Of a DNA stretch of 31,537 bases, positions 1 through 31,537 are shown one piece after another. The translations under genes were made by a program, and so were the position numbers. Source of the DNA: Actinomycetota bacterium (GTDB taxonomy: Bacteria > Actinomycetota > UBA4738 > CALAEC01); assembly GCA_036374295.1 (NCBI GenBank), contig DASUTZ010000048.1:1-31537 (forward strand), given 5' to 3'. Each line of letters begins with the position of its first letter. Position 1 is the first letter of the stretch. Under the pieces are notes generated by a model, which saw only the letters and a program-made list of their open reading frames with translations, was not told the DNA's origin and made no database searches.

Positions 1-154
1 CGCGGGACTCCTCCTTGGCGTCGGGGGCCACGGCGTCCTCGAGGTCGAGGAAGACCTGGTCGGCGGGGAGGCTCGCCGCCTTGGCCAGCATCTTCGGGCT
101 GGAGCCCGGCACCGCGAGGCACGAGCGGCGGGGCCGGGTGACGCGCTCGGTCAT
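1..154 (-). CDS. HpcH/HpaI aldolase/citrate lyase (CitE/malyl-CoA lyase-like) family protein, 5' part only; runs off the window
   Basis: Not in the ORF track. The reverse strand reads MTERVTRPRRSCLAVPGSSPKMLAKAASLPADQVFLDLEDAVAPDAKEESR, with the family-typical RS.L.VPG and FLDLEDAV motifs. AGAAGGAG SD upstream of the ATG. Confidence 0.88.
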   Translation of the reverse strand, partial: MTERVTRPRRSCLAVPGSSPKMLAKAASLPADQVFLDLEDAVAPDAKEESR

Positions 155-220
155 GCGTGGGCTCCTTCTGGTCAGGACGGGCTCATGGTAGACGGCCCGG
201 TCGCGGGACGCCCAGGCCGA

Positions 221-952
221 TCAGGCGCGCGGGGGCTGGGACTCGACCCGGCCGATGCGCTCGGCGAGGTGCTCAACCCGGACGGAGAGCTCGGTGAGCT
301 GGGTGGAGAGCTTCCCTCCCAGGTCGGTGAGGTCCCTGACGAACCGCTCCTGCTGCTCGACGGCCTTCCGCTCGCTGCGGATCAGGTCCTTGAACCCCCG
401 CTTCTGCGCCAGCGACTCCAGGACGCCGGAGAGGGCGTCGAGGCGCGTGATGCGCTGGTCCACGCGGGCGGCGAGGGCGGCCACGTCGCCGCGGATCCTC
501 TCCACCGCACCGTTCAGGGCCTCGAGCTGGCGGCCCACGGCCTCCTCGGTGCCGGCGATCTCGGCCACGGCCTCCTGCATGACCTTGAGCGCCCTGGCCA
601 CATGCTGCGGGAGGGTCTGGACCACCTCGAGGTCACCGCGAATCGAGGCCGCCGCGTTGCGCACGGCGTCCCGCACGGCGAGCGGTGACTGCTCGAGCAG
701 CTCCGCGATCACGGTGAGGTGAGCCGTGACCCGCTCCTCGACGCCCGCCACGGCGCTCCTCAGACCCTCGATGCTTCCGGCGGTGCGATCCTGAACCGCG
801 TCGAGGGCCGCTCGGATCCTCAGGCCGAAGACGTCCGAGAGCTCGGCCGGGATCGTGGCCAGACGCCGGTCAAGGTCTCGCTCGGTCCCCCGGTGCCCTC
901 CATCCGGGGGATCGGGATCGTCGGGGATCTCGAAGAGCCGGTCATCGTCCAT
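221..952 (-). CDS. Hypothetical helical/coiled-coil protein (243 aa)
   Basis: ATG at 952 (MDDDRLFEIP) lies 10 nt after TACAAT (963-968). Acidic Pro-rich N-terminus followed by heptad-like amphipathic helices. No family recognised. Confidence 0.7.
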   Translation of the reverse strand: MDDDRLFEIPDDPDPPDGGHRGTERDLDRRLATIPAELSDVFGLRIRAALDAVQDRTAGSIEGLRSAVAGVEERVTAHLTVIAELLEQSPLAVRDAVRNAAASIRGDLEVVQTLPQHVARALKVMQEAVAEIAGTEEAVGRQLEALNGAVERIRGDVAALAARVDQRITRLDALSGVLESLAQKRGFKDLIRSERKAVEQQERFVRDLTDLGGKLSTQLTELSVRVEHLAERIGRVESQPPRA

Positions 953-1065
953 GCTCGGCCGGATTGTATGTCCCGAACCCCTTCCGACCGGGGATTTCCG
1001 GGGAGGGGGTTCACAACCTGCCTCAAGCATGAGATAGGTGTGGACGAAACCCTCTATAGGGACCC

Positions 1066-3531
1066 ATGATGACGCGCCCGTCCATCCGCATCCTCATCGT
1101 CGCGCTCCTCGCCGCGGGGTTCGCGCTGGGCCTCCTGCCGCCCGCGGGCGGCTCCGGGCCTCCGGAGACGATGCTCTCCACGGTTCCCCTGCACGAGGCC
1201 GAGCTGGCCGGGCGTGGGCTCCTGGCCTCCGGCCAGGCCCTCTCGGCCACGCGGACGTCCCGGACCCCCCGCCACGAGGTGTGCGCGGACTTCGCCTTCA
1301 CGGCGGTGGGCCTCACCTGGAGGCAGACCGGGGACGAGCTCGTGCCGGTGAGCTTCCGATGGGACGAGGGAAGCGGCGTCCGTGGGGTCGCCGTCTACGC
1401 GGACCCCGACCACGCCCCCGACCCGGGCACCGGCGAGCGCGCGCGGGGTGGAACCCCGCTCGTGTGGACCGGCGAGGCGCGGTGCGTCGAGCTGACGCTC
1501 GAGCTGCAGGCCGGCGTGGAGGTCCGCGACCTGCGAGCCGTCTTCGTCAACACCTCGGGGACGTCGCGGGAGGGGTCGATCCTGGGGACGATCGCCACGG
1601 GGATCGGCCGGGGCATGGCCCTCCTCTGGGGCATGGAGACCTCGGAGGCCGTGGCCCCCAAGCCCAAGATCATCCGGCGCAGCGGATGGGGGGCGAACGA
1701 GAGCCTCCGGAACTGCGGCCCCTCGTACGCCCCCGAGCTCAAGATGGCCTACGTCCACCACACCGCGAGCGGGAACGGGTACTCGAAGGCGCAGGCCGAC
1801 GACGTGATCCGCGCCATCTACGCCTACCACACGCAGGGCCGCGGCTACTGCGACATCGCCTACAACTTCCTCGTGGACCGGTTCGGCCGGATCTACGAGG
1901 GCCGCTTCGGTGGCATGACCGAGCCGGTGATCGGCGGCCACGCGATGGGCTTCAACACGGGGAGCACCGGGGTCGCCGTGGTCGGGAACTTCGTCTCGGT
2001 TAATCCGGGGACGGCCGCGATCAGCGCCCTGAAGCGCCTTCTGGCCTGGCGCCTCGATATCGCGCACCTGAACCCGAAGGGCACGGCCACGATGGTGTCC
2101 GCGGGCGGGCCGAACCAGAAGTACGAGGAGGGTGAGGAGGTGAAGCTGCCGGTGATCGCCGGTCACCGGCATACGGGGTACACGACCTGCCCAGGCGACC
2201 GCCTCTTCGCCAAGCTCGGGGCGATCCGCACGGGCGCCCAGGCACGGGGCCTCCCCAAGATCTGGAACCCGCGGGCCACGAGCGACACCCTGGAGCTCGG
2301 CCACGGGGGCGTCCGCTACCGAGCCAAGCTCTCCGCAGCCCTGCCCTGGAGCGTGGAGATCGCCGGTCCGAGCGGGATCGTGCGGACCTGGACGGGCACC
2401 GGCCAGGGGGTCGACGTGGTGTGGGAGGGCTTCGACGATCGAGGGTTCCCGGCGGACGAGGCCGACTACATCGTCACGATGCGAGCGGGTGGCGCCGGGC
2501 AGCCGCAGGCCCGACCGGCCGCGCTCCGGACCGCGCTGACCGGGTCCTGCGACATCACGACGACCCGCTCCTCCCCGACGGCGATCGGGACCGACGAGGA
2601 CGAGGTCCTCTGCGGCCTCAACGGGCAGGCCGACGTCCTCGACGGCGGCGGAGGCAACGACATCCTCATGGGCTTCGGGGGGAACGATCAGCTGACCGGC
2701 GGGCCCGGACAGGACACCCTTGTCGGGGGGAACGGGTCGGACATGCTCCAGGGCGGGACGGGGGCCGACGTCCTGTTCGGAGGGGCCGCGAACGACACGC
2801 TCGTGGGGGGAGCGAACGCCGACGTCCTCCACGGGGGACCGGGCGACGACCAGCTCGACGGAGGAGGCGGCGCCGACACGGTGAGCCACGCCACGTCGTC
2901 CACGGCGGTGCGGGTGGACCTGGCCGCGGGAACGGCCATCGGCGAGGGGACGGACGACCTCACGGGGTTCGTCAACGCGATCGGCTCGCCACGGAACGAC
3001 ACGCTCATCGGTAGCGACGGCCACAACCACCTCGTGGGCGGGGGAGGACGGGACGTCTTGACCGGAGGCGCGGGAGACGACCTCCTCGAGGCCGGCCCCG
3101 GCGCCGACCGCCTTGCGGGCGGCGCCGGAGACGACGCTCTCGTGGGAGGCGGCGGGAGCGACACCGCCCGCTTCGCGGGGGCGCCGGGCCCCGTCGTGGT
3201 CGATCTGCGAGCTGGCTCGGCGATCGGCGACGGCGCCGACACGCTGCGCGCGATCCAGAACGTGGTGGGCGGCCCCGGGAAGGACACGCTCAGGGGCGAC
3301 GCAAAGGCGAACCGCCTGCTGGGGAAGGGCGGCTGGGACATCCTCGTGGGGAAGGGCGGGCCCGACCTGCTCGTAGGCGGGGCCGGGCGCGACGACCTGC
3401 GAGGCGGCTCCGGGAGGGACACACTCCGGGCCAAGGACGGGAAGCGGGACTCGGTGGACGGGGGCGGCGGGTTCGACGCGGCGCACGTCGATCCGAAGGA
3501 CGACGTGCGCCGCGTCGAACAGCACCGCTGA
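1066..3531 (+). CDS. Secreted N-acetylmuramoyl-L-alanine amidase (Amidase_2/PGRP type) with a probable FlgD-like Ig domain and hemolysin-type Ca-binding (RTX-like) repeats
   Basis: Signal peptide. IIRRSGWGANES, YVHHTA, DIAYNFLVDRFGRIYEGR, GGHAMGFN and GHRHTGYTTCPG are PGRP-type Zn amidase motifs. VVWEGFDDRG...ADYIVTM resembles an FlgD Ig domain. Many GGxGxDxL nonapeptides follow. Confidence 0.88.
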   Translation: MMTRPSIRILIVALLAAGFALGLLPPAGGSGPPETMLSTVPLHEAELAGRGLLASGQALSATRTSRTPRHEVCADFAFTAVGLTWRQTGDELVPVSFRWDEGSGVRGVAVYADPDHAPDPGTGERARGGTPLVWTGEARCVELTLELQAGVEVRDLRAVFVNTSGTSREGSILGTIATGIGRGMALLWGMETSEAVAPKPKIIRRSGWGANESLRNCGPSYAPELKMAYVHHTASGNGYSKAQADDVIRAIYAYHTQGRGYCDIAYNFLVDRFGRIYEGRFGGMTEPVIGGHAMGFNTGSTGVAVVGNFVSVNPGTAAISALKRLLAWRLDIAHLNPKGTATMVSAGGPNQKYEEGEEVKLPVIAGHRHTGYTTCPGDRLFAKLGAIRTGAQARGLPKIWNPRATSDTLELGHGGVRYRAKLSAALPWSVEIAGPSGIVRTWTGTGQGVDVVWEGFDDRGFPADEADYIVTMRAGGAGQPQARPAALRTALTGSCDITTTRSSPTAIGTDEDEVLCGLNGQADVLDGGGGNDILMGFGGNDQLTGGPGQDTLVGGNGSDMLQGGTGADVLFGGAANDTLVGGANADVLHGGPGDDQLDGGGGADTVSHATSSTAVRVDLAAGTAIGEGTDDLTGFVNAIGSPRNDTLIGSDGHNHLVGGGGRDVLTGGAGDDLLEAGPGADRLAGGAGDDALVGGGGSDTARFAGAPGPVVVDLRAGSAIGDGADTLRAIQNVVGGPGKDTLRGDAKANRLLGKGGWDILVGKGGPDLLVGGAGRDDLRGGSGRDTLRAKDGKRDSVDGGGGFDAAHVDPKDDVRRVEQHR
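2641..3490 (+). repeat. Three blocks of Gly/Asp nonapeptide (GGxGxDxLx) repeats within the amidase
   Basis: GGGGNDILM, GFGGNDQLT, GGPGQDTLV, GGNGSDMLQ, GGTGADVLF, GGAGDDLLE, GGAGRDDLR and others; about 20 units separated by two VxVDL.aG.a.G.G.D linkers. Confidence 0.9.
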
Positions 3532-3532
3532 T

Positions 3533-4855
3533 TCAGCGCCGGGCCGCGGTCACCGACTCGGCCAGGACCTCCAGCCCCTCGTCGAGCTCCTCGTCGGAGA
3601 TCACGAGCGGCAGCAGGTGGCGGAGGACGTTCTTGTAGATCCCGCAGTTCACGGCGAGGAGCCCGCGCTGCATCGCCTCCCCGATGACCCCTCCCACCAG
3701 CTCCTTGTCGGGCTCCTTCGTCTCGGGGTCCTTCACCATCTCCACGCCGATCATCGCCCCGATGCCGCGGATGTCGCCGATCTCGGGGACGTCGCGCGCG
3801 ATCTCCTCCCACGCGGCGCGGATCGTCTTGCCCACGACCTGGGCCCGCTCGACCAGCTCCTCCTCCTCGATCACCTGGAGCGTGGCGTTCGCCGCCGCGC
3901 AGGCAACGGGGTTCCCGATGTAGGTGCCGCCGATCTCGGAGGGGCCGGGGGCGTCCATGACGTCGGCCCGTCCCACGACCGCCGAGATCGGGTACCCCGA
4001 TCCCATCGCCTTGGCCAGCGTGATCAGGTCCGGTTCCACGCCGAACTGCTCCACCGCGAGGAAGGTGCCCGTGCGGCCGCACCCCGTCTGGACCTCGTCC
4101 GCGATCAGGAGGATGTCGTGCCGCCTGCAGATCTCGGCCAGCCCGGGGAGGAAGTCGGGGGTGACGGGCACGAACCCACCCTCCCCCAGCACCGGCTCGA
4201 TGATCACGGCGGCGACGGTGTCCGGATCCACCTGCGTCGTCAGCGAGCGCTCGAACGCCTCGAGGGCGAGCGCCCCGGCGTTCTCGGGCTCGGGGCTCCG
4301 GTACGCGTAGGGGAACGGGACCCGGTACACCTCGGGGGCGAAGGGCCCGAACCCGCTCTTGTAGGGCGCGTGGCGGCTGGTGAGCGTCATCGCCATCAGG
4401 GTGCGGCCGTGGAAGGCGCCCTCGAAGGCGATGATGGCCGAGCGGCCAGTCGCCCGTCGCGCGATCTTGACCGCGTTCTCGACGGCCTCCGCCCCAGAGT
4501 TGAAGAAGGCGGCCTTCCGGTCTCCGCCGCCCACGGCGGCCACGAGGCGCTCGGCCAGCTCCACCCACGACTCGTACGGCACCACGGTGAAGTCGGTGTG
4601 GGCGAACCGCTCCAGCTGGGCCCGGGCGGCCTCGACGACCTTGGGGTGGGAGTGGCCGGTGAGGAGGGCGCCGAGCCCGCCGGCGAAGTCGAGGAAGGTG
4701 TTGCCGTCCACGTCCGTGAACGACGCCCCGTGTCCCTCCTCGATGAAGCCGGGCATGTGGAGGTCGAACGGCTCCGCGACGACCTGCTCCTTCCGTTCGA
4801 TCAGCTCGCGGGACCTCGGCCCCGGGATCTCGGTGACCAGGTTGATCGTGCCCAA
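3533..4855 (-). CDS. gabT: 4-aminobutyrate aminotransferase (class III PLP enzyme)
   Basis: FFNSGAEAVENAVK, AFHGRT, EPVLGEGG, IADEVQTGCGRTG, TLAKAMG and GGTYIGNP motifs. TTG start after GAGGAGG. Confidence 0.88.
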   Translation of the reverse strand: MGTINLVTEIPGPRSRELIERKEQVVAEPFDLHMPGFIEEGHGASFTDVDGNTFLDFAGGLGALLTGHSHPKVVEAARAQLERFAHTDFTVVPYESWVELAERLVAAVGGGDRKAAFFNSGAEAVENAVKIARRATGRSAIIAFEGAFHGRTLMAMTLTSRHAPYKSGFGPFAPEVYRVPFPYAYRSPEPENAGALALEAFERSLTTQVDPDTVAAVIIEPVLGEGGFVPVTPDFLPGLAEICRRHDILLIADEVQTGCGRTGTFLAVEQFGVEPDLITLAKAMGSGYPISAVVGRADVMDAPGPSEIGGTYIGNPVACAAANATLQVIEEEELVERAQVVGKTIRAAWEEIARDVPEIGDIRGIGAMIGVEMVKDPETKEPDKELVGGVIGEAMQRGLLAVNCGIYKNVLRHLLPLVISDEELDEGLEVLAESVTAARR

Positions 4856-4898
4856 CTCCCCCTCCTCCCTCTCGCGCGCCTCGGAGGCTACCAGAGGA

Positions 4899-5345
4899 TC
4901 ACAGACGCAGAGGCCGCGGCGGGCTCATGATCGCGGCCGGATCCTCCCGCCAGCGCTCCGGCTGGACGTCTATGTACAGCTCGATCTCGTTGCCGTCGGG
5001 GTCTGCGATGTAGACGCTGTGCGTGACGACGTGGTCCGCCATGCCCATGATCTGGACGCCGGCCGCCTCCAGCGCCCGGATCGCCTCGCGCAGCTCGTCG
5101 TCGGTCGTGCCCACCTTCAGCCCGAAGTGGTACATGCCGACGCGCCTGCCGGGCGGGACCGGCGTGGCGTCCTCCCCCACCTCCAGCAGCAGCAGCTCGT
5201 GGTGGGTGCGGCCGGACGAGAAGGCCGCGCCCTGGCTGCCGAACCTGCCGATCTCCTCCCACCCCAGCACGTCGCGGTAGAAGCGGACCGAGCGCTCCAG
5301 GTCCCGGACGTAGAGAACGAGATGGCCGAGCTCGTGCACCTTCAT
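4899..5345 (-). CDS. VOC (glyoxalase/extradiol dioxygenase) family protein, 148 aa
   Basis: LGHLVLYVRDLERSVRFYRDVLG, GMYHFGL and SVYIADPDGNEIELY. AAGGAGG SD. This is the true C-terminal part of the 4899..6371 ORF. Confidence 0.9.
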   Translation of the reverse strand: MKVHELGHLVLYVRDLERSVRFYRDVLGWEEIGRFGSQGAAFSSGRTHHELLLLEVGEDATPVPPGRRVGMYHFGLKVGTTDDELREAIRALEAAGVQIMGMADHVVTHSVYIADPDGNEIELYIDVQPERWREDPAAIMSPPRPLRL

Positions 5346-5383
5346 CGAGGCCTCCTTGACGCGTGAGCCTCCAGGATAGCCTG

Positions 5384-5409
5384 GGAACATGCCGTCCTCT
5401 CGCGGTGTT
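5384..5409 (+). promoter_or_regulatory. Putative SigH/SigR-type ECF promoter GGAAC-N18-GTT upstream of the ABC exporter
   Basis: GGAAC at 5384-5388, exactly 18 nt, then GTT at 5407-5409; lies 35 nt before the ATG at 5445. Confidence 0.55.
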
Positions 5410-5444
5410 TCTCCGAATGCCCGCGTACGCTTGACGAGGAGCCC

Positions 5445-6452
5445 ATGACGAAGCTGATCGAGGTCGAATCCCTCACGAAGGTCTACCCGGACGGCACCCG
5501 TGCCGTGGACGACGTCTCCTTCCACGTCGAGGAGGGAGAGATGTTCGGCTTCCTCGGCCCGAACGGGGCCGGGAAGACCACCACCATCCGCATCCTCGTC
5601 ACCCTGCTCCCCAAGACGGCCGGCTCGGCCCGGGTGGGCGGGATCGAGGTGAGCGAGGACCCCGACACGGTCCGCCGCTCGATCGGTTACGCCGCCCAGT
5701 TCATCGGAGTGGACGACGACCTGACCGCGCACGAGAACCTGGTGCTCCAGGCCCGCCTGCACGGGATCGGCAAGGCCGAGGCCCGGCGGCGCGCGGAGGA
5801 GCTGCTCGAGGTGTTCGCTCTCTCCCCCGTCGCCGGCAGGCGCGCCGCGACCCTCTCGGGCGGGATGCGCCGGCGCCTCGACCTGGCCCAGGCCCTGGCG
5901 CACCGGCCGCCGCTCGTCTTCCTGGACGAGCCGACCACAGGGCTCGACCCGCAGACCCGCAACGCGATGTGGCGGTACCTCGAGGAGCTGAACCGGGGCG
6001 GGACCACCGTGTTCCTCACAACCCAGTACCTGGAGGAAGCCGACCGCCTCTGCACGCGGCTGGCGATCATCGACCACGGGAGGATCGTGGTCGAGGGATC
6101 CCCCGCCGAGCTGAAGAAGCAGGTGGGGGGCGACGTGGTCACGCTCTCGCTGGAGGACCACGAGCCCGAGACGGTGCGGCGCGCGCTCGAGGCCGTGACC
6201 GCGTTCCCCGGGGCCGGGGAGCCGCGGGTCTTCGACCACTCGATCTCGCTCCCAGTGAAGGACGCCGGCGAGGCGCTGTCGGCGCTCGTGCGCCGCCTGG
6301 ACGCAGCGGGCATCCCGGTGTCCAGGCTGTCGATGTCCTCGCCCACCCTCGACGAGGTCTTCCTCCGCCACACGGGCGAGCGGATGCGGGTGGAGGACCC
6401 GAACACGAGGGCCTCGAGCCCGGCGTTCCGCGTCATGCGGGGGAGGCGCTGA
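5445..6452 (+). CDS. ABC-2 exporter ATP-binding subunit (DrrA-like)
   Basis: Walker [10 protein letters not shown], signature LSGGMRRRL, Walker [13 protein letters not shown], and TTQYLEEAD. Confidence 0.95.
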
Positions 6453-7228
6453 TGCGCACCGTGGCCGAGTCGGCGATCCTCTTCCGCCGGAACATCACGA
6501 AGCTCGTCCGGGTTCCGATGATGATCTTCTTCTCGCTCTTCCAGCCCCTGCTGTGGCTGATCCTCTTCACCCAGATCTTCCAGCGGCTCGGGGAGTTCCC
6601 GCAGTTCCAGCAGCAGGGCTACGACTCCTACCTCATGTTCTTCGCTCCGAGCGTCCTGACGATGACGGTGCTGACCTCGGCCTTCCAGTCGGGCATGGGG
6701 ATGGTCACCGACCTCGAGACGGGCATGCTCGACAAGTTCCTCATCAGCCCGATCCGGCGGTCGAGCGTCCTGCTGGGGAAGGTGATGGCCGACGGCTTCC
6801 GGATGCTGCTGCAGGGGGCGACGGTGCTCGTCATCGCGCTCCTCATGGGGGCCAGGATCGAGACCGGGATCCCGGGAGCATCGATCATGCTGGTCGTCGC
6901 CGTTCTGTTCGGGATCGTCTGGGCCGGGCTCTCGAACATCGTGGCCCTGCGGACGCGGCACGCGGAGATGACGATGATGATCGGGATCCTGCTGACGTTC
7001 CCCCTCCTCTTCCTCTCCACGGCGATGATGCCGGAGGGCCTCCTGCCCGGCTGGCTGGAGACGGTGGGGCGCTTCAACCCGGTGTCGTACGTGATCGACA
7101 CGGCCCGCGCGTTCATGAACGACGGGTACGACTGGGGTCAGCTCGGGATCACGCTGGCCGTCATCGCGGCGGTCGGCGCCTTCACGCTGACCGGCGCCAC
7201 GCGCGCCTTCCGCCGCGCCACCACGTGA
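6452..7228 (+). CDS. ABC-2 exporter permease (DrrB-like)
   Basis: TGATG coupling to the ATPase gene. About six hydrophobic segments, with DLETGMLDKFLISPIRRSSVLLGK and NPVSYVID motifs. Confidence 0.92.
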   Translation: MRTVAESAILFRRNITKLVRVPMMIFFSLFQPLLWLILFTQIFQRLGEFPQFQQQGYDSYLMFFAPSVLTMTVLTSAFQSGMGMVTDLETGMLDKFLISPIRRSSVLLGKVMADGFRMLLQGATVLVIALLMGARIETGIPGASIMLVVAVLFGIVWAGLSNIVALRTRHAEMTMMIGILLTFPLLFLSTAMMPEGLLPGWLETVGRFNPVSYVIDTARAFMNDGYDWGQLGITLAVIAAVGAFTLTGATRAFRRATT

Positions 7229-7740
7229 CGACGGTCTGGACGGTCGGTCACAGCACGCACCCGATCGAGACGTTCCTCGAGCTGCTGCGCGGGGCCGGCA
7301 TCCGGCGGCTCGTGGACGTCCGGACCGCCCCGGGGTCCCGGAGGCACCCCCAGTTCGGACGGGAGGCGCTGGCCGCGTCGCTGGAGCAGGCGGGCGTCGG
7401 TTACGAGTGGCGAGGTGAGGAGCTCGGCGGCTGGCGGAAGGCCCGGCCGGACTCCCGCCACACCGCCCTGCGGTCGGCCGGGTTCCGCGGTTACGCCGAC
7501 CACATGGAGTCCGAGAGCTTCCGCGAGGCGCTGGACGGGCTGCTCGACGAGGCTGAGGAGCGGCCCACGGCCGTCATGTGCGCCGAGGCGCTCTGGTGGC
7601 GGTGCCACCGCTCGATGATTGCCGACGCGGTCGCGGCCCGGGGCCACGAGGCTCGACACCTGATGCCCGACGGCTCCATCGCCCCCCACCGGCCGAGGTT
7701 CTCCCGGGTCGAGGGCGGCGTCCCCGTCTACGATCCCTAG
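7225..7740 (+). CDS. DUF488 family protein
   Basis: GTGA overlap with the permease gene. VWTVGHSTHPIETF, LVDVRTAPGSRRHPQF and AVMCAEALWWRCHRSMIAD motifs. Confidence 0.88.
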   Translation: MTTVWTVGHSTHPIETFLELLRGAGIRRLVDVRTAPGSRRHPQFGREALAASLEQAGVGYEWRGEELGGWRKARPDSRHTALRSAGFRGYADHMESESFREALDGLLDEAEERPTAVMCAEALWWRCHRSMIADAVAARGHEARHLMPDGSIAPHRPRFSRVEGGVPVYDP

Positions 7741-8111
7741 GCGCGCCGGCGGACCTCGTGCTCGACGTCGCCGAATGCGTCGAGAGGGGCGATCACGTCG
7801 CCGAGCACGAGGACGAGCGACTCGAAGTCGAGCGAGGGCGCCTCGAGCCTGAGCCACTCGGACCTTCGCGCCGCCTCCTCGATCGCCGACCGGCACCGCC
7901 GGGCCAGGTCGTCGGGCGCACCCTCCCAGGCCCCGAGCACCCGGGCCGCCTCGGCCAGCGCGTCCTCGAAGGCCAGGATCGAGGTGGCCAGAGGCTCGGG
8001 CTCGCGGCGGGAGGCGGGCACGGCGGCCACGAGGGCGTCCTTCGCTCGCTCCACCTCGGCGGCCACCCGCTCGAACCCGCGCGGGATCCTTCGTCGCCTC
8101 CCCAGGGCCAT
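7737..8111 (-). CDS. Hypothetical helical protein (124 aa)
   Basis: ATG at 8111 lies 7 nt after TAGACT (leaderless-like). Fills the gap between flanking genes. No family recognised. Confidence 0.65.
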   Translation of the reverse strand: MALGRRRRIPRGFERVAAEVERAKDALVAAVPASRREPEPLATSILAFEDALAEAARVLGAWEGAPDDLARRCRSAIEEAARRSEWLRLEAPSLDFESLVLVLGDVIAPLDAFGDVEHEVRRRA

Positions 8112-8163
8112 GCGGCCGAGTCTACGGGTTCCATCTGGGCCCTCCTTCCGTGAGAATGGCGCG

Positions 8164-9075
8164 ATGCGGCTCCTCCTGGTCGTCAACACGCGGGCGGGCA
8201 CCGTCACGCCCCGCACGGTGCGGTTCATCGAGCGAGCCCTGTCGGATCAGGCCAAGGTCCGGATCGAGCTGACGCGGGAGCCGGGCCACGGGGTCGAGCT
8301 GGCCGGGAAGGCGGCCGCGGGCGATCACGACGTGGTGGCCGTGATGGGCGGCGACGGCACCGTCAACGAGGTGGCGAACGGGCTCGCGGGCTCGGACGTT
8401 CCCATGGCCATCATCCCCGGAGGGGGCACGAACGTCCTCGCCCGCTCGCTCGGCATCCCCCAGGAGCCCATCCGCGCCGCGGGGTTCCTCCTGGCCAGGC
8501 TCTCGGGGCCCGGCCGCCGCATCCCCCTGGGTCGGGCGGCGGAACGCTACTTCACCTTCTCGTGCGGCTTCGGGCTCGACGCCGAGATCGTTCGCCGCGT
8601 GGAGCGCAGACAGCGCCTGAAGCGGGCCGCCGGCCACGGCTACTTCGTCTGGACCGCGCTCCGAGTGGGCCTCGTCTCCTACGACTTCAAGACGCCGAGG
8701 ATCCGTGCACGCTGGGGCTCCGCGCTCGAGCACGAGCGAGACGGCCTCACGTTCCTCATCTCCCAGAACGTCGACCCGTACAGCTACCTGGGCTCCCTCC
8801 CCATCAAGGTCTGCCCCAGGGCGAGCCTGGACCTCGGCCTGGACGCGTTCGCCGGCGGGCCGGTCGGCAGGATCCGGATCGTCCGCTGGGCCCTCAAGAC
8901 CCTGGGAAGCGGGCGCCACGCGCGCGACCGCCGCGCCCTCTCGCTCCACGACCAGGGGCGGATCGAGGTCGTCGCGGCCTCTCCGCACCCCGTGCAGATG
9001 GACGGGGAGTACGTCGGCGACCACGACCGCCTCCTCCTGGAGTCGGTCCCCGGGGCCCTGTCGATCCTGGCGTGA
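8164..9075 (+). CDS. Diacylglycerol/lipid kinase family protein
   Basis: LVVNTRAG, VMGGDGTVNEVANGL, IPGGGTNVLARSLG, GFGLDAEIV and QMDGEYVG motifs. Confidence 0.92.
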   Translation: MRLLLVVNTRAGTVTPRTVRFIERALSDQAKVRIELTREPGHGVELAGKAAAGDHDVVAVMGGDGTVNEVANGLAGSDVPMAIIPGGGTNVLARSLGIPQEPIRAAGFLLARLSGPGRRIPLGRAAERYFTFSCGFGLDAEIVRRVERRQRLKRAAGHGYFVWTALRVGLVSYDFKTPRIRARWGSALEHERDGLTFLISQNVDPYSYLGSLPIKVCPRASLDLGLDAFAGGPVGRIRIVRWALKTLGSGRHARDRRALSLHDQGRIEVVAASPHPVQMDGEYVGDHDRLLLESVPGALSILA

Positions 9076-9078
9076 GGA

Positions 9079-9840
9079 TCAGGTGCCGAGCGCGCGCTCG
9101 CGCGCGGCCACGGCGAGCGCCGGCCGGTTCGTGGCCACGGCGGCGAGCCCGCGGGCGAACAGGCGCTCCATCTGTCCCTCTTCGTCCACGGTCCACGTGC
9201 CCACCTCGATACCCAGCCGGGCCGCGGCATCGAGCAGGTCGTCCCCACCGTGATCGAAGACCCCGGCGTGTGGGAGGAGCCAGCGATGGCCGTCCTCGTG
9301 AGCCAGGTCCAGCCCGAGCAGCTCGCCCCCCGGCAGAACGAGCAGTCCGGTGGGGACGTCCGGTGCCGCCTCCACAGCCGTGCGGAGGGTGGGCGGATCG
9401 AACGACGTGATCAGCCCGGCTCCCGGGAACCCCTCAAGCGCCTCCGTGACTGCCTCGACGATCTCGTCGCCCCCTGGCCGGTACGAGGGCTCGCCCGGCA
9501 GGTTCTTGATCTCCACGTCCACCCCCGTCCCCGTCCCCTCGAGCAGCTCGAGGACCTCTCCGAGCGTCGGGACCTCCTCCCGCGGTCCCCGCCCTCCCGA
9601 CGCATCGGCCTCCTTCACCTGGGCCAGCCGCACCTCATGCACCAGGCCCCGCGCGTCGGTGGTCCGCTCGAGCTCCGGGTCGTGCAGAACTACGACGGCG
9701 CCGTCGGCCGTGAGTCTCGCGTCGAGCTCCACGAGATCGGCGCCGACCTCCGCCGCCACGGCGAAGGCCGTCAGGGTGTTCTCCGGGTGATCGGCGGAGG
9801 CCCCACGGTGGGCGATCACCAGGGGGCGGCGGGGTTCCAC
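9079..9840 (-). CDS. Glycerophosphodiester phosphodiesterase
   Basis: VIAHRGAS, ENTLTAF, VELDARLTADG, VLHD, VEIK and TWTVD motifs. GTG start after GGAGGG. Confidence 0.92.
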   Translation of the reverse strand: MEPRRPLVIAHRGASADHPENTLTAFAVAAEVGADLVELDARLTADGAVVVLHDPELERTTDARGLVHEVRLAQVKEADASGGRGPREEVPTLGEVLELLEGTGTGVDVEIKNLPGEPSYRPGGDEIVEAVTEALEGFPGAGLITSFDPPTLRTAVEAAPDVPTGLLVLPGGELLGLDLAHEDGHRWLLPHAGVFDHGGDDLLDAAARLGIEVGTWTVDEEGQMERLFARGLAAVATNRPALAVAARERALGT

Positions 9841-9873
9841 GTCCGGCCCTCCGATGCGTACGAGAAATAGGTC

Positions 9874-9903
9874 TTTACACGAGCGGCAGACCGACACTAT
9901 ACT
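9874..9903 (+). promoter_or_regulatory. Putative housekeeping (SigA-type) promoter of whiB1
   Basis: TTTACA (9874-9879), N18, TATACT (9898-9903); an AT-rich patch in a very GC-rich background. Confidence 0.6.
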
Positions 9904-9941
9904 GCCGCACGCGCCGGCCGGGGCCTCTCTTCACCGGGCCT

Positions 9942-9957
9942 TGTGAAGCGCTTCACG
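9942..9957. promoter_or_regulatory. Palindromic operator-like site in the whiB1 leader
   Basis: Perfect 14-bp palindrome GTGAAGCGCTTCAC (9943-9956). It also reads TGTGA-N6-TCACG, close to the CRP/GlxR consensus. Confidence 0.55.
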
Positions 9958-9988
9958 AGACCGGGCCAAAGGCCCGGGAAGGGGACGG

Positions 9989-10246
9989 ATGGACTGGGTA
10001 CAGCGGGCGAGGTGCAGGGACGAGGACCCCGAGCTGTTCTTCCCCGTCGGGACCTCCGGTCCGGCTCTCGAGCAGATCGAGCGCGCTCGCGCCGTCTGTA
10101 TGCAGTGCGAAGTTCGTGAAGAGTGCCTCGAGTGGGCCCTGGCGTCCGGTCAGGACGCGGGGGTCTGGGGAGGCACCTCCGAGGAGGAGCGGAAGGCGAT
10201 GCGCCGCACCCGCCGTCTCGGGCCGCGGGTGCCGGTTCTGCGCTGA
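9989..10246 (+). CDS. whiB1: WhiB family Fe-S transcription regulator, WhiB1/WblE-like
   Basis: MDW...C.DEDPELFFPVG.SGPA...C..C.V...CL.WAL..GQD.GVWGG.SE.ER, with four Cys and GVWGG. Confidence 0.93.
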   Translation: MDWVQRARCRDEDPELFFPVGTSGPALEQIERARAVCMQCEVREECLEWALASGQDAGVWGGTSEEERKAMRRTRRLGPRVPVLR

Positions 10247-10251
10247 CCGCC

Positions 10252-10410
10252 GTGCGGGCCCTCCCCGAGCCCAACCACGAGCCGATCGGCTTCTCCCACG
10301 AGGTCTTCCCGACCTCTCGCCGGTGGCTGGGTCTGGCCCTGCTCATGATTCTGACAATTGCGACGGCCGTCGCCGCGGCCGTCCGGCTCGTCGGGATCGC
10401 GGATCCGTGA
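10252..10410 (+). CDS. Possible 52-aa single-TM small protein
   Basis: GTG 5 nt after the whiB1 stop; hydrophobic WLGLALLMILTIATAVAAAV stretch. No SD, and several AT-ending codons. Confidence 0.35.
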   Translation: MRALPEPNHEPIGFSHEVFPTSRRWLGLALLMILTIATAVAAAVRLVGIADP

Positions 10411-10444
10411 CCGTGGGTCCGCCGCGACCGAAGGAGGAGGGAAT

Positions 10445-11059
10445 GTGAATGCGCTCGCCCAAGCCCTGCCCATGCCCCGAGCCCGAGGCGCTCGACTCGC
10501 GTTCCAGGCCGCGTTGGCGATCGGCGGGAGCCTGCTGATCGCGGCACTGGCCCAGGTCTCGGTTCGGCTGCCGTTCACGCCGGTGCCCATCAGCGGACAG
10601 ACCCTCGGGGTGCTCCTCGTCGGCACCGCGTTCGGCTGGCTGCTCGGGGGGCTCACCCTGGCGCTGTACCTGGCCGAGATCGCCGTGGGGCTCCCGTTCG
10701 CCGCCGAGGGCAACGCGGGGTACGAGGTGCTGACCCTCGTCACCCCCAGCGGCGGGTACATCTGGGGGTTCCTTGCGGCCGCGATCCTGATGGGCTGGCT
10801 GGCCGGCCGAGGATGGGACCGCAGCATCCGCTCCTCGATCAGCGTGATGCTGCTGGGGCACATCGTCATCTACGTCGTGGGGATCGTGTGGCTCCATGCC
10901 TCACCGACGTTCGCCGCCTTCCTCGGCCACGAGCCGAGCGTCAAGGAGACCCTCACCGCCGGCCTCTACCCGTTCGTCGTGGGCGACGTCCTCAAGCTGC
11001 TGCTGGCGGCCGGCGCCCTGCCGCTCGCGTGGCGGCTCGTGGGGAGGCGCGGCGACTAG
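10445..11059 (+). CDS. bioY: Biotin transporter BioY
   Basis: PFTPVPISGQTLGVLLVG, YL..IAVGLP.FA, GGYIWGF and PFVVGDVLK motifs. AAGGAGG SD before the GTG. Confidence 0.92.
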   Translation: MNALAQALPMPRARGARLAFQAALAIGGSLLIAALAQVSVRLPFTPVPISGQTLGVLLVGTAFGWLLGGLTLALYLAEIAVGLPFAAEGNAGYEVLTLVTPSGGYIWGFLAAAILMGWLAGRGWDRSIRSSISVMLLGHIVIYVVGIVWLHASPTFAAFLGHEPSVKETLTAGLYPFVVGDVLKLLLAAGALPLAWRLVGRRGD

Positions 11060-11730
11060 ACCCGGCTCGCCGGGCAGAGGTGGCTGACGACGCAATCCTC
11101 GCACCGGGGTCGCTTCGCGTCGCAGATCCGTCGCCCGTGCTCGATCAGCATGTAGCTGAAACCGGACCAGTCGTCCCGCGGGAGCAGGGCCATCAGGTCG
11201 CGCTCGATCTTGTCGGGGTCTTTCTGTGAGGTGAGGCCCAGCCGCCCGGAGACGCGTTTCACGTGGGTGTCCACCGCGATGCCCGCGTCCGGGTCGTCCT
11301 TCGCCTTCTCCGGATAGGCGTTCCAGAGCACGATGTTCGCGGTCTTGCGCGCGACGCCGGGCAGCCGCACGAGGTCGTCCATCGAGTCGGGGACCTCGCC
11401 GCCGAACTCCTCCACGATCATCCGGCAAGCCCCGCGGACCGCCTTCGTCTTCTGGTTGAAGAACCCGGTCGGGCGGAGATCCTCCTTCAGCTCGTCATCG
11501 GGGACCTTCAGGTAGTCCTCGGCCGTCCGGTACTTCTGGAAGAGGGTCGCGGTCACCTCATTGATCTTCTTGTCGGTGGACTGCGCGGAGAGGATCGTCG
11601 CCACCAGGCACTCCAGGGGCGTCTCGAAGGCGAGGGCCACGCGGGCGCCCCGGTACTCGCGCTTGAGAAGATCGATCACCTCGGGGCCGCGTTCCGCGAG
11701 CGGCGACTCCCTGGTGAGGGCCCTCGCCAT
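11056..11730 (-). CDS. nth: Endonuclease III
   Basis: LVATILSAQSTD, HhH motif LPGVARKTANIV, AVDTHV, and the Fe-S loop C-x6-C-x2-C-x5-C (ICDAKRPRCEDCVVSHLC). Confidence 0.95.
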   Translation of the reverse strand: MARALTRESPLAERGPEVIDLLKREYRGARVALAFETPLECLVATILSAQSTDKKINEVTATLFQKYRTAEDYLKVPDDELKEDLRPTGFFNQKTKAVRGACRMIVEEFGGEVPDSMDDLVRLPGVARKTANIVLWNAYPEKAKDDPDAGIAVDTHVKRVSGRLGLTSQKDPDKIERDLMALLPRDDWSGFSYMLIEHGRRICDAKRPRCEDCVVSHLCPASRV

Positions 11731-12521
11731 CAGCGCCCGCGGAAGTCGGGGTCTCGCCGCTCGCGGAACGCGGCGATCCCCTCCTGAAGGTCCTCGCTCC
11801 CGAACGCGTGGGCGGCCATCATGTCGAAGTCGGCGACCCGGAACCCCTCGGCCTCGCGGTCGATCGAGAGACGAGAGAGCACCTGCCGGATCCCACGCTT
11901 CGAGGCCTGGACGGACAGCGGGGCGGCGTCCGCGATCTCCTCCGCGTAGAAAAGCGCGCGGTCGGGAAGGTCCTCCGGCGGGACCGCCTCGCCGACCAGG
12001 CCCCAGTCGGCCGCCTCCTGGCCGGAGATCGTCCTCGTCCCCAGCAGCAGGGCGCCTGCGCGCTTGGGCCCGACCGCGAGCACGAGCCGCTGGATGTTCT
12101 CGTACCCGACGACCACCCCGAGACGCCCAGAGGGGATGCCGAACGTGGCGTCGACGGCGGCGATCCCCAGGTCGCAGGCCACGACGAGCTGGCATCCCGC
12201 GCCGAGCGCGCTCCCCTGCACCACCGCCAGGGCAGGAACGGGGAGGTCCTCGATCGAGCGCATGACCTCCTCGAGGGCGCGGCCGTAGTCGATGCCGTCG
12301 GGTCCCTCCGTGGCGCGGGCCAGCTCGTCGATGTCGGCGCCTGCGCAGAAGTGCCGTCCCTCCCCCGAGAGCAGAACGACCCGGGCGTCCCGGTCGGCGG
12401 CGGCATCGCCCAGCGCCCGCATCAGCTCTCCCAGCATCGCCGCGTTCACGGCGTTGCTTTGGTCCGGGCGCGCCAGGGTGATCCGCCAGATGCGCCCCGG
12501 CTGGGTTCGGACGAGCGTCAT
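11730..12521 (-). CDS. Enoyl-CoA hydratase/isomerase family protein
   Basis: FCAGADI, GSALGAGCQLVVACD, ISGQEAADWGLV and EGIAAFRERRDPDF motifs. Confidence 0.92.
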   Translation of the reverse strand: MTLVRTQPGRIWRITLARPDQSNAVNAAMLGELMRALGDAAADRDARVVLLSGEGRHFCAGADIDELARATEGPDGIDYGRALEEVMRSIEDLPVPALAVVQGSALGAGCQLVVACDLGIAAVDATFGIPSGRLGVVVGYENIQRLVLAVGPKRAGALLLGTRTISGQEAADWGLVGEAVPPEDLPDRALFYAEEIADAAPLSVQASKRGIRQVLSRLSIDREAEGFRVADFDMMAAHAFGSEDLQEGIAAFRERRDPDFRGR

Positions 12522-12552
12522 GCGGCCATGCTAGCGCGGCCCGCACGGGTGG

Positions 12553-13176
12553 TCAGCCGAAGGTGAGCACGAGGGCGGGGCCGTCGGGGCCCGACTCCCG
12601 GCTGTCGTAGGCCTGCTCGAAGCCCTGCCCGCCCGAGCCCTCGACCTGGTCCCTCAGCATGAAGCCGTGGTTCCCCGAGGCGTACATCTCGAGGACCTGC
12701 TGGAGCACCGGCCACTCCCGCCAGCCCGTTCCCGAGGGGCTCGAGGCGGGCGACCCCGAGGTGGCCGGCTGGTTCGCCCAGGTCACGCCGCCCTCGGTCC
12801 AGCTCGAGGCCGCGCGGTACGCGAGGATCGTCCGGGCGCCGGTCGAGGACGTGGCGTGCAGCCGCAGCCTGGCGTCGGTCAGGGCGCACCCCGCCGGCAC
12901 CGGAGGCAGATCGAAGGCCACGAACGTCCGCCGGTCCTGAGCCCGGGAGACGACGGAGAGCTCGGCCTCCCCACCGTGGTTGGTGCCGGAGGGATTCGTG
13001 ACGACCCAGGCGTCGCCGATGGCGGCGAGCGTCTGGGCCCCGCAGAAGGAAGGGGCGGCTTGGAAGGTGTTGGCGGGGTTCTCCGTGACCGTGGAGAACG
13101 CGGCGGTCGTCGAGCCGAGGAGCGCCGCGACCAGGATCCCGACCCCCGCGGCCAGCAGACGCGACGCTCCGCGCAC
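12553..13176 (-). CDS. Secreted protein with SipW-class signal and DNRLRE (CBM96-like) domain
   Basis: TTAAFSTVTENPANTFQA after the hydrophobic leader. Domain motifs: DAWV, N(H)G, RRTFVAFDL, ARLRL, WTEGGVTWANQP, NHGFMLR, SRE...PALVLTF. Confidence 0.8.
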   Translation of the reverse strand: MRGASRLLAAGVGILVAALLGSTTAAFSTVTENPANTFQAAPSFCGAQTLAAIGDAWVVTNPSGTNHGGEAELSVVSRAQDRRTFVAFDLPPVPAGCALTDARLRLHATSSTGARTILAYRAASSWTEGGVTWANQPATSGSPASSPSGTGWREWPVLQQVLEMYASGNHGFMLRDQVEGSGGQGFEQAYDSRESGPDGPALVLTFG

Positions 13177-13188
13177 GGCCCCTCACCC

Positions 13189-13698
13189 TCACCAGACGCG
13201 TCGGAGGAGCGCCCCACCGACCAGGATCGAGCCCCCGACGAGGAGCACGACCCGCACGGTCGCGGAGCCCAGCCAGTGGAGGGGGTATCCGACCATCGGG
13301 ATCGCGGACCGAACCACCCCGATCGTGCCCTCCGCTCCGACCGACCAGCGTTCCTGGCCGGTGTTGGCGTCGCCCCTGGTGACGAAGTCGTAGCGGCCGT
13401 GCCGCCGCTCGACGCTCACCACCCGGTGCGTGACCAGGCTGCCCTCCCTCGTGGCGTCGCGGAACGTGACGACGTCTCCGGGGGCGACCTCGCCCGGCCT
13501 CACGGTCTTGACCACGACCACGTCCCCGGTCCCGATCGCCGGCTCCATGCTCCCGCTCCGCACAACCAGGAATCGGAACCCGGCCACCATCATCGTCACC
13601 ATCACGAAGAGGAGAATCGTGAGCGTCCCCAGGACGACGAGCGAGACCCCGGGGATCCGGGGCCTCGCGCTCGCCCGAGCCTGGAGCGTGGCGTCCAT
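13189..13698 (-). CDS. sipW: Signal peptidase I, SipW (ER/archaeal type)
   Basis: VRSGSMEP (catalytic Ser), GDVVTF, VTHRVV (catalytic His) and TRGDAN; N- and C-terminal TM helices. Shares base 13698 with the upstream stop codon. Confidence 0.9.
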   Translation of the reverse strand: MDATLQARASARPRIPGVSLVVLGTLTILLFVMVTMMVAGFRFLVVRSGSMEPAIGTGDVVVVKTVRPGEVAPGDVVTFRDATREGSLVTHRVVSVERRHGRYDFVTRGDANTGQERWSVGAEGTIGVVRSAIPMVGYPLHWLGSATVRVVLLVGGSILVGGALLRRVW

Positions 13699-14303
13699 CA
13701 GGTGTTCCGAGCCTCCCAGGTGAAGCTCTGGGTCGCGTTCAGCCCCTGGGCTCCGCCGTCGTCCTGCACGGAGACCTCGAAGCGGTAGGCCCGCGACTCG
13801 CCGCTCGTCCACGACCCGTCGGGATCGACGAGCGCTGCGCCGTAGGCATCCGGGTAGCCCGCCATCGTCCCCGAATAGATCAGGCCGCCGCCCCCGTCGG
13901 GCGTGAAGCCCGCGCACGAGTCGAACGACGGCCCGGCGATCATCCCCCGGGTCACGGTGAGATCGAGGTACTGATCGAGCCCGGTGCCGCCGGTGGTGCC
14001 GTACAGCCGAACGGTGGCCGGCAGCGTGCCCGTGTAGGTCACCACGATGCAGGCGGTGTCCGAGTCGCCCGGCCTCGCGTTGGCCAGGGACAGCATCGCG
14101 GTTCCGCTGTCGTCGTCCGTGATGGAGACGGTCCCCGCGTCGAAGGCGTTCCCGGGGTTCTCCGTGGTCGCGCTGAAGGCTGACAAGGTCCCGAGGCCCA
14201 CCACGGCGCCGAGGAGTGCCAGGATGAGCATCGTCAGGCCGATCTTCGCCCCCGTGCGCCTCTCTCGCCGTCCCGCGGCGGGCGATGCGTGTGCGTCGGT
14301 CAT
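13698..14303 (-). CDS. TasA/CalY-like SipW-dependent secreted protein (putative pilin/fibre subunit, 201 aa)
   Basis: GGGAGG SD. Basic N-region plus hydrophobic leader, then GTLSAFSATTENPGNAFDAGTVSI, PGDS, and a C-terminal QGLNATQSFTWEA strand. Adjacent to sipW. Confidence 0.82.
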   Translation of the reverse strand: MTDAHASPAAGRRERRTGAKIGLTMLILALLGAVVGLGTLSAFSATTENPGNAFDAGTVSITDDDSGTAMLSLANARPGDSDTACIVVTYTGTLPATVRLYGTTGGTGLDQYLDLTVTRGMIAGPSFDSCAGFTPDGGGGLIYSGTMAGYPDAYGAALVDPDGSWTSGESRAYRFEVSVQDDGGAQGLNATQSFTWEARNT

Positions 14304-14440
14304 CCTCTTCCTCCCGATCGTGCGAACCGATGCGGGTCCGCGCTTCCACAAGGGATATCGGAGGGGGAGCAAGCCGCTTGATGACGAAGCGGGAGGGTTC
14401 TCGGGAGTGGTTGTCCTGTCGGGCGGATGGGGGACGCCCT

Positions 14441-15178
14441 CTAGGGCTGTGACCCGACGGAAACGCCTCGTCCGGAATCGGCCGAGTCGAGGGCGGCCCG
14501 GAGGGCCGCGACGAGGTCGCGCAGGCCCTCCGGGCCGCCCTCCTCCACCGCCTCGACCGCCCGGCTGCCCACGACCACGCCGTCGGCGAGCCGCGCGGCG
14601 GCCGCGGCGTGTGCGGGGGAAGCGATCCCGAACCCGGCCAGGAGCGGGAGCGCCGTCACCGCCCTGGCCCGCCTGATCAGGTCGGGGAGGAGGGGCGGCG
14701 CCTCCCCCCGGGGCCCGGTGGTGCCCGCCACGCTCACCAGGTACAGCCAGCCGTCGGTGCGTCCGGACGCGAGGCGGATCCGCGTCGTCGGCGTCGTCGG
14801 CGCCACGAGGTGCACCCGCCTGAGCTCGGGCATGGCGTCGGAGGGCAGGTCGGCCACGATGAGGCTCGACGCACCCGCCTCGAGGGCTTCCGCCGCGAAT
14901 CGGTCCCAGCCGTAGGCCTCGAGCACCGCCGAGTACGTCATCGGGACCAGCGGGACCTCCACCCGCCGCCGGGCCCGGGACAACGCCTCCAGGCACGCAG
15001 CCGGGCCCATCCCCTCGGCCAGCGCGCGCTCCCCTGCCCGGCGGATCACCGGACCGTCGGCGAGTGGGTCCGAGTGGGGGAAGCCGACCTCGACGAGGTC
15101 TGCCCCCGCCTCCACCGCGGCCTCGACCAGGCCCGGGAGGCCCCGCGACGCCATCAGGTAGATCGCGAGCGTGCTCAT
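14441..15178 (-). CDS. trpA: Tryptophan synthase alpha subunit
   Basis: [39 protein letters not shown] and DGVVVGS motifs. Confidence 0.95.
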
Positions 15179-16287
15179 CCCAGCACCGTTCCCAGCTCCT
15201 TGTCCCCGCGGCCGGAGAGGCCGACGACGACGAGCTGGGCATCCAGCTCCAGCGCCCGGGCGATCGCGTGCGCGGGCTCCAGCGCGGGGATGATGCCCTC
15301 GGCCCGCGACAGGAGCCGGAACGCCTCCAGAGCTTCCTCGTCCGAGGCCGTCACGTACTCGACCCGGCCCGACTCGCGCAGCCGGGCGTGCTCGGGCCCC
15401 ACTCCCGGATAGTCGAGGCCCGCGGAGATCGAACGCGCATCGTGGATCTGCCCATCCTCGTCGGCGAGCGCGTAGGAGCGCGCGCCGTGCAGCACGGCGG
15501 GCCTGCCCCGGGTGAGGCTCGCCGCCCCCTCGGCCTCGACGCCGATCAGGCGCACGCCGGGATCGTCCACGAAGGCCCGGAAGAGGCCGATGGCGTTCGA
15601 CCCTCCCCCCACGCAGGCCACGACCACATCGGGGAGGCGGCCCTCCGCGGCCAGGATCTGCTCCCTCGCCTCCCTGCCGATCACCTCCTGGAGCGTGGCC
15701 ACGAGGTCAGGGTAGGGCTCGGGCCCGACGCAGGAGCCGAGGAGGTAGTGCGTGTCGTCCACGTGCTCGATCCAATCCCTGATCGCCTCCGAGACGGCCT
15801 CGCGGAGCGTCCGGGTCCCGAACGAGACGAGCCGCACCTCCGCGCCGAGGAGCCGCATCCGCTCCACGTTGGGGTGCTGACGGCGCGCGTCCTCCTGGCC
15901 CATGTAGACGACGCAGTCCAGGCCGAGAAGGGCGCACACGGCAGCGGCCGCCACGCCGTGCTGGCCCGCGCCCGTCTCGGCCACGACGCGCCGCTTCCCC
16001 AACCGCCGGGCGAGGAGGCCCTGCCCCAGCGCGTTGTTCAGCTTGTGCGCCCCCGTGTGTAGGAGGTCCTCCCGCTTCAGGTAGAGGCGCCGCTCCGGGG
16101 CGAGACGCTCGGCCGGGAACAGGGGCGTGGGTCGACCCCCGTACGTTCGTCCCAGCCGGTCCAGCTCCTGCCGGAACCCGGGGTCGGCCCTCGCCTCCTC
16201 CCAGGCCTCCGCCAGCTCGTCCAACGCGGGGATCAGCGTCTCGGGGACGAAGCGACCGCCGAACCCCCGACCGATCCCGACGCGCAT
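15175..16287 (-). CDS. trpB: Tryptophan synthase beta subunit
   Basis: [26 protein letters not shown] (PLP Lys), [28 protein letters not shown] and LSGRGDK motifs. Confidence 0.96.
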
Positions 16288-17447
16288 CACGACGCCGCCT
16301 CCCGAGCCCTGGCCACGAACGCGCGGATCGTCCCGGGATCCTTGATCCCCGGCGCGGACTCGAGGCCGCGACTGGCGTCGACGGCCCAGGGCCGTACCAT
16401 GCGGACGGCCGCGGCCACGTTCCCGGGTGTCAGCCCTCCCGCCAGCATCACGCGACCCGGCACGCGGGCCGCGCGACCGAGGTGGGCCGGGTCGTCGCCT
16501 GTCCAGGGCAGGTCCGGGACTCGGGCGACGACCCGGCCACGTCGCAGGAGGAGGCCGTCGCGGCCCCGGTGGCCCTCCTCGGACGCATAGGCCTGCACGA
16601 GATCCGTGCCGATGGGGCGCGTGGCTCCCACGACGACGCCCACCGAGAGCATCTCGTCGGGGACATCGAGCGGCCGCCCCACCCTGCGCGGGCTCTCGGC
16701 CAGGACGAACCCAGCCATGTCCGCGCCGGCCTCGGCCGCGGCGGCCACGTCCTCGTCCCGGGTGAGCCCGCACACCTTGACGAGGGGGCGGGCGATGAGC
16801 TCACGCAGCTTGGCCGCGGGGTCGGGAGCGCGCATCAGGGCCGTGCCCACCAGGATCGCGTCGGCGCCCGCCAGCTCGGCCTCGGCGCCCTGCGCGCGGC
16901 TCGTGACGCCAGACTCGGCCACCACGACGCCTCCGCGCGCCCGCACGACGAGGCCGAGCTGGCGGGCGCGGTCCACGCGGAAGGTGGAGAGGTCCCGGGC
17001 GTTGACCCCGATCGGGTCGGCCCCGAGCCCGGCCGCCCGCCCCAGCTCGTCCCCATCGTGCGCCTCCACGAGCGTTTCCAGCCCCATCTCCTCGGCCCGG
17101 GCCATCAGCCGGCGCGTCGCCCGATCGTCCAGATCGCGCAGCAGGAGGAGGGCGGCGTCGGCGCCCGCCCGGCGCACCGCCTCCAACTCCTCCTCGGTGC
17201 GGAAGAACCCCTTGGCCAGGATGGGCAGGTCCGTGGCGGCTCGGGCGGCGCGGAGGTCCCCAAGGGATCCTGCGAAGCGTTCGTCCACGAGGACGGACAG
17301 CGCCACCGCCCCCGCGCGCTCGAAGGCGCGGGCGAGCCGGGGGACGTCCGCGTCCGGCCGCAGATCGCCGGCCGAGGGGGAGCGCCGCTTGATCTCGGCG
17401 ATCGCGGAGAGGCCCGGGGTCGAGAGCGCGTGGCGGAACCGCCTCAC
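16287..17447 (-). CDS. trpCF: Bifunctional indole-3-glycerol-phosphate synthase / phosphoribosylanthranilate isomerase (TrpC-TrpF fusion), 386 aa
   Basis: N half: [40 protein letters not shown] half: [30 protein letters not shown] overlap with trpD. Confidence 0.92.
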
Positions 17448-18472
17448 GCCACGGCCTCCTCGGCGCGGCTGAACGCCACCAGCGTCTCGAGCTTCTCGGC
17501 GGCCGCGCCGCCGTCCACGACCTCGGCCGCCGCGGCCAGGCCCTCCCGGAGGTCCGAGACGAGCCCGGCGATCCGCAGCGCGGCCGCCGCGTTCAGCAGC
17601 ACCGCGTCCCGCTTCGGCCCAGCCGCCCCATCGAACACCTCCCGAATCGCCGCGGCGTTCTCCTCCGGCGTCCCGCCCCGGAGGTCGTCGGGAGCGCATC
17701 CGTCGATCCCGAGATCGGCCGGGTCCACGATCGTCTCCTCCACACGACCCTCCTCGACCTCGAACACGAGGTTGGGCCCCGCGGGCGAGAGCTCGTCGAT
17801 CCCGCCCGCCCCGTGCACCACGAGGGCGCGGTCCGCGCCGAGCAGGGCCAGGACCCTAGCTACGGTCCCGGCCAGCTCCCGCGCGTACACGCCCACGAGC
17901 TGGGCCCGGGCCCCGGCCGGGTTCGTCAGCGGCCCGAGCACGTTGAAGACGGTGCGCGCGGCCAGCTCCCGGCGGACCGGACCCGCGTGCCGCATCGCGG
18001 GGTGATGCGCCGGCGCGAAGAGGAACCCGAACCCATGCTCGTCGATCGACTCGGCGATCCGCTCGGGCGAGAGGTCGAGGGAGAACCCCAGCGCCTCCAG
18101 GACGTCTGCCGAGCCCGAGGCCGACGACACGGCGCGGTTCCCGTGCTTGGCCACCCCGGCTCCGGCACCGGCGGCGACGAGCCCGGCCGCCGTCGAGAGG
18201 TTGAGCGTGCCGGCCCCGTCGCCGCCGGTGCCGGCGGTGTCGATGAGATCCCGACGGCGGGGAGCGACGGGGAGCACGTGCTCACGCATCGCCTCGGCGC
18301 ACCCGGCGATCTCGTCCGGGGACTCCCCCTTCATCCGGAGGCCCACCAGGAACCCCCCGATCTGAGCGGGAGTCGCCTCCCCCCGCATGATCTCGCCCGT
18401 CACGGCCCGCGCCTCCTCGCGGGACAGGTCCGAGCCCTCCAGCAGGCGTGCGAGCGCGTCCGTGATCGACAT
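17444..18472 (-). CDS. trpD: Anthranilate phosphoribosyltransferase
   Basis: DTAGTGGDG, NLST, AKHGNRAVSSASGSAD, HHPAM, RTVFNVLGPLTNP and VHGAGGIDE motifs. GGAGGTGA SD before the ATG at 18472. Confidence 0.96.
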   Translation of the reverse strand: MSITDALARLLEGSDLSREEARAVTGEIMRGEATPAQIGGFLVGLRMKGESPDEIAGCAEAMREHVLPVAPRRRDLIDTAGTGGDGAGTLNLSTAAGLVAAGAGAGVAKHGNRAVSSASGSADVLEALGFSLDLSPERIAESIDEHGFGFLFAPAHHPAMRHAGPVRRELAARTVFNVLGPLTNPAGARAQLVGVYARELAGTVARVLALLGADRALVVHGAGGIDELSPAGPNLVFEVEEGRVEETIVDPADLGIDGCAPDDLRGGTPEENAAAIREVFDGAAGPKRDAVLLNAAAALRIAGLVSDLREGLAAAAEVVDGGAAAEKLETLVAFSRAEEAVA

Positions 18473-18477
18473 CTGCC

Positions 18478-18762
18478 TCACCTCCACTCCAGGAAGTTGC
18501 GTACAAGGGATGGCCCGAGCGGCGTCAGCACCGATTCGGGGTGGAACTGCACGCCCTCCACCGGCAGTGACCGGTGTCGAACGCCCATGACCTCGCCGTC
18601 CTCCGCCCGGGCGACCTCCAGCGCGTCGGGCAGGCGGCGGGCGGCGAGCGAGTGATTGCGGCCGGCGACGAAGCCGTGGGGCGCGCCTCGGAACACGCCG
18701 CGCCCGTGGTGGCGGATCGAGCGGGTGTGGAGATCGATGTCGGTGTCGGTGATCGCGGCCAA
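18478..18762 (-). pseudogene. trpG: Truncated anthranilate synthase component II (C-terminal half of TrpG/PabA only, 94 aa)
   Basis: TTG start after GGAGGAG. Contains IRHHGRGVF, GRNHSL, VMGVRH and GVQFHPESVLT..G..LVRNF. Lacks the N-terminal DNYDSF, SPGPG and GVCLG (nucleophile Cys) motifs, and there is no room for them upstream. Confidence 0.8.
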
Positions 18763-18773
18763 GCTCCTCCGGG

Positions 18774-18803
18774 AACGAGAAAGGACCCCCGATCGGAGGT
18801 CCT
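18774..18803 (-). terminator. Attenuator terminator hairpin of the trp leader
   Basis: RNA AGGACCUCC-GAUC-GGGGGUCCU (9 bp, one G-U pair), followed by UUCUCGUU. Confidence 0.8.
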
Positions 18804-18829
18804 CGAGTGGTGCGGCTGCTACGGCGTGA

Positions 18830-18901
18830 TCAGGCCATGAGCGGTCCCGCCCCACCCGAGGGGCGCCAGGCCCAGCGCCAGGTGCGAACGGGACTCGTCA
18901 T
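18830..18901 (-). CDS. trpL: trp operon leader peptide MTSPVRTWRWAWRPSGGAGPLMA (23 aa)
   Basis: ATG at 18901, TGG codons at positions 8, 10 and 12, TGA at 18830-18832. Lies directly upstream of the terminator and the trp genes. Confidence 0.88.
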   Translation of the reverse strand: MTSPVRTWRWAWRPSGGAGPLMA

Positions 18902-18914
18902 CGTGAGCGGAACC

Positions 18915-19667
18915 TTACGCGGGCCGGGCGGCGCTCGTCAAACCGAGCACGCCGGAGGGCAGCGTCCGGCCGGGCGGGTACGAGGTCCATGCGTCCTGGA
19001 ATCGGACGTGGACCGACCCCTCGCCCGTCACGCGCCACGTCCGACCGTCCCCGATCAAGGCGGTCCGCTCGTCCACCCCGACCAGGACGAGGCCCGGACC
19101 GACCATCCGCTCCACCGCCGTCCGGAATCCGGGGACGTGCGCGTCCACGGTGTCCCAGTGTGGCGCGAGCACGACGCCCCCGAACGCGCTCAGCCCCGGC
19201 CTCCAGGGATCGCCTCCCGGCGGATCGGCGATCGAGGAGTCGGGCGCCAGCTCCCCGAGGAAGGCCACGCCCGCGCTGCAGCCGCCGAACGCGAGCCCCT
19301 CCCCAAGCCGCTGGAGGAGTCGATCCCAGAAGAAAGTCCCGGCGAGCGTCGCGGCGAGATCGGCAGGATTGCCGCCCGAGAAGAACACCATCGAGGCCTC
19401 GTCGAGCCGCGACGCGAGCCGGGGGTCGGCGGCGTCGTCCCGCGTCTTCAGGGGCAGCACCTCGGCCGCGTACCCGAGGCGCTCGTAGTGCGCGACGCCC
19501 CGGCGGCCCCAGCGTGAGAAGACCTCCTCCCCCTCCGCGGCGCTGGCGGCGGGCGCCACGAGGACCCGGCCGTCCGATGCACCGTCCAGCAGCCAGCGGT
19601 CGACCTCCTCGGCCCAGGGCTCGAACTCCCCCGACCCGAGGAGACCGAGACGGCGGGCGCCGCTCAC
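18915..19667 (-). CDS. Peptidase S51 / cyanophycinase-like (class I glutamine amidotransferase-like fold) protein
   Basis: LGLLGSGEF, PAASA, VFFSGGNP, GCSAG (nucleophile Ser elbow), LAPHWD and GVDERTAL motifs. Confidence 0.82.
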   Translation of the reverse strand: MSGARRLGLLGSGEFEPWAEEVDRWLLDGASDGRVLVAPAASAAEGEEVFSRWGRRGVAHYERLGYAAEVLPLKTRDDAADPRLASRLDEASMVFFSGGNPADLAATLAGTFFWDRLLQRLGEGLAFGGCSAGVAFLGELAPDSSIADPPGGDPWRPGLSAFGGVVLAPHWDTVDAHVPGFRTAVERMVGPGLVLVGVDERTALIGDGRTWRVTGEGSVHVRFQDAWTSYPPGRTLPSGVLGLTSAARPA

Positions 19668-19849
19668 GATCGCGAGGCTCGCCGGGCGGAGGCCACCACG
19701 ATCCAGAACCCCACCAGACCGAGCAGGGCCGACAGGGCGGCGCCCGCCCAGAAGGAGCCCCCCGCATCCCGACGCACCCGCCCGGCCACGCCGGCCAACA
19801 AGATGCCCAGACCGAACTGGAGGATCACGAGGCCGAGGAGGAGCTGCAT
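19664..19849 (-). CDS. Small two-TM membrane protein (61 aa)
   Basis: Two hydrophobic segments. GTGA overlap with the next gene; GGGGAC before the ATG. Confidence 0.6.
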   Translation of the reverse strand: MQLLLGLVILQFGLGILLAGVAGRVRRDAGGSFWAGAALSALLGLVGFWIVVASARRASRS

Positions 19850-19880
19850 CTGTCCCCCGGCCGGAGCCCGCTCGTGACCG

Positions 19881-20090
19881 CTACGGCGTCTCGATCTCGT
19901 CGACCTGCACCAGGCCCTCGGCCAGGCGCCTGATGGCCTCGGCCGGGAACCGACGGTGCCCGCCGAGCGTCCTCGAGTGGGGCAGCTTGCCGTCCTTCGC
20001 CCATCGCGTCACCGTCTTCGGCGAGACGTGGAGAATCTCGGCGACCTCCGCGGTCTTCAGGTACTCGGCGTTTGCGCTCCCGTTCGTCAC
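19881..20090 (-). CDS. bldC: BldC-like MerR/excisionase-type HTH DNA-binding protein
   Basis: LKTAEVAEILHVSPKTVTRWAKDGKLPHSRTLGGHRRF closely matches the BldC core (PKTVTRWAK.GKL..RTLGGHRR). GGAGG SD; upstream TATACT. Confidence 0.88.
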   Translation of the reverse strand: MTNGSANAEYLKTAEVAEILHVSPKTVTRWAKDGKLPHSRTLGGHRRFPAEAIRRLAEGLVQVDEIETP

Positions 20091-20187
20091 GTGTTCCTCC
20101 GTTCCGTGGACCTACGTCCGTCGGGGCGCAGAGCGGGTTTCTCGCAGGAGTATAGGTGACCTTGTGGGACTCCCGCCACCGACGCGC

Positions 20188-20373
20188 TCAGGCGGAGCCC
20201 TTGGCGAGCCGCTTCCCGCGGAAGTTCGGGAACGTCAGATCGGTGTGCTGCCAGCAGGTGCTCTTGGCGTTGTAGATCGAGAGCCCCGTCTCGCACCCGG
20301 GGGCCGCGCAGACCCTGCCTGCGGCCTCCAGCTTGGATGGGCGGGGCATCCTTCCCGGTCGCTTTCCCTGCAT
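20188..20373 (-). CDS. Small basic putative Zn-finger protein (about 53-61 aa; start uncertain, 20373 or 20349)
   Basis: GRVCAAPGCETGLSIYNAKSTCWQH gives C-x4-C-x12-C-x2-H, with a basic tail FPNFRGKR. Fills the gap between rshA and bldC. Confidence 0.7.
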   Translation of the reverse strand: MQGKRPGRMPRPSKLEAAGRVCAAPGCETGLSIYNAKSTCWQHTDLTFPNFRGKRLAKGSA

Positions 20374-20440
20374 GACGCGATCGGCCGGGGACGTCCGGAC
20401 CGCTCCTTGCAGGGTGATACGCCGCCGAGACGGGCTCGGT

Positions 20441-20701
20441 TCAGTCCGTTTCCGACGCGGCCTCTCGCGCCACCGTCCGATGGATCCGCTCACGGGCGGC
20501 GTCCGGCAGACGCTCGACGCCCCCGCACTTCTCCCGGAGGATGCGCCGGAGGTTCGACACGAACTCCTGACGCTCGAGACAGGGGCTGCACCCGGCAAGA
20601 TGGCCCTCGACGCGGGCGGCCTCCTCCGCCGGCAGCTCGCCGTCGAGGTACACCTCAACCTGGCGGAGGATCTCCTCGCACTCAGTCCCTGACAACGCCA
20701 C
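20441..20701 (-). CDS. rshA: Zinc-binding anti-sigma factor, RshA/RsrA family
   Basis: CEEIL...YLDGEL...HLAGCSPC (ZAS H-x3-C-x2-C), then LREKC. Overlaps the sigma factor gene end. Confidence 0.9.
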
Positions 20702-21302
20702 GCTCCCGCACGATGTCCCACAACGCCCGCTCGAGCGCCTTTCTTCCCCGATGGAGGCGCGACATGACCGTCCCGATCGGGACGTCAAGGATGGATGCGA
20801 TCTCCTTGTACGAGAAGCCCTCGATATCGGCGAGGATCACCGCCATCCTGTAGACGTCCGGCAGCGAAGCGAGCGCAGCCTGGACGTCCTCGTCGGGCAG
20901 CCGCTCGATCACCTCGGCCTCGGCCGAGGGCTCGAGGTCGGACTCGCGAAGCCTCGAGTACAGGTACCACTCCTCCACCTCATCGTCCGAGACGGTCTGG
21001 GGCTCTCGCTGGCGCTTCCGGTAGAGGTTGATGTAGCTGTTCGTGAGGATCCGGTACAGCCACGCCTTGAGGTTCGTGCCCTGCTCGAAGCCGGCGAACC
21101 CGCGGTAGGCCCGGAGGTAGGTCTCCTGGAGGAGGTCCTGGGCGTCGGCCGGGTTCCTGGTGAGCCGCATGGCCGCCCCGTACATGTCCTCGAGAAGAGG
21201 GATCGCCTCGAGCTCGAAGCGCCGATCGAGCTCCTCACGGGACGCGTCGGTCCGAACGGTCGTCACGCTCCGTGGGGGCTCGGAGGTTTCCCGATCGGGC
21301 AT
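20682..21302 (-). CDS. sigH: ECF sigma factor, SigH/SigR family
   Basis: [56 protein letters not shown] and [13 protein letters not shown] motifs. TATGCT lies 7 nt upstream of the ATG at 21302. Confidence 0.92.
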
Positions 21303-21364
21303 GCTGGCAAGCATACTCGCCCGGAGCGCTCGTCTCCCGGCCCGTGTGGGAAGATGGTCGGGAC

Positions 21365-23377
21365 ATGGGTGACGACGAGCGTCGCGGCCGCTGGCAGGGC
21401 TTCGACTTCGGCGGCGGGAGCGGGGACGGCCGTCGCTGGCGCTTCCCGATCGGGTACCTTTTGCTCGCCTTCCTCCTCCTCGTCTTCCTCCAGAGCCTGT
21501 TCGTGCGCTCGACCGACGAGATCTCCTACTCGAGGTTCCTCGCGCTGGTCCAGGAGGAACGCATCGAAGGGCTCGTGCGCATCTCGAGTGGCTCCATCGA
21601 GGGGGAGTTCCAGAACCAGGAAGGCGATGTCGAGCGGTTCCAGGTCATCCGTCCGCCGGACGTCCAGGATGAGCAGCTGATCAGCCTGCTCCAGGAGAAC
21701 GGCGTCGAGTTCACCGGCGAGCAGCCGAGCGGATTCGTGAACTTCCTGGCCGTCTGGGGGCCCTTCATCCTGATCTTCGGGCTGATGTTCCTCTTCTTCC
21801 GACGCATGGCCGGGGGTGGCGCGGGGAGCGCGCTCAACCTCGGGAAGAAGGGCGTGAAGATCTACGACCGGAAGGACCTCAAGACCACGTTCGACGACGT
21901 GGCGGGGCTCGACGAGGCGATCGAGGAGCTCCGCGAGGTCGTGGACTTCCTGGCCAACCCCAAGAAGTACCAGCGGCTCGGCGGGCGCATCCCCAAGGGC
22001 GTCTTGCTGATGGGCCCTCCCGGCTGCGGGAAGACCCTGCTGGCCCGGGCGGTGGCCGGCGAAGCAGGCGTGCCGTTCTTCTACATGTCCGGCTCCGACT
22101 TCGTCGAGATGTTCGTGGGCCTGGGCGCGGCGCGCGTCCGTGAGCTGTTCCAGCAAGCGAAGGAGAAGGCGCCGGTCCTGATCTTCATCGACGAGATCGA
22201 CACCCTGGGGAAGAGCCGCTCGGGCGCGATGGGTGGGAGCCTCGGATCGCACGACGAGCGCGAGCAGACCCTGACCCAGCTGCTCTCCGAGATGGACGGG
22301 TTCGACACGTCGAAGGGCGTCATCATCATGGCGGCGACGAACCGCCCCGACGTGCTGGACCCCGCGCTGCTGAGGCCAGGCCGCTTCGATCGGCAGGTCG
22401 TGGTGGACCGCCCCGACCTCAAGGGCCGCGAGGAGATCCTGAAGGTCCACGCGAAGGACGTCGTTATGAGCCCCGACGTCGACCTCCATCTGCTGGCGGC
22501 GAGGACACCGATGCTCACCGGCGCCGACCTCGCAAACATCATCAACGAGGCCGCCCTGCTCGCAGCCCGTCGCGAGAAGGACGCCGTCGGCATGGCCGAG
22601 CTCGAGGAGGCGATCGACCGCGTCACGGTCGGGGTGGAGCGCCGGAGCAAGGTCATGAGCGACCGGGAGCGCGAGCTGAGCGCGGTCCACGAGCTGGGTC
22701 ACGCCCTCGTCGCGCTCGACCTGCCGGGGACGAACGTCCTCCACCGGGTCACGATCATCCCCCGAGGCCGGGCGGGGGGAGTGACGTACTTCCGTCCGAC
22801 GGAGGATCGGACCTACCACACCGACGCCGAGCTGAACGACCAGCTGGCCATCGCGCTCGGAGGCCGCGTCGCCGAGGGCATCGCGTTCGGCGACGTCTCC
22901 ACAGGCGCGCACAATGACCTCGCCAACGCCACCCAGATCGCCCGGGCCATGGTGATCGAGTTCGGGATGAGCGAGAAGGTGGGGCCGATCTCCTTCGGGA
23001 ACGACGGCTTCCGCGACGCGCAGGGCCGCCCGCTGTTCCCCGGCGCCGACCGGCCCAACATCTCCGACGACACGATGCGCCTGATCGACGAGGAGGTCAC
23101 GCGGCTCCTCACACAGGCCCGGGAGCGGGCCCGCTCGATCCTCGAGCCGAAGAAGGACCTCATGCTCCGGCTGGCCAAGGTCCTGATGGCCCGGGAGACG
23201 ATCGAGGGCCGGGAGCTGAAGGAGTGGGTCGACGGCGAGGAGCCGATCCCCGAGCCCGGGGAGGAGCCCCGGGCCGAGGAGACCACGCGGCGGCTCGAGC
23301 CCTCGGAGGCCGAGGGCGACGGGGAGGCCGTGGGCGACGGGGCGCGGGAGACCGAGGAGATCCACCGGCCCACGTGA
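21365..23377 (+). CDS. ftsH: ATP-dependent zinc metalloprotease FtsH
   Basis: Two TMs, Walker A GPPGCGKT, pore FVEMFVG, Walker [36 protein letters not shown] and TGAHND. Confidence 0.95.
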
Positions 23378-24243
23378 GCAGGCTCTCCGGCACGCTTGCC
23401 GCCTCGGTGACCCCGCTGGAGGACGGCGGGGCTCGGCCGGACGAGGACGCGGTCGGACCCGTCGTCGACTTCCTCCACCAGGGAGGGGTGGACGGCATCC
23501 TCGCGCTCGGCACCACAGGCGAGGGCATCATGCTCTCCGGCGAGGAGCGGCGGCGCGTGGCCGAGCGGTTCGTCGAGGCCTCCGCGGGGCGGCTGCGAGT
23601 CGCCGTCCACTGCGGAGCGCAGACCACGAGCGAGACGGCGGCGCTGGCGGCGCACGCGGCCGAAGCCGGCGCCGACGCCGTGGCGGTGATCTCGCCCCCC
23701 TACTACCCCTTCGAGCCCGTGGGCCTCCTCCGGCACTTCCGTGAGGCGGCCGCCGCCGCGGCGCCCCTCCCCTTCTACGTCTACGAGTTCGCCGACCGCA
23801 GTGGGTACGCGGTGCCGGTCGAGGTCTTGAGCGACCTCCGGGGTGTGGCCGACAACTTCCTGGGGATGAAGGTGTCCGACGCGCCGCTGGAGCGGTTCGC
23901 TCCCTACCTGCTCGAGGGGCTGGACGTGCTGGTCGGGCCCGAGGCTCTGATCCTCGAGGGCCTGGGGCGCGGAGCGATCGGGGCGGTTTCCGGACTGGCC
24001 AGCGCCTTCCCCGAGCTCGTGGCCGAGCTCGTCCGGTCCCGGGACCCCGCCCTCGGGGAGCGGGTCGGGGCCCTCCGGGCTCGGCTGCAGCGCCTCCCGG
24101 TCCCGGCCGTGTTCAAGGCCGCGCTGAGGCTGCGGGGCGTCCCCGTGCGAGAGGACGTGCGGCCGCCGCTGCGGACCCTGACCGACGAGGAGCGGGCCGA
24201 GGTGGCCGCCGCCGTGGAGGGGGCGGCTACGCCGGCGGGTTGA
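23374..24243 (+). CDS. Dihydrodipicolinate synthase/N-acetylneuraminate lyase family aldolase
   Basis: VTP, LGTTGEG, SPPYY, FYVYEF and the Schiff-base Lys in GMKVSD. GTGA overlap with ftsH. Confidence 0.9.
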   Translation: MSRLSGTLAASVTPLEDGGARPDEDAVGPVVDFLHQGGVDGILALGTTGEGIMLSGEERRRVAERFVEASAGRLRVAVHCGAQTTSETAALAAHAAEAGADAVAVISPPYYPFEPVGLLRHFREAAAAAAPLPFYVYEFADRSGYAVPVEVLSDLRGVADNFLGMKVSDAPLERFAPYLLEGLDVLVGPEALILEGLGRGAIGAVSGLASAFPELVAELVRSRDPALGERVGALRARLQRLPVPAVFKAALRLRGVPVREDVRPPLRTLTDEERAEVAAAVEGAATPAG

Positions 24244-25117
24244 CGAGGAGGTCGCTCCGCTCGCCGAACCGCCGCAGGAACCTGGCGTGGTTGCGCCTGG
24301 AGCGCCGGCCACGCTCCGCGGGGTCGAGGGCCGCCCACCCTCGGTGCTCGTGCCGCCGGATCGGCACGTCGATGCGGACGGCCCGGAGCCCCAGGGCCTT
24401 CACCTCGAAGCTGAGGTCGACGTCCGCCCACCGGTAGAAGCGGTAGCCGGGATCGAAGGACACTCGGGCCAGAAGGTCGCGCCGCAGGGCCATCAGGTAG
24501 CCCTGGATCGCGTCGACGTCCGGGGCGATGGACTCCTCGAAGGAGCGGAGGTCTCGCGTGACAGCGCCCACGGGCCCGCAGACCCCGATCGTCTCGTCGG
24601 CGAGTGCCCGCTCGATCGGAGCGTAGGGATCGCCCACGGCCTCTACCGAGGCGTCGGCCACGATCGCGATCCGCCCCATCGTCTGCCGGAGGCCGGCCGC
24701 CCTCGCCGACCCGAACCCGGGATCGCGGTCGAGCGGCAGGACCCGGACGCCCTCGGGCCAGGTGCCCGGCGGGGCGGGATCGGCCTCCACGACGAGGTGC
24801 TCGACCCGCCGATCGCCCTCGTAGCGGCGGAACGAGGCCACGCCCCGGAGCACGTCGTCCCACCACCGCTCCGCCAGCCAGTGGACGGTCAGGTCGTGGG
24901 TGGGGGGCTCCTCCAGGCGCGACGGAACGGCCTCGGGGGGCACGCGCGGCGCGGGACCGGCCGGCGACAGGTCGTAGCCGTCCGGCGCGTCGCGGACCTC
25001 CCAGCCCAGCGCCACCAGGCGCTCGCGGAGCGCGTCGGCCCGGTCGAAGTCCCGCGCCGCGCGTGCCTCGGCCCGCTCCTCCGCCAGCCGGCGGACCTCG
25101 CCCGGCGGCTCGCTCAC
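24227..25117 (-). CDS. Fusion: CysRS anticodon-binding-type domain + family 2 glycosyltransferase-like domain
   Basis: N-terminal EERAEARAARDFDRADALRERLVALGWEVRDAPDG. C-terminal GFGSARAAGLRQTMGRIAIVADAS, DAIQGYLMALRR and FDPGYRFYRWADVDLSF. Confidence 0.78.
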   Translation of the reverse strand: MSEPPGEVRRLAEERAEARAARDFDRADALRERLVALGWEVRDAPDGYDLSPAGPAPRVPPEAVPSRLEEPPTHDLTVHWLAERWWDDVLRGVASFRRYEGDRRVEHLVVEADPAPPGTWPEGVRVLPLDRDPGFGSARAAGLRQTMGRIAIVADASVEAVGDPYAPIERALADETIGVCGPVGAVTRDLRSFEESIAPDVDAIQGYLMALRRDLLARVSFDPGYRFYRWADVDLSFEVKALGLRAVRIDVPIRRHEHRGWAALDPAERGRRSRRNHARFLRRFGERSDLLVNPPA

Positions 25118-26118
25118 CCGTGGGGGGTGAAGTCCGAGAGGATCCGCCGGTAGTTCTCCACGATCGCCGAGCGATCCGGGCCCACCCAGGCCCCGCCCAG
25201 GACGATCCGATCCACGAGGCCGTCGTAGGCGGCGAGCTGCTCGCGACAGGCCTCGGGCGGCCCGCAGATCGCATACGTGTCCACCATCGACATGGCGAGG
25301 TCGGCCATCCGCTCGAGATCGCGAGCGGCGTGAGCCTCCCGGAGCGGCGCCGACAGCTCCTCGAACCCGTGGAGGGCCAGCACCGGCTTGTACGTCCGGG
25401 TCGTGGCGTAGAAGGCGACCTGGTACGCGGCCTGACGGCGAGCCGTCTCGACGTCGTCGTGGACCTGCATGATCACGCTCGTGGTGAGGTCGACCTCGCT
25501 CGGATCGCGCCCGGCGGCGGCCGCTCCCCGCTCCACGGCCGGCCTGACCACCTCGGCCACGTAGGCCGGCGACGTCATCGGGTGCCCCAGGAGCCCGTCG
25601 TAGACGCGGCCCGCCGTCTCGATCATCTTCTCGTTGACCCCCGCGAGGTAGAGGGGGATGCGAGGTACGGACGAGGCGCCGGGGAAGGGAGGCATCGTGA
25701 TCTCGTAGAAGCGGCCGCGGTGATCGATCGGCTCCCCGTCAAAGGTGGCGAGCACCCCGCGCACGACCTCCGCGTACTCGGCCATCTTCGGCGCGGGGTG
25801 CTCGAACGGCACCCCGAACCGCTGGACGTTCACCCGCTTCACCTGCGAGCCGAGACCGAGCACGAAGCGACCCCCCGACAGCTCCTGAAGATCGCGGGCC
25901 GTGGAGGCCACGACGGTGGGGCTCCGGGGGAAGGCGAGCGCGATCGCGGTACCGATCGTGACCCTCGAGGTCGACTGCGCGGCCACCGCGGCCTGGACGA
26001 ACGGCGTATGCGAGGTCTCCGCCACCCAGACGCTCTCGTAGCCGCCGGCCTCAGCGGCCTTCGCCAGGTCCGCGATGAGGGACATGTGCCCCCCGACGAC
26101 GATGCCGATGTCGGGCAC
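25114..26118 (-). CDS. LLM-class (probably F420-dependent, MSMEG_2256-like) oxidoreductase
   Basis: WVAET, GTAIALAFPRSP, DLQELSGGRFVLGLGSQVK, YLAGVN and DGLLGHP motifs. GTG lies 7 nt after TAGACT. Confidence 0.88.
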   Translation of the reverse strand: MPDIGIVVGGHMSLIADLAKAAEAGGYESVWVAETSHTPFVQAAVAAQSTSRVTIGTAIALAFPRSPTVVASTARDLQELSGGRFVLGLGSQVKRVNVQRFGVPFEHPAPKMAEYAEVVRGVLATFDGEPIDHRGRFYEITMPPFPGASSVPRIPLYLAGVNEKMIETAGRVYDGLLGHPMTSPAYVAEVVRPAVERGAAAAGRDPSEVDLTTSVIMQVHDDVETARRQAAYQVAFYATTRTYKPVLALHGFEELSAPLREAHAARDLERMADLAMSMVDTYAICGPPEACREQLAAYDGLVDRIVLGGAWVGPDRSAIVENYRRILSDFTPHG

Positions 26119-26257
26119 GGGCGGCAGTCTACCCGCCGCAGGGGGACACCGCCGTTCAGCCCAGCTCGTCGGAACGGCGACCCGCCGAACTCCCGGTCGT
26201 GCTCCTCGATGTGCCGGGGCCTTGCACCCGGCTTCCACGCCCCGGTAGCCTGCGACC

Positions 26258-26716
26258 GTGCCGACGCTCTACGAGTGGCTGAAGTTCGCTCACGTGCTGC
26301 TGGCCATCATCGCCGTCGGCTTCAACGCCTCGTACGCGATCTGGCTGGCCCGAGCGGCGAGGCACCCGGAGCGCGAATCGTTCGCCCTGCGCACGATCAA
26401 GACGCTGGACGACCGGTTCGCCAACCCCGCCTACGGGCTCCTGCTCGTCACCGGGCTCCTGATGATCTGGAACGCCGACATCCCGATCTCCACCTTCTGG
26501 ATCTCGACCTCGATCGGGATCTACGTCGGGGTTCTCCTCCTCGGCCTCGGGGTGTACACCCCGACCCTCCGCAAGCAGATCCGCGAGCTGGAGGACGACG
26601 GTCCGCGCTCCCCCGCCTATCAGCGCCTGTCGACCCGAGGGACGGTGGTCGGGATCCTCCTGGGAGTGATGGTCGTCGTGATCGTCTTCCTGATGGTGAC
26701 GAAGCCGACGCTCTGA
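26258..26716 (+). CDS. DUF2269-like membrane protein
   Basis: WLKFAHVLLAIIAVG, LLVTGLLM and a terminal FLMVTKP; four hydrophobic segments. TTGCAC-N18-TAGCCT promoter, with TAGCCT ending 6 nt before the GTG. Confidence 0.8.
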   Translation: MPTLYEWLKFAHVLLAIIAVGFNASYAIWLARAARHPERESFALRTIKTLDDRFANPAYGLLLVTGLLMIWNADIPISTFWISTSIGIYVGVLLLGLGVYTPTLRKQIRELEDDGPRSPAYQRLSTRGTVVGILLGVMVVVIVFLMVTKPTL

Positions 26717-26720
26717 CCGA

Positions 26721-27440
26721 GTGGACGCGCGGGCGGCGGCCCAGGAGCTCGAGCGGCGCCTCGGAGCGGTAGCCCGGGCCGAACGGGCCGAGCAGGAACG
26801 ACGCTACCTGAAGAGCTCGCTGCGCCACCTCGGCGTCAGCGTCCCGGCGATCCGCCGGACGGCCTTGGGCTTCCTCGAGGAACACGAGCTCGATCGGTCC
26901 GAGCTCCTGGCGCTTGCCCGGGCCCTGTGGAAGGAGCCGGTCCACGAGCGGAGGATGGCGGCGGTCGAGATCCTCGCCGAGCGGGCCGACCTGCTGCGGC
27001 CCGATGACCTTCCCTTTGTCGAGGAGCTGCTCCGCGAGTCCCGTACGTGGGCCCTCGTGGATCCCCTCGCGATCCAGGTGGCCGGCTCGCTCGTCGATCG
27101 GTGGCCCGAGCTCGGCTCGACCCTGGATCGGTGGGCCGGCGACGACGACTTCTGGATCCGTCGGTCGGCCCTGCTCGCGCTGCTGCCCGGCCTGCGAGCC
27201 GGCGCGGGGAGCCTTAACCGCTTCCTGGGCTACGCTGACGCCATGCTCGAGGAGCGCGAGTTCTTCATCCGGAAGGCGATCGGGTGGGTGCTGCGCGAGA
27301 CGGGCAAGCGTCGCCCGGGCGTCGTGGCCCGGTGGCTCGGGCCGCGAGCGGGCCGAGCATCGGGCGTGACCCTGCGCGAGGCGGTCAAGCATCTGTCCGA
27401 GGGGCAGCGGGAACGGATCCTGCGAGCCGCCGGACGCTGA
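26721..27440 (+). CDS. DNA alkylation repair protein (AlkD-like HEAT-repeat)
   Basis: HLGVSVPAIRR, LWKEPVHERR, WALVDPLA, WAGDDDFWIRRSA, EFFIRKAIGWVLRE and LREAVKHL motifs. Confidence 0.88.
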   Translation: MDARAAAQELERRLGAVARAERAEQERRYLKSSLRHLGVSVPAIRRTALGFLEEHELDRSELLALARALWKEPVHERRMAAVEILAERADLLRPDDLPFVEELLRESRTWALVDPLAIQVAGSLVDRWPELGSTLDRWAGDDDFWIRRSALLALLPGLRAGAGSLNRFLGYADAMLEEREFFIRKAIGWVLRETGKRRPGVVARWLGPRAGRASGVTLREAVKHLSEGQRERILRAAGR

Positions 27441-27452
27441 GGAGGAGGCGCC

Positions 27453-27890
27453 ATGATGAGGAACCGGGTGCCGGCCCTCGCCCTGCTCGTCGCCCTCGTG
27501 GCGGCGGGATGCGGGGGCGGCGAAGAAACGGTGGAGGTCACCCTCCAGGAGTTCGCGGTGCTGCCCGCCCAGGACACCGTCTCCGCCGGGTCGGTGACCT
27601 TCGACGCCACGAACGAGGGGCCCGACGACCCTCACGAGCTCGTGGTCATCCAAACCGACCTCGCCCCCGAGGAGCTCCCGACCACCGATGAGGGCGGGGT
27701 CGACGAGGAGGGCGAGGGCATCGAGGTCATCGGAGAGATCGAGGAGTTCCCCGTCGGGGAGACCGAGTCGGCGACCTTCGACCTCGACGCGGGCGACTAC
27801 GTGCTCATCTGCAACATTGTCGAGGAGGAGGACGGCGAGCTCGAGGCTCACTACGAGCTGGGGATGCGGGTCGGCTTCACCGTGGAGTGA
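27453..27890 (+). CDS. Cupredoxin (type-1 blue copper) lipoprotein
   Basis: Lipobox VAAGC (Cys20). Ligand set PHEL (His) and LICNIVEEEDGELEAHYELGM (Cys/His/Met). GGAGGAGG SD. Confidence 0.85.
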   Translation: MMRNRVPALALLVALVAAGCGGGEETVEVTLQEFAVLPAQDTVSAGSVTFDATNEGPDDPHELVVIQTDLAPEELPTTDEGGVDEEGEGIEVIGEIEEFPVGETESATFDLDAGDYVLICNIVEEEDGELEAHYELGMRVGFTVE

Positions 27891-27897
27891 GCGGGGT

Positions 27898-28986
27898 TCA
27901 GCGCGGGGGTGCGGCGCCCGGCTCCTCGTCGTAGACGACTACGGAGCGGATCGGGTGGCCCTCGCGCGTCTCGAGAGCGCGTAGGCCCTCGGAGAAGGCC
28001 TCGAGCGGCCACCGGTGGGTGACCGAGCGGCCCAGGTCGAGGTCGCCCCGCTCGACCATCGCCAGCAGCTCCTCGAGGTCGCGGGGAGACGACCCGAACG
28101 AGCCAACCACCTCGAGCTCCTGCGAGACGAGCAGGGCCGAGGGGAGGAGGTCGAGCGGAGCCGGCGTGAGGCCCACGATCGTGGCCCGGCCCCCCGGGCG
28201 GAGGGACTTCACCGCCTGGCTCTGCGAGGCGGGGCTCCCCACGAACTCGAATGCTCGATCCACCCCGCCGCCGGAGCGGCCGCGGATCTCGCGGGCCGGC
28301 TTGCCGTCGTCGGCGTCGATCGTCTCGTCCGCTCCCCACGCCAGGGCTCGCTCCAGGTTGGCCGGGTCGAGGTCCACGCCCGCCACCCATGAGGCCCCCA
28401 GAGCTCGCGCCAGCAGGAGCGCGTGCATCCCCAGACCTCCCAGGCCGAAGATCGCGCACGACATCCCCGGCTCGAACCCCGAGCGCCGCATCGCGTGGAA
28501 CGGGGTGGCCACCGCGTCGGTCAGGATGGCCGCCTGCTCGAGGGGGATCCCCCCCGGCACCGGCAGGAGGTCCCGATCGCGGGCCACCGCGTACTCGGCC
28601 TGCGAGCCGTCGCCGTCGATCCCCGGGATCTCCAGCCGCGCGCAGAGCGATTCGCGACCGGCCGCGCAGGCGGGGCACTCGCCGCAGGCCCTGGCCATCA
28701 GCACCGCCACGCGGTCCCCGACCGACCACGACGTCACGCCCTCACCGAGCATCTCCACCACACCGGCGGCCTCGTGCCCCAGGATGAGGGGCGTCGGACC
28801 GCCCGGCGTGGTCCCGTCCACAACGTGGAGGTCGCTGGCGCAGATGCCGCAGGCGGCGATCCGCACCAGGACCTCGCCCGGTGCCGGCTCGGGGACCGGG
28901 ACCTCGTCCACCGAGATCAGCTCGCGCTCGTCGTCGGACCGGACGCTGTGCAGGCGGGCCGCCCGCATCGTGGTCGGTACGCTCAT
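27898..28986 (-). CDS. Zinc-binding alcohol dehydrogenase (MDR family)
   Basis: CGICASDLH, GHEAAG, structural Zn site CGECPACAAGRESLC, and GLGGLG. Confidence 0.93.
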   Translation of the reverse strand: MSVPTTMRAARLHSVRSDDERELISVDEVPVPEPAPGEVLVRIAACGICASDLHVVDGTTPGGPTPLILGHEAAGVVEMLGEGVTSWSVGDRVAVLMARACGECPACAAGRESLCARLEIPGIDGDGSQAEYAVARDRDLLPVPGGIPLEQAAILTDAVATPFHAMRRSGFEPGMSCAIFGLGGLGMHALLLARALGASWVAGVDLDPANLERALAWGADETIDADDGKPAREIRGRSGGGVDRAFEFVGSPASQSQAVKSLRPGGRATIVGLTPAPLDLLPSALLVSQELEVVGSFGSSPRDLEELLAMVERGDLDLGRSVTHRWPLEAFSEGLRALETREGHPIRSVVVYDEEPGAAPPR

Positions 28987-29030
28987 CGGCGCCAGCCTAC
29001 CCGCCCTCCCGTGACGGGTACAGTGGGGGC

Positions 29031-29801
29031 GTGCAGCGGATCGTCGAGACCATCGTGCTGACCGAGGAGGACCTCCGGGTCCTGGGCGAGACCGACTTCG
29101 GCGTCCCGGGCCTGATCGCCCACGAGTGGATCGGCCCCTTCGTCGAGGTGCAGGCCGTGGGGCCGCTCATCATGGTCCACGACGGGATCTTCGATCCCCG
29201 GAAGGGCATCACGCACCACCCCCACCGGCTGAACGAGCGGCTCTTCTACATCCTCGAGGGCACGGTGGACCACGACGATGCGCTGAACGGCATCACCGGC
29301 CACATGGGCACCGGCGACCTGGGGCGGCTCACGGAGGGACGCCGCGGGATGTTCCACCAGGAGTGGAACAACACCGACGGGCGAGCCCGGGCCTTCATCC
29401 TCGTCTACGGGACCGACCCCGTGCCCCCGACCGCCTCCTTCCAGGCCCTGCGCGACGCCGACGCCCCTCGCTACCAGGCGTTCCCGGGCGTGGAGTCCAA
29501 GGAGATCGTGGGCCCGAAGGCCGACCTGCCGCTGCACGGCGACGTCCGTCTGTGGACCGACGACCGGATGGAGCAGGAGTCCGAGAGCGCGCTGGAGCTC
29601 GAGGAGGGCGAAGGCGGCCTGGTGTTCCCGATCGAGGGGGCCGTGGTCGTGGACGGGTCGGAGCTCCGGCCCGAGGCGATGGCGGTCCTTCCCCCGGGCG
29701 GGTCCTCGCGGAGCGTTGCGGTCTCGTCGCCGGAGGGAGCTCGCGTGCTGCGCGTCGTGTTCGGGCCCGGCTACGGCCTGGCCCTGCGTTCCGCGACCTA
29801 G
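29031..29801 (+). CDS. Pirin family (bicupin) protein
   Basis: HHPHRLNE..FYILEG...H.D and GMFHQEWN supply the His/His/His/Glu metal ligands. Confidence 0.85.
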   Translation: MQRIVETIVLTEEDLRVLGETDFGVPGLIAHEWIGPFVEVQAVGPLIMVHDGIFDPRKGITHHPHRLNERLFYILEGTVDHDDALNGITGHMGTGDLGRLTEGRRGMFHQEWNNTDGRARAFILVYGTDPVPPTASFQALRDADAPRYQAFPGVESKEIVGPKADLPLHGDVRLWTDDRMEQESESALELEEGEGGLVFPIEGAVVVDGSELRPEAMAVLPPGGSSRSVAVSSPEGARVLRVVFGPGYGLALRSAT

Positions 29802-30112
29802 ACGATCAGGTTCCGATCGTCGAGCGGGTAGTCCACGCGGATCACCTCACAGTCGCGTGAGAACACCCACTCGCTGAACGACGTGTGCGCGGGCTGCGAA
29901 TAGTAGGCCTGGTGGGCCTCCTCGCTCTCGAACTCGGTGAGCAGCAGGTACTCGTAGCCCTCGTTGCGGCCGCTGACGTCCCTGCCGAGCCGCAGGCCCG
30001 TGAATCCGGGGATCGTCTCGGGCCACGCCCGGACCCGATCGAACATCTCCCGCTCCTCGTCCTCCGACAGCGGACGAGCGAACTTGAACAACACCACGTG
30101 CTGCGCTCGCAC
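29798..30112 (-). CDS. Dabb (stress-responsive A/B barrel) family protein
   Basis: HVVLFKF, IPG, G.D.S, YLLLTEFES and Y...P.H motifs. GGAGGTG SD. Confidence 0.85.
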   Translation of the reverse strand: MRAQHVVLFKFARPLSEDEEREMFDRVRAWPETIPGFTGLRLGRDVSGRNEGYEYLLLTEFESEEAHQAYYSQPAHTSFSEWVFSRDCEVIRVDYPLDDRNLIV

Positions 30113-30117
30113 GGCTC

Positions 30118-30156
30118 CACCTCCAGGCCGCATGGTAGCGTGCGGCCCTGGAGGTG
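30118..30156. repeat. 15-bp near-perfect inverted repeat spanning the Dabb/aminotransferase divergent region
   Basis: CACCTCCAGGCCGCA-TGGTAGCG-TGCGGCCCTGGAGGTG; the arms differ by one extra C. Confidence 0.85.
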
Positions 30157-30159
30157 AGC

Positions 30160-31341
30160 ATGAGGGCGACGACCGACTGGGGGTTCGCGCGCAGGACGCG
30201 CGTCGATGTGGGCGAGGGTCTGGCGTCGATCCTCGCGCTGTCGGGCGCCACCGACCTCATCTCGTTCGCGGGGGGCTTCCCCGACCCCGAGACCTTCCCC
30301 ACCGACGAGCTCGCCGCGCTGGTGCAGCGAGTGTCCCAGGACCCCGCGGCACTCCAGTACGCGCCGACGCCGGGCCTGCCGGGTCCGCGGGCCTTCCTGG
30401 CGGACCGGCTCGAGACGCGCGAGGGCCAGCGCCCGAGCGACGAGGAGCTGCTCATCACGAGCGGCGGGATCGAGGCCCTCGAGCTGCTCGGGAAGAGCCT
30501 GATCGACCCCGGGGACCTCGTGCTCGTCGAAGGGCCGACCTACCTCGGAGCGATCATGGCCTTCCGCAGCTTCGAGGCGGACGTGGTGGCGGTTCCGATG
30601 GACGACGACGGGCTCGACGTGGGGCGGCTCGAGGCGACGGTCCGGGAGCGCGGCCGGCCGAAGCTCCTGTACACGATCCCCGACCACCAGAACCCCGCGG
30701 GGGTCAGCCTGGCCGAGGAGCGGCGTTCCGCGCTGGTGGAGGTGGCGCGGCGCCACGGGTTCCTCGTGGTGGAGGACGTCGCATACCGGGAGCTCGGGTT
30801 CACGGAGGATCGCCCCCCGAGCCTCTGGGCGCTGGGACCCGACGTGGTCGTGCAGGCCGGGACGTTCTCCAAGACCTTCTTCCCTGGGGTGCGGCTGGGC
30901 TGGGCGGCCGGCCCGGCCGAGGTCGTGGCCCAGATGGTGAACGCGAAGCAGAACACCGACCAGTGTGCGGGCGCGCTCGGCCAGCGGCTGCTCGAGGAGT
31001 ACGGCCGCCGCGGCCTCCTCGACGAGCAGATCGACCGGGCGCGCGGCATCTACCGCTCGCGGCGAGACACCGCGATGAGCGCTCTCGAGCGCCACGTCGG
31101 CGACCGCGCCACCTGGACGCACCCGCACGGCGGCTTCTTCACCTGGCTGGAGCTGGCCGAGGACGGCGCGGATGTCGCGAGGCGTGCGCTCCAGGCGGGC
31201 GTCGCGGTCGTCCCCGGGAGGCCGTTCTTCAGCGGCGTGGGCGGGGAGCGCAACATCCGCATCTCCTACAGCCAGGCCTCGGAGGAGCGGCTCGAGGAGG
31301 GAATCGCTTTGCTCGGCCCGATCGTCAGGGCACGGGCCTGA
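30160..31341 (+). CDS. PLP-dependent aminotransferase class I/II (LysN/MocR-domain type, no HTH)
   Basis: ISFAGGFPDP, LQY, EGPTY, YTIPDHQNPAG, VEDVAY and GTFSKTFFPGVRLGW motifs. Confidence 0.92.
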   Translation: MRATTDWGFARRTRVDVGEGLASILALSGATDLISFAGGFPDPETFPTDELAALVQRVSQDPAALQYAPTPGLPGPRAFLADRLETREGQRPSDEELLITSGGIEALELLGKSLIDPGDLVLVEGPTYLGAIMAFRSFEADVVAVPMDDDGLDVGRLEATVRERGRPKLLYTIPDHQNPAGVSLAEERRSALVEVARRHGFLVVEDVAYRELGFTEDRPPSLWALGPDVVVQAGTFSKTFFPGVRLGWAAGPAEVVAQMVNAKQNTDQCAGALGQRLLEEYGRRGLLDEQIDRARGIYRSRRDTAMSALERHVGDRATWTHPHGGFFTWLELAEDGADVARRALQAGVAVVPGRPFFSGVGGERNIRISYSQASEERLEEGIALLGPIVRARA

Positions 31342-31537
31342 CGAGGATCACGGCCCGTTCGTCCCAGCCCTCGAGCGCGAGCTCGCGCAGGGGGAGGAAG
31401 CCAAGCGCTCTGTAGAACGCCCTGGTGTCGGCGTAGTTGTCGGTCTCCCGCCAGTCGGGCTCGGACTCCACCACGGTCAGGACCGAGAGAAACTGTACTC
31501 CGGCGCCCGCGAGATCGCTCACACAGCGCTCGACCAG
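31325..31537 (-). CDS. GNAT-family acetyltransferase, 3' part only (5' end outside the window)
   Basis: The frame is open from the window edge: LVERCVSDLAGAGVQFLSVLT...NYADTRAFYRALGF, matching GNAT motif B. Confidence 0.72.
   Translation of the reverse strand: MVERCVSDLAGAGVQFLSVLTVVESEPDWRETDNYADTRAFYRALGFLPLRELALEGWDERAVILVRPVP

What the first reader, a model, noticed from the sequence alone, without database searches (positions are those of the whole stretch)
18774..18917. Complete, unannotated trp attenuator with an alternating W-R-W-A-W leader peptide
Seen: the 23-aa leader is absent from the ORF track and has Trp at codons 8, 10 and 12. A protector hairpin CGCCCC-UCGGGU-GGGGCG spans 18848-18865. 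The antiterminator CCUCGGGUGGGGCGG (18847-18861) pairs with CCGCACCACUCGAGG (18801-18815) at 13 Watson-Crick positions plus one G-U, invading the terminator 5' arm. A 9-bp terminator with a U-rich tail follows. The leader has no SD, and its candidate -10 TAAGGT overlaps the stop codon of the upstream S51 gene. Established: classical ribosome-stalling attenuation, whose leaders usually have tandem Trp codons. The interrupted codons and near-leaderless start make this a variant.
Basis: partly seen in the sequence, partly recalled or inferred. Interest (0 to 1): 0.75.

Follow-up and report, generated by a model that had tools for sequence, protein, structure and literature searches.

The report
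Leaderless Trp attenuator, orphaned from trpE
This is a real tryptophan-sensing leader-peptide attenuator of a kind already known in other bacteria, here in an uncultured soil actinobacterium (Gaiellales), where it now sits in front of a trp operon that has lost its first enzyme.

Summary

Comparison with relatives shows the element is real.
- Sixty-six Gaiellales loci carry the same leader upstream of trpE, or upstream of trpD where trpE is missing.
- They share a TTGAC(G)/TAnnnT promoter ending 7-10 nt before the ATG, so the leader mRNA is leaderless or nearly so.
- The 2:3 helix covaries strongly.
- W-x-W-R is the conserved core of the family. The W-R-W-A-W pattern here is a WWWAW leader with one Trp changed to Arg.

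The weak step is the link between antiterminator and terminator. They share only 3 nt here and none in 54 of 66 relatives. An experimentally studied precedent is the leaderless three-hairpin ilvBNC attenuator of Corynebacterium glutamicum, where the two helices share one trinucleotide.

In this genome a 1.49-kb deletion removed trpE and half of trpG. Contigs from two independent soil metagenome studies cross the joint. The attenuator now controls a remnant ORF plus trpD-CF-B-A.

Verdict: new member of a known kind, with moderate interest. The scan has not noted this element on other DNA.

The parts
18936..18941 (-). -35 hexamer TTGACG
   Evidence: Read. TTGAC(G) lies 17-18 nt upstream of the -10 hexamer in most of 64 related loci; TTGACG itself occurs in 35.
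18912..18917 (-). -10 hexamer TAAGGT, overlapping the TAA stop of the S51 peptidase gene
   Evidence: Read. A TAnnnT hexamer ends 7-8 nt before the leader ATG in 46 of 64 loci, and 10 nt before it in this genus. No transcription start data are available.
18830..18901 (-). Leader ORF of 23 codons plus stop, MTSPVRTWRWAWRPSGGAGPLMA, with Trp codons at 18880-78, 18874-72 and 18868-66
   Evidence: The peptide is identical in G001, and orthologous leaders occur in 66 loci.
18880..18901 (-). Segment 1 (5' coding part, codons 1-7 and the first Trp codon), which pairs with segment 2 as the anti-antiterminator
   Evidence: RNAfold minimum-energy structure of the ATG-start RNA. The duplex is -22.1 kcal/mol here. 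The family mean is -20 with z = -2.05. Compensatory changes are seen, and 0 of 200 partner permutations reach the observed energy.
18837..18861 (-). Segment 2, which pairs either with segment 1 or, through 18861-18847, with segment 3
18801..18815 (-). Segment 3, the 3' arm of the 2:3 (antiterminator) helix
   Evidence: The helix is 90.6% paired across 66 sequences, 8 of 14 pairs change on both sides, and 0 of 500 shuffles reach this. RNAalifold predicts the same helix.
18773..18803 (-). Intrinsic terminator: AGGACCUCC (18803-18795), loop GAUC, GGGGGUCCU (18790-18782), tail UUUCUCGUU (18781-18773). AGG at 18803-18801 is shared with segment 3.
   Evidence: A terminator with compensatory arm changes is present in all 66 loci, and 0 of 200 permutations reach the observed energy. 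The simple scan does not call it because the U-tract is interrupted.
18478..18770 (-). SD GGAGGA (18770-18765), TTG start (18762) and a 94-aa remnant ORF: the first ~12-15 codons of trpE joined in frame to the C-terminal half of trpG, overlapping the trpD start
   Evidence: The Pfam GATase match covers profile positions 104-187 of 190 only. Independent contigs bridge the joint.
14441..18487 (-). Downstream operon: trpD (18487-17444), trpC-F fusion (17447-16287), trpB (16287-15175), trpA (15178-14441)
   Evidence: Pfam matches.

Best explanation
This is a ribosome-mediated transcription attenuator that senses charged tRNA-Trp. It belongs to a family conserved in one Gaiellales lineage.

Transcription starts 0-4 nt before the leader ATG, so the leader mRNA is leaderless or nearly so.

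If the leader is untranslated, or is translated quickly, its 5' coding part (segment 1) pairs with segment 2. Segment 3 then stays free, the terminator hairpin forms, and transcription stops near 18773-18781.

When Trp is scarce, a ribosome stalls at the UGG codons. It covers segment 1 and leaves segment 2 free. Segment 2 pairs with segment 3. That helix ends exactly at the foot of the terminator and takes its lowest 3 nt (AGG). This weakens termination and lets RNA polymerase read into the operon.

Shown here: the ORF, the promoter spacing, the three helices and their conservation or covariation.

Inferred: leaderless initiation, stalling, and above all that the 2:3 helix actually lowers termination.

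In this genome the controlled genes are a trpE'-'trpG remnant ORF plus trpD, trpCF, trpB and trpA, because trpE and the 5' half of trpG were deleted.
For: - Leader ORF and helices are at the stated coordinates.
- The genes downstream are trp genes.
- In the sister genome G001 the identical leader precedes an intact trpE-trpG-trpD.
- Sixty-six loci carry Trp-rich leaders 1.8-1.9 kb upstream of trpD, or directly before trpD.
- The last two UGG codons and the following CGC are nearly invariant.
- The distance from the last UGG to segment 2 is fixed at 5 nt in most loci.
- Promoter hexamers lie at a fixed distance from the ATG.
- The 2:3 helix covaries.
- The 1:2 pairing is supported.
- The terminator is conserved, with compensatory arm changes.
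- G000 and G001 differ at only 2 of 128 leader positions, both outside the helices, while the 398-nt block that contains the leader is 91.5% identical.
- A mutationally tested precedent exists: a leaderless three-hairpin attenuator whose antiterminator and terminator share one trinucleotide (PMC11857589).
Against: - There are no expression, 3'-end or Trp-response data.
- Antiterminator and terminator share only 3 nt here. RNAfold with ribosome masks keeps an 8-bp terminator next to the antiterminator.
- In 54 of 66 relatives the two helices do not overlap at all; the gap is 1-9 nt.
- A ribosome at the leader stop codon would not cover segment 2 in this genome, because the stop lies 13 nt past it.
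- The U-tract is interrupted, and the consensus scan misses both promoter and terminator.
- The fold energy is not better than shuffles.
- The -10 hexamer lies 10 nt from the ATG here, so strict leaderless initiation is uncertain.
Confidence: 0.75

Rival explanations
1. The attenuator is a relic. After trpE and trpG were lost, it was left behind and no longer regulates anything useful. It persists only because the deletion is recent.
For: The deletion postdates the split from G001, whose TrpD is 97% identical. The U-tract here is weak.
Against: The leader RNA has 2 differences in 128 nt from G001, both outside the helices. Three other genomes with no trpE found (G002, G010, G019; three genera in all when G000 is counted) keep an intact leader, 2:3 helix and terminator directly before trpD or a remnant ORF. 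That argues for continued selection.
Confidence: 0.07
2. The conserved 2:3 helix is not an antiterminator by competition. Control works another way. One option is steric blocking of the terminator foot by the adjacent helix with the stalled ribosome at its end. Another is control of translation of the first gene by the terminator hairpin. A third is an unknown factor.
For: There is no overlap in 54 of 66 relatives, and both helices coexist in all masked folds of the main clade. In the main clade trpE starts 9-14 nt after the U-tract without a Shine-Dalgarno sequence. No conserved alternative partner for the terminator 5' arm was found.
Against: In this genome and its near relatives the helix does take 1-5 nt of the terminator's G-C core. 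A 3-nt overlap is enough in C. glutamicum ilvBNC (PMC11857589). The B. subtilis trp leader also has a 3-nt overlap, although there TRAP contributes (PMC3064811).
Confidence: 0.13
3. The terminated leader RNA or the leader peptide acts in trans, as rnTrpL and peTrpL do in Sinorhizobium. That function is why the element is kept when trpE is lost.
For: There is precedent in PMC6614838 and PMC7298713. The element is retained in four genomes in which no trpE was found.
Against: No target was sought or found. The covariance model finds only one copy in the genome. Retention is explained more simply by continued control of trpD-A. The peptide sequence after the Trp codons follows the RNA helices rather than showing protein-level constraint.
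Confidence: 0.05

Closest known systems
Corynebacterium glutamicum ilvBNC leaderless three-hairpin ('fast') attenuator (Ryabchenko et al. 2025, PMC11857589)
   Same: Both are actinobacterial. The leader-peptide mRNA is leaderless. There are three helices: anti-antiterminator, antiterminator and terminator. Antiterminator and terminator stand side by side and share one trinucleotide (AGG here, GCC there). The first helix starts at the 5' end of the leader ORF, where it could also block leaderless initiation.
   Different: It senses branched-chain amino acids, not Trp. There is no sequence relationship. The function here is untested. In most relatives of this locus even the trinucleotide overlap is missing.
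Classical trp attenuators: E. coli trpL, and the Corynebacterium and Streptomyces trp leaders (Seliverstov et al. 2005, PMC1262725)
   Same: A short ORF with UGG regulatory codons lies upstream of trpE, followed by a G+C-rich terminator with a U-tract and alternative 1:2, 2:3 and 3:4-type helices.
   Different: Those leaders have two or three tandem UGG codons and, in E. coli, a Shine-Dalgarno-led leader ORF. Enteric attenuators share 6-11 nt between antiterminator and terminator (PMC3064811). Here the conserved core is UGG-NNN-UGG-CGC, the start is (near-)leaderless and the overlap is 0-5 nt. Rfam Trp_leader does not match.
Mycobacterial polycysteine leaderless short-ORF attenuators (bioRxiv 10.1101/834739)
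   Same: A leaderless short ORF enriched in codons for the pathway's end product sits as the first cistron of a biosynthetic operon in an actinobacterium.
   Different: Those act on translation by sequestering the Shine-Dalgarno sequence, without an intrinsic terminator. Here a canonical hairpin with a U-tract is conserved.
Bacillus subtilis trp leader (TRAP-controlled; PMC3064811)
   Same: Antiterminator and terminator share only 3 nt, and the U-tract is interrupted and weak.
   Different: The sensor is the TRAP protein binding (G/U)AG repeats, not a translating ribosome. No such repeats and no leader-independent design occur here.

Membership tests
Leader-peptide (ribosome-mediated) transcription attenuator of an amino-acid operon | A short ORF rich in codons for the pathway's amino acid, upstream of the biosynthetic genes | tested here: met
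   The 23-codon ORF has 3 UGG codons within 5 codons and lies upstream of trp genes. Orthologous leaders lie upstream of trpE in relatives.
Leader-peptide (ribosome-mediated) transcription attenuator of an amino-acid operon | An intrinsic terminator between the leader ORF and the first structural gene | tested here: met
   A 9-bp G+C-rich hairpin is followed by UUUCUCGUU. It is conserved with compensatory arm changes in all 66 loci. Caveat: the simple scan misses it.
Leader-peptide (ribosome-mediated) transcription attenuator of an amino-acid operon | An antiterminator helix mutually exclusive with the terminator | tested here: inconclusive
   The 2:3 helix is real. It shares only 3 nt with the terminator here and none in 54 of 66 relatives. 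Both helices coexist in masked folds.
Leader-peptide (ribosome-mediated) transcription attenuator of an amino-acid operon | An anti-antiterminator (1:2) that a ribosome stalled at the regulatory codons would cover | tested here: met
   Codons 2-7 pair with segment 2 at -22 kcal/mol here. The family mean is -20 with z = -2.05, compensatory changes are seen, and 0 of 200 permutations reach the observed energy.
Leader-peptide (ribosome-mediated) transcription attenuator of an amino-acid operon | Read-through rises when the amino acid or its charged tRNA is scarce | not testable with these tools
   No RNA data are available. This needs reporters, in vitro transcription-translation or Term-seq.
Rfam Trp_leader (RF00513) or any other Rfam family | A match to the covariance model | tested here: not met
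   There were no matches at gathering score in the window. There was no relevant match at E up to 10 in 18650-19000.
C. glutamicum ilvBNC-type leaderless three-hairpin attenuator | The leader ORF starts at or next to the transcript's 5' end | tested here: inconclusive
   Conserved -35 and -10 hexamers end 7-8 nt before the ATG in 46 of 64 loci, but 10 nt before it in this genus. There is no Shine-Dalgarno sequence and no transcription start data.
C. glutamicum ilvBNC-type leaderless three-hairpin attenuator | Antiterminator and terminator are adjacent and compete for one boundary trinucleotide | tested here: met
   AGG at 18803-18801 can pair with CCU (18861-18859) or with CCU (18784-18782).
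Mycobacterial leaderless short-ORF translational attenuators | The regulatory-codon tract pairs with the Shine-Dalgarno sequence of the next gene, with no terminator | not tested
   Pairing of the Trp tract with GGAGGA (18770-18765) was not examined. A terminator is present, which already differs.

The most novel reading that the evidence does not exclude
In this Gaiellales family the antiterminator does not work by stealing nucleotides from the terminator. The covarying 2:3 helix ends 0-3 nt from the terminator foot in most members. Its other strand emerges 2-8 nt from a ribosome stalled at the Trp codons. Read-through would then come from steric exclusion: a rigid helix, with the ribosome at its end, sits where the lowest terminator pairs must form in the RNA exit channel. 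That would be a non-competitive form of leader-peptide attenuation.
Probability: 0.15. Interest if true: 0.7.

Novelty: new member of a known kind. Interest (0 to 1): 0.4.

Why it matters
The finding extends leader-peptide Trp attenuation to Thermoleophilia (Gaiellales), an abundant and almost uncultured soil lineage, with an RNA family that is absent from Rfam.

The family offers 66 or more natural variants of a compact, leaderless, three-helix attenuator. Antiterminator and terminator overlap by 0-5 nt across these variants. That makes it a useful natural series for asking how much overlap attenuation really needs.

The attenuator is also kept in at least four genomes in which no anthranilate synthase gene was found (MAGs, 73-94% complete). 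This suggests those organisms still tune trpD-A expression to Trp supply while depending on anthranilate from outside.

Tried and rejected
- Rfam at gathering score and at E up to 10 gave nothing relevant.
- The consensus promoter and terminator scan gave 0 sites.
- The single-sequence fold z-score was -0.75, which is uninformative in 72% G+C DNA.
- A second genomic match to the Trp-codon stretch (contig C80) lies inside a peptide deformylase gene and is chance.
- I searched for a conserved partner that would sequester the terminator 5' arm. Segment 2 and its 3' flank are the commonest best partner, but barely beat the controls: z = -0.45 and -0.6, -12.13 against -11.80 kcal/mol on permutation (6 of 200), and z about 0 in this genome's clade. 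Rejected for this locus.
- Expression evidence: no RNA holder was listed among the sequencing runs. Stretches without contig cover carry no weight.
- Covariance-model search of 151 genomes of the order: 12 had a match, 8 of 13 in the window's own family. This says little about wider distribution because the sample was dominated by one other family.
- Unpublished genomes G015, G017 and G018 appear only in the peptide list and as 3 of the 12 matches. They are not in alignment A1, and no conclusion rests on them.

Full report
**What is there.** On the minus strand an S51 peptidase gene (19667-18915; Pfam) ends in TAA. That stop codon is the start of TAAGGT (18917-18912), and TTGACG lies 18 nt upstream (18941-18936). 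Ten nt after TAAGGT, with no Shine-Dalgarno sequence, an ATG (18901) opens a 23-codon ORF, MTSPVRTWRWAWRPSGGAGPLMA, with a stop at 18832-18830. Downstream come CCGCACCACUCGAGG (18815-18801), the hairpin AGGACCUCC-GAUC-GGGGGUCCU (18803-18782) and UUUCUCGUU. Then follow GGAGGA, a TTG start (18762), and a 94-aa ORF that matches only positions 104-187 of the 190-position GATase profile. After it come trpD, a trpC-trpF fusion, trpB and trpA. The window is contig C48 of a 2.2-Mb, 86%-complete MAG with 72% G+C. Record titles of the nearest relatives place it in Gaiellales/Gaiellaceae, class Thermoleophilia.

**Is it more than chance?** Single-sequence tests say little. The fold is no better than shuffles (z = -0.75). 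The consensus scan finds neither promoter nor terminator. Rfam has no match.

The comparative evidence is strong. The sister genome G001 (TrpD 97% identical) has the identical leader peptide upstream of an intact trpE-trpG-trpD. Among 80 loci fetched with TrpD, plus loci from related genomes, 66 carry a Trp-rich short ORF. It lies 1.8-1.9 kb upstream of trpD, which is just before trpE, or directly before trpD. They align as A1.

**Promoter and start.** TTGAC(G), a 17-18-nt spacer and TAnnnT are conserved. The -10 hexamer ends 7-8 nt before the start codon in 46 of 64 loci and 10 nt before it in this genus. The leader mRNA is therefore inferred to be leaderless, or here to have a 5' UTR of about 2-4 nt. 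No transcription start data exist.

**The Trp codons.** Close relatives read TWWWAWRP. G000 and G001 read TWRWAWRP (codon 9 is CGC), and G010 reads AWRWAWRP (CGG). The larger clade reads TWGWAWR, TWAWSWR or TWWAWR, and about a dozen leaders have only W-x-W. In A1 the last two UGG codons and the following CGC are nearly invariant. The interrupted arrangement is thus the family's conserved core, not a peculiarity of this locus.

**Helices.**
- 2:3 helix. 18861-18847 pairs with 18815-18801. Over 66 sequences the helix is 90.6% paired, and 8 of 14 pairs change on both sides. No shuffle in 500 reaches this, and slid controls give 38-47% pairing. RNAalifold finds the same helix on its own.
The 5' coding part (codons 2-7) pairs with segment 2. 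It dominates the minimum-energy fold of the ATG-start RNA. The duplex is -22.1 kcal/mol here and -20.0 on average, with z = -2.05 against shuffles. Clear compensatory changes occur, such as GUCCCG:CGGGAC here against CUCCCG:CGGGAG, UUCCCG:CGGGAA and CCAC:GUGG elsewhere. Partner permutation gives 0 of 200.
- Terminator. It is present in all 66 loci, with arm variants GACCUUCC/GGAGGGUC, GACCC/GGGUC, GGCUCC/GGAGCC and GGCCUC/GAGGCC (0 of 200).
It is not supported: 73% paired against 74.8% in shuffles.

**How it most likely works.** The layout is the classical one. A ribosome stalled at UGG covers segment 1. Segment 2, which begins 4-7 nt after the last UGG (a fixed 5 nt in most relatives), is then free to pair with segment 3.

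The unresolved step is how that lowers termination. Here the 2:3 helix and the terminator share only AGG (18803-18801). With ribosome masks RNAfold keeps both helices, and the terminator goes from 10 to 8 bp. The maximal 2:3 helix reaches the terminator's G-C core in 12 of 66 loci, nearly all in this genome's clade, and stops 1-9 nt short (median 2) in the other 54. No conserved alternative partner for the terminator's 5' arm was found.

Two papers make a small overlap credible. The C. glutamicum ilvBNC attenuator is leaderless and has three hairpins. Its antiterminator and terminator are adjacent and compete for one trinucleotide, and mutations there raise expression seven- to eight-fold (PMC11857589). 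The B. subtilis trp leader shares 3 nt, whereas enteric leader-peptide attenuators share 6-11 (PMC3064811). I therefore rate 'Trp-sensing leader-peptide attenuator' at about 0.75, and leave the last mechanistic step open.

**Context the finding did not mention.** Against G001, G000 lacks 1,491 bp. Window 19100-18718 matches up to trpE codon ~15, and window 18721-18301 resumes in trpG, with CTCG microhomology at the joint. The result is an in-frame trpE'-'trpG ORF that lacks the catalytic Cys region and overlaps the trpD start. It probably survives as a translational coupling device; that is inference.

The joint is not an assembly artefact. Contigs from two other soil studies cross it without a mismatch: X2 record 5 (18558-18914) and X5 record 18 (18669-18819).

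No chorismate-binding enzyme gene (PF00425) is found in G000, G002, G010 or G019, which are 73-94% complete. In G002 and G019 the attenuator sits directly before trpD. In G010 it precedes a different trpE'-'trpG fusion. Anthranilate synthase has thus been lost at least three times with the attenuator kept. This argues that the attenuator still works.

G000 and G001 differ at only 2 of 128 leader positions: one in the terminator loop and one in U-tract length.

The scan holds no note of this element on other DNA.

**Known or new.** Classical trp attenuators are described for Corynebacterium and Streptomyces, with double or triple UGG repeats (PMC1262725). Leaderless attenuating short ORFs are described for mycobacterial cys genes, where they act on translation (10.1101/834739). 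The leaderless three-hairpin design is described for C. glutamicum ilvBNC. This locus combines known features in a new lineage and a new RNA family, so it is a new member of a known kind. The covariance model R1 finds one copy in this genome and matches in 8 of 13 sampled genomes of its family.

Unpublished genomes G015, G017 and G018 contribute only to the peptide list and to 3 of the 12 matches. No conclusion depends on them.

Noticed in passing
window 18718-18721 (joint); remnant ORF 18762-18478: A 1,491-bp deletion relative to the sister genome G001 removed trpE from about codon 15 and the 5' half of trpG, with CTCG microhomology at the joint. It leaves an in-frame remnant ORF that overlaps the trpD start. 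Contigs from two independent soil studies bridge the joint exactly.
   Followed up: yes
L005/L042 (G002), L006 (G010), L015 (G019): Three other relatives with no PF00425 match keep the attenuator directly before trpD (G002, G019) or before a different TrpE-N-terminus/TrpG-C-terminus fusion (G010). This indicates at least three independent losses of anthranilate synthase in the family, and so possible dependence on external anthranilate.
   Followed up: partly
L009 / G031 contig C50: The leader lies directly upstream of trpD, while a trpE-like gene lies about 4 kb further down the same strand (12800-13558). The operon order is rearranged rather than trpE being lost.
   Followed up: no
Main-clade loci, e.g. 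L090:1648-1665: Stop codons in all three frames (UGACCUGACCUAG) follow the leader ORF within 13 nt, which is unusual in ~70% G+C DNA. They may catch ribosomes that shift frame at hungry Trp codons.
   Followed up: no
Main-clade loci, e.g. L090:1700-1715: The trpE start codon lies 9-14 nt after the terminator U-tract with no Shine-Dalgarno sequence. In read-through transcripts the terminator hairpin could also gate trpE translation.
   Followed up: no
window 17447-16287: A trpC-trpF fusion of 386 aa. The PRAI profile matches only its last ~48 positions (residues 331-379), so the TrpF part is divergent or trimmed.
   Followed up: partly
L041:1724-2950 (G001): TrpE in this lineage is short (408 aa) and starts with TTG after GGAGG. 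trpE and trpG overlap by 4 nt (ATGA).
   Followed up: no
window 18877-18875 (codon 9): Trp-to-Arg at leader codon 9 occurs as CGC in G000 and G001 and as CGG in the more distant G010, while the closer G002 keeps TGG. This is probably two independent changes at the least constrained Trp position. In G000 the CGC also creates a small GGCGCU/GGCGCC hairpin within the Trp-codon stretch.
   Followed up: no
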